DNA of 64,000 nucleotides from an uncultured Acidobacteriota bacterium (GTDB lineage: Bacteria; Acidobacteriota; JAAYUB01). The stretch spans positions 160,386 to 224,385 of the forward strand of contig CAYPNP010000003.1 of NCBI GenBank assembly GCA_964412195.1, in the 5' to 3' direction. Under the pieces are notes generated by a model. It was not told the origin of the DNA. It saw only the letters and a program-made list of their open reading frames with translations, and did not search any database. Position numbers and translations under genes: made by a program. Shown here piece after piece: positions 1 through 64,000 of the stretch. How positions within the stretch are numbered: position 1 is the stretch's first letter; each line of letters starts with the position of its first letter.

Positions 1-702
1 TCTGTATGATACCGCCGCCACCGGCACAGGGTAGGTACCCCGACCGGCCGGGAGGGGCGCGAAGGATCCGCCGCTGGGATGATGGGAGTCCGCCGGTCAA
101 CTCCGTCTGATTCCGGTCAGCGTCTCGATCTCCTTCAGGCGGGGGAGGAGATGTTTGCCAGGGACGTGGATGGAATTGTGTCTCGCTCCCCCCGATCCCG
201 GCAGCTGGTCCCGCGCGCCCTGCCTGTCGGGGTACCTCCCGCCTGCCGGTGCTGACGCCGTGCTCGCTGAGAGGGCCTGTGCTCGTCATCATGCTCGACG
301 GATGACCGGTGACGGCTCGTGTTCGTCATCGTCATCGTAATCGTGCTCGTGATCGTACTCATGCTCGGCGATGCTCCCTCACCGCGAAGGCACCAGGTCT
401 GCCAAGCAGAATTCAGCACGGATGAACACGGATGCCCAATCCGATGCAGCCGGATCCATTCAATCGTGATTATGTCTGGCAAGAACATGTCCGACTGCCG
501 GTCCGAACCGGGATGAATAGACCGGGTCCGTGTGAATCGGTCCGTTATCCGTGTAGATCCGTGTTGAATCTCTGGTCATCCTTCACTGGAGCCATGTCAT
601 GCCAGGTTTCCCGTGGGTTGGCCTGACGGGAGTTTCCTCCGTCCGGCACGACCGACAGCGCCGGTTTTGGTACAATGATGCCAGTGATTTCATCCCGCGA
701 GG

Positions 703-1455
703 TTGCCCATGAGTCCAGTCGACGATGATGAGGCCGGGGAGATCGGCCGGCGGTTCCAGGAACTGACCAAATACCACCCGGGGCGGATGCCCGGCGGGCG
801 GCCCCGCCGCAAGGCGCCTCCGGAGCCCTTCAAATCGTATCCGGCCGCGGAGGCGGTCGTGGCACTCCCCCCCGGGCGGCCGGATCTCCGGCACGACCTG
901 TGGGAGGTGATGGAGCGCCGGCGCTCCCGACGGGACTATACGGGAGCGGATTTGCCGCTGGCGGACCTGGGGATGCTGCTGTGGGCCTGCCAGGGAGTGA
1001 CGGGCCGGATGCACGGCTACCGGTTCCGGACGGCCCCCTCCGCCGGGGCGCTTTACCCCATCGAGACCTACGTCTTTGCCCGCGCCGTGGCGGGCCTGGC
1101 GCCCGGCTTCTGGCACCTGGATGTGAAGGAGTGGCGCCTGGAGCTGGTCCGGGCAGGCGACCTGGCCTGGGAGCTGGCCGAGGCGGCGCTGGGGCAGGGG
1201 ATGGTGGCCCAGGCGGCGGCGACCTTCCTGTGGACGGCGGTGGTGGAGCGCTCCGCCTGGAAGTACGGCCAGCGCGCCTACCGGTACATCTACCTGGACG
1301 CCGCCCACATCGCCGCCCACCTCAGTCTGGCGGCTGAAGCCTTGGGCCTGGGCGGCTGCGCAATCGCCGCCCTCTACGACGACGAGGTGAACCGGCTGCT
1401 GGGCGTGGACGGCGTCGAGGAGACGATCCTGTACATGAGCGTCGTCGGCCGCTAG
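703..1455 (+). CDS. SagB/ThcOx-type nitroreductase-family dehydrogenase (standalone)
   Basis: 250-aa ORF with TTG start; nitroreductase-fold motifs RRSRRDY...GALYPIE typical of SagB-type dehydrogenases. Confidence 0.65.
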   Translation: MPMSPVDDDEAGEIGRRFQELTKYHPGRMPGGRPRRKAPPEPFKSYPAAEAVVALPPGRPDLRHDLWEVMERRRSRRDYTGADLPLADLGMLLWACQGVTGRMHGYRFRTAPSAGALYPIETYVFARAVAGLAPGFWHLDVKEWRLELVRAGDLAWELAEAALGQGMVAQAAATFLWTAVVERSAWKYGQRAYRYIYLDAAHIAAHLSLAAEALGLGGCAIAALYDDEVNRLLGVDGVEETILYMSVVGR

Positions 1456-1770
1456 GCCCCGCGCCGCTCCTCAACTCGTGGCCGAAACGGTGAAACGGCG
1501 AAACGGCGAAACGGCGAGGCGGATAAGATCATTCGCCACGGAGTTCACAGAGCAATCCATTTGACATTGGCCATTTGACAATTTTCATTGGTCATTTTCC
1601 AAACCCAATCCGATCGCGGGATCTGGCTTGAAATGAGAAGCGGCAATTGGCATTTGTCCAATGATAAACGGATTGCTCTGTGGCCTCTGTGTCGCTGTGG
1701 TGAATTCTGCCTGAAACTTTTCGCGGCGGAAGAGGTTTAACCGGTCGACGCAGACATTTCGGGAACGGAG

Positions 1771-2262
1771 GTGACCATGACCAAGCGTGTGATCCTGAGC
1801 GCCTTGCTCCTGCTGACCGGGCTGGCGGCCGTGGCGTCGGCCCAGGGCGAGGACCCGGCCTGGGGCGAGCAGCGGAAGGCCATCCTGCTGGGCGATCTGA
1901 AGGCCGGATTGAACCTGTCCGACGATCAGATGGCCGCGCTGGACGCCCTCTGCCTGGCCTACAAGGCGGAGGCCATCGCCAAGGCCCAGGAAATCGGCGA
2001 CATCCTCCTGCAGATCCGCGAATTGAGCCGCGACTGGCAGGCCAATTTCACGGCGATTGTCCACCTGCAGTTCGACCTCTACGTCAAGGAGTTCGAGCTG
2101 AACGAGCTGAAGCGGGCCCTCGCCGACGATGTGGGCGGAGTGCTGGCCGCGGAGCAGGCGGATGCGAAGCCCCTGGTGCTGCACGTCCTGGATGAGGCTT
2201 ATCGCCTCACGCCCAGGCGCCCGGGCCCGCGCACCGGGCAGGAAGGCGGCGACACCGACTGA
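1771..2262 (+). CDS. secreted hypothetical protein with LTxxQ-like motif (CpxP/Spy-like?)
   Basis: N-terminal signal peptide LLLLTGLAAVASAQG; helical, LSDDQ motif; function unknown. Confidence 0.45.
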   Translation: MTMTKRVILSALLLLTGLAAVASAQGEDPAWGEQRKAILLGDLKAGLNLSDDQMAALDALCLAYKAEAIAKAQEIGDILLQIRELSRDWQANFTAIVHLQFDLYVKEFELNELKRALADDVGGVLAAEQADAKPLVLHVLDEAYRLTPRRPGPRTGQEGGDTD

Positions 2263-2317
2263 GCCGGCGGAATCCCAGACGTTCTCCGGGCGGGCGCTCT
2301 CTGGCCCGCCCCTTTTT

Positions 2318-2497
2318 TTTCAAGCTGAACATTGAACATCGAACATTGAACATCGAACATCGAAGGAAAACCCGCGGCAGCAGGGTTTGAACGGACGAAA
2401 ACAGTCTGGAACGGCGGGGTACTTGCTCCAGTCTTCGAATCACTGGATCTACTTCAAAGTTCGATGTTCAATGTTCGATGTTCAATGTTCGCTTTGA
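2318..2497. repeat. inverted pair of CGAACAT heptamer arrays flanking about 90-bp core (MITE-like or hairpin)
   Basis: 2318-2362 aacattgaacatcgaacattgaacatcgaacatcgaa is the reverse complement of 2452-2497 ttcgatgttcaatgttcgatgttcaatgttcg. Confidence 0.7.
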
Positions 2498-2541
2498 CGA
2501 TCTGACTATCCAGCAAAACTCTTCTCTGGGATAATGGCGCC

Positions 2542-3462
2542 ATGGAACTCTACGGCGCCATCGACATCGGGACCAACTCCATCAAGGGTGTGCTGTTGGC
2601 CCGCGACTCCGCCGGCGGCTGGCGGGTGGTGGACGACCGCGTGGAGATCGCCAAGCTGGGGCAGGGGGTCCGGGAGACCGGCTGCCTCCGGGCCGAGGCC
2701 ATGGACCGGGCCGCCGCCGCCGTGGGCCGGCTGGCCGACGTCCTGCGCAGGGCGGGGGCGGGCCGCCTGGTGGCGGTGGGCACCATGGCCCTGCGGAACG
2801 CCGCCAACGCAGGGGAATTTTTAGAGCGGCTCCGAGCGGAATGCGGCCTTGAAGTCGAGGTGGTGTCTGGCGAGGAGGAGGCACGCCTCTCCTTCCTGGG
2901 CGCCGCGGGGGGACGGCCCGGCGCCGGCGGGCCGGTGGCCGTGACGGACATCGGCGGCGGCAGCACCGAGTTGATCCTCGGCCGCGGCGCCGCCCTCGAA
3001 TCGAAGGCGAGCCTGGACCTCGGCGCCCTGCACCTCACCGAGCGGTTCCTGCCCTCGGACCCGCCCGCGGAGGCCGAGGTGGAGGCCGCCCGGGCGCACG
3101 TGGGCGAAGCAGTCGCCGGCTTGCCAGTCCCGCCGGAAAACTCGCTCCTGGTGGCCATCGGCGGCACGGCCACCACCCTGGCGGCGGTCGTCCACCGGCT
3201 GGCCGCGTACGACGCCGCGATCGTCCATGGTACCGTGCTGGCGCGGGCGACGGTCGACGGCCTGATCGAGCGGTTCCGGAGCGTTCCCCTGGCGATGCGG
3301 CGGACCATCCCGGGCCTGCCGCCGGAGCGGGCCGACATCATCCTGGCGGGCAGCCTGATCCTGCGCGGCGTGATGGACCGGGTCGGCGCCGGCGAGGTGA
3401 CGGTCAGCGACTGGGGCCTCCGGCACGGCGTCATCCTCGATCGCTATACCCCTGTCAGTTGA
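2542..3462 (+). CDS. Ppx/GppA-family phosphatase (exopolyphosphatase / pppGpp phosphohydrolase)
   Basis: N-terminal AIDIGTNSIK actin-like ATPase motif of the Ppx/GppA family; 306 aa. Confidence 0.8.
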   Translation: MELYGAIDIGTNSIKGVLLARDSAGGWRVVDDRVEIAKLGQGVRETGCLRAEAMDRAAAAVGRLADVLRRAGAGRLVAVGTMALRNAANAGEFLERLRAECGLEVEVVSGEEEARLSFLGAAGGRPGAGGPVAVTDIGGGSTELILGRGAALESKASLDLGALHLTERFLPSDPPAEAEVEAARAHVGEAVAGLPVPPENSLLVAIGGTATTLAAVVHRLAAYDAAIVHGTVLARATVDGLIERFRSVPLAMRRTIPGLPPERADIILAGSLILRGVMDRVGAGEVTVSDWGLRHGVILDRYTPVS

Positions 3463-3469
3463 GTCGAGG

Positions 3470-3600
3470 CAGATCTCAATTTCCAGAACGCAAACTATTT
3501 GTTATTGGATATTGATTATTTGTTATTTGTTATATCCGAATTGTTTTCCATAGATTGATATAACCAATAACAATTAATCAATAATCATTAACAAATCTTC
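3470..3600. repeat. AT-rich imperfect palindrome (TTGTTAT/ATTGATT repeats) at convergent gene junction; probable bidirectional terminator or MITE-like
   Basis: Arms ttgttattggatattgattatttgttatttgttatat and atataaccaataacaattaatcaataatcattaacaa are near reverse complements; about 25% GC inside a 68% GC genome. Confidence 0.55.
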
Positions 3601-3622
3601 TGCTGATCCCCATTCCCCCGGT

Positions 3623-5530
3623 TCAACCTTTCCCATCCACCCGGGCCTTCCGTTCCTCCAGGTATTCCCAGCGCTCGTACGCGGCGGCCAGTTCCGCTTC
3701 CAGGTCTTGCAGACGGGAGTTGAAGGCGGCGACATCCCGGTTGGCGGTGCGGTACAGACCGGGGTCGACCAAAGCCCGGCAGACGCGCTCCTTCTCCGCT
3801 TCCAGCTCGTGGATCCTGTCCGGCAGGGCTTCCAATTCCCGCTCTTCCTTGTAGCTCATCCTGTTGTCCGGCGGCCGGGATTTGGGAGGCGGTTTTTTCG
3901 CAGGCGGCTTTTCGGCCACGGTTTCGGAAGTGTCCCTCTGACGAAGCCAGTCGTCGTATCCGCCCACGTATTCCTCGATCTTCCCATCCCCGGCAAACAC
4001 CAGGGTGCTGGTCACCACATTGTTCAGGAACGCCCTGTCGTGGCTGACCAGCAGCAGGGTGCCTTCGAATTCGAGGAGCACCTCCTCCAGCAGTTCGAGG
4101 GTTTCGATGTCCAGATCGTTGGTCGGCTCGTCGAGCACCAGCACGTTGGCCGGCTGGGTGAACAGGCGGGCCAACAGCAAGCGGCACCGTTCCCCGCCGG
4201 AGAGGCTCTTCACCTTGGCCCGCGCCTGTTCCGCGGAAAAGAGGAATCGCTGCAGGTAGCCGATCACGTGCTGGCTCACCCCCCGGATCGTCACCGTGTC
4301 GTGGCCGCCGGCCACGTTGTCGAACACGGATTTCTCGCTGTCCAGTTGATTACGCAACTGGTCAAAGTAAAGGACTTCCAGGTTGACTCCATGGCGGACG
4401 CTCCCCTTCTGCGGCGCGAGGTCGCCCAGCAACAGGCGCAGCAGCGTGGTTTTTCCGCAGCCGTTGGGCCCGATGATGCCCACCCGGTCCCGGCGCAGGA
4501 TGGTGGCGGAAAAATCGCGGATCATGGGCTTGTCGGCGTACTGGTAGGAAATGTGCTCCGCCTCGATGACCAGCTTGCCGGATCGCTGTCCGGACTGCAT
4601 GGCCATCCTGACTTGGCCGGGACGCTCCTGCCGCTGCCGCCGCTGTTCCCTCATCTTCATCAGGGCCCGGACGCGGCCCTCGTTCCGGGTGCGGCGGGCC
4701 TTGATGCCCTGGCGGATCCATTCCTCCTCGATGGCCAGCTTCTTGTCGAAGAGCCGGTTCTGGCTCTCTTCCGCGGCCAGGCTTTCCTCCTTGCGCCGGA
4801 GGAAGGTGGCGTAATCGCACGGCCAGTCGAACAGCCGGCCCCGGTCGATTTCCACGATCCGGCTGGCCAGCTTCTGCACGAGCACCCGGTCGTGGGTCAC
4901 CATCACGAGGGTGCCGCCGTATTCCGCCAGGAAGCTCTCCAGCCAGGCGATTGCGTCAATGTCCAGGTGGTTGGTGGGTTCGTCGAGCAGGAGGATGTCC
5001 GGCCCTGAAACCAGGGCTTGGGCCAGCAGGGTGCGACGCTTCAGCCCGGTGGACAGGGTCGTGAATTCCGTGTCGGCCGGCAGCGTCATGCGGGCGATGA
5101 CCGTGTCGACGCGGCGGTGGATTTCCCACCCTTGCTCCGCGTCCAGCTGATGGCTGAGGCGTTCCAGGCGGGCCATCAGCTTAAGTTCATCCCCGCGGTG
5201 CTCCGCCAGCAGGGCGCTGGTCTGATGGTAATCGGCCAGGAGCCGGCCTTTGGCGGCGAGCCCGGAGGTGACGATGTCGAAGACAGTGCCGGCGGTGCCG
5301 GTGGGGATCTCCTGGTCCAGGCGGGCGGTGGTGACACCCTGCCCGCGGCTGACGCTGCCGCTGTCCGGGACGATCTCCCCGTGGATCAGCTTCAACAGCG
5401 TGGTCTTGCCGCTGCCGTTGCGCCCCAGCAAGCAGACCCGCTCGTGGCGTTCGATGTGCATTTGGACGTGGTCCAGCAGCAGATGGCCGCCGTAGCCGAT
5501 GCACGCGTCTTTCACGCTGATGAGCGCCAT
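3623..5530 (-). CDS. ABC-F family ATPase (Uup/EttA-like; two ABC cassettes plus C-terminal coiled coil)
   Basis: Two Walker A motifs (GRNGSGKTTLL, GPNGCGKTTLL) and two LSGGE signatures; basic coiled-coil C-terminus; start MALISVKD chosen downstream of the ORF-track start. Confidence 0.85.
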   Translation of the reverse strand: MALISVKDACIGYGGHLLLDHVQMHIERHERVCLLGRNGSGKTTLLKLIHGEIVPDSGSVSRGQGVTTARLDQEIPTGTAGTVFDIVTSGLAAKGRLLADYHQTSALLAEHRGDELKLMARLERLSHQLDAEQGWEIHRRVDTVIARMTLPADTEFTTLSTGLKRRTLLAQALVSGPDILLLDEPTNHLDIDAIAWLESFLAEYGGTLVMVTHDRVLVQKLASRIVEIDRGRLFDWPCDYATFLRRKEESLAAEESQNRLFDKKLAIEEEWIRQGIKARRTRNEGRVRALMKMREQRRQRQERPGQVRMAMQSGQRSGKLVIEAEHISYQYADKPMIRDFSATILRRDRVGIIGPNGCGKTTLLRLLLGDLAPQKGSVRHGVNLEVLYFDQLRNQLDSEKSVFDNVAGGHDTVTIRGVSQHVIGYLQRFLFSAEQARAKVKSLSGGERCRLLLARLFTQPANVLVLDEPTNDLDIETLELLEEVLLEFEGTLLLVSHDRAFLNNVVTSTLVFAGDGKIEEYVGGYDDWLRQRDTSETVAEKPPAKKPPPKSRPPDNRMSYKEERELEALPDRIHELEAEKERVCRALVDPGLYRTANRDVAAFNSRLQDLEAELAAAYERWEYLEERKARVDGKG

Positions 5531-6057
5531 CCTGGGTGCGTCCTTCCTGGTTGCTTCCGCCGGAGAGTTGTCCGGCTCGTCCCACCGGATCCTCCCCGGA
5601 TCGGCGTTCCCGGACAAGATAATGCATTCCCACCCCGGCGCCAACGGAAAAACAAAAGGCCGGGCCTCCTCCGCCGGAAATCGTTGTCTCCGCGGAGCCG
5701 GTGTCGGGATCAGACGGAGTTGTCCGGCCCGCTCCCGCCCTCGAGGCGACTCCAGCCTTGCGCCCCTCCCGGCCGGTCGGGGTACCTCCCGTGTGCCGGG
5801 GGCGGCGTTGTCGCCTTCGACGGAAATGGCGCCCGCGTCCGGGATTGACTCTGCGATCTCTACGTCTCTGCGTGAATATACTTCGGGGCTCGAAGCCGGG
5901 GGCTTGGGACTCGGCAGACGTTGACAAACAGTAGTGGGGTCGAGACCCGAGCACCGAATCCCGAGACCCGATTACGAGCACGATAACGATTACGAGCACG
6001 AGCACGAGGAGGATCGGTGGATTTCTTTTTTCGAGGGAGCTGGACGGGGAAAAAAAT

Positions 6058-6110
6058 AGCGGCCGGCTTTTCTATCCCCCCTATAGCATAGAAAGGCCGG
6101 CCGCCTTGAG
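6058..6110 (-). terminator. rho-independent terminator (17-bp perfect stem plus T-run) on minus strand
   Basis: GCGGCCGGCTTTTCTAT...ATAGAAAGGCCGGCCGC inverted repeat; minus-strand reading is followed by TTTTTTTCCCC. Confidence 0.5.
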
Positions 6111-6397
6111 AGTTGGGAGAATAATGGTACGCTATCATTTTTTCGGAGCGGGCCGGTCCTGGCAAGCGACAAAAAGCGACAATATGCGACACGGGGCGAA
6201 ACAGCCTGATATCAAATCAGATAGTGACTTGAAAAACCCGCCGAAATATCGCCGGCGGAATTGATTTTTTCAGTCCAGCAGGCCAATGGACGACCGCTTT
6301 GTTGGACGAGGTTCGCCCCCGATGAACAATTGGGGGATCCAAAGATGTTTCCAAGGGAAATTTGGGATTGCTTCCGCCGATCCACCGACTCACCTAT

Positions 6398-7315
6398 TCA
6401 CCGATTCACCGACAACATCTCCCGCAGCGCCGGCTCCAGCTCCGGCCAGCGGAAGGCGTAGCCGGATTCCAGCAGGCGGCGGGGGCGGACATGCGCCCCG
6501 CCCAGCAGGGCCTCGTCGGCCATCTCGCCGAACAGGAGCCGCAGGGCGAAGGCGGGCACCGGCAGGGCCGCCGGCCGGCGCAGCACCCGGGCGAGGGTCC
6601 GGGTCCATTTGGTGTTGTCGGGGATTTCCGGCGCCACGGCGTTGACCGGTCCGTCCATCCCTTCCTGGCGGATCAAGTGTAGCACGATGCGCGGGATTTC
6701 CTCGAGCGCGATCCAGGGGACGGGCTGTCGGCCGTCGCCGATCCGCCCGCCCAGCCCCAGGCGGAAGACCGGCAGCAGGCGTGCCAGCGCGCCGCCGGCC
6801 GGACTCAGCACCATGCCGAAGCGCAGGTGAATTACCCGGATACCTGCGTCCCGGGCCGGATCGGCGGCGGTTTCCCAGGCGCGGCAGACGCGGGACAGGA
6901 ATCCCTCGCCGGGACGGCTGCCCTCGTCGACAGGCTCCTCCGGCGGGCGGCTGCCATAATAGCCGACGGCGGAGGCGGTCAGGAACAGGCGCGGCGGTTC
7001 CCGGAGCCGGAGCAGTGCCTGGGTGAGGGTCTGGGTGCCGGCGACGCGGCTGTGGAGGATCTCGTCCTTGTACCGCGCGCTCCAGCGGCGGCCGGCGATG
7101 CCGGCGCCGGCGAGGTGGATCACCACGTCGGCACCTTCCAACCGGTCGGGCTCCAGCCGGCCCTGGCCGGGGTCCCATGGGATCTCGTCCTGGGCGGCGG
7201 TCTCGGCGGGGCGGCGCACCAGCTTCACGCAGTGGATAGCTGGATCGAGGCCCGGCAGTTCCCGGACGAGGCAGGAGCCGATCAGGCCGGACGCGCCCGA
7301 AATCACGATCCGCAT
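6398..7315 (-). CDS. TIGR01777/YfcH-family NAD-dependent epimerase/dehydratase-fold protein (DUF1731 C-terminus)
   Basis: MRIVISGASGLIGSCL Rossmann motif; YfcH-like length and C-terminal region. Confidence 0.75.
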   Translation of the reverse strand: MRIVISGASGLIGSCLVRELPGLDPAIHCVKLVRRPAETAAQDEIPWDPGQGRLEPDRLEGADVVIHLAGAGIAGRRWSARYKDEILHSRVAGTQTLTQALLRLREPPRLFLTASAVGYYGSRPPEEPVDEGSRPGEGFLSRVCRAWETAADPARDAGIRVIHLRFGMVLSPAGGALARLLPVFRLGLGGRIGDGRQPVPWIALEEIPRIVLHLIRQEGMDGPVNAVAPEIPDNTKWTRTLARVLRRPAALPVPAFALRLLFGEMADEALLGGAHVRPRRLLESGYAFRWPELEPALREMLSVNR

Positions 7316-7512
7316 GACGACCTCCGGCAATCAAACCGCGAAGGCACAAAGGCCGGATAGGCGAACCAAACGCTGAACGTCCAACGTCGAACTCAGAACG
7401 CCGAACAGGAAAAACCGAATCCTAGGCAACAGCCCGGATTGACTTCGACGATCAGCGTTCGATGTTCAATGCTTGACGTTCGGATCCCAGTTCCGGTCAA
7501 ACAGGCCGGCAA

Positions 7513-7674
7513 TCACTCTACTGGTTCGAATTGATCCTTGCCCACGCCGCAGTCGGGGCAGACCCAGTCGTCGGGGAGCTTCTCGAAGGGCGTGCCCGGG
7601 GGAACGCCGTTGTCGGGGTCGCCGACGGCCGGATCGTAGACATAATTGCAGATGATGCAGACGTACTTCTTCAT
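7513..7674 (-). CDS. rubredoxin
   Basis: Hand-translated 53-aa [56 protein letters not shown] with CxxC...CPDCG iron site; RBS GGAGAAAGG; below the 60-aa cutoff of the ORF track. Confidence 0.85.
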
Positions 7675-7695
7675 CGGATTATCCTTTCTCCGGGC

Positions 7696-8907
7696 TCACG
7701 CCGGGGGGCAGATTTCCGCCAGCCGCCGAGCCAGCTCCAGTCCGAGGGCGTAGCACTTGGCGAGGTCATCCTCGTTGGGCACGTAGACGGCCATCACTCC
7801 GTCGGAGACCGGCTCTACGCCCATGTCCTTGAGCAATTCGTTGATCTGGGGCACCGCCTTGGGCGCCCAGCCGTAGGAACCGAACGCGGCTCCGAGGCGC
7901 CCCTTCGGCTTGAGCCCGCGCAGGTAGGTCAGCACGTCGGCCACAGTCGGGAACATCTGGCTGTTGAGGGTAGGCGAGCCCACCGCCAGGACGCCGGCCT
8001 CCAGCATCTCGGTGGCCACCTCGCTGCGGTGGCAGCCGCCCAGCGGCATCACCACCGGTTTGGCGCCACCCGCCTTGAGGCCGTCGGCGACCGCCCGGGC
8101 CATCCGGTCGGTGCTGCCCCACATCGTGTCGAACACCACCACCGCCTTCCGCGTGGGCGCCTGGGCGGCCCAGCGGGCGTAAAGCTCGAGGATCCGCTTC
8201 GGGTTGGCGCGCCACACCGGGCCGTGGTCCGGGGCGATCCGGCGGAAGTCGAGGCCGAGCTGGCCGACCTTTTCCAGCAGCTTCTGGACCAGGTTGGAGT
8301 ACGGCAGGAGGATGTTGGCGTAGTATTTGGCCGCTTCGTACTCCAGGACCCATGGGTCGACCTCGTCGTCGAAGCGCTGGCTGGTGGCCAGGTGCATGCC
8401 GAAGGCGTCCTGAGAGAAGAGCAGCTTCTCCTGTTCGAGGTAGGCGATCATGCTGTCGGGCCAGTGGAGCATGCGGGTCTCGTGGAAGAGCAGGGCGGTG
8501 TCTCCCAGCGGGATCCGGGTCCCATCCGCCACCGCCTCCACCGGCAGGTCGGGCCGGAAATGCTTCTGCAGCGCCTTGACGCCCATGGGCGAGGCGAAGA
8601 CCTTGTCGGGCCGGATGATGTCCATCACCTCCGGCAGGCAGCCGGTGTGGTCCAGCTCGGAATGGTTGGACACGATGTAGCGGACCAGCCGTGGATCGAC
8701 CACGGAGGCGATCCTGGCCAGCAGCTCCTCTTGGAATGGCTTCTTGACCGTGTCGATGAGGGTGACCGGGTCGCCCATCACCAGGAATGCGTTGTAGGTG
8801 GTGCCGCGCTCCGTCGCGTATCCGTGGAAGTCCCGGATGGCCCAGTCGATGGCGCCCACCCAGTAGACCCGGTCCGTGACGGGGATGGCTTTGAATACCT
8901 TTTCCAT
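7696..8907 (-). CDS. flavodiiron protein (FprA/ROO type: metallo-beta-lactamase-like diiron domain plus flavodoxin domain)
   Basis: 403 aa; diiron His/Asp ligand motif HSELDH-type; C-terminal flavodoxin-like region; RBS GGAGAG. Confidence 0.85.
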   Translation of the reverse strand: MEKVFKAIPVTDRVYWVGAIDWAIRDFHGYATERGTTYNAFLVMGDPVTLIDTVKKPFQEELLARIASVVDPRLVRYIVSNHSELDHTGCLPEVMDIIRPDKVFASPMGVKALQKHFRPDLPVEAVADGTRIPLGDTALLFHETRMLHWPDSMIAYLEQEKLLFSQDAFGMHLATSQRFDDEVDPWVLEYEAAKYYANILLPYSNLVQKLLEKVGQLGLDFRRIAPDHGPVWRANPKRILELYARWAAQAPTRKAVVVFDTMWGSTDRMARAVADGLKAGGAKPVVMPLGGCHRSEVATEMLEAGVLAVGSPTLNSQMFPTVADVLTYLRGLKPKGRLGAAFGSYGWAPKAVPQINELLKDMGVEPVSDGVMAVYVPNEDDLAKCYALGLELARRLAEICPPA

Positions 8908-9035
8908 TTCTTCAATACTCTCCGTTCAATTCACACACTCGACCGGGACGGACATCGGAAATCGGATTTCGGACATCGGCCTTTTACAGCCGATCCCCGA
9001 TGTCCGAAGTCCGATGTCCGACAATCGTGCCCGGG

Positions 9036-9581
9036 TTATGCCATCGCCGTGCCGCCGTCAAATCCCGTGCGCTCCTGCTCCCGGAACCAGGCGGCGGGAT
9101 CGGCCAGGAAGGCCTTCATCTCGGACAGGGCGGTGTGATGGCCCGTCTCTTCCTCGATCATCCGCTTGATGAATCCCTTTTCCACCTCCTCGGTGGCGGC
9201 CTTCAGCTGGTCCTCGTAGAAGCGGACCGAATTGAACTCGAAGGTGATGCCCACGTCGAGGGCCTCGAGGTCGCCGGTGCCGGCCTGGATGTTGTGGCCC
9301 TGGGCCGCGGCCAGGTCGCGGAACACCTTGCCGAGGTCGGCGTGGCCTTCGCCGAAGCTCTTCCACTCCTCGGACCAGGTGTGCTGGGTGTTCAGCTGCT
9401 CGTAGATCTTCATAATCCGCTGGACGTGGATGTCCTCGTCCTTCTTCAACATGGTGAATATCTTCACCCCGAGCTGGTTCTTGCAGGTGGTGATGGCCTT
9501 CTCGTAAAACGCCTTGCCCTTCTCCTCCATCTCGAGGGCGGTGCTCAGCATGGCCAGGGCGCGGTTGAAATGATGCGTCAT
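9036..9581 (-). CDS. rubrerythrin-family ferritin-like diiron protein (erythrin domain only), paralog D
   Basis: Two ExxH pairs (EEKGKAFY/DEDIH and EFNSVRFY/EETGHH) give a four-helix-bundle diiron signature. Confidence 0.7.
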   Translation of the reverse strand: MTHHFNRALAMLSTALEMEEKGKAFYEKAITTCKNQLGVKIFTMLKKDEDIHVQRIMKIYEQLNTQHTWSEEWKSFGEGHADLGKVFRDLAAAQGHNIQAGTGDLEALDVGITFEFNSVRFYEDQLKAATEEVEKGFIKRMIEEETGHHTALSEMKAFLADPAAWFREQERTGFDGGTAMA

Positions 9582-9593
9582 GGGATGACCTCC

Positions 9594-10094
9594 TTATGGT
9601 TTTTCCAGTTTCATCAACTCTTCGATCAGGGTGGTGATGTGGGACATCTCCTCCTGGATGATCTTGTCGACTTTGCCTCGGCCCCGGTCGACGGGGACCA
9701 TCTCCTTGATCCCGACATAGAAGGCGATGGACTCCTTCTCCAGGCCGATGGCCGTCTCGAGGATCTGGGCGAGGGATGTGCCGCGCGAGATCGTCTTGCC
9801 GGGGTCCTTGTCCGCGCGGAAGACGTGCTTGTCCACCCAGGCGCGGAGATACCTCAGCGCTTCCTGCCCGGGGTCGTTCAGCGTCTTGAACATGGCGTCG
9901 CCGATGAGGGACTTCCGGAGCGCCTGGAAGGTCATCTCGTGGACGTCCTCCATCGCGGCGAGCTTCTGCAGCAACTCGTTGGCCTGCGCCCCGACGGACT
10001 GGGCGGCGGCGGCCCGGTAGAACTTCGCGCCGTTGCGCTCGAATTGCTCGGCCATTTCAAAGATCTCGTCGGCATTCAGCAAACCGCTCATCAT
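9594..10094 (-). CDS. rubrerythrin-family ferritin-like diiron protein, paralog C
   Basis: ExxH pairs (ERNGAKFY/MEDVHE, LEKESIAFY/EEMSH); start MMSGLL chosen instead of the long N-terminal extension in the ORF track. Confidence 0.7.
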   Translation of the reverse strand: MMSGLLNADEIFEMAEQFERNGAKFYRAAAAQSVGAQANELLQKLAAMEDVHEMTFQALRKSLIGDAMFKTLNDPGQEALRYLRAWVDKHVFRADKDPGKTISRGTSLAQILETAIGLEKESIAFYVGIKEMVPVDRGRGKVDKIIQEEMSHITTLIEELMKLEKP

Positions 10095-10188
10095 AGCCTC
10101 CTTGTGCCAGGGTGCCGGGAACCGGCTGCCGGATCCCCTGGCCGGTTCCCGCCGCCCGAACGGGGCGGGCCGCTTCCCGGAAAGGTCT

Positions 10189-10641
10189 TCAGTTTTCGGG
10201 CTGGACAATCCGGTCGTACTCCAGCTCGAAACGCAGCTTGTGCTTGGCTTCCTCCTGGGCCAGCGCCAGCAGGGTCCGGCCAAGGGCCGGATCGGCGGCG
10301 CGATCGGCCATGTCGGTGTACAGCCGGTAGGCGGCCTTTTCCATCTTCATGGCCAGCACCAGGGCGTCCCCATAGGTCATATCCGGGGACGGATCGCCGA
10401 CGACGGTGTAGTCGGCGATCTTCAGGTCGAGGATCTTCTCGCGGGAGGGCTCCAGCGCCTGCCCCGCCTTGATCTGGAGCAGCTTGGCCTTGTGGCCCAG
10501 CTCCTCCCGGGCGAAATCCTCGAATGCCTGTTTCATCCAGGGTCGGTCCATTCTTTCGGCCAGCCCGTTGTAGAACACGGCCGAGGCGAGTTCCTTGCCG
10601 ATGGCGAAGTCCAGGATCTCGTCGACGGAGTTGAAATTCAT
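10189..10641 (-). CDS. rubrerythrin-family ferritin-like diiron protein, paralog B
   Basis: ExxH pairs (ELASAVFY/EELGHK, MEKAAYRLY/EEAKHK). Confidence 0.7.
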   Translation of the reverse strand: MNFNSVDEILDFAIGKELASAVFYNGLAERMDRPWMKQAFEDFAREELGHKAKLLQIKAGQALEPSREKILDLKIADYTVVGDPSPDMTYGDALVLAMKMEKAAYRLYTDMADRAADPALGRTLLALAQEEAKHKLRFELEYDRIVQPEN

Positions 10642-10653
10642 GGCGGCCCCGGG

Positions 10654-11151
10654 CTAGTACGGCCAGAACTGGTTGTCGTTCCAAACGCTTTCCTGCAGCG
10701 CCCGGTCCAGGGAGGCCAGCAGGTGGAGGTGGGTTTTCTCCCAATCGGCCAGCCACTGGTAAATTTCCTTCTCGACGGGATCGCCGGCGGTGGTCGCGCG
10801 GTCGGAGTAGAACCGCACGGCGCGGTCTTCCATGGCCATCGCGGCCGAGATCGCCGCCGCCTCGTAGCCCGCGGCGGCCACCTTGCCGCGGATCTCCCCG
10901 CTGATGACGGCCTCGGCGAAATCCTCGCCCTTGACGTGCTTGACGGGCTCAAACTGACCGCTTTTGCCCAGGCTCTTCATCTGGCGGGAGAGGATGTCGA
11001 TGTGGCTGTCCTCTTCCGCCGACATGGTCTGGAACACTTTTTTGATCGGGGCGCTGGTGGCTTCGCGGGCGTTGTGCTCGTAGAAGGCCTTGCCTTTCAT
11101 TTCCAGCAGGATCGCGCCTTTGAGGATCTCCATTGCCTTCGACTTGTCCAT
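10654..11151 (-). CDS. rubrerythrin-family ferritin-like diiron protein, paralog A
   Basis: ExxH pairs (EMKGKAFY/EEDSH, MEDRAVRFY/EKTHLH); start MDKSKAMEIL. Confidence 0.7.
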   Translation of the reverse strand: MDKSKAMEILKGAILLEMKGKAFYEHNAREATSAPIKKVFQTMSAEEDSHIDILSRQMKSLGKSGQFEPVKHVKGEDFAEAVISGEIRGKVAAAGYEAAAISAAMAMEDRAVRFYSDRATTAGDPVEKEIYQWLADWEKTHLHLLASLDRALQESVWNDNQFWPY

Positions 11152-11219
11152 GTGCCGTGCTCCTCTGCAAGTATTTGGGCCATTATAGCAGAGGCCGGCG
11201 CGGAGAGCCAACCGGGAAT

Positions 11220-11460
11220 TGCGGGCCGCGGCGTGCCCGGTAATTGATGCCCAATGACCGATGACCGGTGAACGATGACCGGCGACGGGCCATGCCGACT
11301 GCGAAATGGCATGCCTGCTTCATCGATATCGGAGTCGGTTTTCGCAGTCGATTCCAAGATCGGTTCCTGACGGCGATACCGATGCCTCCGGTCCCGAGCC
11401 CCCAGACCCGAGCCCCCAGATCCGATGTCCGACATCCGAATTCCGATGTCCGCACCGGTT
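11220..11460. repeat. intergenic heptamer arrays (CCGGTGA/CCGATGA family and CCGATGT/CCGAAGT family)
   Basis: ccaatgaccgatgaccggtgaacgatgaccggcgacggg and cccagatccgatgtccgacatccgaattccgatgtccg. Confidence 0.7.
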
Positions 11461-11505
11461 GCGGCGGAGCGGGGAATCCGCTACCATGGGGGCGGGAGCG
11501 GCACG

Positions 11506-12789
11506 ATGGAACACGACGAGATCCTGCACTGGCTGACAGAGACCGGCGAAGCGGCGCTGGAGCAGCTCTGGCGCCGGGCCGACGAAGTCCGGCGCCGGCA
11601 CGTCGGCGACGCGGTCCACCTGCGCGGGCTGGTGGAGTTCTCCAACCACTGCGCCCGGCAGTGCGGGTACTGCGGCATCCGGGCCGGCAACACCCGGCTG
11701 GCGCGCTACCGGATGAGCGCCGACGAGATCCTGGAGTGCGCCCGGCTGGCCGCCCGGCTGGGCTACGGCACGGTCGTCCTGCAGTCCGGCGAGGACCCCG
11801 GCACCCGGCGCGCCTGGATGGCGGACGTGGTCCGGCGGATCCGCGCGGAAACGGGGCTGGCGGTGACGCTCAGCCTGGGTGAGCGCAGCGACGCCGACCT
11901 GCGGGCGTGGCGCGAGGCCGGCGCCGGCCGGTACCTCCTGCGGTTCGAGACCTCCAACCCGGTTCTCTTCCGGAAGATCCACCCGCCCCGGCGCGGCCGC
12001 GGGAGCGACCGGATCGCCCTGCTGCGTCGGTTGCGAGGCCTCGGCTACGAGGTCGGCAGCGGGGCCATGATCGGTATCCCCGGCCAGACGTACGGTGACC
12101 TCGCCCGGGACCTCGAGCTGTTCAGGGAGCTGGACCTGGACATGATCGGAGTCGGGCCGTTCCTCCCTCATCCTGCTACGCCTCTGGGTCAACCAGAGGA
12201 CGCGGGGACGGGGGGACGGGGAGACGGGGGGACGAGCCGGATCGAACATCGAACATCGAACATTGAACATCGAACATCGAACTCAATCCGCGATCCGCAC
12301 TCCGCAAACCGGGAACTCACCACAAAGGCACAAAGAACACAAAGACAAGATTGGGATTCCAATTCGAAATCCGCGATCCGCAATCCGAGATCCGATGTCC
12401 GAGATCCGATGTCCGAAGATCGCACTCCGCATTCCGCACTCCGCACTCCGCATGATTCCGAACAGGTTCCCAACTCGGAATTGATGACCTACAAGGTGGT
12501 GGCGCTGGCCCGGCTGATCTGTCCGGACGCCAACATCCCCAGCACCACGGCGCTGGCCACGGTCAACCGGGAGTCCGGACGCGAGCTGGGTCTGCAGCGG
12601 GGCGCCAATGTCGTCATGCCCAACCTGACGCCGCCGCGCTACCGGGCCGGTTACGAAATCTACCCGGCCAAGGCCTGCCTCCAGGAAACGCCGGAGCAAT
12701 GCCACGGCTGCCTGCTGGCGCGCATCGCGTCCATCGGCCGGACCGTGGGCGAGGGGCCGGGGGAGTCTCCCCGATTCAGGAAGCGGTGA
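11506..12789 (+). CDS. radical SAM protein of the HydE/BioB/ThiH family carrying an in-frame insertion of about 97 codons of heptamer-repeat origin (function may be disrupted)
   Basis: EFSNHCARQCGYCGIR CX3CX2C radical SAM motif; HydE-like C-terminus ICPDANIPSTTALAT...GANVVMPNLTP; start MEHDEIL chosen because the first 27 codons of the ORF lie in repeat DNA. Confidence 0.65.
   Translation: MEHDEILHWLTETGEAALEQLWRRADEVRRRHVGDAVHLRGLVEFSNHCARQCGYCGIRAGNTRLARYRMSADEILECARLAARLGYGTVVLQSGEDPGTRRAWMADVVRRIRAETGLAVTLSLGERSDADLRAWREAGAGRYLLRFETSNPVLFRKIHPPRRGRGSDRIALLRRLRGLGYEVGSGAMIGIPGQTYGDLARDLELFRELDLDMIGVGPFLPHPATPLGQPEDAGTGGRGDGGTSRIEHRTSNIEHRTSNSIRDPHSANRELTTKAQRTQRQDWDSNSKSAIRNPRSDVRDPMSEDRTPHSALRTPHDSEQVPNSELMTYKVVALARLICPDANIPSTTALATVNRESGRELGLQRGANVVMPNLTPPRYRAGYEIYPAKACLQETPEQCHGCLLARIASIGRTVGEGPGESPRFRKR
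12190..12480. repeat. intragenic repeat module: CGAACAT, CCGAGAT/CCGATGT, CACAAAG and CACTCCG heptamer arrays inserted in frame in the radical SAM gene
   Basis: atcgaacatcgaacatcgaacattgaacatcgaacatcgaac translates as IEHRTSNIEHRTSN; ccgagatccgatgtccgagatccgatgtccga; cgcactccgcattccgcactccgcactccgca. Confidence 0.8.
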
Positions 12790-12794
12790 GACAC

Positions 12795-12945
12795 TGGATC
12801 GTCTCTCTCGTGTGAATTGATTCAATTGCGGATTGCGGATTGCGAATTGAACGGATTGCGGATTTCGGATTGCGGATTGAAACCTAGGCTTGTCTTTGTG
12901 TCCTTTGTGCCTTCGTGGTGAGTTCCCGGCTTGCGGCTTGAGGTT
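12795..12945. repeat. GCGGATT heptamer array plus CTTTGTG array, inverted relative to the intragenic module
   Basis: ttgcggattgcggattgcgaattgaacggattgcggatttcggattgcggatt; 12893-12930 is the reverse complement of 12311-12350. Confidence 0.7.
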
Positions 12946-12950
12946 TTCCA

Positions 12951-13826
12951 GTGATCTGGCTGCCGCTGGCGCTTCTGTGCGCCTTCTCCCTGGCCACCAG
13001 CGACGCCCTGGTGAAGAAGTTGTTCCCGAGCCGGGACGCCGTCGCCGTGGCCTGGCTGCGCCTGTTGCCGGGGATTCCGCTGCTCTGGACCCTGGTGGCG
13101 CTGCATCGACCGCCGGTGCCCGGACCTGACTTCTACTGGGCCACCGCCCTCGCCGTGCCGCTGGACACCTTCGCGCTGGTCCTCTACATCCGGGCAATCC
13201 AGTCCTCGCCGCTGAGCCTGACCCTGCCGCTGCTCGCATTAACTCCGGCGCTGCTCCTGGTCATCCCCGCCGCGCTCCTGGGGGAACGGCTCTCTCCCGC
13301 CGGCGCCGCGGGCGTCCTGCTGATCAGCCTGGGCTGCTACGCCCTGAACATCGGCTCGGCCCGCTGCGGATTGCTCGAGCCGCTGCGGGCGCTGGCACGC
13401 GAGAAGGGCGCCCGGCTCATGCTGGCGGTGGCGGTGATCTACGGCTGCACCTCCACCCTGGGCAAGATCGGCGTCACCGCGGCCAGCCCGCTGCTCTTCG
13501 GCGCGGCCTACTTCACCGCCATGGGCGCGCTGGTGACGCCGTTCGCGCTGGCGGGAAGGCGGCGGGCCGCCCTGGCGGCGGTCCGGCAGGAGCTGGGGAC
13601 GTCGCGGGCGCTGCTACCCGGCCTGGCGTACGGCGCCATGATCGTGTTCCACATGTTGGCGCTGAGCCTGGCCCCGGTGGCCTACATGATCGCGGTCAAG
13701 CGGCTCAGCCTGCTGATCGGGGTCCTGTACGGCCGCTTCCTGTTCGGCGAGGGGCGCTTCCGCGAACGGATCGCCGGCGCGGTACTGATGCTCGCCGGCG
13801 TCCTGCTCATCGGCCTCTTCCCCTGA
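12951..13826 (+). CDS. EamA/DMT-superfamily transporter
   Basis: About 10 predicted transmembrane helices; duplicated EamA-like halves; GTG start. Confidence 0.7.
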   Translation: MIWLPLALLCAFSLATSDALVKKLFPSRDAVAVAWLRLLPGIPLLWTLVALHRPPVPGPDFYWATALAVPLDTFALVLYIRAIQSSPLSLTLPLLALTPALLLVIPAALLGERLSPAGAAGVLLISLGCYALNIGSARCGLLEPLRALAREKGARLMLAVAVIYGCTSTLGKIGVTAASPLLFGAAYFTAMGALVTPFALAGRRRAALAAVRQELGTSRALLPGLAYGAMIVFHMLALSLAPVAYMIAVKRLSLLIGVLYGRFLFGEGRFRERIAGAVLMLAGVLLIGLFP

Positions 13827-13856
13827 CGCCGACCGCCTTCGGGCAGCGCGGCACCC

Positions 13857-15230
13857 CTAGCCCCGTCGCGGCCGGAATCCGTACTTCTCCATCTTGTAGC
13901 GCAGGTTCTTCTCGCTGATGCCCAGCGTCTCGGCGGCCCGGGTCTGGACCTGGCCGGCGTCCTCCAGCGCCTGCCGGATGCGGGCCTTCTCCAGGGCCTC
14001 CACGGCCTCCGGCAGGGGCATCTGCCGGATCTGCTCCTCCAGCGCATCGCCCGCCGCCGGCTTCAGACCGGGGAAATCCTCCGGCTGCAGCAGGGAGGAA
14101 CGGGTCAGCACCATCGCCCGCTCGACCAGGTTCTCCAGCTCGCGGACGTTGCCGGGGAAGTCGAATCCCATCAGCAGGTGGAGGGCGTCCCGGCTGATGC
14201 CCGTGACCGGGCCGGGGGCGCTGCGGGCGTACTTGCGGATGAAATGGTCCACCAGGGCGGGGATGTCTTCCTTGCGCTCCCGCAGCGGGGGCAGGGCCAG
14301 GGTGATGATGTTCAGGCGGTAATACAGGTCGCTGCGGAAGCGGCCCTCGGCGGCCAGGCGGGCCAGGTCCTGGTTGGTGGCGGTGATGAGGCGGAAGTCC
14401 GCCGGGATGTCCTGGTTGCTGCCGAGGCGCTGTATGATCCGCTCCTGGAGCACCCGCAGCAGCTTGACCTGCAGCCCGGCGGAGATCTCGCCGACCTCGT
14501 CCAGGAACAGCGTCCCCCCGGCGGCTTCCTCGAAACGCCCGATCCGGCGGCGGTCGGCGCCGGTGAACGCCCCCCTTTCGTGGCCGAAGAGCTCGCTTTC
14601 CAGCAGATTCTCGTTGAGGGCGGCGCAGTTCACCGCCACCATCCGGCCGCCGGCGCGGGCCGAGGCCTGGTGGATCGCCCGGGCCACCAGCTCCTTGCCG
14701 GTACCGCTCTCGCCCAGGATCAGGACGGTCGCGCTGGATTGGGCCGCCCGCAGGGCCAGGTTGACCAGCTCCTCCATGGCGTGGCTCTGGAAGAGGATCC
14801 CATCGAAACCGGCGCGGGGGGCGAGCTGCTCCTTGAGGCGGACGTTTTCCTCCAGGATGGTCTTCTGGCGGAGCAGGTTGCGGACCTTGATCTCCACCTC
14901 GTCCAGGTCGAGGGGCTTGGTCAGGTAGTCGGCGGCGCCCTTCTTCATGATCTCCACGGCCCGCTGCACCGAGCTGAAGGCGGTGAACAGCACGAAGGGA
15001 GTCTGTGGGTACTCATGACGGACGAACTCGAGGATCTCCTCGCCGGTCCCGTCCCCCAAGCGGAAGTCCGAGAGCACCAGGTCGGTCCGCTCCTCCTTCA
15101 GCTGAGCCTTGGCTTCGGCCACGGAGGCGGCGCCGCGGGCCCGGTAGCCCAGGTCGCGCAGGTGATCCACCAGCAGTCCGCGCTGGTTCGCTTCATCGTC
15201 CACCACGAGCAGGTTGAAGTCGCTTTCCAT
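13857..15230 (-). CDS. sigma54-dependent response regulator (NtrC/AtoC family: REC plus AAA+ plus Fis HTH)
   Basis: LLVVDDE receiver; GESGTGKE Walker A; GAFTGA sigma54-contact motif; C-terminal Fis-type HTH. Confidence 0.9.
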   Translation of the reverse strand: MESDFNLLVVDDEANQRGLLVDHLRDLGYRARGAASVAEAKAQLKEERTDLVLSDFRLGDGTGEEILEFVRHEYPQTPFVLFTAFSSVQRAVEIMKKGAADYLTKPLDLDEVEIKVRNLLRQKTILEENVRLKEQLAPRAGFDGILFQSHAMEELVNLALRAAQSSATVLILGESGTGKELVARAIHQASARAGGRMVAVNCAALNENLLESELFGHERGAFTGADRRRIGRFEEAAGGTLFLDEVGEISAGLQVKLLRVLQERIIQRLGSNQDIPADFRLITATNQDLARLAAEGRFRSDLYYRLNIITLALPPLRERKEDIPALVDHFIRKYARSAPGPVTGISRDALHLLMGFDFPGNVRELENLVERAMVLTRSSLLQPEDFPGLKPAAGDALEEQIRQMPLPEAVEALEKARIRQALEDAGQVQTRAAETLGISEKNLRYKMEKYGFRPRRG

Positions 15231-15236
15231 CCGGAA

Positions 15237-17333
15237 CTATCCTTCTCCGTCGATTTGAGTCGCCGGCGCCGCCGGAGTTCTTTCTCCGGGCGGATCCTCC
15301 AGGAGGTCGGAGGCAGGGACCGTCACCGTGACCACGGCCCCGCCGCCGGGCCGGTTGGCCAGGGCCAGCTGCCAGCCGTGGGCCTTCAAGATTTCCGCAC
15401 TCAGGCTCAGACCGAGCCCCGTCCCCTGGCGGCGCGTGGTGTAGAACGGTTCCAGGGCCCGCTGCAGCGCCTCGGGGGTGAACCCCGGCCCCGTGTCGGC
15501 CACCTCCAGACGCAGGCGGCTGTCTTCCCTCACCCACCCCAGGGTGATCTCGCCGCCGCCGTCGAGGTTGTCGATGGCGTTCTGAACGAGGTTGATCAGC
15601 ACCCGGAAGAGCTGGTCCTCGTCGGCTGAAAGTCGCAAGGAAACCTCCGCCGATTCCACCTGGAGGCGGATCCCGAGGCGTTCTGCAGTTTCGATGAACA
15701 TCGCCCGGACGCGCTCCAGCAGGGGCGGAAGCGCCACCGGCTCCCGGTGGAGCTGGACCGGCCGGGCGTAGATCAGGAGGTCCTCCACCAGCCGGTTGAG
15801 CCGGCGGGACTCCTCGTCCAGGACCGCCAGGGCGTTGCGGTTCCGCTCGTCCGCCACCGGATCCAGCCGCCGGCGCAACGTCTGCACCGACATGGAAAGG
15901 GCGTTGAGCGGGTTGCGGATCTCGTGGGCCACCGCCGCCACCAGCCGGCCGAGCGCCGCCAGGTGCTCCTCCCGGTGGCTTCTGTTTTCCAGCGCCTTCT
16001 GGCGGGTGACGTCCCGCAGCAGCAGCAGGCGCGCCGGCGGACCTCCGGGTTCTTCCGGGAACGCCTGGCAGCTGGCCAGGAAGAGCCGGTCCCGCCAGGA
16101 CAGGTAGACCGCCTCCGCCGGCGCCGCGGCGTCCTCCGACCGGCAGTCTTCCAAGGCGCCGGTCAGGGCGTGCGGCAGGGCGTCGCCGGCGCGGAGGCCC
16201 AGCTCGGACTCGGCCCGCGGGTTGGCCCGGAGGATGCGCCCGGTCTCATCGACCACCAGCAGGGACTCCACCATCCGCTGGGTGATCCGGTCGGACATGG
16301 ACAGGCTGCGGGCGTAGCGCGAGCGCAGGAACCGGTAGTTCTGGGCCGTGAAAATCAGGCCGAAGAGGATCCCGCCGCCGAGCAGGAGCGCCAGGCTCAT
16401 CCCGGCGTCCCGCCAGGCCAGCTCCCGCAGCCGGTCGTGGTAAAACGTGAGGTCCACGCCCACCCGGAACAGCGCCCGGTACCCCTCCTCCAGCTCGAAC
16501 GGCACCGCCCCTTCCAGCACCTCCCGGCCGCGATGGGTGGTGAAGCGGAAGGTCCGGCGGTTTTCGGCGAAAGCCTCGCGAAGCTCGGGCACGCTGCCGA
16601 TGGAGGCGACCTCCTCCACGCCCGGGGTGGCGCTGATGGGGCCGTCCTCGTCCTGGATGACCGCGTAGACGATGGAAGGGTTGCCGGCCAGGCGGGCCAG
16701 GGCCGGGCCCAGGCCGACCCGCTGCCGGTAGCGGTCGAGCTGCTCCGCCGGGGCAGTCACGACGATGGCGCCACCGCCCGGCCGCGCCACGGCGACGGCG
16801 AACCGGCGGCCTCCTCCGAACCGGGCTTCGCGAAAACCGATGACCAGGTCCGGGACGGTCCCGTCCAGGATGGGGCCGAGGATGTTCCGCCGCTCGGCCG
16901 TTTCCTCGCCGGATCCCGCGGGCGGGGGATCTCCGCTGGACAGGACGCGTCGGCCGTCCCGGTCGAAGAGATGAATCCGCTGGAGGTCGAACCGGGCCGC
17001 GACCGCTCCCAGCCGGGAGGCGGACAGGGGGCCTTCCCCGTCGAGGTGGGCGACGAAGCGGGCGGAAGCGAGCAGCCGGCGGGCGATCTCTTCCTGCAGC
17101 GCGTCGTAGGCGCCCAGGGAGGCCGTGGCGCTTTGGATCAGGGGCTCGGTCAGAACGGCCACGTTGTCCTGGAGGAGCCGCCGCAGTTCCCGCTCCGTGT
17201 TGCGGTAGTCGGAATACCCGTTCCAGGCCAGCAGCAGGGCGAGCGCCAGAAGGCCGGCCGAGGGGAGGATCCACCCGGCCGGGCGGGAGCCGTTCCCCCG
17301 CGGCGTCAGTGGGCGCTGGGTTCGGGCTGCCAT
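15237..17333 (-). CDS. sensor histidine kinase with about 290-aa periplasmic domain, PAS, HisKA and HATPase_c
   Basis: H-box AHEIRNPLN; N and G boxes (LVQNAIDN, GTGLGLS); two transmembrane segments; start MAARTQRPL is uncertain and the ORF-track start at 17960 is rejected. Confidence 0.75.
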   Translation of the reverse strand: MAARTQRPLTPRGNGSRPAGWILPSAGLLALALLLAWNGYSDYRNTERELRRLLQDNVAVLTEPLIQSATASLGAYDALQEEIARRLLASARFVAHLDGEGPLSASRLGAVAARFDLQRIHLFDRDGRRVLSSGDPPPAGSGEETAERRNILGPILDGTVPDLVIGFREARFGGGRRFAVAVARPGGGAIVVTAPAEQLDRYRQRVGLGPALARLAGNPSIVYAVIQDEDGPISATPGVEEVASIGSVPELREAFAENRRTFRFTTHRGREVLEGAVPFELEEGYRALFRVGVDLTFYHDRLRELAWRDAGMSLALLLGGGILFGLIFTAQNYRFLRSRYARSLSMSDRITQRMVESLLVVDETGRILRANPRAESELGLRAGDALPHALTGALEDCRSEDAAAPAEAVYLSWRDRLFLASCQAFPEEPGGPPARLLLLRDVTRQKALENRSHREEHLAALGRLVAAVAHEIRNPLNALSMSVQTLRRRLDPVADERNRNALAVLDEESRRLNRLVEDLLIYARPVQLHREPVALPPLLERVRAMFIETAERLGIRLQVESAEVSLRLSADEDQLFRVLINLVQNAIDNLDGGGEITLGWVREDSRLRLEVADTGPGFTPEALQRALEPFYTTRRQGTGLGLSLSAEILKAHGWQLALANRPGGGAVVTVTVPASDLLEDPPGERTPAAPATQIDGEG

Positions 17334-17902
17334 CGGATGGTTTCCGGGATCGAGTAGTCCGCGGGGAGGTCGGCCTTGCCGAGGCCGGCTTGCAGCAGCT
17401 TGCCCTCCAGGCGCAGGTTCTGGCCGCCGCCCTGGAGCAGGTACCACCGGATCAGGCTGCCGCCCGTGCGGGACCAGGTGAAGAAGATGGTCAGCCGCCG
17501 GCCGTCCTCGAGGGAGTACTGGGCCGGGGCAGACACGGGGAACTTGCCGTCCAGTTCCTTCTGCTGCTCCTTGGGAAGGCCGGGAATGTCCGACGCTTTC
17601 CTGACCAGCCGGGTTTCCGAATCCGGCGGCAGGCGGAGGGCCGTGTTCATGCTGCCACGGAGGGATTCCGCAAGCTTCTGGAGCTGGCGCTGCTGGTGGC
17701 GGGCCTGGAACCGGTCGTCGATGCCGTCGCCGTCCTGGTCCACGTAAGGCTGGGAGTCCCAGCCGCCCCGGTACTGCCCCCCGCCGTGCGAACCGCCCCC
17801 CCCGCCCCCGCCCCCGCGGCGCCCCTGGCCCGGAAGGTCCGCCACGGCCGTCCCGAGCAGGGCCACCATCACCAGGATTTGAGGGAAACTTCGTCTCATC
17901 AT
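17306..17902 (-). CDS. periplasmic accessory protein of the two-component system (DUF4390-like?)
   Basis: Signal peptide MMRRSFPQILVMVALLGTAVA; Gly-rich linker; overlaps the kinase start. Confidence 0.5.
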   Translation of the reverse strand: MMRRSFPQILVMVALLGTAVADLPGQGRRGGGGGGGGSHGGGQYRGGWDSQPYVDQDGDGIDDRFQARHQQRQLQKLAESLRGSMNTALRLPPDSETRLVRKASDIPGLPKEQQKELDGKFPVSAPAQYSLEDGRRLTIFFTWSRTGGSLIRWYLLQGGGQNLRLEGKLLQAGLGKADLPADYSIPETIRWQPEPSAH

Positions 17903-18248
17903 GCCTCCCCGATCTTACCATTGAATGGATTCGCAATAAAGGTGCCAGTCTGGAGTCCATCCGCGCCGCCGGTGCGCGACGGCGGAAATCCCCGTCCGGC
18001 GGAAGGTTCGGCGGGGGCGGTCGGGCGCTGGAGGACCTACGGCGGGTTCCGTTTCGGCAAAATGGACGAATGCGGGGGGCAGAAAAGTCGAATTTTCATC
18101 TCATTTAAAATCAATTAAATACGGGGTTGATGCGGGCGAACGCACGGTCGCCGTGCGATTTTGCCCCCCGATCCGGCCTCTATCGGGCGATGGCGCAACT
18201 AACTCGTATATTTCTAAATTTCAATGAATTAAGTTGTATATGACAGAT

Positions 18249-18264
18249 TGGCACGGGCGGTGCA
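18249..18264 (+). promoter_or_regulatory. sigma54 -24/-12 promoter TGGCACG-N4-GTGCA
   Basis: tggcacgggcggtgcaa fits the TGGCACG-N4-TTGCA consensus, about 40 nt upstream of the ATG at 18307 and next to a divergent sigma54 activator gene. Confidence 0.55.
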
Positions 18265-18306
18265 ATACAGGGCGGCGTGCAAGAGAAAATTTCTTGGAGG
18301 TGTTCG

Positions 18307-19218
18307 ATGAAACGTTCTTATCTCACCCTGATCCTGATGGCGTTGATGGGCTCGGGCGCATTCCTGGCCGCACAAACCGGCCCGATCCACCTGGATCCCT
18401 CCCAGTTGCACCATTTTGAGGGCATGGTCGCCTCGATCCAGGCCGCGCCGGGCCATGGCACTCCCCTCTTCGTCCTGCGGACCGCGGACGGCGGCGAGGT
18501 GACCTTCCAGACCGGTCCGTACTGGTTCTTCGACGTGGCCGGCTTCATCCTGGCGGAAGGGGACGATGTGACCGTGGACGCGTTTGCTTCCATCGATCCT
18601 GCCATTTCTTTATATTACGCCGCGCGCATCCAGAATTTGGACACCGGCGCGCTGGTCGTCCTGCGCGATGATGCGGGCGTGCCCCAGTGGACCGGCGGGC
18701 GGCAGTTCGGAGGGCAGGGGAACGGCGGCCCGTCCGGCCAGAACCCCGGCAACGGCAGCGGCGGTGAAGGCGGGCAGGGCCAAGGGAACCCCGGAGGCGC
18801 CGGCGATTCCGGCGGCGGCTCGGGTAACGGTTCCTGCGACGGCTCCGGGCGGGGCGGGGCGCGCGGCAACGGACAGGGCGGCGACGAAAACGGCCCGTCC
18901 GGCCCGGCCGGCTATGCTCTCGAGAATATCCAGGTGGTGACGGGCACGGTGGCCGTCACGTCCCTGGCGCTGGGACAGAAAGACTCCTCGTTCATCCTGA
19001 TGGACGGTTCCGGCGCTGCCTGGGATATCCGTGTCGGCCCGATCTGGTTCCTCGCGGCCAACGGCTTCACCCTCAGCGTCGGCGACGGCGTGGAGGCCAC
19101 CGTGGCCAGCCGCGCTTCCGACCCGCTGCATCTCTTCGCCCTGCAGATCCGGAACCTGACCACCGGCGCCACCATCGTCCTGCGGGATGACAACGGCTTC
19201 CCGCTGTGGCGGCGCTGA
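18307..19218 (+). CDS. secreted protein with two tandem homologous domains of about 90 aa joined by a Gly/Asn-rich linker
   Basis: RBS GGAGG then ATG; signal peptide; internal duplication FQTGPYWFFDVAGF...LVVLRDDAGVPQW and RVGPIWFLAANGF...IVLRDDNGFPLW. Confidence 0.6.
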   Translation: MKRSYLTLILMALMGSGAFLAAQTGPIHLDPSQLHHFEGMVASIQAAPGHGTPLFVLRTADGGEVTFQTGPYWFFDVAGFILAEGDDVTVDAFASIDPAISLYYAARIQNLDTGALVVLRDDAGVPQWTGGRQFGGQGNGGPSGQNPGNGSGGEGGQGQGNPGGAGDSGGGSGNGSCDGSGRGGARGNGQGGDENGPSGPAGYALENIQVVTGTVAVTSLALGQKDSSFILMDGSGAAWDIRVGPIWFLAANGFTLSVGDGVEATVASRASDPLHLFALQIRNLTTGATIVLRDDNGFPLWRR

Positions 19219-19280
19219 CCCGTTTGAAAACGTCCCTGACGAGTAAGATCGTGCATAGAGAAATCCAAAGGAGGAAGACC

Positions 19281-19691
19281 ATGAAAAAGATCCTGGCAAT
19301 CCTGAGTGTGATGATGGTGTTCGGAATCGCGGCCCTGGCGGGCGATGCGCCGGCGGCGGCCCCGGCCCAGACCCAGGCGGCGGTGCAGACCCCGGCCCAG
19401 GCGCAGACCCAGGCCGTCGCGCAGGCGCAGGCCAAGGCCCGGCAGGGCACCCGGTACGTCGACGCCAACGGCAACGGGGTGTGCGACAACTTCGACAACG
19501 GGACGCCGCAGGGGCGGATAAACCGGGGCGGCCAGGGCAAGGCCGGCCAGGGGGCCGGAAACGGCGTCAAGGCCCGGGACGGTTCCGGCAGCGGTCAGCG
19601 CCACGGGTGGGGCAAGGGTGGCGGCGCCGGACGCGGCACCGGCCAGGGCGGCGGCCAGCGGCTCCGCGACGGTTCGTGCGGGAAGCGGTAG
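19281..19691 (+). CDS. small secreted Gly/Gln-rich protein
   Basis: RBS AAAGGAGGAAGACC then ATG; signal peptide MKKILAILSVMMVFGIAALA; low-complexity QAQ and GQG repeats. Confidence 0.5.
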   Translation: MKKILAILSVMMVFGIAALAGDAPAAAPAQTQAAVQTPAQAQTQAVAQAQAKARQGTRYVDANGNGVCDNFDNGTPQGRINRGGQGKAGQGAGNGVKARDGSGSGQRHGWGKGGGAGRGTGQGGGQRLRDGSCGKR

Positions 19692-19840
19692 GCGCGCTGA
19701 CGCAGCGGAACACTTCAGCCACGGTTCTCAAAACCCCGTCCTTCCGGACGGGGTTTTCTTATTGCGAGAGAATGCCGAATCGAAAAAAAAAGGCTTGCAA
19801 TATTCTGAGCATATGCTCATAATAAGGTCCGGAGGTTGCG

Positions 19841-20245
19841 ATGCCCAGGCCCTGCTGCCGGAAACGGATATCCGCAGAACCGCTGCTGCCGGTGTTTCAG
19901 CCGGCGGGAATCCCCGCGGCCAGCCTGTCCGAAGTGGTCCTGACCCTGGACGAGTTCGAGGCGGTCCGCCTGGTGGACCTGCTGGGGCTCTACCAGGAGG
20001 AAGCCGCGGCGTGGATGAACGTCTCCCGGCCCACCGCCGGGCGGGTGCTGGAGCGGGCCCGCCGGAAGATCGCCGACGCGCTGGTCCACGGCCGGATCCT
20101 GCGGATCGAGGGGGGCGCCGTGGAACGGTTCCCGGAGAACCCGGCGGAATGCCCCCGCTGCCACTGCCCCCTGCTGCCGGGGGAGAAACCGGCCGGGGCC
20201 TGCCTGCGGTGCCGGCGGCGGGGCGGCGGGCAAAGGAACACCTGA
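19841..20245 (+). CDS. DUF134 (UPF0251) family predicted DNA-binding protein
   Basis: LTLDEFEAVRLVDLLGLYQEEAAAWMNVSRPTAGRVLERARRKIADAL sigma region-4-like HTH; C-terminal CPRCHCP...CLRCRRR cysteine cluster; RBS GGAGG. Confidence 0.7.
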   Translation: MPRPCCRKRISAEPLLPVFQPAGIPAASLSEVVLTLDEFEAVRLVDLLGLYQEEAAAWMNVSRPTAGRVLERARRKIADALVHGRILRIEGGAVERFPENPAECPRCHCPLLPGEKPAGACLRCRRRGGGQRNT

Positions 20246-20267
20246 AATGCGGAAAGGAGATCGAACA

Positions 20268-20678
20268 ATGAATGTTTGCGTACCCATCAACCAGGACGAA
20301 GGACTGAACAGCCCGGTGTGCGGCCATTTCGGCTCCGCGCCGGCTTTTCTGCGGGTCGATACGGAGTCCGGTTCCTGCGAAGTCATCTCGAACAACAACA
20401 GCCATCATGCCCACGGCATGTGCCAGCCGCTCCAGGCGCTGGCGGGGGCCTCACCCGACGCGATCATTGTCGGGGGCATCGGCATGGGCGCGCTGCTCAA
20501 GCTCAACGCCGCCGGGATCCGTGTCTTCCTGGCCGTCGCGCCGACCGTGGCGGAGAACCTGGCCGCCCTGCGGGAGGGCCGGCTGTCGGAGGCCCGTCCG
20601 GAGACGTCCTGCGGTCATCACGGCCACGGCGGGGAGCATGCCCACGGCGGCGGCTGCGGCCACGGCGGGCACCACTGA
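20268..20678 (+). CDS. NifX/NifB-type dinitrogenase FeMo-cofactor-binding-domain protein with His/Gly-rich C-terminal tail
   Basis: MNVCVPINQDEGLNSPVCGHFGSAPAF start of the Nitro_FeMo-Co fold; tail CGHHGHGGEHAHGGGCGHGGHH; RBS GGAAAGGAG. Confidence 0.75.
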   Translation: MNVCVPINQDEGLNSPVCGHFGSAPAFLRVDTESGSCEVISNNNSHHAHGMCQPLQALAGASPDAIIVGGIGMGALLKLNAAGIRVFLAVAPTVAENLAALREGRLSEARPETSCGHHGHGGEHAHGGGCGHGGHH

Positions 20679-20703
20679 TTTCCTCTTCGACTGGAGGTCC
20701 GGG

Positions 20704-21084
20704 ATGGAAGGCGAGACCCACTGGCAGTGGCGCCTGCGGAAGGCGCGGGAGCTGGCCGCGGCGCTGGAGCCCACCCGCTTCGGGGTGCGGGCCCTCTACC
20801 TGATCGGCAGCACGAAGAACGTCACCGCCGGCCCCGAGAGCGACCTCGACCTGGTGGTGCATTTCGCCGGGACCGGGGAACAGCGCGCGGACCTGCTGGA
20901 CTGGTTCCGGGACTGGGACGCGCGGCTGGTGGCGGAGAACGAGGCGCGCACCGGACGGCGCTGTGACACCATCCTGGACCTCCACCTGGTCAACGACGAG
21001 GAAGTCGCCCGCCGCGGCGGCTTCGCCGTGCGGATCGGCGCGGTGGACGATCCCGCCTGGCCCCTCCCCCTGGGGGGAAATTAA
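20704..21084 (+). CDS. nucleotidyltransferase-domain protein (minimal Pol-beta-type NTase)
   Basis: GS...DLDL motif LYLIGSTKNVTAGPESDLDLVVHF; RBS GGAGGT. Confidence 0.65.
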   Translation: MEGETHWQWRLRKARELAAALEPTRFGVRALYLIGSTKNVTAGPESDLDLVVHFAGTGEQRADLLDWFRDWDARLVAENEARTGRRCDTILDLHLVNDEEVARRGGFAVRIGAVDDPAWPLPLGGN

Positions 21085-21099
21085 TCTCAGCTCAAAGTA

Positions 21100-21235
21100 C
21101 GCCGGGCAAACCATTTGTCATTTGTCATTGGCCAATTGCCATTTTCCATTTTTCCTTAACGGCCGGATCCTGACTCCGATTTTCTGAAATGAACAATGAC
21201 AACTGGCAAATGGCAAATGACAAATGGATTGCTTA
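21100..21235. repeat. AT-rich palindromic ATTTGTC/ATTGGCC heptamer element at convergent junction
   Basis: gtcatttgtcattggccaattgccatttt ... aacaatgacaactggcaaatggcaaatgacaaatgg, inverted arms; the same family recurs at 1555-1608. Confidence 0.65.
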
Positions 21236-21262
21236 CCGGACTTTGCGACTTTGCAGTGGACG

Positions 21263-22144
21263 TTACAGAAGAGTACGGGTAGCGGTAGAGGGATCGTCGA
21301 GGTCCAGCCGGACCAGCGCCAGCTCCGGCCCGTCGTGGGCGGCCGACAGGCAGGCCGTCCGCCCGACAGACTCCCGCCATGAACCCGTTAAGCGCGCCGA
21401 CTCGTGGACGTGCCCGTGCAGGGTCAGCATCGGCTGGCGCTTCTCGATGAACCGGCGGATGGCGATGCTGCCCACGTGGACGTCCAGCGGCGCGTGGTCC
21501 ACCATCTTCCCGTCCAGCGCGGCCCGGTCCAGCGCCGTGTCGTAGGGCGGGGCGTGGAACAGCCACACCGCGCGGGACTGGTCGGCGCCGCCGGCCAGCT
21601 CCTGCAGGTCGCGGGCGATGGTGCGCTGCTCGACCTCGTGCGGGTCCGCCGGGACCGTGCGGAAGCCTTCGTCCGGCGGGACGCAGCCCGGGTCCACGAA
21701 GCGCGACACGTCGTAGCGCTCCCAATCCTTGAGCTGGAACGGTGTGGGGGGGACGTAGGCGTAGCCATACACCCGGACTGCTCCCAGATCGAACTGCCGG
21801 GCGTGGGCGTATTCCCAGAGCCCTTCCGACTCCAGGTCCCGGATGGCGGGCTCCTCGCCGCGGGCGTCGTCGTTGCCCAGGATCAGGAACAGCCGGGGAT
21901 AGGCGCTTTCCAGCGCCAGGCGGAGCCGCTCCAGCTCTTGGGCGAGGAAATCCCGGATGAAGTGGTCGCCCTCCGGCAGGCCCGCCGCGGCAAAGAGGCC
22001 GGAGGGCAGCAGGTCGCCGCCGAGGAACACTGCCGCCGGCCGCTCCGCCTCTACGGCGGCAAAGAGTTTGCGGTAGCGGTCCACCCGCCCGTGCAGATCG
22101 GAAACGAAGAGAGCTTTTGTCACCCGGCCACCTCGCCGATTCAA
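21263..22144 (-). CDS. metallophosphoesterase (calcineurin-like)
   Basis: FVSDLHG, GGDLL, GNDD, GHVHE phosphoesterase motifs. Confidence 0.75.
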   Translation of the reverse strand: MNRRGGRVTKALFVSDLHGRVDRYRKLFAAVEAERPAAVFLGGDLLPSGLFAAAGLPEGDHFIRDFLAQELERLRLALESAYPRLFLILGNDDARGEEPAIRDLESEGLWEYAHARQFDLGAVRVYGYAYVPPTPFQLKDWERYDVSRFVDPGCVPPDEGFRTVPADPHEVEQRTIARDLQELAGGADQSRAVWLFHAPPYDTALDRAALDGKMVDHAPLDVHVGSIAIRRFIEKRQPMLTLHGHVHESARLTGSWRESVGRTACLSAAHDGPELALVRLDLDDPSTATRTLL

Positions 22145-22548
22145 AGCGGGTATGCAAGAACACCCAGTTTTTGAAAATCCTTCTGATTGAATGTCGCGAC
22201 GGCATCAGTCCCGGACAGCAGTGCGTTGGCGGCGACATAGGCGTCAGCGAATTCGCCGCCGCTGTTCCGGGCCAACTCCAGTGCCTTGATCACCAGGTCC
22301 TCGTCGGTCACCGTCATCCCGGGGAAGGCCAGGATCCGCTCCAGTACGTCTACTACCCGGTCCGGTTTCTGCTTGTAGGCCGACCGCAGGGTCCAGGCCA
22401 ATTCGAAGCAGACCGGCGGTCCAGTGATCAGCTCGATCTGACCGCCCTCCGCGTCCAGGAACAACCGGGTGGCCTTCTCGTGCTGACCCTGGTCGTCCCG
22501 GGTGAAAAAGCGCAGGAACACGTTTGTGTCGACGAACACCTTCTTCAT
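22141..22548 (-). CDS. PIN-domain toxin VapC
   Basis: MKKVFVDTNVFLRFF with conserved acidic residues; overlaps the downstream gene by 4 nt. Confidence 0.8.
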   Translation of the reverse strand: MKKVFVDTNVFLRFFTRDDQGQHEKATRLFLDAEGGQIELITGPPVCFELAWTLRSAYKQKPDRVVDVLERILAFPGMTVTDEDLVIKALELARNSGGEFADAYVAANALLSGTDAVATFNQKDFQKLGVLAYPL

Positions 22549-22550
22549 CG

Positions 22551-22778
22551 CTAGCCTCGCGACTTCCGGCTCGCGGCCCGGATCATCAGCTCCTTCTCCC
22601 GGGGATTGGATTTTCCGAGGAAGCCCTTCAGGGAGAGAAAGCTCTCGGTCGGCCGGATGAGAATGCCATGCTCCCCGACTTCAATGATCACCCGGTCGTG
22701 GGGCTTGATGCCGACGGCGTTCCGGGCCTCGACGGGCAGAGTGACCTGACCTTTGGACGACACCTTGGAATATTTCAT
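22551..22778 (-). CDS. AbrB/MazE/SpoVT-family antitoxin (VapB)
   Basis: 75 aa; swapped-hairpin motif KGQVTLPVEARNAVGIKPHDRV; 2 nt upstream of vapC. Confidence 0.75.
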   Translation of the reverse strand: MKYSKVSSKGQVTLPVEARNAVGIKPHDRVIIEVGEHGILIRPTESFLSLKGFLGKSNPREKELMIRAASRKSRG

Positions 22779-22880
22779 CGTTACTTCTCCCTGTTTTCTT
22801 TACTGTGTCATCAAGGTAAAGATAACACGGAAATGAAAAGATTTCAAGGGAAGGTCGGATTCGATGATGAGACGTGCCGT

Positions 22881-23423
22881 TCAGCGCAGGAGGGACGGCT
22901 GCTCGCCGAGGCGCTCGCCGGCCATCCGCAGGGTGCGGTCCAGGGACTCGGCCGGATCGATCAGCAGGCGGAAAGCCAGGCGGGCGAAGGGATTGGCGAT
23001 GGAGCCGCGCTCGGTGAGAGTCAGGCGGCTGCCGCCGGGGGTGGGGGCGATCTCCACGCTGCGGCAGCCGGTGACAACACCGTCCTCGTCGCAGATGCGG
23101 CGGACCAGCCGGCAGGGCGGCACGGACTCGAGAGTCTCCAGGGTGATGGTCCGCCCGTTGCGGTAGACCTCCCGCACCAGGGCGTGGCCGGAGGCGTCGC
23201 AGACATCTTCGACCCGCTGCAGGTCGGTGCGCCAGCAGGGACCGGAGCTCTCGTCGGTGAACATCTTCCACAGCACCTCGGGATTCTGTCGAAAGGAGGC
23301 GCTGCGAACGGCGGTGTACTCGCCGGGCATGGACGCGCCGATGGCGGCCGTCAGCAGGACCACGGCGGCGATGCCCAGGCTGGCGCCCAGCACCCATCGT
23401 ATGGTAATCACGCGGTCGGACAT
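22881..23423 (-). CDS. membrane-anchored SRPBCC (polyketide cyclase/START-like) domain protein
   Basis: N-terminal transmembrane helix then about 150-aa region with SRPBCC-like pattern; start MSDRVITIRW chosen with RBS GAGGAG. Confidence 0.45.
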   Translation of the reverse strand: MSDRVITIRWVLGASLGIAAVVLLTAAIGASMPGEYTAVRSASFRQNPEVLWKMFTDESSGPCWRTDLQRVEDVCDASGHALVREVYRNGRTITLETLESVPPCRLVRRICDEDGVVTGCRSVEIAPTPGGSRLTLTERGSIANPFARLAFRLLIDPAESLDRTLRMAGERLGEQPSLLR

Positions 23424-23539
23424 GACCGGAAGTTTCTTCTCCTCTTCGGCTCCCGCGCCTCCCGGGGGGCACGACAAAGGCGGGATTATACGCCTCGTTT
23501 TCCAAAAATCAAGTAGGAGGATTGGCATGAATTATGACC

Positions 23540-23930
23540 GGTGAGGGGTGACGGGTGACGGGTGACCGATAACCGGTGCCGTCGCTGTTCGTGCTCGTAA
23601 TCGTAATCGAAACAATGAATTACACACAGAATCGCAGATTCCGCGGCGTTTTCATGAGCAATGCGTTGCCACAAGCAAGCGGGAAGTACCCTGCCGGTCG
23701 GGGTACCTCCATCCTGCCGGTTTTGAGGTCGTGCCCGTTGAGCGGGATCGTTCTGATGGTCGTGTACGCAGCTGGATCTCGGGTCTCGGGACTCGGGGCT
23801 TGGAATCAGGGCTCCGGATCCAGCCCCAAGCCCCCGGTCTCCTGTACTGAGCTCCGAGCCCCGAGCCCCGAGCCTCCAGCCTCGAACCCCGAGTCCCCAA
23901 ACCCGAGCCTCGTGGTAGAATACGCCGGCC
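23540..23930. repeat. composite intergenic repeat region: CCGGTGA array, CGTAATC array, TCGGGGTACCTCC core and CCCGAGC array
   Basis: gtgacgggtgacgggtgaccgataaccggtg; gtgctcgtaatcgtaatcg; 23698-23710 tcggggtacctcc; ccgagccccgagccccgagcc. Confidence 0.75.
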
Positions 23931-23960
23931 GGCCGACGGGCCGCGGAAGGAGAGAACGCG

Positions 23961-25139
23961 ATGAAACGGGTCGTGGTGAAGGCACAGGCGGTGAAGAAGG
24001 TCCGCAACTACTACCTCTGGGTGTACGCCGACGAGGTCCAGGAGCGGCCGAAGCAGGGCTACCCCGGCGAGGTGGTCGCTGTGGTCGCCCCCGACGGGAC
24101 GCCGCTCGGCGCCGCCTTCCACCATCCCGAGGCCCGCATCGCCCTGCGCCTGTTCCACCCCGCGCCGGTGCTGCCCGACGCGGCCTTCTGGCGCCACAAG
24201 CTGGAGCAGGCCGTCACCCGGCGAAGCCCGCTGCGGGCCGAGACCGACGCCCTGCGGCTGGTCTACGCCGAGGGCGACTACCTGCCGGGCCTGATCGTGG
24301 ACGACTTCGCCGGCCACCTGGTGCTGCAGAGCCGCTGCGCCGGCATCGAGGCCGTCAAGCCGCTGCTGGTGGGCCTGCTGGCGGACCTGTGCGCGCCGAA
24401 GTCCATCTACGAGCGCAGCGACGTGCCCGCCCGAGCGGAGGAGGGGCTGCCGCTCACCCGCGGGCAACTTCGGGGCGAGACGCCGGCGCGGGTCGAGGTC
24501 CGCGAGAACGGCCGCCGCTTCCTCGTGGATATCCGGGAAGGCACCAAGACCGGCTACTTCACCGACCAGCGCGACGCCCGTCGCCACATCGCCGGGCTGA
24601 TCCAGCCGGGCATTCGGGTGCTGGACGCCTTCAGCTACACCGGCGGCTTCGGGATCTACACGGCTACGGCCGGCGCCCGGGCAACGGCGGTGGACAAGGA
24701 CGAGGCCGCCCTGGCTCTGGCGCGGGAAAACGCGGCCCTCAACGGGGTGGCCGACCGGTTCGAGACGGTGGCGGCGGACCTGTTCGCGTGGCTCCCGGCG
24801 CAGGCCGCCGCCGGGACGCGCTTCGACCTCATTTGCATCGACCCGCCGGCCCTGATCAAGTACAAGAACCAGGCCGCCAAGGGCCGGGGCCTCTTCCTGG
24901 ACCTGGTGCGGCCCTGCCTGCGGATGCTCGGGGCGGGGGGGCGGCTGCACGTGTCCAGCTGCGCCTACCATATGGGTGGGGACCTGCTGCGCGAGGCCAT
25001 CCGGATCGCCGCCGGCGAAACCGGCAAGCGGCTGCTCACCATCGGCGAAACCGTCCAGGCCCCCGATCATCCATACTCCCTGCAGATGCCGGAGACGCTG
25101 TACCTGAAGGGCTACACGTTGCAAATTGCCAGCGAATAA
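23961..25139 (+). CDS. class I SAM-dependent rRNA methyltransferase, RlmI/YccW-like (PUA plus MTase)
   Basis: 392 aa; RlmI-like architecture; SAM motif VLDAFSYTGGFG; DPP catalytic motif ICIDPPAL. Confidence 0.75.
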   Translation: MKRVVVKAQAVKKVRNYYLWVYADEVQERPKQGYPGEVVAVVAPDGTPLGAAFHHPEARIALRLFHPAPVLPDAAFWRHKLEQAVTRRSPLRAETDALRLVYAEGDYLPGLIVDDFAGHLVLQSRCAGIEAVKPLLVGLLADLCAPKSIYERSDVPARAEEGLPLTRGQLRGETPARVEVRENGRRFLVDIREGTKTGYFTDQRDARRHIAGLIQPGIRVLDAFSYTGGFGIYTATAGARATAVDKDEAALALARENAALNGVADRFETVAADLFAWLPAQAAAGTRFDLICIDPPALIKYKNQAAKGRGLFLDLVRPCLRMLGAGGRLHVSSCAYHMGGDLLREAIRIAAGETGKRLLTIGETVQAPDHPYSLQMPETLYLKGYTLQIASE

Positions 25140-25418
25140 GATGGCTCGATAATGCGGAGTGCGGAGTGCGGAATGTGGAGTGCGCGCAGTAGAGAAGTTG
25201 TCACTCGAAATCCGAGTCGAGTCAGGCAGTTGCGTTTTCCACCGGATGGATGGTGCTCCTGACAGATACTCTAGATTTAATTCCCGCTTTGCACTCCGCA
25301 TTCCGCACTCCGCACTCCGCATTATGGGAGATCCCATCAACCGCCGATTCGTGGTGAATTGACATCCTGCAAGATTTTCGGTAGAGTGCGGCCTGCAAAA
25401 TCGACGAGGTGAGACGCC

Positions 25419-25888
25419 ATGCCAACCTACATGATCCAGAGCACCCTGGACCGGCTGCGCATCCGGTTGCAGGACATCCAGAAGGAGAAATACGACGTCG
25501 CCAAGGAGCTGCAGCAGGCGGCCGGCCACGGCGACTTTTCCGAGAACGCCGAGCTGGACGCGGCTCGCGAGAAGAAGGAAATGCTGGCCCTCGAGGAGCT
25601 GCGCATCAAGGGCTGGCTCAGCGAGGCCCAGCTCATCGAGCACCTCAAGCTGCCGCCCGACGTGGTCACCGTGGGCAAGAAGCTGAAGGTCCAGGACCTC
25701 GACACCGGAGAGGAGCAGACCTTCGCCATCCTGGGCGAGATGGACAAGTGGGAAGGGATGCCGGTGCTGTCCATCACCGCGCCTTTGGCCGCCGGGCTGC
25801 TCAACAAGAAGAAGGGGCGCACGGCGGAAGTGCAGCTGCCCCGCCAGGTCAAGCGCTACAAGATCCTCGAGTTGGAAAACCTGTTCGG

Positions 25889-25892
<4 letters not shown>
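25419..25892 (+). CDS. greA: transcription elongation factor GreA
   Basis: N-terminal coiled coil with GDFSENAELDAAREK; C-terminal FKBP-like domain; 157 aa. Confidence 0.8.
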
Positions 25893-28714
<2,822 letters not shown>

Positions 28715-28900
28715 TTGCGAATTGCGAATTGCGAATTGAGTCCGTGCTTACTCGAAAATAGAAACTTCCGATCGTACTCGTCGATCGTAATCGTGCTCGT
28801 AATCGTAATCGTAATCGCAACAATCAATTACACGCAGAGACGCAGAGTCCGCAGAGACAATCCCTAACGCGGATGAACACGGATTCCCGCCGATCCGGCC
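28715..28900. repeat. composite repeat: GCGAATT array, CGTAATC array, CGCAGAG array
   Basis: ttgcgaattgcgaattgcgaattg; cgtgctcgtaatcgtaatcgtaatcg; cacgcagagacgcagagtccgcagagac; homologous to the module at 23580-23650. Confidence 0.75.
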
Positions 28901-29057
28901 GGTAAGCCTGAACTCCGAAAGTTGTAATACTTTCATCTCCGGTTGTGTGCATTGGAACATTTTCACTCGTGCTCAAATCGAAATCACGGTAGGAATAAAT
29001 CAGGGAGAGATTGGCCGATCTTTCGGTCTCCGCTGTATAATATAATGGGGGTGTCAG

Positions 29058-29273
29058 ATGAAAAGAGAATTCAGCGTGATCATCGAAAGGGATCGCAAGG
29101 GATTGTTCATCGCATCCGTTCCAGAATTGAAAGGATGTTTCACTCAAGCCAAATCATTGGATACATTGATGAAAAGGGTGCGGGAGGCCATCGAATTGTG
29201 CCTTGAAGTGGAAGGCGAGCCAATCACCGCGGTCGATTTCATCGGCGTTCAGCGGGTGGCCATCGGTTCATGA
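29058..29273 (+). CDS. HicB-family antitoxin (UPF0150)
   Basis: 71 aa; FSVIIERDRKGLFIASVPELKGCFTQAKSLDTLMKRVREAIELCLE HicB/UPF0150 pattern; low local GC. Confidence 0.7.
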   Translation: MKREFSVIIERDRKGLFIASVPELKGCFTQAKSLDTLMKRVREAIELCLEVEGEPITAVDFIGVQRVAIGS

Positions 29274-29494
29274 CCAGGATGCCCCGAATCACCGGCAAGA
29301 CCCTGGTGCGGGCGCTCGGAAAAGCCGGTTTCCTGGTGATCCGGACGAAGGGTAGCCACCATTACCTCAGTCATCCGGACGGCCGTTGGGTTGTGGTGCC
29401 TGTCCACACCCGGGAGAATTTAGGCCCCGGTTTGATCTCCAAAATAATCCACATCTGCGACTTGTCTATGGGGGAGTTACGCAAACTTCTGTAG
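29270..29494 (+). CDS. HicA-family mRNA interferase toxin (YcfA-like)
   Basis: 74 aa; ITGKTLVRALGKAGFLVIRTKGSHHYLSHPDGRWVVVPVH HicA signature; 4-nt overlap with hicB. Confidence 0.75.
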   Translation: MTRMPRITGKTLVRALGKAGFLVIRTKGSHHYLSHPDGRWVVVPVHTRENLGPGLISKIIHICDLSMGELRKLL

Positions 29495-29615
29495 TTTCAG
29501 TGTCCCGTCGTTCTGACAGGTTCCTGTCACTCTCTTCAGTCACCTCGTGGGGCGGTATAGTCGGTGCGATTCTCGCGATTGAGCCAGGTCTACTGGCGGG
29601 GAAACGATCGAAGTT

Positions 29616-30278
29616 GTGAAACGCCAATACCTGGGAGATTCCAAGGACAGCTTCAAGTGGGACTACCACGACTTCCTGGCGGCGGCGCTGGGCCTGCCCC
29701 GGCTGCACGTGGCGCTCATGCTCACGCCGGACGACGGGGGCACGGACGGCCGGTCGGACCCGGCGCGGTTCCCCGCCCGCGCGCCGGTGCTGGACTTCTG
29801 CCGGGACCTGCGGGCCCGCCGGGACATCGGAAGAATTACCGGCCTGCCGGAGCGAACGGGCGCGCCGTACCGATTGACGTTGCACCGGGGCGAATCACTC
29901 TTCACCGGGACGGATCGGACCGGGTACTTTTCCGGCTTCGACGGGGATGGGGGCGCGCTGGTCTTCCTCGATCCGGACAACGGCTTCGAGCCGGAACGGT
30001 CCTGCTCGGACAAGCACGTGCGCTACGGCGAGGTGGCGCGAGTCCTGGAGCAGCTGTCCGAGGATTCCGTCGTCAGCGTGTTTCAGCACTTCCGGCGGGT
30101 GTCGTTCCCGGACGATTTCGCCCGGATCCGGCATAGACTGGGAGCGATCCATTCCACCGCGGTCTGTTGGCACTCGCTGATGTTCGTGGCGGCAGGCAGG
30201 TCGGAGCGGGCGATCCGGCGGGTGGCCGCGGCGAACCGGGACTACGCGCGGCGGCACCCGGTCCGGGTGCTGGTCTAG
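29616..30278 (+). CDS. uncharacterized 220-aa protein adjacent to HicBA
   Basis: GTG start; no recognised motif; acidic DxD-containing core (FLDPDNGFE); high-GC codon bias supports coding. Confidence 0.45.
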   Translation: MKRQYLGDSKDSFKWDYHDFLAAALGLPRLHVALMLTPDDGGTDGRSDPARFPARAPVLDFCRDLRARRDIGRITGLPERTGAPYRLTLHRGESLFTGTDRTGYFSGFDGDGGALVFLDPDNGFEPERSCSDKHVRYGEVARVLEQLSEDSVVSVFQHFRRVSFPDDFARIRHRLGAIHSTAVCWHSLMFVAAGRSERAIRRVAAANRDYARRHPVRVLV

Positions 30279-30389
30279 ACCCGGCACCCGACATCAAGCC
30301 ATGACGGAACTATGACTCCCTCGCGCTTGACTCTGCTGGGCGCGCAAGTATAATCAAAACAACAGAATCTCGAAAAGGGATCTTAAGGC

Positions 30390-31238
30390 ATGCTCCCCGT
30401 CGCCGGCGAGTTGTGGGGCCTCCCGATTTACAGTTACGGCCTGGCCGTGTCGGTGGCCCTGCTCGTCTGCCTGCCGCTGGCCTGGCGGATCCGGGAGCGC
30501 GCCGGGCTCACGCCGGGTGACCTGCTGAATCTCTGCCTGCTGGGAATCGCGTCGCTGCTGTTCGTCCCCAAGCTCTGGACCATGATCCTGGCCCGGGATT
30601 TCAGCCCGGGGGCGTGGCGCCTGCTGCTATCGCCTTGGCGGCAGGAGGGCTTCGCGCTTGGGCCCGTGGCCGTCGTCGCCGCGCTGGGCTGGGCGGCTTA
30701 CGGCCGGTGGAAGCGGATCCCGCTCCTGCCCGCCATCGACGCCTTCCTGCCGGTGCTGCTGCTGGGCCTGGCGATCCAGCGCCTCGGATGCTTCCTGGCC
30801 GGCTGCTGCTACGGCCGGCCCACCGGGTTGCCCTGGGGCATCCGTTTCCCGGCGGACTCCCCGGCCGGCCGAGCCTTTCCGGGCGAGGCCGTCCACCCCA
30901 CCCAGTTGTACTACCTGCTGGTGTTCCTGTTGGTGGCGGGCCTGTTGTGGCTGGGGCGGGGATTCCTCCGGCGGCAGGGTGCGGCCACGGCCGCCGGTCT
31001 CCTGGGCACGGGAATCGCCTTTGTCGCCATTACCACCCTGCGCGGTGACCTGGAGCCGGGAGCCCGCTCCCTGGCTGCCATGGCCTCCCCGCTGGTGGCG
31101 CTCGGGCTCGCCGTCGCGGGCCTGGTCCTGGGCGCATGCATCGCCTGGCAAAAATACCGGAACGATCGGAAGTCGGAATCCACCGCTGGCCGGAACCGTC
31201 CGCCGCCAGCCTTGAACTCAGGGAGGAGGAACCCATGA
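30390..31238 (+). CDS. lgt: prolipoprotein diacylglyceryl transferase
   Basis: Lgt signature region GCCYGRPT...HPTQLY; multiple transmembrane helices. Confidence 0.85.
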   Translation: MLPVAGELWGLPIYSYGLAVSVALLVCLPLAWRIRERAGLTPGDLLNLCLLGIASLLFVPKLWTMILARDFSPGAWRLLLSPWRQEGFALGPVAVVAALGWAAYGRWKRIPLLPAIDAFLPVLLLGLAIQRLGCFLAGCCYGRPTGLPWGIRFPADSPAGRAFPGEAVHPTQLYYLLVFLLVAGLLWLGRGFLRRQGAATAAGLLGTGIAFVAITTLRGDLEPGARSLAAMASPLVALGLAVAGLVLGACIAWQKYRNDRKSESTAGRNRPPPALNSGRRNP

Positions 31239-33304
31239 AAAACGCGTGGCAGATCGCTCTCCTGATCGCCTTCGCCGCGGCGATCCCCTACATCGGATCG
31301 GGCTGCTCCAGCACGTCGTCCGGCAAGCTGGGCAACAGCGCGGCCATCTATCCGGACGGCAGCGGGCGCATGACCCTCTGGATGGGCGGCACCAAGCCCG
31401 CGGTGATCGATGAGTGGGAGACAGAAACGGTGTCCGGTTCCTACTCGTTCGTCGACTACCACCAGGACGACGCCACTTACGACGTCACCGCCCGGATCAC
31501 GGCCGTTGGACTGACTCCCGCAGGTGTCGGCGGGGTAGGCATCCTGCAGTTTCCCTCCGACGCCTCCGGTTTCAGCGCCACCTACAACGACTACCAAGGG
31601 CATTCCGGAACGCTGACGGTGACGGCGGGCCTGGCCTCGGTGCCGATCACCCCCACCCGCACCCTGACGGCCGAGGCCGGCCAGCAGCTCGTGGTCGTCC
31701 AGGTCCCGCCCGCACTGGTGCCGGAAAACGGTCAGCCCGAGAAGTGGTATGAGAACCAGCTCAACTTCACCGTCAATCCCACTCGGACGATCCAAGTCAA
31801 GGCGGTCATGGCGGCCACGGTGAGCCAAGGCGGAACCCTCTACTACCTGCCGGTGTGCCCGGTGGTCTCCTCGCTGGCGGACGTGCCGGCCATGGACATC
31901 GAGCTGGGCAACGGGCCGAAGGAATTCCGGTTCCCCCACCTCCAGGACCTGCCCCACCCCGGCGGCATCCAGGTCTACGACGTGAAGCACGACCAGGTGT
32001 ACGCGGCGCGCTACTTCCCGCGGCTGGGCTACACCCCGGGCACCAGCACCGAGGGGCTCGGCTTCGTCAACACCGGCAGCCAGGCGATCCAGGCCACGTT
32101 CCAGGCCTACGATGCCGCGGGGAATTCGGCGGGGACGTCGGCGCCCATGACGTGGCCGGCGCAGAACCAGGGGGCCTACCAGGCGGAGGGGGTGCTCGGG
32201 TTGACTCAGGCCACCGACGGCTGGGTGGAGGCGCGGCTGTCGCGCGGGGAGATGCTGGGCTTCTTCCTCACCCAGTGGTTCCCGGGCGGGGTCCTGTCCG
32301 GCCTGGATGGCGCCAGCGTGTTCACCCGGGCCATGACCCGGGGGATCATCCCGCGGATCCAGATGCTGAACGGGTACTCCACCGAGGTGCGGATCGTCAA
32401 CACCAGCGGAATGGGCTACAATGTGGGTTATCAACGGATCCCCGGCACCGCGTTCGGCTTTTGCGGCAGCCTGCCCATTCCGGCCCGCGGGATGGCGACG
32501 GCGGATCTGGCAGGCTGCGGCGCGTACGACGGCGCCTTATTCCTCGAGGGCACCAGCCAGTTCATCGCGAACGCCACGATCCGCTACGGGAACGACTGCC
32601 TCAGCTCGGTCAATGTCATACCCTTTGAGGAGGCCGCCGAGTCGCTCTACGCCCCGCACATCGTCCTCTTCCCGGGAATATATTTCACCTCGATCAACCT
32701 GTACAACACGGCAGCGACTGATGCCACGGTCCAGATCAGCCCCTTCAACGCCGACGGCACGCCCATGGCCAGCCCATTCAACACGACCATTGAAGGCCAG
32801 CATGTCGTGACCTTGACCGACACCCAGCTGGGCCTGCCGGCGGGGGTCAACAGCGACGGCTGGCTGAAGGTCACGTCGCCCGGCAAGCCCCTCATCGGGT
32901 GCATCACCTTCGGCGACCCGACGAACCACCGGTACGAGTCCACCTTGCCTCTGCAGCGCGAGGGGACCACCGATTTCTATTACGCCCAGGTGGCCACCGG
33001 CGACGTCGGCGGGGTGGTCTACGGCACCGGCATCGCCATCGTCAATCCGAGCGAAACCGCGTCAGTCCAGGTCACCATCGAGGTGCACAGGAGCGACGGC
33101 TCGTCCAACGGCAACCAGGTGGTCCGCACCCTGGCGCCCAAGGAGAAGTACGTCCGCCAGCTGTCGCAGATCGAGGGCATCGGCGCCCTGCAGAACCAGG
33201 CCAGCGGCTACATCCACGTTTCGGCCACCGGGCCGGTCCTGTCGTTCGAGCTGTTCTTCGACCAGAGCGTGAACTTCCTGAGCGCCGTCGAGGCGCAGCA
33301 CTGA
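31235..33304 (+). CDS. large secreted lipoprotein (689 aa), beta-rich, function unknown
   Basis: RBS GGGAGGAGG then ATG; signal peptide with lipobox-like IGSGC; ATGA overlap with the lgt stop. Confidence 0.6.
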   Translation: MKNAWQIALLIAFAAAIPYIGSGCSSTSSGKLGNSAAIYPDGSGRMTLWMGGTKPAVIDEWETETVSGSYSFVDYHQDDATYDVTARITAVGLTPAGVGGVGILQFPSDASGFSATYNDYQGHSGTLTVTAGLASVPITPTRTLTAEAGQQLVVVQVPPALVPENGQPEKWYENQLNFTVNPTRTIQVKAVMAATVSQGGTLYYLPVCPVVSSLADVPAMDIELGNGPKEFRFPHLQDLPHPGGIQVYDVKHDQVYAARYFPRLGYTPGTSTEGLGFVNTGSQAIQATFQAYDAAGNSAGTSAPMTWPAQNQGAYQAEGVLGLTQATDGWVEARLSRGEMLGFFLTQWFPGGVLSGLDGASVFTRAMTRGIIPRIQMLNGYSTEVRIVNTSGMGYNVGYQRIPGTAFGFCGSLPIPARGMATADLAGCGAYDGALFLEGTSQFIANATIRYGNDCLSSVNVIPFEEAAESLYAPHIVLFPGIYFTSINLYNTAATDATVQISPFNADGTPMASPFNTTIEGQHVVTLTDTQLGLPAGVNSDGWLKVTSPGKPLIGCITFGDPTNHRYESTLPLQREGTTDFYYAQVATGDVGGVVYGTGIAIVNPSETASVQVTIEVHRSDGSSNGNQVVRTLAPKEKYVRQLSQIEGIGALQNQASGYIHVSATGPVLSFELFFDQSVNFLSAVEAQH

Positions 33305-33317
33305 GGATCCCGTCTGA

Positions 33318-33352
33318 CGGGGAGGGCCACCCGCGCGGACGGCCCTCCCCGC
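33318..33352 (+). terminator. stem-loop terminator after the lipoprotein gene
   Basis: GGGGAGGGCC-N12-GGCCCTCCCC perfect 10-bp stem. Confidence 0.5.
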
Positions 33353-33482
33353 GGATTTACGCCGGCAAGTTTCAGCATAAAATGTTGTATATCAACAAAT
33401 CATAAAATCCCTGAAAAGTTGTATCCGCCCGCATCAGGTGTCATCCAACCCCCGCAGAGTACTCTGAACCAAAGGAGGTTCC

Positions 33483-33941
33483 ATGAAAGCCAAGATGCTG
33501 ATGTCACTGGTTTTCCTGGCGGCGTTGGCCGTCCTGCCGCTCGGCAGTGACGCCAAATCCAAGGGGGCCGTGGCCAGTTCCGATAAATCGTCCGGCAAGA
33601 TCCTCGCCGAGAAGTGCACGTCCTGCGGAAAGAGCGTGCAGATGAAGCACCTGTCCGGGGACGAGTGGGAGATCCTGTGCCCCACCTGCAATCAGCCGAT
33701 GACCATGACCAAGCTTGCGGCCAACAATTTCTCCGCCCGGTGCGAGGGCTGCCGCAAGGAGATCGCCCTGGAGAAGCAGCAAAACGGGACCATGATGCTG
33801 AAGTGCCCCGGCTGCGGTCACGAGATGGCCATGAAGTGCCCGGATTGCGGCGACAAAGGCACCCTGAAAGTCGCCAGCCTCTACGGCGGCACGACCCGCC
33901 TGGAGTGCGCCAATTGCCACAGGCAAGTCGACGTGAAGTAG
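33483..33941 (+). CDS. secreted cysteine-rich protein with six CxxC motifs (three zinc-ribbon-like pairs), paralog 1
   Basis: Signal peptide; CTSCGK, CPTCNQ, CEGCRK, CPGCGH, CPDCGD, CANCHR; RBS AAAGGAGG. Confidence 0.6.
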   Translation: MKAKMLMSLVFLAALAVLPLGSDAKSKGAVASSDKSSGKILAEKCTSCGKSVQMKHLSGDEWEILCPTCNQPMTMTKLAANNFSARCEGCRKEIALEKQQNGTMMLKCPGCGHEMAMKCPDCGDKGTLKVASLYGGTTRLECANCHRQVDVK

Positions 33942-33984
33942 CGTCGATCCGTCTCCAGCCCCGCGGAAAGCGCGGGGGCCGGCC

Positions 33985-34022
33985 GGGCTCATTGCGCCCG
34001 GCCATTTTTTTTACCTTCCTGG
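33985..34022 (+). terminator. rho-independent terminator
   Basis: GGCCGGGCTCATTGCGCCCGGCC followed by ATTTTTTTT. Confidence 0.7.
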
Positions 34023-34168
34023 GCGTGCCGCATGGCTGGAATCCCGGGTCCGAGCAAGGAGAAGGCCCCGTCGATAATAATCTTTCGAAAAGATATAGAT
34101 TTTGGGGATCCCTCCCGGCCGGCCTTCATCCAATGCCAACAGTTAACTCGGCTGCACAAGGAGGGGCT

Positions 34169-34621
34169 ATGAAGATCAATGCATGGAAGATCGTGTTGTT
34201 CACGTTGGCGATGGGGATCCTGGCGCTCGGGGGGGACTCCGGCCAGATCACACCAGTGGCTTCCCATTCCGCGGTGTCGGCCGTCCGGACCGAAAAGTGC
34301 CCGGACTGCGGCCAGACCATCAAGATGCGGCAGATCGACCACGAGACCTGGGAGTTCTTTTGCCCGAAGTGCGGGGAAGCGATGCGGACGGAGCCGACCA
34401 GCGTCAGCACCCTCACCGCGAGGTGCCCGTCCGGCGACATGGAAATCCGGCTGACCAGGGTGCGGAAAGACACAGTGAATTTCGAGTGTCCGGGGTGCAA
34501 GCACCTGATGGTCCTGAAATGCCCGGATTGCGGCCAGGGGGTGCTGAAGTATCAGAAGGTGTCCGGGGAATCCACCAGCGCGCAGTGCGCCAGTTGCCAC
34601 AAGGCGGTGGACGTGAAGTGA
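34169..34621 (+). CDS. secreted cysteine-rich CxxC-repeat protein, paralog 2
   Basis: RBS AAGGAGG; signal peptide; CPDCGQ, CPKCGE, CPGCKH, CPDCGQ, CASCHK; same C-terminus as paralog 1 (...VDVK); the ORF-track start at 33614 is rejected. Confidence 0.6.
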   Translation: MKINAWKIVLFTLAMGILALGGDSGQITPVASHSAVSAVRTEKCPDCGQTIKMRQIDHETWEFFCPKCGEAMRTEPTSVSTLTARCPSGDMEIRLTRVRKDTVNFECPGCKHLMVLKCPDCGQGVLKYQKVSGESTSAQCASCHKAVDVK

Positions 34622-34770
34622 ACCGGCCCGCCCGGCGGCGCGGCTGGAGAGGCACGGAAGGGCCGGGGTTTGCGCCCCGGCCCTCTTATTTCCGGTGGTT
34701 GCGGGCCGGGAGGGGCGATGTATAATGGGAGCTGTTCTCGATCAATCCTGCCCGCACCGGATGGAAGCGC

Positions 34771-35892
34771 ATGGCCGGCGACAAGCCCCCCTCGATGGAC
34801 GAACCCGGCGGGGACCCCAACCTGCTCCGGGTTCTGTGGCGGGACCTGGTCCACGGCGATTTTGACCGGATGTTCCGCCGCGACCTGAAGGATTTTTACT
34901 ACTTCTATCTCGACGACGACCAGCGCCGCCGCCTGATGAACATGTCGCGCTTCAAGCAGGTGCTGTTCGTCCTGGGCTGGGTCGCACGGGAACTCTTCCT
35001 CCGTTTGGCGCCCGCCCGGCGGATCCTGTTGGTCGCCTGCCTGCTGGTTTTCCTCTGGGGGAGCGTCCGGGTCACCATGGGCGACACTCGCGTCACCATC
35101 GACCTCCGGATCCTCAGCTTCGCCGGCCTGCTCTTCGTCTTGATGCTGGAGCTGAAGGACAAGCTGCTGGCCCGCGACGAGCTGGCGGTGGGACGCGCCG
35201 TCCAGCTGGCCCTCCTGCCGGACCGGAACCCGGAACTGGCCGGCTGGTCCATCTGGCTCTACACGCGGCCGGCCAACGACGTCGGCGGTGACCTGGTGGA
35301 TTACCTGGCCCTCCCCGGCGGGCGCCTCGGGCTGATGCTCGGGGACGTGGCCGGCAAGGGGCTGGGGGCCGCCCTGCTGATGGCCAAGCTCCAGGCGACC
35401 CTGCGGGCGCTCGCCCCCGAGGCGGCGGCGCTGGGGGGGCTCGGCGGGCACCTCAACGCGATCTTCTGCCGCGACGGCCTGCCGAACCGCTTCGCCACGC
35501 TGGTCTACCTGGAGCTGCACCCCGGCTCGGGGACCGTCCACCTACTGAACGCCGGGCATCTCCCCCCGCTGGTCCTGGGCGCCGACGGCCCCTCGGAGAT
35601 GGAACCGGTGGCGCCTCCGCTGGGAATCCTGCCGGAGGCCGAGTATCCGGAACAGCGCCTGGTGATCGGCCCCGGCGACAGCCTGGTGGCGTACTCCGAC
35701 GGGGTGACCGACGCCCGCAACGCCGCCGGCGAGATGTTCGGCGACGACCGCCTGCGCGCCCTGCTGGCCGAATCGCGGGCGCTCGGCCCGGCCGACCTGG
35801 GCATGCGGCTGCTGTCGGAGATCCTGAAGTTCGCTGGCAACGAGCGCCTGCCCGACGACCTGTCGCTCATCATCCTGCAAAGACTGGACTAG
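34771..35892 (+). CDS. membrane-anchored PP2C-family Ser/Thr phosphatase (SpoIIE-type domain)
   Basis: N-terminal region with two transmembrane helices; PP2C motifs GGDLVDY, GDVAGKG, YSDGVTD. Confidence 0.8.
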   Translation: MAGDKPPSMDEPGGDPNLLRVLWRDLVHGDFDRMFRRDLKDFYYFYLDDDQRRRLMNMSRFKQVLFVLGWVARELFLRLAPARRILLVACLLVFLWGSVRVTMGDTRVTIDLRILSFAGLLFVLMLELKDKLLARDELAVGRAVQLALLPDRNPELAGWSIWLYTRPANDVGGDLVDYLALPGGRLGLMLGDVAGKGLGAALLMAKLQATLRALAPEAAALGGLGGHLNAIFCRDGLPNRFATLVYLELHPGSGTVHLLNAGHLPPLVLGADGPSEMEPVAPPLGILPEAEYPEQRLVIGPGDSLVAYSDGVTDARNAAGEMFGDDRLRALLAESRALGPADLGMRLLSEILKFAGNERLPDDLSLIILQRLD

Positions 35893-36132
35893 GTGAGTCG
35901 ATTCGGAGTGCGATTCCGGACCTCGGACCTCGGGTTTCGGACCTCGGCGGAACGCCCCACAACCGATCTTCGATAATTGACGCCGGCATCCACGGTTTGA
36001 TGCCCGATGTCCGACATCCGAAGTCCGATGTCCGAAACCCGCTGGATTCGGGATCATCAAGAAAAAACAGTTGACAGCATGGGGCCGGATCTGTAATATT
36101 CTTCGTTCTTGTCGACGAATTCTGGAGGAATC

Positions 36133-36339
36133 ATGTCCAAGGTTTGTGATATCTGCGGCAAAGGCCCCATGTTCGGGCACAACGTCAGCCACGCCCACAA
36201 CCTGACCAAGCGGCGCTTCAATCCGAACCTGCACAAGATGCGCGCCCAGGTCGGCGGCGACGTGAAGCGGATCCAGGTCTGCACCCGCTGCCTGCGCTCG
36301 GGCAAGGTGCAGAAACCGGTCGTCTCCCCCAAGCCGTAA
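36133..36339 (+). CDS. rpmB: 50S ribosomal protein L28
   Basis: [33 protein letters not shown] canonical L28 N-terminus; RBS GGAGG. Confidence 0.85.
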
Positions 36340-36480
36340 ACCATTCACCACAAAGACACAAAGAGCACAAAGAAATCCTTTCTGAGGTAAGCAGCTCAGA
36401 AAGGATTTGTGTTTTATTCAACGAGTGCATCTCGGCAGCTGCCTGCCTTTGTGTCCTTTGGGCCTTTGTGGTGAATCCTA
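36340..36480. terminator. rpmB terminator hairpin flanked by inverted CACAAAG heptamer arrays
   Basis: aaatcctttctgaggtaagcagctcagaaaggattt hairpin followed by tgtgtttt; caccacaaagacacaaagagcacaaag upstream and its inverse ctttgtgtcctttgggcctttgtggtg downstream. Confidence 0.65.
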
Positions 36481-38643
36481 CTGGCGGTTTTTTTCGACGC
36501 GCTCGACGTCCCGCACATTCTTGATGGACTTGATCGTCCGGATGATCTTGGCCAGGTGGTCGAGGTCGCGGATGTCCAGCGACACTTGGAAGACACCCTC
36601 CATTTTCGACGTCGCATGAGCGCGGAAGTCACGGATGTTCACGTCCATCTTGGTGATCTTGTTGGAGATGTCGGCGATCATGCCCTTCCGGTCGTCGGTA
36701 TAGATCAGCAGGGCAATGGGGTAGGTCTCGTCCTTGACCTGCTTGCCCCAGGAGACCTCGATCCGCTTCTCGGGGTTGTTGAGGAGCCGCTCGATGTTGG
36801 CGCAGGTTTTGGTGTGGACGATGATGCCGCGGCCGCGGGAGATGTAGCCGACGATCTCCTCTCCCGGGATCGGGCTGCAGCACTTGGCGCGGCTGATCAG
36901 GATGTTGCTCATGCCGCTGACCTCGAACTTGGCTGCGCCGAGGTGCAGGGCGTCCCTGACCTTCTGCTTGAGCGCGGCCACGGCGGTCTTGTCCTCGGGC
37001 TCCTCGACGGTGGTCTGCAGCAGGTTTTCCAGAAAGCTGCGGGCCGACATCTTGCCGAAGCCGATCTGGGCGTACAGGTCCTCTTCCTTGTGCTGGCCGG
37101 CGTCCTGCAGCTGTTCCGCGAACTTGGGGTGCCCGAGCACGTTCTTGAGCGATACCTTGAAGCGCTGGGCCTCCTTCTCCAGCATCTTGCGGCCCAGCTC
37201 GACGGCCTGCTGGCGCTCGTACTTGTTGAGCCACTGCCGGACCTTGTTCCGCGCCTTGGCGGTCTTGAGGAACGCCAGCCAGTCCCGGCTGGGGTGGCGG
37301 TTCTTGTCGGTGACGATTTCGACGATCTCGCCGTTGCGGAGCTGGTACTTCAGCGGGACGATCCGGCCGTTGACCTTGGCCTGGGTGCAATGGTGGCCGA
37401 TGTCGGTGTGGATGTCGTAGGCAAAGTCCACCGGCGTGGCGCCCTTGGGCAGGGTTACGACGCGGCCCTTGGGGGTGAAGGCGTAGACCTCCTCCGGGAA
37501 GAGGTCGATCTTGAGGGAGGTCATGAAGTCGTGCGGGTCCTGCTCCTTGTGCCACTCCAGCAGATGGCGCAGCCAGGTGAACCGCTGGTCGCCCTCGTCC
37601 TCGGTGTACTTGCCCTCCTTGTACATCCAGTGCGCCGCGATGCCTTCCTCGGCGATGCGGTGCATCTCCTCGGTCCGGATCTGGATCTCGAAGGGGATGC
37701 CCGACTCGTGCATCACCGTGGTGTGCACCGACTGGTAGCCGTTGGGGCGGGGCATGGAGATGTAGTCCTTGAACCGGCCCGGCACCAGTCGCCAGTAGCT
37801 GTGGGCGATGCCGAGGATGCCGTAGCAGTCCTTGACCGTCCCGGTGATGATCCGCAGGGCCAGGAAGTCGTAGACCTCATCGAAGGAGATCTTCTGGCGC
37901 TTCATCTTGGCAGAGATGCTGGAGACGCGCTTGATCCGGCTCTGGAACCGGACGTCGGGCACCTGGTCGTCGAGGAGCTTCCGCAGCTTCGCCTCGGCGT
38001 CCTTCAGCACGCGCTCGCCGGCGGCGCGGCGCTTCTCGATCAGGGCGATGACCTCCTGGTACTTCTCCGGCTCGAGGTGGTAGAAAGCCAGGTCTTCCAG
38101 CTCGCCCTTGATCTTGCCCATGCCCAGCCGGTTGGCCAGGGGCACGTAAATGTCCAGCGTCTCCCGGGCGATGCGCTCTTTCTGGTCCGGCCGCAGGTGC
38201 TGCAGGGTGCGCATGTTGTGGAGCCGGTCGGCCAACTTGACCAGGATGACCCGCAGGTCGTTGGCCATGGCCAGGAGCAGCTTGCGGAAGTTCTCCGCCT
38301 GGCGGTGCTCGGTGGAGGTGAAGGGGATCTGGCTGATCTTGGTGACGCCGTCCACGATGGCGGCCACGTCATCGCCGAAGAACTTCCGCAGGGTGTCGAC
38401 GTCGGTGATGGTGTCCTCGACCACGTCGTGCAGCAGGCCGACGGAGACCGAGACCACGTCCAGCCCCATGTCGGCGAGGATGTGGGCCACCTCCAGCGGA
38501 TGGGTCAGGTACGGCTCGCCGTTCTTGCGGAACTGGTTGGCGTGCTCCCGGGCCGAGAACACGTAGGCCCGGCGGAGGAGTTCGACGTCGGCCTTGGGAT
38601 AGTTCTTCTGGACGGTTTCCGCGATGTCTTCGATGCGGATCAT
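36478..38643 (-). CDS. relA: bifunctional (p)ppGpp synthetase/hydrolase RelA/SpoT (Rel)
   Basis: 721 aa; HD hydrolase domain (HPLEVAHILADMGLD...HD), synthetase domain, TGS and ACT-like C-terminus. Confidence 0.9.
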   Translation of the reverse strand: MIRIEDIAETVQKNYPKADVELLRRAYVFSAREHANQFRKNGEPYLTHPLEVAHILADMGLDVVSVSVGLLHDVVEDTITDVDTLRKFFGDDVAAIVDGVTKISQIPFTSTEHRQAENFRKLLLAMANDLRVILVKLADRLHNMRTLQHLRPDQKERIARETLDIYVPLANRLGMGKIKGELEDLAFYHLEPEKYQEVIALIEKRRAAGERVLKDAEAKLRKLLDDQVPDVRFQSRIKRVSSISAKMKRQKISFDEVYDFLALRIITGTVKDCYGILGIAHSYWRLVPGRFKDYISMPRPNGYQSVHTTVMHESGIPFEIQIRTEEMHRIAEEGIAAHWMYKEGKYTEDEGDQRFTWLRHLLEWHKEQDPHDFMTSLKIDLFPEEVYAFTPKGRVVTLPKGATPVDFAYDIHTDIGHHCTQAKVNGRIVPLKYQLRNGEIVEIVTDKNRHPSRDWLAFLKTAKARNKVRQWLNKYERQQAVELGRKMLEKEAQRFKVSLKNVLGHPKFAEQLQDAGQHKEEDLYAQIGFGKMSARSFLENLLQTTVEEPEDKTAVAALKQKVRDALHLGAAKFEVSGMSNILISRAKCCSPIPGEEIVGYISRGRGIIVHTKTCANIERLLNNPEKRIEVSWGKQVKDETYPIALLIYTDDRKGMIADISNKITKMDVNIRDFRAHATSKMEGVFQVSLDIRDLDHLAKIIRTIKSIKNVRDVERVEKNRQ

Positions 38644-38699
38644 GGGGATCCCTCACAATACCTTGATGATGATACCGTTTCAGGCCCCAAGTTTCAACC

Positions 38700-38900
38700 T
38701 TCAAACGCTCGAAGAGGGGCTCGGGACTCGGGGCTCGGGATTCGAGGCTTGGGTCTGGGTGCATCGTATTCCAAACCCAAACCCTGCATATCGATCTCCG
38801 CATACTCAACTCCGACATATTCCAACCCCAACCTCCAACCCCGAGCCCCGAGTCCCGAGCCCCGAACCCCGAGTCCCGAGACCCGCCTCGACTCCTCATG
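38700..38900. repeat. CCCGAGC/CCCGAGT heptamer arrays in inverted orientation around an AT-richer core
   Basis: gggctcgggactcggggctcgggattcgagg ... ccccgagccccgagtcccgagccccgaaccccgagtcccgagacc. Confidence 0.75.
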
Positions 38901-38981
38901 TGACGCAGCCCACAGCCGCCCCTCTTTTCCCTTGCCGGGGCCCGGTTCGGCGCTATAATTGAGCCCTCAGGAACAACCGGC

Positions 38982-40157
38982 ATGAAGATCCTTTTCCTCA
39001 GCGCATACCTCCCCGGCCGCGGGCTCCACGGCGGCAGCAGCCGCATCTTCGAGATCTTCCACCACCTGCACCGCTTCCACGAGCTGACGCTGGTCTCCTT
39101 CAAGAACCGCAACGACGACGACTCCCGCATCAATGAGCTCAAGCAGATGTGCGCCAAGCTGCACATCGTCTCCATGCCGGAGAAGCGCCCCTTCTACTGG
39201 TTCCCCTTCGAGCCTTTCATCGACTACGTCTCAGACGATTTCCGCAGCCGGCTCGGCAAGGTCCTGAAGAAAGAAAAGTTCGACCTGGTCCAGTTTGAGT
39301 ACGTCCAGACCGGGATCTATCGACGCCACATCCCGGCGGGCGTCCCGTGCCTCCTGACCGAGCACGAGGTCAACTTCCTGGCCCACCGCAAGAACATCCC
39401 CTTCCTGCACAGCCCGTTCCAGAAGCTCAAGACCTACTACGACTCCCTCCAGCTCATGAAGCGGGAGCTGGAGATCATGCAGACCATGGACAAGGTCATC
39501 TGCATGAACCAGCCGGAGGCCGAGGCCCTGCGGGACTACCTGCCCGAGGAGCGGCTGGCGGTCCTGCCGCACGGCGTCGACACCACCTACTTCCAGCCCG
39601 TGGCTGACCCGCCGCCGGAGCCCTTCTCGCTGGGCTTCTTCGGCGCCTACCACCACTACCCCAACATCGACGCGGTGTTTTACTTCGTCGACAAGATCTT
39701 CCCCCAGATCAAGGAGCGCGTGCCCGAGGCCCGGTTCTACATCATCGGCATCCACCCGCCGCCGGAGATCGTGGCCCTCGGCGAGCGCCCGGACATCACC
39801 GTCACCGGCTTCGTCCCCGACATCCGGCCCTGGCTGGCCCGCTGCCAGGTGATCATCGCGCCGATCCGGCAGGGCCTGGGCATGCGGGTCAAGATGCTGG
39901 AGGCCATGGCCATGGCCAAGCCGCTGGTGGCCACCGACCTGGCCTGCGCCGGCCTGGACATCGTGGACGGCCAGCACGGCATGATCGCCAACACCGACGA
40001 GAGCTTCGCCGAGAGCGTCTGCTACTTGCTGCAGGACCGGACCTGCGCCGAGGGGTTCGGGCGGGCCGCCCGGCAGCTGGTGGAGGAGAACTTCAACTAC
40101 ACCTCCGTCGGGAAGCGTCTCGAGGAACTCTACCTCTCGATGATCCACAAGAAATGA
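38982..40157 (+). CDS. GT4-family glycosyltransferase
   Basis: GT-B fold; C-terminal EX7E-like motif region (MRVKMLEAMAMAKPLVATD). Confidence 0.8.
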   Translation: MKILFLSAYLPGRGLHGGSSRIFEIFHHLHRFHELTLVSFKNRNDDDSRINELKQMCAKLHIVSMPEKRPFYWFPFEPFIDYVSDDFRSRLGKVLKKEKFDLVQFEYVQTGIYRRHIPAGVPCLLTEHEVNFLAHRKNIPFLHSPFQKLKTYYDSLQLMKRELEIMQTMDKVICMNQPEAEALRDYLPEERLAVLPHGVDTTYFQPVADPPPEPFSLGFFGAYHHYPNIDAVFYFVDKIFPQIKERVPEARFYIIGIHPPPEIVALGERPDITVTGFVPDIRPWLARCQVIIAPIRQGLGMRVKMLEAMAMAKPLVATDLACAGLDIVDGQHGMIANTDESFAESVCYLLQDRTCAEGFGRAARQLVEENFNYTSVGKRLEELYLSMIHKK

Positions 40158-40235
40158 GGCGGTCCCCTACCCGCAATTGGGGTTGAATCCCCAGTGGAAT
40201 TCCCGTATACTTCCGTCGATTTCGGCGAGGTGACC

Positions 40236-40559
40236 ATGCTGGACGCCAAGACCAAGAAGTATCTCCGCGGAAAGGCCAACGGCCTGTCGACGGCGGTGAC
40301 CGTGGGCAAGGAGGGCGTCACGGAGTCGGTCGCCGCCGAAATCGAGCGGACGGCCGAGACCGCGGAGCTGGTGAAAATCCGGCTCCTGCCGAGCGCGCCC
40401 GTGGACCGGAAGGAAGCCGAGCAGGCCCTGTCCGGGATGCTCCGCGGCGAGTTCGTCGGCGGCATCGGCCGGGTGCTCGTTTACTTCCTCCCGGGCAAGA
40501 ACCCCTCGCGCTACTTCCCGGCCGGCGGCGTGGCCGGCGGACGCACAGAGCATGATTGA
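40236..40559 (+). CDS. YhbY-family RNA-binding protein (CRM domain)
   Basis: KKYLRGKANGLSTAVTVGKEGVTESV...ETAELVKIRL YhbY pattern; GKxG motif. Confidence 0.7.
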   Translation: MLDAKTKKYLRGKANGLSTAVTVGKEGVTESVAAEIERTAETAELVKIRLLPSAPVDRKEAEQALSGMLRGEFVGGIGRVLVYFLPGKNPSRYFPAGGVAGGRTEHD

Positions 40560-41310
40560 CCAGCCCCGCCCCTGGTACATCAAGAAGCGTTTTTACGCCG
40601 GCGTCATCCTGCTGGTGCTGGCTCTGCTGCTGGCTTTCAATTACCACACCGTAAAGCAAACCCTCCGTGACACCGGGAAAAACGTGGTCGCCTACGCCGA
40701 GCACGGGAACCCGTGGCTCGGCGGCTTGATATTGGGCTTGGTGGGTGTTGGGGACTCATCGTTCCTCTCCCTCCCGGAGGGGAACGATTTTTTAATTGTC
40801 TTTTACTCCATCCACCGCCCCGAGATGATGCCCTATTTCGTGCTGGTCAGCGCCCTCGGGTCGCTGATCGGATCGCTCATGCTGTTCTACCTGGGACGCA
40901 AGGGGGGCGGCGCATTCCTCCAGAAGCGCTTCTCCCCGGAGAGCGCGGAGCGCATCCAGACCTGGTTCCACAAGTACGGCATCTGGGCCATCCTGGTCCC
41001 CTGCATCGTGCCGCCGCCCATGCCGTTCAAGCTGTTCGTGCTCTCGGCGGGGCTGCTGCACTTCCGCTATTCCCGCTTCATCCTGGCCACCACCATCGGC
41101 CGGATCATCCGCTACGGCATCTGGGGGGTGCTGGCGGTGCTCTTCAAGGATGACATCAAGTATTTCATGCAGCACCACCTGCTGAAGGTCGGCATCGTCA
41201 TCCTGGCCGTGCTGGCGCTGGGCTGCCTGGGTGGCTACTTTTACGCCCTGCGCAAGCGGCGCAGCCAGCGCGCCGGGGCCGCCGCCCCGACTCCCGCCGC
41301 GACGGAATAA
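40552..41310 (+). CDS. DedA/YqaA (VTT-domain) family membrane protein
   Basis: VTT-like core F/YxxxR...G motifs; five or six transmembrane helices; overlaps the yhbY end by 8 nt. Confidence 0.65.
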   Translation: MIDQPRPWYIKKRFYAGVILLVLALLLAFNYHTVKQTLRDTGKNVVAYAEHGNPWLGGLILGLVGVGDSSFLSLPEGNDFLIVFYSIHRPEMMPYFVLVSALGSLIGSLMLFYLGRKGGGAFLQKRFSPESAERIQTWFHKYGIWAILVPCIVPPPMPFKLFVLSAGLLHFRYSRFILATTIGRIIRYGIWGVLAVLFKDDIKYFMQHHLLKVGIVILAVLALGCLGGYFYALRKRRSQRAGAAAPTPAATE

Positions 41311-41317
41311 TCTCAAT

Positions 41318-41490
41318 CAATTGCGGATTGCGGATTGCGGATTGAGGATTGAACCGCAAACCGCGCAAAGGATGCAAAGCGGAATTCAACGCTGATCCAC
41401 GCAGATTGATTATGATCTGATATGATCATTTAACAGGTTTGGATCATAAAGATCATAAAATATCCGCGTGAATCTGCGTTGAATGAGATC
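41318..41490 (+). mobile_element. composite MITE-like dispersed element, copy 1: GCGGATT array, CAAAG-rich segment, about 100-bp AT-rich core with terminal inverted repeats
   Basis: Core ttcaacgctgatccacgcagattgattatgat...ggatcataaagatcataaaatatccgcgtgaatctgcgttgaat is homologous over its whole length to 55441-55545 (second copy, opposite orientation). Confidence 0.75.
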
Positions 41491-41570
41491 CGGATGGAAG
41501 ATGGGGAACGGCGGGATCCGCGACCGGGTCCCGGGGGTGTTCGACGACTTTCAGGGCGGTGGCAGCGGTC

Positions 41571-42548
41571 TCAGGGGACGCAGCCGACCAGGGACAGGTT
41601 GGCGGTGGAGTTGGTGCCGCCGCCCAGGTAGCAGAGGGTGAAATTTCCGTAACCGGAATTGGGCCGGTAGAGGTACCAATCCTCCCCTGTCCCGGAACCG
41701 GCGCTCAGCCGGGAATAATCGCCAATGATCTGTTTCGACGTCGAATCGACGGTGAGATAGGCTCCCATCGCTTCCCTGGTGACCCCTGCGTTTCCTGAAT
41801 TGCACGAGGCGGTGACCCTGGAGTTTGTCAGAGTGACGACGGCAGTAGAATCCGCCGCGTCAGCCTCCATGTAGATCCCCGCCGTCGTGGTGCTGGTATC
41901 GCTCGGGGCCCACTGCTGGGTTGCCACGATCTGGGTGTTGTATAGTTTCAGGTCGACCACGCCGACGGAGAAGATTCCCGCTCCGAAAGAAACACTCTGT
42001 TCCATCCGGATGGAGCAGTCCCGCAGCTCGGAAAAGTAGCAGCCGTCGTTGTAGATCGCCGCGGAAAAATTCACCCCGCCGTGCCCATGGTTGAGTTGGA
42101 GGCTCTCGATAGCGCCGCACCAGGTTCCGCTCAGCACCACGAGGGCGCCATAGGGAGGTGCTGCCTCCCCTCCGGTACGATAGAAGACTGTGTTGGTTGG
42201 ACCGTACCCGCGCAGGGTGGTATAGCTGGGTAGCGTGATGGGCCGGGTCAGCGTGTACGAGCCGGGCGCCACGAGGATCACGAAGCGGTTGACGTTTGTT
42301 GGAAACTGGGTGGCCACCCAGTCCGCGGCGTCGGCGGGATCGGTGAAATCGCCGCCCTGCTTCGCTACCACAACGATGCTCTCCAGGTTGAATTCGGAGG
42401 CGTCGAGATTGCCGGCCAGGATGTTGGCCAGGCAGACGCTGTCGGCCGCGTTCACCGCCCGGTCGGCGTTGACGTCGGCCCGGTTGCCGGCCGCGGCCGG
42501 GCCGGCGCACAGCATGATCACCGCGATCAGGGTCATAGCGTTTTTCAT
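41571..42548 (-). CDS. secreted right-handed beta-helix-like protein with N-terminal dockerin-like Ca-binding repeat, paralog 1
   Basis: Signal peptide; ADVNADRAVNAADSVCLANILAGNLD dockerin/EF-hand-like repeat; Thr/Ser/Gly/Asn-rich beta-helix-like body. Confidence 0.55.
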   Translation of the reverse strand: MKNAMTLIAVIMLCAGPAAAGNRADVNADRAVNAADSVCLANILAGNLDASEFNLESIVVVAKQGGDFTDPADAADWVATQFPTNVNRFVILVAPGSYTLTRPITLPSYTTLRGYGPTNTVFYRTGGEAAPPYGALVVLSGTWCGAIESLQLNHGHGGVNFSAAIYNDGCYFSELRDCSIRMEQSVSFGAGIFSVGVVDLKLYNTQIVATQQWAPSDTSTTTAGIYMEADAADSTAVVTLTNSRVTASCNSGNAGVTREAMGAYLTVDSTSKQIIGDYSRLSAGSGTGEDWYLYRPNSGYGNFTLCYLGGGTNSTANLSLVGCVP

Positions 42549-42882
42549 GGCGTGCTCCTAATGAAGGCCGAAAGATAATTCCACGGGAAAAGCCAACAAC
42601 CCCGCGTGGATGAAAAAGAATAATGGCGGCAACTTGTTCTCATCGTATTCTTCTGGACCGAGGATTTCAACCGGGGAAAATCAAAGAAATTCCCGGGTGG
42701 ATCGAAGGAGGAGGAGGGGAACGAGATCCGGGCCGCCGGTCGAATGAAAAATGCCGTTCCAGTTCCGGCGGACCCGGAATATGGGCGGGCGGACTTGGGA
42801 ACGAGTGTGGAAATCTCCCTGAACGCGTTGGATCTGGAATTGATCGTAGAACCCGTCAAGCCCGCAAGTGTCTGAATTCCGA

Positions 42883-43863
42883 TCAGGGTATGTTGCACAT
42901 GATCCGCGTTATTCCTTCTTCGAAATTTGTACAGTTGAGGAGATAACAGTAAGCCAGCCAAGCAGATCCGTCCTCATCCCGATAGAGATAGAATGCATCG
43001 CTTGTGAGGCGGGCCTGGGACCAGATAAATGAATATCTGGCGAGCAGACTTTCATCGACTCCATCAACGTTTAAGACAACTCCATAGGCGTACTTGTGGA
43101 GTTCAACAGTACTGCTCATGTTATGTGTCCTGATTTCCGAGTAGAACAACCGGACTTGCGCACCATGATATGCACCCTGAGCCTCCAGATAAACGCCCGC
43201 CACCGAATTATCGAGATCCTCCGGGGCGTCACTGCCCCCGGCATAGATGTAAGATCCGTTAATATCGATGTAACTCGTTCCCAATGAGTATATTGCAGCC
43301 CCGAAAGTGACGGAGCTGGATAAGGAGACGTCGCAATTCTCGATGCGGACAGTCGAGCTCAAAACATACACGGCCGCCGTGTTGGTCGTCCCTCCGGAGT
43401 CTTTTTGCAAGCTGAGATCCTCGATCGCGCTGTCGGTGGTGCTGTTCAACACGACGATGGCTCCAAAGGGCGGGCTCGGCGCGCCCCCGGTACGGATGAT
43501 GACCGTGTTCTTTCTCCCGTATCCCCGCAAGGTGGTGTAGCTCGGAAGCCAGACGGCCCGGGTCAGCAAGTATCCGCCGGGCGCCACAAGGATAACGAAG
43601 CGATGGGTGGCGGAGGGGGACTGCGCCGCCACCCAGTCGGCGGCGTCGGCGGGATTGGTGAAGTCGCCGCCCTGGGGCGCGACGACCACGACGTTCTCGA
43701 GGTTGAACTCGGAGGCGTCGAGGTTGCCGGCCAGGATGTTGGCGAGGCAGACGCTGTCGGCGGCGTTTACGGCCCGGTCGGCGTTGACGTCGGCCCGGTT
43801 GCCCGCCGCCGCCGGGCAGACGCAGAGCGGCAGCAAGGCGAGCAGGAACAGTGCATTTTTCAT
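42883..43863 (-). CDS. secreted beta-helix-like protein with N-terminal dockerin-like repeat, paralog 2
   Basis: Same N-terminal module; about 95% nucleotide identity to paralog 1 over about 110 bp; RBS AGGAGC; the ORF-track start at 43983 is rejected. Confidence 0.55.
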   Translation of the reverse strand: MKNALFLLALLPLCVCPAAAGNRADVNADRAVNAADSVCLANILAGNLDASEFNLENVVVVAPQGGDFTNPADAADWVAAQSPSATHRFVILVAPGGYLLTRAVWLPSYTTLRGYGRKNTVIIRTGGAPSPPFGAIVVLNSTTDSAIEDLSLQKDSGGTTNTAAVYVLSSTVRIENCDVSLSSSVTFGAAIYSLGTSYIDINGSYIYAGGSDAPEDLDNSVAGVYLEAQGAYHGAQVRLFYSEIRTHNMSSTVELHKYAYGVVLNVDGVDESLLARYSFIWSQARLTSDAFYLYRDEDGSAWLAYCYLLNCTNFEEGITRIMCNIP

Positions 43864-44165
43864 AGGGTGCTCCTTGACAGCCCGATGACCCCATTGCCGG
43901 GACCGGAAGTTGCCGGACCCGCAAGAGGTGGGTAGATATGGAAAACTTGGTTCCATTGTGGCCCCGTGGAGCGGCGATTGCAACAGGGGATAATCACAGA
44001 TTCTCAGGGAGGGATCAAAGGTGGCGGGACGCGGGGGATATGATCTTCAGGAGAAATGGAAACCCGTACCGGGGCGGGCCGGCCCGGACTACGGGAAGGT
44101 TGGATTCGGTGAACCGGCGGGGCTGTTGTATAATCGAAACGTTTTGATCCTGCGCGGGATGCCGG

Positions 44166-47100
44166 ATGCCGATGGCCAAACGGACCTGGAAACGGAAACT
44201 AACTCGGTTGTTTCTCCGCCTGATGCTCTACGTGGGCCTCCCGGTGGGGCTGCTGCTGGCGTTCATCCACACCCCGCTGGTCAAGTCACTCGTCTTTGAC
44301 GCCCTCAGCCGGTACGCCCTCAAGAAGTACTCCCTCCAGCTCACGGTCCGCTCCTGGGACTACTCGCTGCTCACGGGCTGGGTGAAGGCCCGCGACCTCA
44401 CCGTGTCCACGCCGCAGGGGGCCTTTTTCTGCCGGGTGCCGGCCGTGGACTTCCGCTTCTCGACCATGCAGCTGGTCCGGGGGGAGCTGCTGCCCCAGTC
44501 CCTCCGCCTGGACGGCGTGCAGCTGGTGCTGACCCTCCCCTCGGAGGAACTCAAGCTCCAATCGGAGGACAGCGGGCCCGTCGACATCCACTTCCGCCGG
44601 ATCGCCGTGCGCCGGGGCACCCTGCGCATCAAGGACCTGGAGATCCCCCTCGATTTCGACGCCGGCCGCTTCGACTGGGTCCTGTCCCGGTCCGGCGCCG
44701 ACCCCAACTACGGCCTGGACCTGTCCCTGCGCGATGCCGTCCTCCGCCAGGGGACGGGCCGGGTCGCCATCGACCGGCTGCAGGTGACCGGCGACTGGAC
44801 GCCGTCCCACGTGCTCCTCCACGACATCCAGATGGATTCCCCGCTGCTGGCCTGGCGGGGCAGCGGCGGCGTGGCCACCACCGGCACCGGGCGCTACCAT
44901 GTGGATGGCAAGGGCCGGATTCACTTGGCACGGCTGCGCGATGTCCTGCCGGCGCTGCCGGTGGAGCTGTCCGGGGACGTGGGCGTCAGCGTGCTGCTGG
45001 CGGGCGAGGGAGGCTCGCCTCCGCTGCTTTCCGGCATGGTCCAGGGGGAAGAGGTGTACCTCAACCGGCAGCGGATCCGGAGCCTCTCAGCCAAACTGTC
45101 CATGTCCGGGCCGGATTACTCCTGCGACGACCTGCACGTGGAGGTGGACCCGGACGGCACCCTGTCCGGCCGCCTGACGGTCTCGATGGCCGAGAAAAGG
45201 GTCCGGTTCTCCGCCCAGATGATGGACTTCGCCTTGGCCGTGTTCCGGACCGGCCGGTTTTTCGATCACCCGCTCGACGGGCTGGTGGAAGGCACCGTGG
45301 AAGGGGAGGTGCCCTTCAGCGGGCCTCCCTCGGTACGCTGGGACGGCCAGATCGCCGACCTGAGGGTCCTGCTCCCCAACGGCCGCGATTACTACCGCGG
45401 GGAGTTCATCCGCGGGCGGGTGTCCCTGGAGAAGGAGACCCTGCGCTTCGAGGTGGACCAGGCCCTGGGCGAGGGAGTTCTGGTGGACGGAGCCGGCCGG
45501 GTGGCCGGCGGGGAATTGTGGCTCGACCGGCTGAACGTGCAGGTCCCCATCCAGGAGGAGGCGCGCGATCTGATCGAACGGGTCGCCCGCCTCTCCCCCG
45601 GGCTGCTGGAAAAGCTCGAGGACATGACCATCCGCGGCCAGACCGAATTCACCGGCCGCCTGCACCTGAAGGGATCGTTTCCGGAGGTCAGCGGCACCCT
45701 CTCGGTCCGGGACATCGCCCTGGCCGGCGTGGGTTGGGACGAGGTCCGGCTTCCGTTCGACCTCGACCGGAACCGGATCCAGCTCCGGGATGCCCTCCTG
45801 CGGCGGGGCCAGAGCCGGGTTGACATGGATCTGGACCTGCGCCTGGAACCGGACACCCACCTGGATGCCGTCGATGCCCGCGTGCAGGACATGGATTGGG
45901 CGAAGGTCGAAAAGACCCTGAACTTCGTGGGCGTGGACTTCGGCGACGTGCACCCCGCCCGGCTGATCAGCGCCGACATTTCCGGCCGGCTGCGGCTGGC
46001 CCTCCCGGCCGGCGGTCCGTGGGAGGGCGAGTGGGCGCTGGCCGCTGACCATCTCTACCACAAGGGCGTGGGATTCGGCCGCCTCAGCGTCGATGGCCGG
46101 CTGGACGGCAAAACCGTCCGGCTGGAGCGGGTGACGCTGCAGGGCGATCAGGGCGAAGTCACCGGCCGCGGGGAATGGGACACGGAATCGGACCGCATCG
46201 GCGGGAGCGGGGAGATCCGCCGCCTGTCGCTCGACCGGATCGACGAGACCAGGAACGCAGGGCTGCAGGGCATGTTCGAGGGCACCTATCGCCTGCAGGG
46301 CACCCTCGCCAGGCCGGATCTGCAGGTCGAGGCAAGGTCCCCCAAGATCGCCTTCCAGGGCGAGTCCTTCGGCGATCTTCAGCTGAAAGGCCGCCTGATC
46401 GGCGAAACGGTGTCCTACAACCTGCGGGCCGTCTTCCGGCGGAACCTCTATCACGCTCTCGGCACCCTGACGCTGGGCGAGCACCCGGTCCTGGAGAGCA
46501 CCCTGCTGCTGGACGGGGTGAAAATCCGGCCGTTCCTGAGGCAGTTCCACTTCCCCCTGGCCCAGGAGATCCAGGGCACGGTGAAGGGCGAGATCATCGT
46601 CGTCTATCCCTTCGACCAGCCGGAGAAACTGGAGGTGGACGCCCGGCTCCAGGAGTTCGGCCTGCAATTCCGCCACCTGGACCTGAAAAGCACCCAGACG
46701 ATCTACGTGAAAGTAGCCAACCGGCGGCTGTCGCTGGACGGGGCGACGCTGCTGCTCAACGGCGACCCCGTCTCGATCCGCGGCAGCCTGGGCGTGTTTC
46801 CCCTGAGCAAGCTCCAGGTGGACCTCCAGGGCACGATCCGGGCGGACCTCCTGGAGCCGTTTTATCCGGACCTGCACCCCGGCGGCAAGCTGATCATCCA
46901 GAGCGCCATCCAGGGCGATCCGGCCAATCCGACGCTCTCGGGCCGGGCGGAGCTGAAAGACGCCTCCCTGAAGATCCGCTCGCCGGAGCTGACCCTTAGC
47001 AAGATCAACGGCGTTTTCGAGCTGTCCAGCCGGTCGATCCGGACGGAACGGGTGACGATCGACACGCCCTACGGGCCGGCGGTGCTGTCCGGGGAATGCC

Positions 47101-48089
47101 TCCTCAGGAACCTGGAGCCCGCCCGCTGGTCGGCCAACCTGACCGCCAACCGTCTCTATATCCCCTACCCGAAAGGGTTCATTTCCCAGGTGTCGACCTC
47201 GCTCCGGTTCCAGGGGCAGAACGGCGGACGGTCTCTCCTGTCCGGGGACGTCTGGATCGACAAATCCGCCCCGGCCGCCGAGCTGGACCTGCCCGGCTTC
47301 GCCGCCATGGTCTCCAGCCTGGGGATCGGTGGGGAGGACGGCGGCGGACCAACCCTGCCGGGATTGGTCCTGAACCTCAACGTCAAGGGGGACCGGTCGA
47401 TCCTGATCGAATCCAAGGCCATGGAGATCACCGGGAGCATCGACCTCCAGATCACCGGCTCCGTCGACGAGCCGGCCATCCGCGGGTCGCTCCTGGTGAA
47501 CAGCGGCGAGCTGAAGTTCAAGGTGAACCGCTTCCAGGTGGATCGGGGGGTGGTGTCGTTCGTCAATCCCTCCCGGATCGATCCGGAGATCAACCTGCAG
47601 CTCTCCTGCAACATCAAGGATTACCAGGTGATGATCACCCTGGAGGGAGCCGTCTCGCGGCTGCGGACGCGGTTCTCCTCGATCCCGAGCCTGCCCACCG
47701 TGGACGTGGTCCGGCTGATCACCACCGGCGAGCTGCCCTCGGGGTATTCCCACACCTCGCCGGAGTACCGCACCGCCGACACCACCGGGCTGCTCAGCCA
47801 GATGCTGTCCGAGACCGTGCGGGAGCGGCTCGGGCGGGTCATCGGCGTCGACACGTTCTCCGTGGACACCTCCGGTGTGGGCGCGGAAGCCTCAGGCAAG
47901 ACCCGCGTCACGGTGGGGGAGCAGGTCTCGCGCGACCTGTTCGTGACCTACTCCAAAAGCTTCTCCAGCGAGGAGGAGGACCTGATTTTCATCGAGTACC
48001 GGCTGTCCCCGCGGGTGACCGTCATGGCGTCGCGGGACGAGAAAGGATACTTCGGCTTGGACATCCGCTTCCGCAGAAAGATCCGGTAA
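44166..48089 (+). CDS. tamB: translocation and assembly module protein TamB (DUF490 family)
   Basis: 1307 aa; N-terminal transmembrane anchor; long repetitive beta region; C-terminal DUF490-like end ...YRLSPRVTVMASRDEKGYFGLDIRFRRKIR. Confidence 0.8.
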   Translation: MPMAKRTWKRKLTRLFLRLMLYVGLPVGLLLAFIHTPLVKSLVFDALSRYALKKYSLQLTVRSWDYSLLTGWVKARDLTVSTPQGAFFCRVPAVDFRFSTMQLVRGELLPQSLRLDGVQLVLTLPSEELKLQSEDSGPVDIHFRRIAVRRGTLRIKDLEIPLDFDAGRFDWVLSRSGADPNYGLDLSLRDAVLRQGTGRVAIDRLQVTGDWTPSHVLLHDIQMDSPLLAWRGSGGVATTGTGRYHVDGKGRIHLARLRDVLPALPVELSGDVGVSVLLAGEGGSPPLLSGMVQGEEVYLNRQRIRSLSAKLSMSGPDYSCDDLHVEVDPDGTLSGRLTVSMAEKRVRFSAQMMDFALAVFRTGRFFDHPLDGLVEGTVEGEVPFSGPPSVRWDGQIADLRVLLPNGRDYYRGEFIRGRVSLEKETLRFEVDQALGEGVLVDGAGRVAGGELWLDRLNVQVPIQEEARDLIERVARLSPGLLEKLEDMTIRGQTEFTGRLHLKGSFPEVSGTLSVRDIALAGVGWDEVRLPFDLDRNRIQLRDALLRRGQSRVDMDLDLRLEPDTHLDAVDARVQDMDWAKVEKTLNFVGVDFGDVHPARLISADISGRLRLALPAGGPWEGEWALAADHLYHKGVGFGRLSVDGRLDGKTVRLERVTLQGDQGEVTGRGEWDTESDRIGGSGEIRRLSLDRIDETRNAGLQGMFEGTYRLQGTLARPDLQVEARSPKIAFQGESFGDLQLKGRLIGETVSYNLRAVFRRNLYHALGTLTLGEHPVLESTLLLDGVKIRPFLRQFHFPLAQEIQGTVKGEIIVVYPFDQPEKLEVDARLQEFGLQFRHLDLKSTQTIYVKVANRRLSLDGATLLLNGDPVSIRGSLGVFPLSKLQVDLQGTIRADLLEPFYPDLHPGGKLIIQSAIQGDPANPTLSGRAELKDASLKIRSPELTLSKINGVFELSSRSIRTERVTIDTPYGPAVLSGECLLRNLEPARWSANLTANRLYIPYPKGFISQVSTSLRFQGQNGGRSLLSGDVWIDKSAPAAELDLPGFAAMVSSLGIGGEDGGGPTLPGLVLNLNVKGDRSILIESKAMEITGSIDLQITGSVDEPAIRGSLLVNSGELKFKVNRFQVDRGVVSFVNPSRIDPEINLQLSCNIKDYQVMITLEGAVSRLRTRFSSIPSLPTVDVVRLITTGELPSGYSHTSPEYRTADTTGLLSQMLSETVRERLGRVIGVDTFSVDTSGVGAEASGKTRVTVGEQVSRDLFVTYSKSFSSEEEDLIFIEYRLSPRVTVMASRDEKGYFGLDIRFRRKIR

Positions 48090-48098
48090 GGGGGGCGC

Positions 48099-50792
48099 GT
48101 GGTTCGTGCCCGACTCGCACTCTGGCTGTTGGTCGCCGCCGGGCTGCCCGTCCTGGCGGGCGGTCCGCCGCGGGCGGGCTCGGTCCGTTTCGAGTTCACG
48201 TCGGCCGATCCGGTATACCTCGGCCGGGACGACGTGGCCCGGGTGGCCGGCATACGGCCCGGCGATCCGGTCGGCCCCGACGACCTCCAGTACGCCATCC
48301 AGAACCTTTATGCGCTGAACGTGTTCCGGTCGGTGGAAGTCTATACCGACGACGCGGCGGCGCCACAGGTGGTGTTCCGGCTGGACCCATTCCCGATGGT
48401 GGACGGCCTGCGCTGGGAGGGCGTCCGCTCGATCAAGCGGCGGGAGCTGGCCCGGACAGCCAACGTCGTGCGGCGGATGCTGCTTACCGACGACATGTCG
48501 GACAGCATCCGCGCCAAGATCGTCGACCTCTATCAGGAGCAGGGTTTCCTGGACGCGTCGGCCAGCCTGAAGCTGCAGCCGGCTCCGCAGGGATACGACC
48601 TGACGGTGGCCGTGGACGAGGGGCGGCGCTACCGCTGCCGCCGGCCCGATGCGGAAATGCTGGACGGCCAGCTGCTGCCGGAGGCCCGCGCCCTCCTCGG
48701 GCGGCTGGTCAACCGCTTTTACGCGCGGCAGGCGCTGGACAAGGCCCAGAAGGAGATCCGCAAAATATACCAGCAGAAGGACTATCCCGCGATCCGGGTA
48801 GAGTATTTCATCGACCCCGACCCGGACGCCGCGACGGTCACTCCGGTATTCCTGCTCGACGTCGGCCCCCGACTCGGGGTGCGGGTGGAGGGGCACCGCG
48901 TCGGCCGCGACGACCTGCAGAAGACGCTGGCCATCTACCGGCTGGCCGATGTCTCGCCGTTCGCGGAGGAGATCAGCCGCGACGATCTGGCCTCCTTCCT
49001 GAAGAACGAAAACGTGCCGGTGGCGGCGGTCCGCTCGACCCGCCGGGCCGCCCCCGAAGGTGCCGGAGAGGAAATCGTGTTCACCGTGGAGAAGGGAGAG
49101 CGGCGCCGGGTCCCCCTCCGGGTGGAGGGCATCGAGGCCCTGTCGCGGCGGTCTGTCCTGCGAGGGGCGGACGTCCCCGACGAGCTGGGCGGCACGGACC
49201 CCGCCGTCCTCGCTCCGGTGAAGGGCCGGATCGAGAAGTACTATCAGCAGCGCGGCTACATGGACGCGGTGGTGAACTTCCAGGTGAGCCAGAAGCACGG
49301 GCAGGATCGGATCCTGGCCCAGGTCAGCGAAGGGGCGCTCCTCCGGCTGGGCGGGGTGGCGGTGATCACCGGGGACGTGGCCATGCCGGACGGCCTGGCG
49401 GACCGGCTGGGCGCCGACCGCGGCCAGCCGTTCACGGCCGACCTGGTGGAGAAGATCCGCGCCGAGGTCTCCGACCGGTTTTCGGCCGGGGGATACCTGG
49501 TGGAGAGCATCGAGGTGCGGCAGACCCGCAGCGGCGAACAGGTCGACCTGGAGGTCACCCCCCGCCTGGGCGGGCCGTATGAGCTGGACAACGTGGTGGT
49601 GATCGGGCGGTTTTCCACCCGGCCGTCGGTGATGCGGCGCCTGATTCCGCTTCAGGGGGACCGGCCGCTGGACATGAACGGCGTATACCGCGCCGAGAGC
49701 GGGCTGTACTCCTCCGGCATCTTCGAGAACGTGTCCATCGAGGTGCCGGCCGTCTATGGCCGGGAGAACGCCCGCAACGCCGTCTTCAACCTGCGGGAGG
49801 CGCCCCGGTTCACCTTCGGCTACGGCCTGGGCTACCAGGAGTGGGAAAAGGTGCGGGGCCTCGTGGAGATCAACGACGGCAACTTCCTGGGGCGCGGCTG
49901 GAACGCCGGCCTCCTCTTCCGCCTCAGCGAGAAGAAGGCGCTGGTACAGTTGTCCTTCTTCGACGAGCAGATCCTGCTGGGGAAATACCCCTTCACCCTG
50001 TCCATCTATGCCCTCCAGGAAGATCAGATTTCGTACAAGTCGCAGCAGCTGAGCATCTTCGCCCAGACCAGCAAGCCGCTCAATCCCATCTCCACTCTGT
50101 TCTTCCGGCTGGGATTCGAGAACATCAAGAACTACGACCTGCAGGCCAGCTACGATCCTTCCGAGCTCACCCGCGAGGAGGAGCCGTTGACCCTGACCTC
50201 CTTCTCCGTCAACTATCTGCGGGACACCCGCGACAGCCTGGTGGATCCGGAGAGGGGCACCGTCGGTTCGGTCTCGGTGGCGGTGGCGCCGAACATCTTC
50301 GGGGTGAACACCGGCTTCGTCAAGTTGTTCTGCCAGGAGCAGTACTACCGCATGCTGGTGGATTCGGTCGTCCTGGCCGCGTCGTTCCGGCTGGGCTGGA
50401 TCGCTCCCTTCGGCGGGGACGATCCGGTGCCCATCAGCGAGCGGTTCTTCGCCGGCGGCTCCAACACGCTGCGCGGCTTCGCCGTGGACCGCGCCGGGCC
50501 GCTGGATCCGGAAACCCACGAGCCGCTGGGCGGCAACGCCCTGGTGATCGGCAACCTGGAGCTCCGCTTCCCGATCTACAAGGTCGTCCAGGGAGCGGTG
50601 TTCTACGACGTCGGGAATGTGTTCGTCGACTTCGCGTCGGCGCGGTGGGAGGACGTCTCCCACTCGGTGGGGGCGGGCCTGCGGCTGAAGACGCCGTTCG
50701 GCCCGATCCGCCTGGATTTCGGCTACTCGCTGAAGGATCTGCCGTACGACAAGCGGAACCAGTTCTTCATCACCATCGGGAACCCATTCTGA
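48099..50792 (+). CDS. bamA: Omp85-family outer membrane protein assembly factor BamA (POTRA repeats plus beta-barrel)
   Basis: Signal peptide; multiple POTRA-like segments; C-terminal surface-antigen barrel with GNLELRFPI and terminal aromatic residue (F). Confidence 0.85.
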   Translation: MVRARLALWLLVAAGLPVLAGGPPRAGSVRFEFTSADPVYLGRDDVARVAGIRPGDPVGPDDLQYAIQNLYALNVFRSVEVYTDDAAAPQVVFRLDPFPMVDGLRWEGVRSIKRRELARTANVVRRMLLTDDMSDSIRAKIVDLYQEQGFLDASASLKLQPAPQGYDLTVAVDEGRRYRCRRPDAEMLDGQLLPEARALLGRLVNRFYARQALDKAQKEIRKIYQQKDYPAIRVEYFIDPDPDAATVTPVFLLDVGPRLGVRVEGHRVGRDDLQKTLAIYRLADVSPFAEEISRDDLASFLKNENVPVAAVRSTRRAAPEGAGEEIVFTVEKGERRRVPLRVEGIEALSRRSVLRGADVPDELGGTDPAVLAPVKGRIEKYYQQRGYMDAVVNFQVSQKHGQDRILAQVSEGALLRLGGVAVITGDVAMPDGLADRLGADRGQPFTADLVEKIRAEVSDRFSAGGYLVESIEVRQTRSGEQVDLEVTPRLGGPYELDNVVVIGRFSTRPSVMRRLIPLQGDRPLDMNGVYRAESGLYSSGIFENVSIEVPAVYGRENARNAVFNLREAPRFTFGYGLGYQEWEKVRGLVEINDGNFLGRGWNAGLLFRLSEKKALVQLSFFDEQILLGKYPFTLSIYALQEDQISYKSQQLSIFAQTSKPLNPISTLFFRLGFENIKNYDLQASYDPSELTREEEPLTLTSFSVNYLRDTRDSLVDPERGTVGSVSVAVAPNIFGVNTGFVKLFCQEQYYRMLVDSVVLAASFRLGWIAPFGGDDPVPISERFFAGGSNTLRGFAVDRAGPLDPETHEPLGGNALVIGNLELRFPIYKVVQGAVFYDVGNVFVDFASARWEDVSHSVGAGLRLKTPFGPIRLDFGYSLKDLPYDKRNQFFITIGNPF

Positions 50793-51448
50793 TGCGCAGG
50801 AAGACTCTTACCCTATGGCGGACGGTGTGGCTGGCGGCCCTGCTGGCGGCGGGCGGTGGCGCGGCGGGCGCGGCCGGGCTGTCGCTGCGGGACCGGGTCG
50901 TGGCCGACGTGGCGGGGGAGCCCGTCACCCTCCGCCAGGTGCTCATCCTGGCCAGCCTGGAAGCCGGCCGGAAGGTCGACCCGTCGGAAGGGGGGCTCGT
51001 GGCGGCCGCGGTCCAGCGGGAGATCACCCAGGTCATCATCATGCGGGACATCGCCCGGAATCCGTCCTACGAGGAGGAGAAACCCGACGAGGCCGCGATG
51101 CGGCAAGCCCTCGAGCAGAAGTGCGGCGGGCCGGAGGCATTGCGCCGGCTGCAGGAGGAGCTCCAGCTGAAAGACGAGACGCTCGAGAGCTTCCTGCAGC
51201 GGCAGGCCCTGGCGGTCGCCTTTGTCCGGCTGCATTTCAATCCGTTCGTCTATGTGTCCGAGGAGGAGGCCCGGAAATACTATGCGGAGGTGTTCCTGCC
51301 CCGCCTCGGCGCCGGCGCCGCGCCGCCGGACTTTGAGAGCGTGCAGGCGAAAATCGTGGAGATCCTGCAGCAGCGCAAGATCAACGCCGAGTTCGACCAG
51401 TGGCTGGAGCGGCAGAGGAAGGAACTTCGAGTCAAGATCATTGAATGA
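50792..51448 (+). CDS. periplasmic protein downstream of bamA (SurA-N/Skp-like chaperone?)
   Basis: ATGA overlap with the bamA stop; signal peptide; helical; position equivalent to skp in Omp85 operons. Confidence 0.45.
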   Translation: MRRKTLTLWRTVWLAALLAAGGGAAGAAGLSLRDRVVADVAGEPVTLRQVLILASLEAGRKVDPSEGGLVAAAVQREITQVIIMRDIARNPSYEEEKPDEAAMRQALEQKCGGPEALRRLQEELQLKDETLESFLQRQALAVAFVRLHFNPFVYVSEEEARKYYAEVFLPRLGAGAAPPDFESVQAKIVEILQQRKINAEFDQWLERQRKELRVKIIE

Positions 51449-51560
51449 TTGCGAATTTCGAATTGCGAATTGCGGATTGTGGATTGCGGATTGCGGATTT
51501 TAAATTTCAAATCCTCAAACTCTTTTTCTCTGAATCCACCCCGTCCACCCGTCCACCCCG
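51449..51560. repeat. GCGAATT/GCGGATT heptamer array plus CCACCCG array
   Basis: tgcgaatttcgaattgcgaattgcggattgtggattgcggattgcggatt; ccaccccgtccacccgtccaccccgtccactctgtccacccggtcc. Confidence 0.75.
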
Positions 51561-51587
51561 TCCACTCTGTCCACCCGGTCCTCCGCT

Positions 51588-51628
51588 TCAAGATAAAGCC
51601 CCGGATCCCAACAGGAATCCGGGGCTTC
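51588..51628. terminator. bidirectional stem-loop terminator between convergent genes
   Basis: GCCCCGGATCCCAACAGGAATCCGGGGC hairpin with T-rich flank on the minus-strand reading. Confidence 0.55.
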
Positions 51629-51679
51629 GGAATTTCAACCGGCCGGCGGACTGGCTCGGACCACACTACCGGTTGAATG

Positions 51680-52459
51680 TCACCGCTGCAGCTTCTTGAC
51701 GTCCGCGTCGGTGAGCAGTTCGTTGGTCACGCCGAGGCAGAGCACCCGGGTGCGCACCTGGGTCTCGGCGATCCGCTTTTCCACCGCGGTCTGCACGAAG
51801 CCCTTCAGCAGCACCTTGTTGCCCTTCACGATGATGTGGATCGGGGGCAGCGCCCGGTTCGCGTAGCGCTCGAATCCGGGGTAGCCGTAGATCGCCCGGG
51901 CGGCGGCGGCCCGGATGGCGTCGTCGGACTGGGACAGCGGCAGCACCTCGATCTGGTTGTCGATCTGCCGGACGCCCGGCACGTCCTCGACCCGCTTCTC
52001 GTAGTCGGACTTGCGCCAGGGCTCGCGGGCGTAGCCGGTCAGGGTGACCACGCCGTTGACCACCCGGCCGTCCACCCAGTCGAAGATGTCGTAGAGGGCG
52101 TAGTTCCGGATGGCCTTGCCCACCTCGTCGGCGATGGCCTGGTCGCCCAGGTTCGACGGAGTGATGGTCACGTTGTCCACCACTTGCTGGATGTCGTCCA
52201 CGCCGTCCGTGGTCTCCTTCACCTGCCGGTGGGCGGCGAGGGTGGGGACGGCGCCGGACAGGGTGACCACGCCGTCGGCGACGGTCACCGTGACGTTGGC
52301 TCCCTTCAGATCCAGCTTGGCGATGCGGCGTTCGACGATGGACTTGATGGTGTCGTCGGACAGGCTGGCCTGCTTGTTCTGGGCCAGGGCGGGCAGGCTG
52401 AAGATGGCGATCGCGGTCAATCCAAAGAGCAGTAGCTGGGTGATGTTTCGTTTGAACAT
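51680..52459 (-). CDS. BON-domain periplasmic protein (OsmY-like, three BON repeats)
   Basis: Signal peptide; repeated VxVxVxxGVVTLxGxV BON motifs. Confidence 0.8.
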   Translation of the reverse strand: MFKRNITQLLLFGLTAIAIFSLPALAQNKQASLSDDTIKSIVERRIAKLDLKGANVTVTVADGVVTLSGAVPTLAAHRQVKETTDGVDDIQQVVDNVTITPSNLGDQAIADEVGKAIRNYALYDIFDWVDGRVVNGVVTLTGYAREPWRKSDYEKRVEDVPGVRQIDNQIEVLPLSQSDDAIRAAAARAIYGYPGFERYANRALPPIHIIVKGNKVLLKGFVQTAVEKRIAETQVRTRVLCLGVTNELLTDADVKKLQR

Positions 52460-52584
52460 GGTGTCCTCCTCATTCGTCAGAAACCATTGGACGCCGATTC
52501 GGCGTCATTGGTTCAAGATTTCGTAGATGGGCAAAGGTTTCACCGCCTCCGGCGGCCGGGAGCGGCGGAGGAAAGCCTTTCCGA

Positions 52585-54873
52585 TCAAGGGGTAAGCTTC
52601 AGCAGGACCACGCCGTGGGCGGGCACCGTGACCTCCAGCCCGCCGGTGGCCCGTCCCAGGCCCTTCTGCCGCCAGAGGTCCCGGGCGGCGGCTGCCTCGG
52701 GCAAGCCGGCGGCAGCGAAAGGCAGGCGGTAGGCGGCCGCCTTCGCCCCCAGGTTGAAGATCCCCACCGCCGTGCCGCCGTCCGCCAGCTCCTTCACCCA
52801 CACCTGGATGTCTCCCTGCCGGATCTTTGGGACGGCCTGTTTCCCCAGGGGGTCCTGGTCCAGGGCCAGCACCTCGTCGTTGGTCAGGAGGTTGAGGGTG
52901 AACGGGTCGAGCCGGGTCAGGTCGCAGCCGATCAGGAGGGGCGCCGACAAAAGGCACCAGAGGCTGATGTGGGCGTACTGCTCGTCGGGGGTGAGCCGGG
53001 TGGGGTGCAGGCTGGGGCCCCAGCCGACCCAGCCCACCACCAGCATGTCGGGGTCGTTCCAGTGCCCGGGGCCGGCGAACGGGGCGTTCTCCACCTGCGC
53101 GAAGCCGATGTCGCGCATGCTCTCCCAGCTGTCGGTGATATCGCCGGTGGTCCGCCAGAGGTTCCCGCCGACGGAGGCGCCCCATTCCCAGACCTTGCCC
53201 ATGCCGTACTGGCACAGGCTGTAGACGATGTCGCGGCCGGCTTCGTCGAGGGCGGCGCGCATGACCCGGTAGGGCGCCTGCAGCTCCGGCAGGGACTGGT
53301 CCCTGGCGATCTTCTCGTAGGAGCACCAGTCGTACTTCAGGTAGTCGACGCCCCACGCGGCGAACGAGCGGGCGTCGTTCCGCTCGTGCTGCCAGCTGGC
53401 CGTGTAGCCGCCGCAGGTGAGCGGCCCCGGCGAGCTGTAGATGCCGAACTTCAGCCCCAGGGCGTGGAGCTGGTCCCCCATCGCCTTCATGTCGGGGAAC
53501 TTCTCGTTGGTGAGGATGTTGCCGGCGGGGTCGCGCTTCGGCCGGTCCGAGTCCCCCTTGATTTCCCAGCCGTCGTCCACGTTGATGAAGGACCAGCCGT
53601 GGTCGAGCAGGCCCATCTCCCGGAAGACCCGGGCGCTGGCCAGCACCTTCTCCTGGTCCACCGCCAGGCCCCAGCAGTTCCAGCTGTTCCAGCCCATGGG
53701 CGGGGTGAGGGCGATGCGGTCGCCGATCTCCAGCCGGATGGTTTTCCGGGCCCGGCCGTACCGGTTCTGGGCGGTGAGGGCCACCGGATAGGACCCGGCT
53801 TTTTCCACCTTGCCGCGGATGATGCCGGTCTTCTTGTCGATGCGCAGGCCTTTGGGCAGGTGCTTGGCGGAAAAGGACATGGGGCGCTCGCCGGTGGCGG
53901 GCACGGCGAAGAGGAAGGGGCGGCCCGGCCGGGCGCCGTAGACCGCGGGGCCGTTGATCCGCGGCTCGTCGGGCGGCAGGGGCGTCAGGATGTAAGGCAC
54001 TTCCTCCGTGATGGAGACCGTCTCGGCCGTGCCGTCGAAGGCGAAATCGTAGTGGATGACGAAGGTCTGGAACGGCTCCAGGAGGTCCACTTTGAGCGGC
54101 ATGGACGCCCCCGGCTTCAGGTCCACCGGCGTGAGCTTCTCCATGACCACTTTCCCGTCACAAGGGGTCTCCGCCCGGATGCGCAGGGTGCCGGCCAGGG
54201 GGTGGTTGCCGCTGGTGTTGCGGGCGGAGAACTCTTTCGCCACCCGTCCGGCGACGTGGATGAAGGGCTGCCGGGCGCAGTCGACGTCGAGGTAGTCGGA
54301 CAGGGCCACCATGCGCAGGTGGGCGGTGCCCGACCAGAGGCCGCCCTGGCCGCCTTCGTCGTAGACGCGGACGGCGAGGACGTTCTCCTGGTCCCAGCGC
54401 AGGCGGGGGTCGTCGGGCGGGAGGATGTAGACGCGCTCCACGTTCCACAGGCTGGAGTCCGCCTTGAGGAAACCGGTGTCCGCCGGAGTTGAGGCCGGCA
54501 CGACCTTCCCGTTGACGCCGAACAGTGCGCCGTTGAGGTAGGATTGGTCGAAATTATTGATCTTGCCCAGGCAGAGGCGCAGGCCGTCCTGCAGGCGGGC
54601 CCGCTCCTTCAGGTGCGCCGGGAGGGTGAACCGCAGGCGGAACCAGGCGAAGCCGTCCAGCTTCTCGTAGCCCTGGTCCTCCCAGATCTTGTCCACCCGG
54701 ATGGGGACCCAGGCGGCGTCGTCGAACTCCGGCGCCGCCCAGGCCGGGTTGTCGCCGGGCTGGAACTTCCAGCCCTCGGTCAGGGGGATCGCTTCCTCGG
54801 CGGCCTTGGGAAGCCCGGTCGCGGCGGCCAACAGCAGGGCGAGGAGGACGCAGGTGCGTACGGCAGGGTGCAT
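52585..54873 (-). CDS. secreted GH27-family alpha-galactosidase with N-terminal accessory domains
   Basis: TPPMGWNSWNCWG and DYLKYDWC GH27 catalytic motifs; signal peptide. Confidence 0.8.
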   Translation of the reverse strand: MHPAVRTCVLLALLLAAATGLPKAAEEAIPLTEGWKFQPGDNPAWAAPEFDDAAWVPIRVDKIWEDQGYEKLDGFAWFRLRFTLPAHLKERARLQDGLRLCLGKINNFDQSYLNGALFGVNGKVVPASTPADTGFLKADSSLWNVERVYILPPDDPRLRWDQENVLAVRVYDEGGQGGLWSGTAHLRMVALSDYLDVDCARQPFIHVAGRVAKEFSARNTSGNHPLAGTLRIRAETPCDGKVVMEKLTPVDLKPGASMPLKVDLLEPFQTFVIHYDFAFDGTAETVSITEEVPYILTPLPPDEPRINGPAVYGARPGRPFLFAVPATGERPMSFSAKHLPKGLRIDKKTGIIRGKVEKAGSYPVALTAQNRYGRARKTIRLEIGDRIALTPPMGWNSWNCWGLAVDQEKVLASARVFREMGLLDHGWSFINVDDGWEIKGDSDRPKRDPAGNILTNEKFPDMKAMGDQLHALGLKFGIYSSPGPLTCGGYTASWQHERNDARSFAAWGVDYLKYDWCSYEKIARDQSLPELQAPYRVMRAALDEAGRDIVYSLCQYGMGKVWEWGASVGGNLWRTTGDITDSWESMRDIGFAQVENAPFAGPGHWNDPDMLVVGWVGWGPSLHPTRLTPDEQYAHISLWCLLSAPLLIGCDLTRLDPFTLNLLTNDEVLALDQDPLGKQAVPKIRQGDIQVWVKELADGGTAVGIFNLGAKAAAYRLPFAAAGLPEAAAARDLWRQKGLGRATGGLEVTVPAHGVVLLKLTP

Positions 54874-54924
54874 GGCTTCTCCTTCTCTTTCATCCCCCCG
54901 GGGGGGTATGCCAGTTAGATTGGC

Positions 54925-55398
54925 TCAACGGGCGGCCAGGATCCGGGCCAGGTCCTTTTCCAGTGACTGCTTCGGGGCCTCCACGATGCGGCCGATCTCC
55001 CGGCCGGACTGGAAGAAGAGGAATGTGGGCACCCGCTCGATGCCCATGCCCGCCGTGAGCCCGTCGGGATCCTGCTTGGAACGGTCGACGGCGATCCAGT
55101 GCACGCGGGACTCCGGCACGCGCAGGCGGTCCAGGAGCTTCATCAGCTTCGGGACCTGCTCCAGGCTGTCGTCGCACCAGGAGCCGAACACGGCGTAGAC
55201 CTCCAGCTCGGCGGGCAGGGCGGGGAAATCCTTCAGCGCCGCCTCTTCGGGCGCGTAGGCGTCGAAGCGCTCCTGGTAGGGCGGGAGCTGGGCCAAGATC
55301 TCCGCGCGGGGCAGCTCGCCCTCCAGCAGCGGCAGATCCGTCGCCAGGACCGCCCCCCCCAGCATCATCAAGGCCAACAACAAAGCAGATATTCTCAT
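54925..55398 (-). CDS. secreted thioredoxin-fold protein with monothiol WCDDS motif
   Basis: Signal peptide; VFGSWCDDS in place of WCxxC; start MRISALLL with RBS GGAGG. Confidence 0.55.
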   Translation of the reverse strand: MRISALLLALMMLGGAVLATDLPLLEGELPRAEILAQLPPYQERFDAYAPEEAALKDFPALPAELEVYAVFGSWCDDSLEQVPKLMKLLDRLRVPESRVHWIAVDRSKQDPDGLTAGMGIERVPTFLFFQSGREIGRIVEAPKQSLEKDLARILAAR

Positions 55399-55439
55399 TT
55401 GTTCTCCTCTCCGTGTCCTCCGTGCCTCCGTGGCCCGAT

Positions 55440-55630
55440 CCATTCAACGCAGATCCACGCTGATCTATTATGATTAATTAGGATCATTTAAAAGGTCTGG
55501 ATCATAAATGATCTTAAAAAGTCTGCGTCCATCTGCGTCGAATTCCCCTTTGCGTCCTTCGCGCCTTTGCGGTTCGATTCGAAATTCGCAATTCGCAATC
55601 CGCAATCCGCAATCCGCAATCCGCAATCCC
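55440..55630 (-). mobile_element. composite MITE-like dispersed element, copy 2 (inverted relative to copy 1)
   Basis: ttcaacgcagatccacgctgatctattatgattaattaggatcatttaaaaggtctggatcataaatgatcttaaaaagtctgcgtccatctgcgtcgaat followed by cgcaatccgcaatccgcaatccgcaatcc. Confidence 0.75.
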
Positions 55631-55633
55631 CAA

Positions 55634-56785
55634 TCAGAGGGAGCGCTCTAAAATCTCTGCCAATTCAGCCGGGGTCAGCGCCACCGGATTGCCCTGCATG
55701 CTGCTGGCCACCCGGGCGCGGTCCACCAGCGTGGGGATGTCGGTGGCGGTGACTCCGTAGGAGCGCAGGGGCGGGATCCGCAGGTCCCGGCACAGGCCGT
55801 CCACCCAGGCGATGGCCTTGGCGGCGCCGGGCGCCTGGCCGGTCAGGAGCCGGCCGAGCGAATCCATCCGGCGCAAGGCGTCGCTGCCGGGATCCCGCTC
55901 CCGCAGCGCCCGGTGGTTGGCTTCCAGCACCCGCGGCAGCAGCCGGGCGCACGCGGCGCCGTGGGGCGCCGGAAACATGCCGCCGAGGGGCGCCGCCAGG
56001 CCGTGCACCGCCCCCAGCCGGGCGTTGGCCAGGGCCATCCCGCCCTCGAGGCTCGCCAGGGAGAGGTCCTCGCGGGCGGCCGCGTCGTAACCGTCGAGGC
56101 AGGCGCGGCGCAGGCTGCGGGACACCCGGGGGATGCCGTCGCGGCACAGCCCGTCGACGAGCGGATTGGGGCGGTTGCAGAGGAACGGCTCCACCAGTTG
56201 AGTCAGGGCGTCTAGGCCGGTGCTGGCGGTGATCTCCGGGGGCAGGCCGTAGGTCAGTTCGGGGTCCACCAGGGCCACCCGGGGCAGCATCAGCGGGCTG
56301 CGCAGGCTGACCTTGACTTTGTGCTCCGGCGAGGCAAGCACGGCGTTGCGGGTGGCTTCCGATCCGGTGCCAGCGGTGGTCGGGACGGCAATCAGGGGAA
56401 CGGATGGCTTGACCAGCGGCCGGCCCTGGCCGACGACTTCGAGATACTCGAGCGGATCGCCGCCGTTGGCCAGCAGGGCCGCGACCGCTTTGGCCGTGTC
56501 CAGCGCGCTGCCGCCGCCGAAGCCGATGACCAGGTCGGTCCCTTCCGCGTCGGCCTGCGCCAGCGCCGTCCGGACCGTGTTCACCGACGGCTCGCCGGCG
56601 GACGAGAACACGGCGGCGGGCAGGCCGGCCTCCCGGAGCAGGGCCAGGAGCCGGCCGGCCCGGTCCGGCGAGGCGCCCGTGACCACCAGCGGCTTCCGCC
56701 CGAGGGAAGCGGCCAGCGGCCCGATTTCCTTCAAAGAGCCGGCCCCGAACAGGATCCGTTGCGCGGTGGCGAATTCGAATGGCAT
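55634..56785 (-). CDS. iron-containing (group III) alcohol dehydrogenase
   Basis: GGGSALDTAK NAD-binding motif; conserved His metal ligands; 383 aa. Confidence 0.85.
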   Translation of the reverse strand: MPFEFATAQRILFGAGSLKEIGPLAASLGRKPLVVTGASPDRAGRLLALLREAGLPAAVFSSAGEPSVNTVRTALAQADAEGTDLVIGFGGGSALDTAKAVAALLANGGDPLEYLEVVGQGRPLVKPSVPLIAVPTTAGTGSEATRNAVLASPEHKVKVSLRSPLMLPRVALVDPELTYGLPPEITASTGLDALTQLVEPFLCNRPNPLVDGLCRDGIPRVSRSLRRACLDGYDAAAREDLSLASLEGGMALANARLGAVHGLAAPLGGMFPAPHGAACARLLPRVLEANHRALRERDPGSDALRRMDSLGRLLTGQAPGAAKAIAWVDGLCRDLRIPPLRSYGVTATDIPTLVDRARVASSMQGNPVALTPAELAEILERSL

Positions 56786-56786
56786 G

Positions 56787-57098
56787 TTACCCCCAGCCGG
56801 CGTCGTCCGGAAACACGTTGGCGTATTTCACACTGGTGCGCGGCTCGGCCATCATCCCGGCCACGGCGTCGCGCCAGGCGGGATAGTGGGCCGTCTCCTT
56901 GTGGCGGGCGGCGTCCTCTGGGGTGCGGTAGACCTCCACCAGCAGGAAGCGGGCCGGGTCGCCGGCCTGCTGCAGCACGTCGAACCGGGCCACCCCCGGC
57001 TCGCGGCGGCTGGCCCGCGCGTTGGCCAGGGTGGCCTCGCAAAAGGCGTCGATGCTGTCGGCTTTCACGTGGACATTAACCATGACGATGAACATCAT
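56787..57098 (-). CDS. ABM-domain (antibiotic biosynthesis monooxygenase / quinol monooxygenase-like) protein
   Basis: 103-aa ferredoxin-like fold pattern [14 protein letters not shown]...[23 protein letters not shown]. Confidence 0.65.
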
Positions 57099-57099
57099 G

Positions 57100-57290
57100 C
57101 CTCCTCGGACCGGTGACGGATGACCGGTGACCGATCATGCTCACTCAAAAATAGAGAGCTTTCAACCAGCTTCGTGCTCGTGCTCGTATGGTACTCGTAA
57201 TCGTACTCGGGCCCGACGATCTGATCGATGACCGTTGACCGGTCACCCGTCATCCGTCATCGGTCATCTGTCACCGGTCCGGTTTCCCCA
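57100..57290. repeat. CCGGTGA/CCGATGA arrays (inverted pair) flanking a CGTGCTC/CGTAATC array
   Basis: ggtgacggatgaccggtgaccgatc ... cgtgctcgtgctcgtatggtactcgtaatcgtactcg ... gaccggtcacccgtcatccgtcatcggtcatctgtcaccggtcc. Confidence 0.75.
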
Positions 57291-58677
57291 TCGCGCTCCG
57301 CCGGAAGCCGTACAGGAAATAGATCAGCAGCCCGATCGCCATCCAGCCCAGGAACCGGTACCAGGTGATGAGCGGCAGGCTCAGCATCAGATAGGCGCAC
57401 AGGACGATGCCCAGCGCCGGCAGCACGGGGAAGAGCGGCACGAGGAAGGGGCGGTGGATGTCCTTCCGGGTGTAGCGCAGGACGATCACGCCGGCGCAGA
57501 CGATGATGAAGGCGAAGAGCGTGCCGATGGAGCACAGCTCCGCAGAGACGTCGATGGGGGTCATCGCCGCGAAAGCCGCTACGATGCAGCCGGTGAGAAT
57601 CGTGCTGAAGATCGGGGTCTTGAACCGGGCGTGGACGTTGGAGAGGAAGGGCGGCAGGAGACGGTCCCGCGACATGGCGAACAGGATGCGCGGCTGACCC
57701 AGCAGCAGCACCAGCAGGACGCTGGTGATGCCGGCGATGGCGCCCACACTGATCAGGGCCGACGCCCAGGGCAGGTCCAGCCGGTTGAGCACCAGCGCCA
57801 CTGGGTCGGCCACGTCGAGCTCCTTGTACGGGACGACTCCCGTCATGATGGCGGCGACGACCACGTAGAGCACCGTGGCCACGACCAGCGAGCCCATGAT
57901 CCCGATGGGCATGTCGCGTTGCGGATTGATGGCCTCCTCCGCGGTGGTGGAGACAGCGTCAAACCCCACGTAGGCCAGGAAGACGATGGCCGCCGCGGTC
58001 ATCACCCCCGCGAAGCCGAACGGCATGAACGGGTGCCACTTGGCCGGGTCCACATGCCACACCGCCAGCAGGATGAAGAAGAGGATCACGAAGATCTTGA
58101 CCAGGACGATCCCGAGGTTGACCCGGCTGCTCTCCTTGATCCCGCGGACCAGCAGCGCCGTCAGCAGCAGGACGATGGCCACCGCCGGCAGGTTGAAAAG
58201 CCCGGGGGTTTTGTCCCAGGGCGAGGCGACGAGGGCCTGCGGCAGCTGGATGCCCACCCCTGCCTGGAGCATGTTGACGAAGTAAGCGCTCCAGCCGGTG
58301 GACACCAGGACGGCGGCCACCATGTACTCCAGGATCAGGTCCCAGCCGATGATCCAGGCGAAGATCTCGCCCAGCGTGGCGTAGCCGTACGTGTAGGCGC
58401 TGCCGGCCACCGGGATCATGGCCGCCAGTTCGGCGTAGCACAGGGCGGAGCAGGCGCAGGCGGCCGCGGCGATGGCGAACGAGAGGATGATGCCCGGGCC
58501 GGCGTTCTTGGCCGCCTGGACGCCGGGCAGGACGAAGATGCCCACCCCGATGATGCAGCCGATGCCGATGGCCACCAGGTCCACGGCCCGCAGCGTCTTT
58601 TTGAGCCGGTGCCCCTCCTCCTGGGTTTCCTCGAGCAGGACCGCCAGCGGCTTGGTCCGGAGCAGGGGGTGGTTCAT
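57271..58677 (-). CDS. APC-superfamily amino acid permease
   Basis: 12 transmembrane helices; APC signature region AIGIGCIIGVGIFVLPG; start MNHPLL. Confidence 0.85.
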   Translation of the reverse strand: MNHPLLRTKPLAVLLEETQEEGHRLKKTLRAVDLVAIGIGCIIGVGIFVLPGVQAAKNAGPGIILSFAIAAAACACSALCYAELAAMIPVAGSAYTYGYATLGEIFAWIIGWDLILEYMVAAVLVSTGWSAYFVNMLQAGVGIQLPQALVASPWDKTPGLFNLPAVAIVLLLTALLVRGIKESSRVNLGIVLVKIFVILFFILLAVWHVDPAKWHPFMPFGFAGVMTAAAIVFLAYVGFDAVSTTAEEAINPQRDMPIGIMGSLVVATVLYVVVAAIMTGVVPYKELDVADPVALVLNRLDLPWASALISVGAIAGITSVLLVLLLGQPRILFAMSRDRLLPPFLSNVHARFKTPIFSTILTGCIVAAFAAMTPIDVSAELCSIGTLFAFIIVCAGVIVLRYTRKDIHRPFLVPLFPVLPALGIVLCAYLMLSLPLITWYRFLGWMAIGLLIYFLYGFRRSAMGKPDR

Positions 58678-58781
58678 TCTGAAATCCTCCACTGAGCGTA
58701 ATCAGGATCGTCGGATGATTTTTCAATTATACAGGCTTTCCCGCCCCATCGGTAGAGGCAGGCAACCGGGAAGATCCGGTC

Positions 58782-60884
58782 TCAACGATGAATTTGAGCT
58801 CGGAGGATGGATAGGTCCACACTGCCTACTTTCCCATCCTGATCAAGATCTGCTTCTCCTTGGCTGACGTCTTCGGGAAAGTTGCCATTTTCAGACAGGA
58901 TGGCGCTGAGCAGCGCCAGGTCGGTGTCATCCACCGAACCGTCATGATTTAAATCTCCGGCTGGGATTTCAGACCAGGCGAACACCCCGTCTAGTGTTCC
59001 GGCATATACGGTTTTTGGAGGATTGGGATCGAAGGCCAGGAAGATGACATTCGATTCCGTAAGCCCTTGGTTCATGGCAGCCCAGGTTTGGCCTCCGTTC
59101 AGGCTTTGGTACATACCCTGTTCGTAGGTCCCAGCATAGACATGGCTCGGATCAGTAGGATCAAGGGTCACGTAACGGCCGAGGACATTCGTGCTCTGCC
59201 AGGAGGTTCCCCCGTCGGTGCTTTTGAAAAGCCACGAGGTGGTCCCGGCATAGAGTTCCCTTGTGTTCAATGGATTGATCGCAATGGAGCGAACCCGAAG
59301 AGACAAGAATCTGAGGTAATTCCAATTGATCCCGCCATCCGTGCTCTTGTAGAGGCCGCTGTCCGTTCCGGCATAAAGAGTGGATGGAGAATTCGGATCT
59401 GCAACGATCTCCCAGACGCTCAAATTTCCAAGACCGGAATTGATGGGTGTCCAAGTATATCCGCCATCGGGGCTTTTCCAAATTCCTGTGCCATCCGTAC
59501 CAATGTAAAGGATCTCCGGATCGACTGGATCGACAGCCAAACAAAGAATAAATCTCTCAGCATACGACAGGGAAGCCCACGTTGCTCCCTCATCTTCGCT
59601 CTTCAACAATTCATTCCCCATGCTTGCATATGTGGTGTTGTTCCTGGGATCATGGAGGGCATCCTGGTGGTGGATGAGGTCATACATGAAGTTCCCCGCG
59701 TGTCGGAGATTAATGTGCACCAATTTCCAATGGTTGCCCCTATCGTGGCTGAGAAACACGCCCGTATGATTCGTCGCCAATACAAAACCGGGGCGAGTGA
59801 CCTCGCAGGAAATTCCGAATACATCATCCAGCACGTAGCAACTTTCTCTCAAGCCGCGGTTCAAGGAGGTCCAATTTTCCCCACCATCATCGGATCGAAA
59901 CACTCCGGCGCCGCATGTTCCAGCAAAGATGACATTCGGTGAGTTCTGATCGATGACGATTTTCATCACAGCGGTATTCTGATAGCCCAGATTGATCTCC
60001 TGCCAGCTAAGACCTCCATCGAAGCTCCTATAAAATCCCTTCGTCGTACCCATGAATAGAAGATTCGGGGAGGTGGGGGAGACGGCCAGGGTCTGGATAG
60101 ACCCAGGGAACTCTTCCTGGATGGACTCGAAGGAATCCCCCCAATCGTAACTCCGGTTCAACCATGAAGTATCGGATCCTCTTGCGAAATATAGGATGTT
60201 GGGAGAAGAGGGATCGGCCACCAATGTCCATAAACTGTGCTGGATGTCATCGAACGTGATTCCGCCATCACGGCTACGACAGATCCTGTACAGACCACCG
60301 GCATAGATGGTGGAGGGATGAGTGGGCAAGATGCTGAGTGAAAGGATCTCAGCCGCATAGCTCTCATGGCTTGGAGCGCATAATGACCAAGTGAAGCCTC
60401 CGTCCGTACTTTTTTGGAGATTGAAACTAGTTGCAGCGTACACATGGCCGTTATCTGGGTCCACCGCGAGATCGTAGATCGAGGCGGCGATTCGTTGAGG
60501 TGTCGTGATGAACCAACTCTCCCCTCGATCCGTGCTCTTGAGCACATAACCTTGGGAAGCTGCCGCGTAGAGAATAGATGGATCCGTCGGATCATAAGCG
60601 AGGGCGAAAATATTGTGGAGAGGCGCCTCGTCCATCAGCGGCGTCCAATGCCATCCTCCATCCATCGACCGAAAGACTCCGCCTTCCGCGCACGGAGACG
60701 TGGTCAGATCGGCTGTTGCGGCCAGCAGCTCGCGTGAATTGAATGGATTCACTGCCATCGCCCGGATGATCAGATTCGGCGGGCCGGTCCTGGTCCACAC
60801 GCGATTTCCAGCGATCAGCGTGAACGGCGAAGAAACCAACCAGAGGAATAATAATGCGCGGGAATAAGTTGATGGCAGCCTCAT
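58782..60884 (-). CDS. secreted BNR/Asp-box (Sxdxgxxw) repeat beta-propeller protein with C-terminal type I dockerin
   Basis: More than 10 S-x-D-G-G-x-(T/S)-W motifs (STDGGFTW, SDDGGENW, SPDGGYTW, STDGGINW, STDGGTSW); C-terminal GDLNHDGSVDDTDLALL...DLDQDGKVGSVDLSIL; markedly lower GC than the surrounding DNA. Confidence 0.7.
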   Translation of the reverse strand: MRLPSTYSRALLFLWLVSSPFTLIAGNRVWTRTGPPNLIIRAMAVNPFNSRELLAATADLTTSPCAEGGVFRSMDGGWHWTPLMDEAPLHNIFALAYDPTDPSILYAAASQGYVLKSTDRGESWFITTPQRIAASIYDLAVDPDNGHVYAATSFNLQKSTDGGFTWSLCAPSHESYAAEILSLSILPTHPSTIYAGGLYRICRSRDGGITFDDIQHSLWTLVADPSSPNILYFARGSDTSWLNRSYDWGDSFESIQEEFPGSIQTLAVSPTSPNLLFMGTTKGFYRSFDGGLSWQEINLGYQNTAVMKIVIDQNSPNVIFAGTCGAGVFRSDDGGENWTSLNRGLRESCYVLDDVFGISCEVTRPGFVLATNHTGVFLSHDRGNHWKLVHINLRHAGNFMYDLIHHQDALHDPRNNTTYASMGNELLKSEDEGATWASLSYAERFILCLAVDPVDPEILYIGTDGTGIWKSPDGGYTWTPINSGLGNLSVWEIVADPNSPSTLYAGTDSGLYKSTDGGINWNYLRFLSLRVRSIAINPLNTRELYAGTTSWLFKSTDGGTSWQSTNVLGRYVTLDPTDPSHVYAGTYEQGMYQSLNGGQTWAAMNQGLTESNVIFLAFDPNPPKTVYAGTLDGVFAWSEIPAGDLNHDGSVDDTDLALLSAILSENGNFPEDVSQGEADLDQDGKVGSVDLSILRAQIHR

Positions 60885-61243
60885 GATTCTTTTCTTTCCT
60901 GGAATGATACTGAAATGAAACGAATGGGATTATATCAGATAAGGGAACACAGGAGAGGTGTCAGGCTCTTTCACGACCCCGAGGCCGGCAGGCGGTCAGT
61001 ACCGGCAGGCGTAAGCCGCCGGCGGGCAGCGTAGCTCGCGACGTCCCGGCGCGTGTGGGCGGAAACGGCGAAGCGGCGGTGGGGCGACACGGTGAAACGC
61101 AGCAAAACAGGCCAGAGGTCAGTACCGGCGGGCGTCAGAGGCTGTGCCGCACTGGCTGGTTGGCCCTGCGGGCCCTCCGGCCGTTGCGACATTATCGCAC
61201 CCGCCTCGGGCGAAGAGGGAACAGGATCGCTCGGAGGGAGGCT

Positions 61244-61948
61244 TCACAGGTGCTTCAGCCCGTCGTCGGGCGGCTCCTTCCGGGACAGCAGGTGCTCCTC
61301 CAGGATCCGGCGGGCCACGCCGCGGCCGCCCAGGCCGAAGGCGATGGCCAGGCCCATCATGACCGCGCCGAAGGCGATGGCGAAGGCCGTGGTGACGATG
61401 GCGCTGGCGATCTGGAGTTGCTCCAGGGCCATGGCGAAGGCCAGGATGGTGATGAGATACCGTACCAGGGTGCCCAAGGTGTGAGGCGATGGGACGTGGG
61501 CGTTCACCGCGGCCAGGAGGGCGGCCCGGGAGAGGAAGTTGCCGATCAGGAAGCCGGCCAGCAGGATGAGCAGGGCGGAGAAAATCCGGGGCAGGTAGAG
61601 AAAGAATCCGCTGATGAGTTCCTGGAAGAACTCCAGGTGGAGCGCGCTGACGCCCGACATGAAGAAGGTCAGGAACACCAGCCAGAACACCAGCCGACCG
61701 GCCAGCCGCGTCGGCGGGGACTGAATGTCGGCCCGCGCCAGCATCTGGGTGAAGCCGGCGTCCGAGCAGCGGCGGTCGAACCGGGCGGCTTTCAGGAGCA
61801 TGTGGATGATCTTGGAGAGGATCCAGGCGATCACCACCCCGGCCGCGATGATGAGCGCCGCCGCCAGCACCCCCGGCAGGAAATGGGCGACTCCGGCGGA
61901 AAAGTCCCGCCAGACCGCTTGCAGAACTTCCATGATGGTCGTGGCCAT
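61244..61948 (-). CDS. integral membrane protein (conserved transmembrane helix repeats; MscS-N-terminal-like)
   Basis: Five or six hydrophobic helices; no catalytic motif. Confidence 0.45.
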   Translation of the reverse strand: MATTIMEVLQAVWRDFSAGVAHFLPGVLAAALIIAAGVVIAWILSKIIHMLLKAARFDRRCSDAGFTQMLARADIQSPPTRLAGRLVFWLVFLTFFMSGVSALHLEFFQELISGFFLYLPRIFSALLILLAGFLIGNFLSRAALLAAVNAHVPSPHTLGTLVRYLITILAFAMALEQLQIASAIVTTAFAIAFGAVMMGLAIAFGLGGRGVARRILEEHLLSRKEPPDDGLKHL

Positions 61949-61961
61949 GGCTGCCTCCTGG

Positions 61962-63227
61962 TCAGGAATCCCATCGATCGATGAGGTCCTGTTTTTGGCG
62001 TTCGTACTCCTGGCAGAGGTTCTCCAGGATCTGCTCGACCTCGCCCGCCCCGGCCGTTTCCGTCTCGAGGACGAAGGAGGCGGTCCGGCCCAGGTAGAGC
62101 GGCGTGAGGGACTTCAGCAGGTGGTCGCGGTGGATCACCCGCCGGTGGTGGGCGACGGCGAAGTCGTAGATGGTCCGCACCCACAGCTCGGGGGAGTAGC
62201 GGAAGCCGCCGTCGGGCGCCGCGGCGAGCTCCCGGATCCCGGCGAGGGTCGCCGGGTCGAGGATCCGGGCCCAGATCGATTCGAGTTCCGCCAGGCCGGC
62301 GCGGAACCGCTCCAGCATCCGCCCCACGTTCACCGCCACCGGCTCCAGGCCGACGGTGAACTCGAAGCCGTACACCGGCACCGTCTCGGAGCCCCGCACC
62401 GCCTTCCAGCGGGATTGTTCCGTTTCCATCAGCTGGAAGACCGCGCCGACGACCTGCATGAGCATGGCGCTCAGGTCCACGGAGGGGTCCTTGGCGTCGT
62501 GGATCTTCGCCCCGAGGAACGACTGGCACGTCTGGAAGCCGCCGGTGATGGCCGTAGTCGTCATCCAGATGTCGATCCCGAAACGGGCCACGTCGGTGTG
62601 CCAGACGTCCTGGTCCAGCCAGTGGCGGGCCAGCCGGCCGGAGAAACCGAAGTCGCCCCCGATGGGCTGGCGCACCCGCTGGCCGTACAGCGCCCGGGTC
62701 AGGGGATAGACGATGCTGTTGGTGATGGTGCCGTCGTACTTGTGCCGGTGGTACAGCGGGGCCACGAAATCCATGCCTTCCCGAAGGAGCGGGCTCAGCA
62801 GCAGGTCCAGCCATTCCGGGGTGACGCTCCGCAGGTCGGCGTCGAGGACGGCGCAGGCCGACGCGTCCAGCTCGGCGGCGATCCGGAACACCGTCCGCAG
62901 GGCGCTACCCTTGCCGGGAAGCCCGTGGTACGGCGTGATGATCTTGTGGATGGGGTGGAGGGGGTGGGCGGTCAGGAGGGGGCGGTACTCCTGGATGGCC
63001 GTGCGGCGGACGACTTCCGGGGTGTCGTCGCGGGAGCCGCCGTCCGAGTTCACCAGGATGGCGCGCCGGTCCGGAAAGTACTTGGCCAGCCCGGCGTTGA
63101 TCGCGCGGACCACCTGGGCGATGGTGCCGGCGTTGTTGTAGCTGGGGACGCCCACGACGATGTCGGCGCGTCGGATCCGCCGGACCTCCTTCCGGGCGTC
63201 GTCGTTCAGAGGAAAATCATCGCGCAT
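61962..63227 (-). CDS. GT-A fold glycosyltransferase of the glucosyl/mannosyl-3-phosphoglycerate synthase (GT81/GT78-like) type
   Basis: IVVGVPSYNNAGTIAQVV; DAD motif (DADL); QPIGGDFGF and FGIDIW regions resembling the MGS/GpgS family. Confidence 0.55.
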   Translation of the reverse strand: MRDDFPLNDDARKEVRRIRRADIVVGVPSYNNAGTIAQVVRAINAGLAKYFPDRRAILVNSDGGSRDDTPEVVRRTAIQEYRPLLTAHPLHPIHKIITPYHGLPGKGSALRTVFRIAAELDASACAVLDADLRSVTPEWLDLLLSPLLREGMDFVAPLYHRHKYDGTITNSIVYPLTRALYGQRVRQPIGGDFGFSGRLARHWLDQDVWHTDVARFGIDIWMTTTAITGGFQTCQSFLGAKIHDAKDPSVDLSAMLMQVVGAVFQLMETEQSRWKAVRGSETVPVYGFEFTVGLEPVAVNVGRMLERFRAGLAELESIWARILDPATLAGIRELAAAPDGGFRYSPELWVRTIYDFAVAHHRRVIHRDHLLKSLTPLYLGRTASFVLETETAGAGEVEQILENLCQEYERQKQDLIDRWDS

Positions 63228-64000
63228 CCTGACTCTCCCAGACGGGCTTGTCCGACCACCCGGCGGATGCCCACTCCTCCAGCAGGCCGAGGACCGCCTG
63301 GTTCCATCCGTCCGGGCCGATCCCGGGCGCCTGCCGGGCGGCCGGCAGTTCCCGGACCAGCTCGGGATGGCACCCGCCGTCCGGGCGTCGGACGATGACG
63401 GCGCGGCCGACCGCCCGCAGCATCGGCAGGTCGTTGGGGCTGTCGCCCAGTCCGGCGGTGAGGATCGGGCCGAACCGGCGCCGCAGCAGGTGGTCCAGCA
63501 CCGCCACGGCCCGCCCCTTGTCTGAACCGCCGGACAGGTGGAGGAACCGGCCGCCCGAACTCACGGTCAAGCCCAGCCGGCGGGCTTCTTCCTCGACGGC
63601 GCGGCGGGCGCCGGGAGTGTCGGGCGTCACGCTGAACGGCTCGTCGAATTCGCGCCGCTTGGCCCGCCGGGCTTCCGCCACGGACAGGCCGCAGGCGGAG
63701 GCGACCGCCCGGGGCGACATGTCCTGGAATCCCGTCAGCTTCAGGCCGGTGGTCCGCTGGATGTCCCGCAGCCGCCGGATCAGGGAGCGGTGCGGCACGC
63801 CCAGGGACACCTTGAGCCAATCCGCGACCGGGATGCCGTCCCACCAAGGCTGGCGCGCGTCGCCCGCCGGCAGGTAAATGGCGCCGCCGTTCTCGATGAT
63901 GAACGGATGGTAGATTTCCAGCCGCTGCTGGACGACCTCGACCTCCGCCCGCGTCTTGCTCGTGCAAAGGACCAGCACGACCGGCCGGCTGCGGATCCTC
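63217..64000 (-). CDS. HAD-IIB phosphatase, mannosyl-3-phosphoglycerate phosphatase/YedP-like (partial; N-terminus beyond window end)
   Basis: LVLCTSKTRAEV aligns with YedP VILCSSKTSAEM; GLGDSPNDLPML HAD motif III; reading frame is open to the window edge and no DxDGT motif is visible. Confidence 0.65.
   Translation of the reverse strand, partial: RIRSRPVVLVLCTSKTRAEVEVVQQRLEIYHPFIIENGGAIYLPAGDARQPWWDGIPVADWLKVSLGVPHRSLIRRLRDIQRTTGLKLTGFQDMSPRAVASACGLSVAEARRAKRREFDEPFSVTPDTPGARRAVEEEARRLGLTVSSGGRFLHLSGGSDKGRAVAVLDHLLRRRFGPILTAGLGDSPNDLPMLRAVGRAVIVRRPDGGCHPELVRELPAARQAPGIGPDGWNQAVLGLLEEWASAGWSDKPVWESQDAR

Follow-up and report, generated by a model that had tools for sequence, protein, structure and literature searches.

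Two intergenic stretches of the window (the whole 64,000-nucleotide stretch of DNA analysed here), called c1 and c2 below, belong to a dispersed family of small AT-rich palindromes. We prefer, with about even confidence, the reading that they are copies of a non-coding palindromic repeat of ~105 bp, of the MITE kind, moved by a protein encoded elsewhere. Small palindromic intergenic repeats are a known kind of element, and the family is one of them; it is absent from Rfam, and no published description of it was found. It is unusual in having eight phased direct boxes, a flipping loop and scrambled spacers, and in being nested in ordered tandem arrays.

Why does such a repeat matter? First, repeats of this small palindromic type mould the spaces between bacterial genes, interrupt short-read assemblies and can rewire gene expression, and the protein that recognises them is unknown for most families. 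Second, the palindrome itself (the core) offers an unusually legible recognition code, with eight invariant boxes at a 10-bp period, free spacers and a loop that flips. Third, it marks a little-studied, uncultured Acidobacteriota-like lineage whose spacers consist almost wholly of ordered short-period arrays, and public assemblies break exactly there.

Two copies in the window

The c1 core (TTCAAC...GTTGAA) spans positions 41385-41483, where a VTT/DedA gene (40552-41310, + strand) converges with a gene for a 325-aa product (41571-42548, - strand) that has no Pfam match. On one side of the c2 core, at 55443-55542, is the stop codon of an Fe-alcohol dehydrogenase gene (55634-56785, -), and on the other a thioredoxin-like gene (54925-55398, -) starts, as identified with Pfam. 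The cores have GC contents of 36.4% (c1) and 37.0% (c2), compared with 65.4% for the window, so the AT-rich core of a preliminary description of this DNA (~35% GC) stands, and its figure of 68% for the surroundings does not. The terminal motif ACGCWGATCCACGCWGAT occurs at four sites in the 64-kb window, all of them ends of c1 or c2; 0.16 sites are expected, and none of 100 shuffles reached four. A profile HMM run over the window likewise recovered c1 and c2 as the only members of the AT-rich subfamily. Folded as single-stranded DNA, each core is predicted to form one long imperfect hairpin, with energies of −29 to −31 kcal/mol for c1 (z = −7 to −9) and −18 to −19 kcal/mol for c2 (z ~ −4). The ORFs that cross the cores are purely mechanical (at most 63 aa) and none is common to c1 and c2; the earlier statement that the copies carry no ORF is to be qualified accordingly.

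The two homologous stretches reported at 41318-41490 and 55440-55630 are both present as described. On the array side, the flank of c1 (heptamer array plus CAAAG segment) matches that of c2 over 65 nt at ~85% identity, but solely in reverse complement, and none of 1000 shuffles matched as well. The distal flanks have no homology and the flanking genes are not duplicated, so c1 and c2 are not parts of a segmental duplication that includes their neighbours. For the cores, the better alignment is the one with both in the same window orientation (83/101 positions identical, compared with 74/105 after inversion of one), and their 14-nt loops are clearly co-oriented on the window, unlike the inverted flanks. 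Thus, the opposite orientation claimed for the two copies holds for the array-side flank and fails for the core. It may be that c1 arose by copying of a c2-type block, CAAAG segment plus core, beside a heptamer array that was already there. Coordinates of the parts, and of further elements in the window, are given in Table 1.

Table 1. Parts of c1 and c2 and related elements in the window
Feature	Position	Strand	Remarks
Third, longer palindrome	410-569		GC-richer CACGGAT-box subfamily; ATTCAGCACGGATGAACACGGAT ... ATCCGTGTAGATCCGTGTTGAAT; preceded by a hexamer array and a CAAAG-like segment; found with a relaxed pattern
Half element	28865-28884	+	AACGCGGATGAACACGGAT; follows heptamer, hexamer and ACGCAGAG arrays; followed by a hicAB pair; no right arm; found with a relaxed pattern
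Heptamer array of c1	41320-41351	+	(ATTGCGG) x4.6 (TRF); starts 9 nt past the dedA stop, in sense; also at the orthologous site in L101 and L102/L103
CAAAG segment of c1	41352-41384	+	GAACCGCAAACCGCGCAAAGGATGCAAAGCGGAA; ends in GGAA abutting the core; with the array, matches 55543-55606 in reverse complement (65 nt, ~85% identity)
c1 left arm	41385-41427		Boxes TTCAACGCTGAT, ACGCAGAT, TTATGAT, ATATGATC; 10-nt period
c1 loop	41428-41441		ATTTAACAGGTTTG; 13/14 identical to the L106 loop, 12/14 to the c2 loop (window + strand)
c1 right arm	41442-41483		Mirror boxes GATCATAA (twice), ATCCGCGT, ATCTGCGTTGAA
8-nt array of c2	55409-55432	-	CACGGAGG-type (TRF); between the c2 core and the RBS/start of the thioredoxin-like gene; kept in the orthologous spacers of L106 and L108
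c2 arm, thioredoxin-like-gene side	55443-55485		TTCAACGCAGAT, ACGCTGAT, TTATGAT, TTAGGATC
c2 loop	55486-55499		ATTTAAAAGGTCTG on the + strand; relative to the array, inverted compared with c1 and L106
c2 arm, array side	55500-55542		Partly decayed: GTCTGCGT, ATCTGCGTCGAA, GATCTTAA; 3 mismatches
CAAAG segment of c2	55543-55582	-	Minus-strand reading
Heptamer array of c2	55583-55635	-	(GCGGATT) x7.6 (TRF); directly past the Fe-alcohol dehydrogenase stop, in sense; orthologous arrays in L106, L108, L109 and L110

A dispersed family

A 25-base left-arm pattern searched against metagenome contigs matched 29 of them, which hold ~22 complete copies of the same architecture, 94-106 nt long. At least 13 of the contigs come from one assembly at 2-4x coverage; hence, there must be many copies per genome. 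The strain of the window is also present in two Logan assemblies, those of SRR12489243 and SRR12489244, and the nearest matches to its proteins are proteins of Acidobacteriota MAGs. All copies are intergenic, with neighbouring genes that are convergent, tandem or divergent (L083 and L085 have copies between divergent gene starts) and that have no functional theme in common. The flanks are unrelated among copies, save for a palindromic extension that reads (G)GAA before the element and TTC(C) after it. The proposal of a dispersed, non-coding family with conserved inverted termini is therefore borne out by about 25 further copies in unrelated intergenic contexts. Pairwise identity among copies is 63-88%, with a mean of 75% and no near-identical pair, so there is no sign of a recent burst. 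The subfamilies can be combined. For example, L080 has an AT-type copy inside a CACGGAT-type palindrome, and L079 has two subfamilies in tandem. In L083, a single ORF is bracketed by copies that lie 730 nt from each other. Viral contigs and plasmids gave no match to the family.

What is the evidence for movement? A direct target-site duplication was sought at boundary offsets of 0-6 and lengths of 2-9, and none rose above shuffled flanks. The sole regularity of the flanks, AA before and TT after the element (AATT), is palindromic and therefore uninformative, since an AATT target would be indistinguishable from an extension of the terminal inverted repeat. No transposase, integrase, RAYT or Y1 transposase is encoded among the ~50 genes of the window, and no paired ends enclose a transposase-type gene in the fetched loci. 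Translations inspected by eye suggest that the genes lying between adjacent copies resemble ThiD, a corrinoid protein, an SDR and PyrF. Hence, the ~800-nt spacing of neighbouring copies was rejected as a sign of an enclosed gene such as a RAYT, since the enclosed genes are ordinary housekeeping genes. We also rejected GGAA as a one-sided target motif (left only in nine copies, right only in 11): L084 has GGAA on both sides and the exclusivity is not significant. Nor does the core have a polarity relative to the GGAA side (mean score difference 0.5, sd 9.4). The notion of a non-autonomous mobile element is thus upheld as far as dispersal, lack of coding capacity and site polymorphism (see below) are concerned; neither a target-site duplication nor a cognate enzyme was found, and propagation by transposition is inferred.

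Eight boxes at one helical turn

The preliminary description had the core bounded by short terminal inverted repeats. The termini are indeed inverted, but the repeat is not confined to 12 nt: the entire element is palindromic, with arms of ~43 nt and a loop of 14-20 nt between them. Family-wide, each arm carries the boxes TTCAACGCNGAT, ACGCNGAT, TTATGAT and T.ATGATC at an exact 10-nt period, separated by variable spacers of 2-3 nt. The order within an arm is ACGCNGAT twice and TTATGAT twice, which gives eight boxes per element; in some copies (L083, L088, L094) a box of one type can stand in for the other. An alignment of 20 copies has 49 invariant columns, and these fall in blocks, with GAT in the left arm and ATC in the right arm exactly every 10 columns (GAT at columns 16-18, 26-28, 36-38 and 46-48). 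The termini ATTCAACGC.GAT and ATC.GCGTTGAAT are invariant across the 20 copies, and the spacers and the loop vary freely. Variant boxes in c2 read TTCGAC, CAGAC, TTAAGAT and ATCCTAA.

Is it the helix or the box that is conserved? Mirrored cells of the alignment are paired in 97.7% of cases, yet 22 of the 30 pairs never vary. Where mirrored positions do vary, they pair in 48 of 140 cases compared with 59.9 expected, a value as low as that being reached in ~5 of 2000 shuffles. Since variable positions pair below chance, selection acts on the sequence of the boxes rather than on the helix, and selection on box sequence at a one-turn period suggests that a multimeric protein recognises the element as double-stranded DNA. 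The boxes are thus probably bound by protein. Full palindromy is avoided in the family; long perfect palindromes are unstable in bacteria.

Turnover at orthologous sites

Relatives of the window strain differ in what they carry at the two sites. In the dedA spacer, where the window has its AT-rich core, L102/L103 (DedA 85% identical) carry a palindrome of the CACGGAT type that has only the right terminus ATCCGCGTG.ATCTGCGTTGAAT in common with c1, and L101 (DedA 83% identical, a partial match over 38% of the query) has the heptamer array and a short ...GCGGAA segment with no core. In the spacer between the alcohol dehydrogenase and thioredoxin-like genes (the adh-trx spacer), the core is found in three lineages (the window, L108 and L106). 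Read in gene orientation, the spacer of L108 (Trx 85% identical) runs from array through CAAAG segment and core to a CACGGAG array, and its loop points the same way as that of c2. The arrangement in L106 (Trx 86% identical) is the same except that the loop is reverse-complemented, close to the c1 loop (Table 1). L109/L110 (Trx 72% identical) have heptamer and hexamer arrays and no core. Thus, there is insertion polymorphism at orthologous sites, where the core is present, absent or replaced; no precise empty site could be aligned.

The comparison of L108 with L106 implies that the loop flipped in place between close lineages. This inversion at the adh-trx site accounts for the co-oriented cores of c1 and c2 beside inverted array-side flanks. 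Within the sampled population no flip was seen, as c1 and c2 read alike, without any difference, in all three assemblies of the window strain. The parts of the orthologous spacers have changed to different degrees. Fourfold-degenerate sites of trx are 83-86% identical, spacer flanks 76-93% and boxes 87-93%, so that the boxes change at about the silent-site rate. By comparison, the inter-box spacers are identical at only 6 of 20 positions between L106 and either c2 or L108, and at 14 of 20 between c2 and L108. Either the interior of the core was overwritten from paralogous copies, for which inverted-repeat ends allow both orientations, or it mutates far faster than silent sites. A second pair of loci has the same pattern: in L083 and L077, copies flank an orthologous corrinoid-protein gene on both sides, with the position kept and the interior different when compared by eye. 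Copies therefore hold their position across lineages at ~15% silent divergence.

These observations suggest a possible mechanism. Each copy could be regarded as two transposon-like ends placed back to back, with boxes one helical turn apart. The working unit would most likely be double-stranded DNA, its eight phased boxes bound by a multimeric protein. That protein would most simply be a transposase or recombinase whose gene lies elsewhere in the genome, and it would have seeded copies into many intergenic spacers. Resident copies might later be overwritten or flipped by ectopic conversion or hairpin template switching, because their ends are inverted repeats and their boxes are common to all copies. 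Such overwriting and flipping would explain why, at orthologous sites, the loop is found inverted and the spacers scrambled.

The same architecture would also be expected of a platform kept for the use of the host, on which a chromosomal DNA-binding protein (nucleoid-associated, partition-like or regulatory) would use the phased boxes as operator-like or architectural sites. We consider this possible, if doubtful. It would account for invariant boxes with free spacers and for exact 10-nt phasing on both arms, for AT-rich islands amid 65% GC, and for the retention of spacer position across lineages (c2/L108/L106; L083/L077), and it requires neither the target-site duplication nor the transposase that were not found. 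Against it, the neighbouring genes have no functional theme and occur in every orientation, the core is missing or swapped for another subfamily at orthologous sites of close relatives, and no candidate binding protein was found. Orthologous boxes changing at about the silent-site rate, together with the several box mutations of c2, fit neutral decay after insertion better than constraint by the host.

Tandem arrays and the possibility of spread by recombination

The window contains 33 arrays with a period of 6-10 and at least three copies (TRF), or 5.2 per 10 kb. Metagenome loci with AT-type cores have a similarly high density (6.1 per 10 kb), compared with 0-2.5 per 10 kb in loci from other phyla and 0.2 in control loci. 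The modules follow a semi-conserved order: a heptamer array, then a hexamer array, then an 8-9-nt array of the CACAAAG or ACGCAGAG type, then the core with its 10-nt period. One array block is carried in frame inside a HydE-like ORF, where it would encode an insert with IEHRTSN and SAIRNPQ. The preliminary description had taken the composite of array, CAAAG segment and core to be the element. The GCGGATT array is absent beside most AT-type cores, so array and core are juxtaposed in the composite, which is not the unit that recurs across the family. The dense 6-10-nt arrays, including the GCGGATT heptamers, are a separate, lineage-specific feature.

Could cores and arrays have spread together with no dedicated enzyme? 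Slippage, hairpin template switching and ectopic conversion between spacers that share arrays would then yield a mosaic like that of BIMEs. Such a process would fit the excess of arrays over control loci and the recurrence of modules in semi-conserved order, and it would also fit the flank that c1 and c2 have in common as well as the core, and the inverted loop and scrambled spacers at an orthologous site. It is unlikely nonetheless. The core superfamily occurs in other phyla at loci that lack dense arrays, the flanks of most AT-type copies have no homology that could prime conversion, and slippage alone does not explain the strict conservation of the boxes.

RNA, terminator and promoter signals

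The copies had also been proposed to be a conserved structured RNA, and a role at the RNA level deserves consideration for several reasons. Both c1 and c2 lie downstream of a stop codon, after an array in sense orientation, and the predicted RNA hairpins are very stable (−32 to −60 kcal/mol). The sense strand of c2 has a G-T wobble at TTCGAC. If transcribed with the 3′ UTR of the gene that precedes it, the hairpin could terminate transcription, stabilise the mRNA or mark a site of processing, as has been proposed for REP and many MITEs. The tests speak against it, and we judge such a role distinctly unlikely. At gathering thresholds, a scan of the whole window gave no Rfam match, and a permissive scan of c1 gave only a chance match to a snoRNA (E = 0.16). 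The covariation score, 0.029, is not above that of shuffles (0.027), which adds to the avoidance of pairing at variable mirrored positions described above. There is no strand bias in RNA stability, as among the 10 copies that are informative by having co-directional neighbours the sense strand has the higher stability in 5, which is exactly chance, and copies also occur between divergent gene starts (L083, L085). No terminator-like site (a GC-rich stem-loop followed by a T run) was found at c1 or c2. Promoter consensus matches at the two sites were limited to a weak one on the minus strand at c1. With no Rfam match, covariation at the level of shuffles, sub-chance pairing and no strand bias, the structured-RNA proposal is not sustained, and the preferred reading remains that of a DNA repeat of the MITE kind.

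Relation to known systems

Prokaryotic MITEs, among them Correia/NEMIS, ERIC, Nezha and Chunjie, have been reviewed (PMC10969869). Like them, the core family is short (<500 bp), non-coding, AT-rich and intergenic, has inverted termini and a stable predicted stem-loop, is dispersed, and is present or absent among relatives. Unlike them, it has no detectable target-site duplication, and no parent IS was found in the window or the fetched loci. Moreover, in contrast to MITEs with a simple 4-30-bp TIR, the core is nearly all inverted repeat, with four direct boxes per arm phased at 10 nt. Identity with Chunjie was rejected on length, 178-235 bp (PMC10969869) compared with 94-106 nt here.

REP, REPIN and BIME elements (PMC3733652, PMC3116915) resemble the core family in being inverted doublets of ~100 nt that form a long hairpin, lack a target-site duplication and make up motif mosaics; both are extragenic and lie mostly downstream of genes. 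A REP unit is an imperfect palindrome of 20-40 nt tagged with GTAG or CGTC, and an Acidobacteria-specific TIRYT group is flanked by long TIRs (PMC3733652). Identity with REP or REPIN was rejected: the arms consist of direct repeats and not of small palindromes, and they have neither a GTAG/CGTC tag nor a GGGGWSAS motif. No RAYT or TIRYT gene is found in the window.

The ends of Mu, Tn7, Tn402/Tn5053 and IS21 have boxes of 19-22 bp and TG...CA termini; these elements make 5-bp duplications and carry genes. They resemble the core family in having several direct-repeat boxes per end, inverted ends and a terminal box that is the best conserved, and they differ from it in that the core family has boxes of 7-8 bp at a 10-bp period and nothing between the ends. 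Chloroplast non-coding DNA undergoes small hairpin-associated inversions, in which the loop flips between close lineages and the stem stays. The loop flip is alike in the two cases; the kind of genome differs, and here the spacers of the arms are scrambled too.

Sites of ~100 nt lie inside the size range of integron attC sites, which are likewise imperfect palindromes. Stray attC sites are highly improbable, and identity with them was rejected on architecture: the ends ATTCAAC and GTTGAAT do fit the R″/R′ consensus (RYYYAAC and GTTRRRY) in 19 of 20 copies, in part because the search pattern imposes it, and two L083 copies 730 nt apart surround one ORF, but the second box is a direct repeat of the first and not an inverted L box, the arms are symmetric with equal 10-nt phasing and no extrahelical bases (GC.GAT pairs with ATC.GC), there is no cassette array, the window encodes no integrase, the adjacent housekeeping genes are conserved in synteny among relatives, and copies occur in every orientation relative to genes.

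Rickettsia palindromic elements (RPE), mentioned in PMC3733652, offer a parallel for repeat DNA in frame in a coding gene, as in the HydE-like ORF; the repeats there are tandem arrays in the window lineage and not the palindromic core. A literature search for the terminal sequences turned up unrelated primers alone, and no description was found for the SRA runs or for Acidobacteria MITEs.

Related palindromes in other phyla

A species-representative collection with one genome per species, which does not include the genome of the window, was scanned for both 12-nt termini at a distance of 60-90 nt. The scan returned 69 loci. About half of them were discarded as coincidental matches in coding sequence: a 108-nt stretch that reads FNADGGEVEQCGNGARCF in frame belongs to a conserved proteobacterial gene that we take to be dapF. 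The remaining loci are true palindromes, often several per genome, in most of which a second ACGCNGAT box follows 9-10 nt after the first, outside the search pattern. They occur in metagenome-assembled genomes (MAGs) labelled Gemmatimonadaceae, Anaerolineae, Nitrospirae, Geobacter, Acidiferrales, Saprospiraceae, Lysobacter and Burkholderiales, all of which hold multiple copies with tandem ACGCNGAT, and in MAGs labelled Solibacteraceae and Pseudactinotalea. The MAGs with double-box palindromes are labelled as at least eight phyla, and some of these bin labels may be wrong.

A broader proposal, which we put forward tentatively and regard as rather doubtful, is that the eight helically phased boxes, whose terminal pair is the double ACGCNGAT, serve as recognition platform for an uncharacterised protein of DNA binding or recombination across at least eight labelled phyla. 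They would be either undescribed transposon ends that make no duplication or a chromosomal architectural site. In the window lineage this platform would be nested, in “Russian-doll” fashion, in ordered 7-, 6-, 8/9- and 10-nt arrays that turn over much faster than silent sites, even in frame in the HydE-like gene. The occurrence of the terminal double box in MAGs of at least eight labelled phyla makes a search for the partner protein, whether transposase or host factor, concrete and testable. One locus whose bin label may be wrong, L004, is a 3.3-kb contig labelled “Methanosarcinales” that has a hexamer array of the window type, yet a GC content of only 55%. Several other loci of the collection scan lie on contigs of 0.1-3.4 Mb.

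Short tandem arrays across the window

Arrays with a period of 6-10 nt crowd the intergenic spacers of the whole 64-kb window. There are 33 of them, of many sequence types, at a density ~25 times that of control loci, and they frequently form inverted pairs flanking a short centre (see table).

Where do the arrays lie relative to genes? First, (ATTGCGR)n arrays follow stop codons. All five in the window are in sense orientation and start ~35 nt or less after the upstream gene ends, with four of the five only 0-9 nt from its stop codon. The arrays of relatives (L101 and L102, from the dedA spacer, and loci L106, L109 and L110) are likewise sense-oriented and start as close to the upstream stop codon. 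Second, arrays can lie inside an ORF. Octamer and heptamer arrays spanning ~270 nt are crossed by a HydE/BioB-like ORF without a break in frame, and would yield repeats of the IEHRTSN and IRNP types. The same loop holds array-encoded inserts that differ in length in close relatives (403-444 aa), in a more distant homologue (448 aa) and in a Sumerlaeota homologue; typical HydE proteins (~350 aa) have no such insert. Part of the in-frame block has an inverted partner at 12879-12943, 3' of the ORF's stop codon.

Coordinates of repeats and associated genes in the window
Feature	Position	Remark
HydE/BioB-like radical-SAM ORF	11425-12789	array block ~12198-12470
Array examples	2327-2364/2453-2491; 21111-21151/21187-21227; 38716-38753/38839-38885; 12241-12452	
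(ATTGCGR)n arrays	12825-12879; 28714-28738; 41320-41351; 51448-51499; 55583-55635(-)	n=5
Module TCACCACAAAG.CACAAAGA.CACAAAGA with inverted partner	36345-36373 and 36441-36474; 12317-12345 and 12888-12921	
Inverted repeat, 108 nt	8-115/5705-5812	5.6 kb apart, 78% complementary
GC-rich 58-nt repeat, CCCTGCC.GTCGGGGTACCTCC...	218-275; 5768-5825; 23689-23746	3 copies, 66-83% identical
hicB/hicA toxin-antitoxin pair	29058-29273 and 29270-29494	

Assembly breaks

Spacer repeats appear to fragment assemblies of the window lineage. Among public assemblies of the spacer between the adh and trx-like genes (L104-L108, L111 and L112), short-read contigs from several samples break off inside the repeat-filled spacer, ~100-210 nt before the trx-like gene starts, and both Logan contigs from the window strain start exactly at the edge of the heptamer array.

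Related and unrelated repeats

The palindrome subfamilies can be nested or adjacent: in metagenomic locus L080 (340-520), two arms of the GC-richer CACGGAT-type enclose an AT-type core, and in L079 (137-382) the two types stand in tandem, with CTTTGTG and hexamer arrays after them. In a Pseudactinotalea MAG (L011, L022, L054 and L061), tandem TTCAACGCTGATCCGGCA units compose a GC-rich palindromic repeat that shares a 12-nt terminus with the AT-rich core but otherwise differs in architecture.

The dispersed module is 93% identical between its sites. Just 3' of the gene at 36134-36340, which by its translation reads like a putative ribosomal protein L28, the module and its inverted partner flank a terminator-like hairpin. 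Neither the 108-nt inverted repeat nor the 58-nt GC-rich repeat is related to the AT-rich core.

The half palindrome at 28865-28884 is followed directly by an AT-richer stretch carrying the hicB/hicA pair, which may have displaced the other arm.
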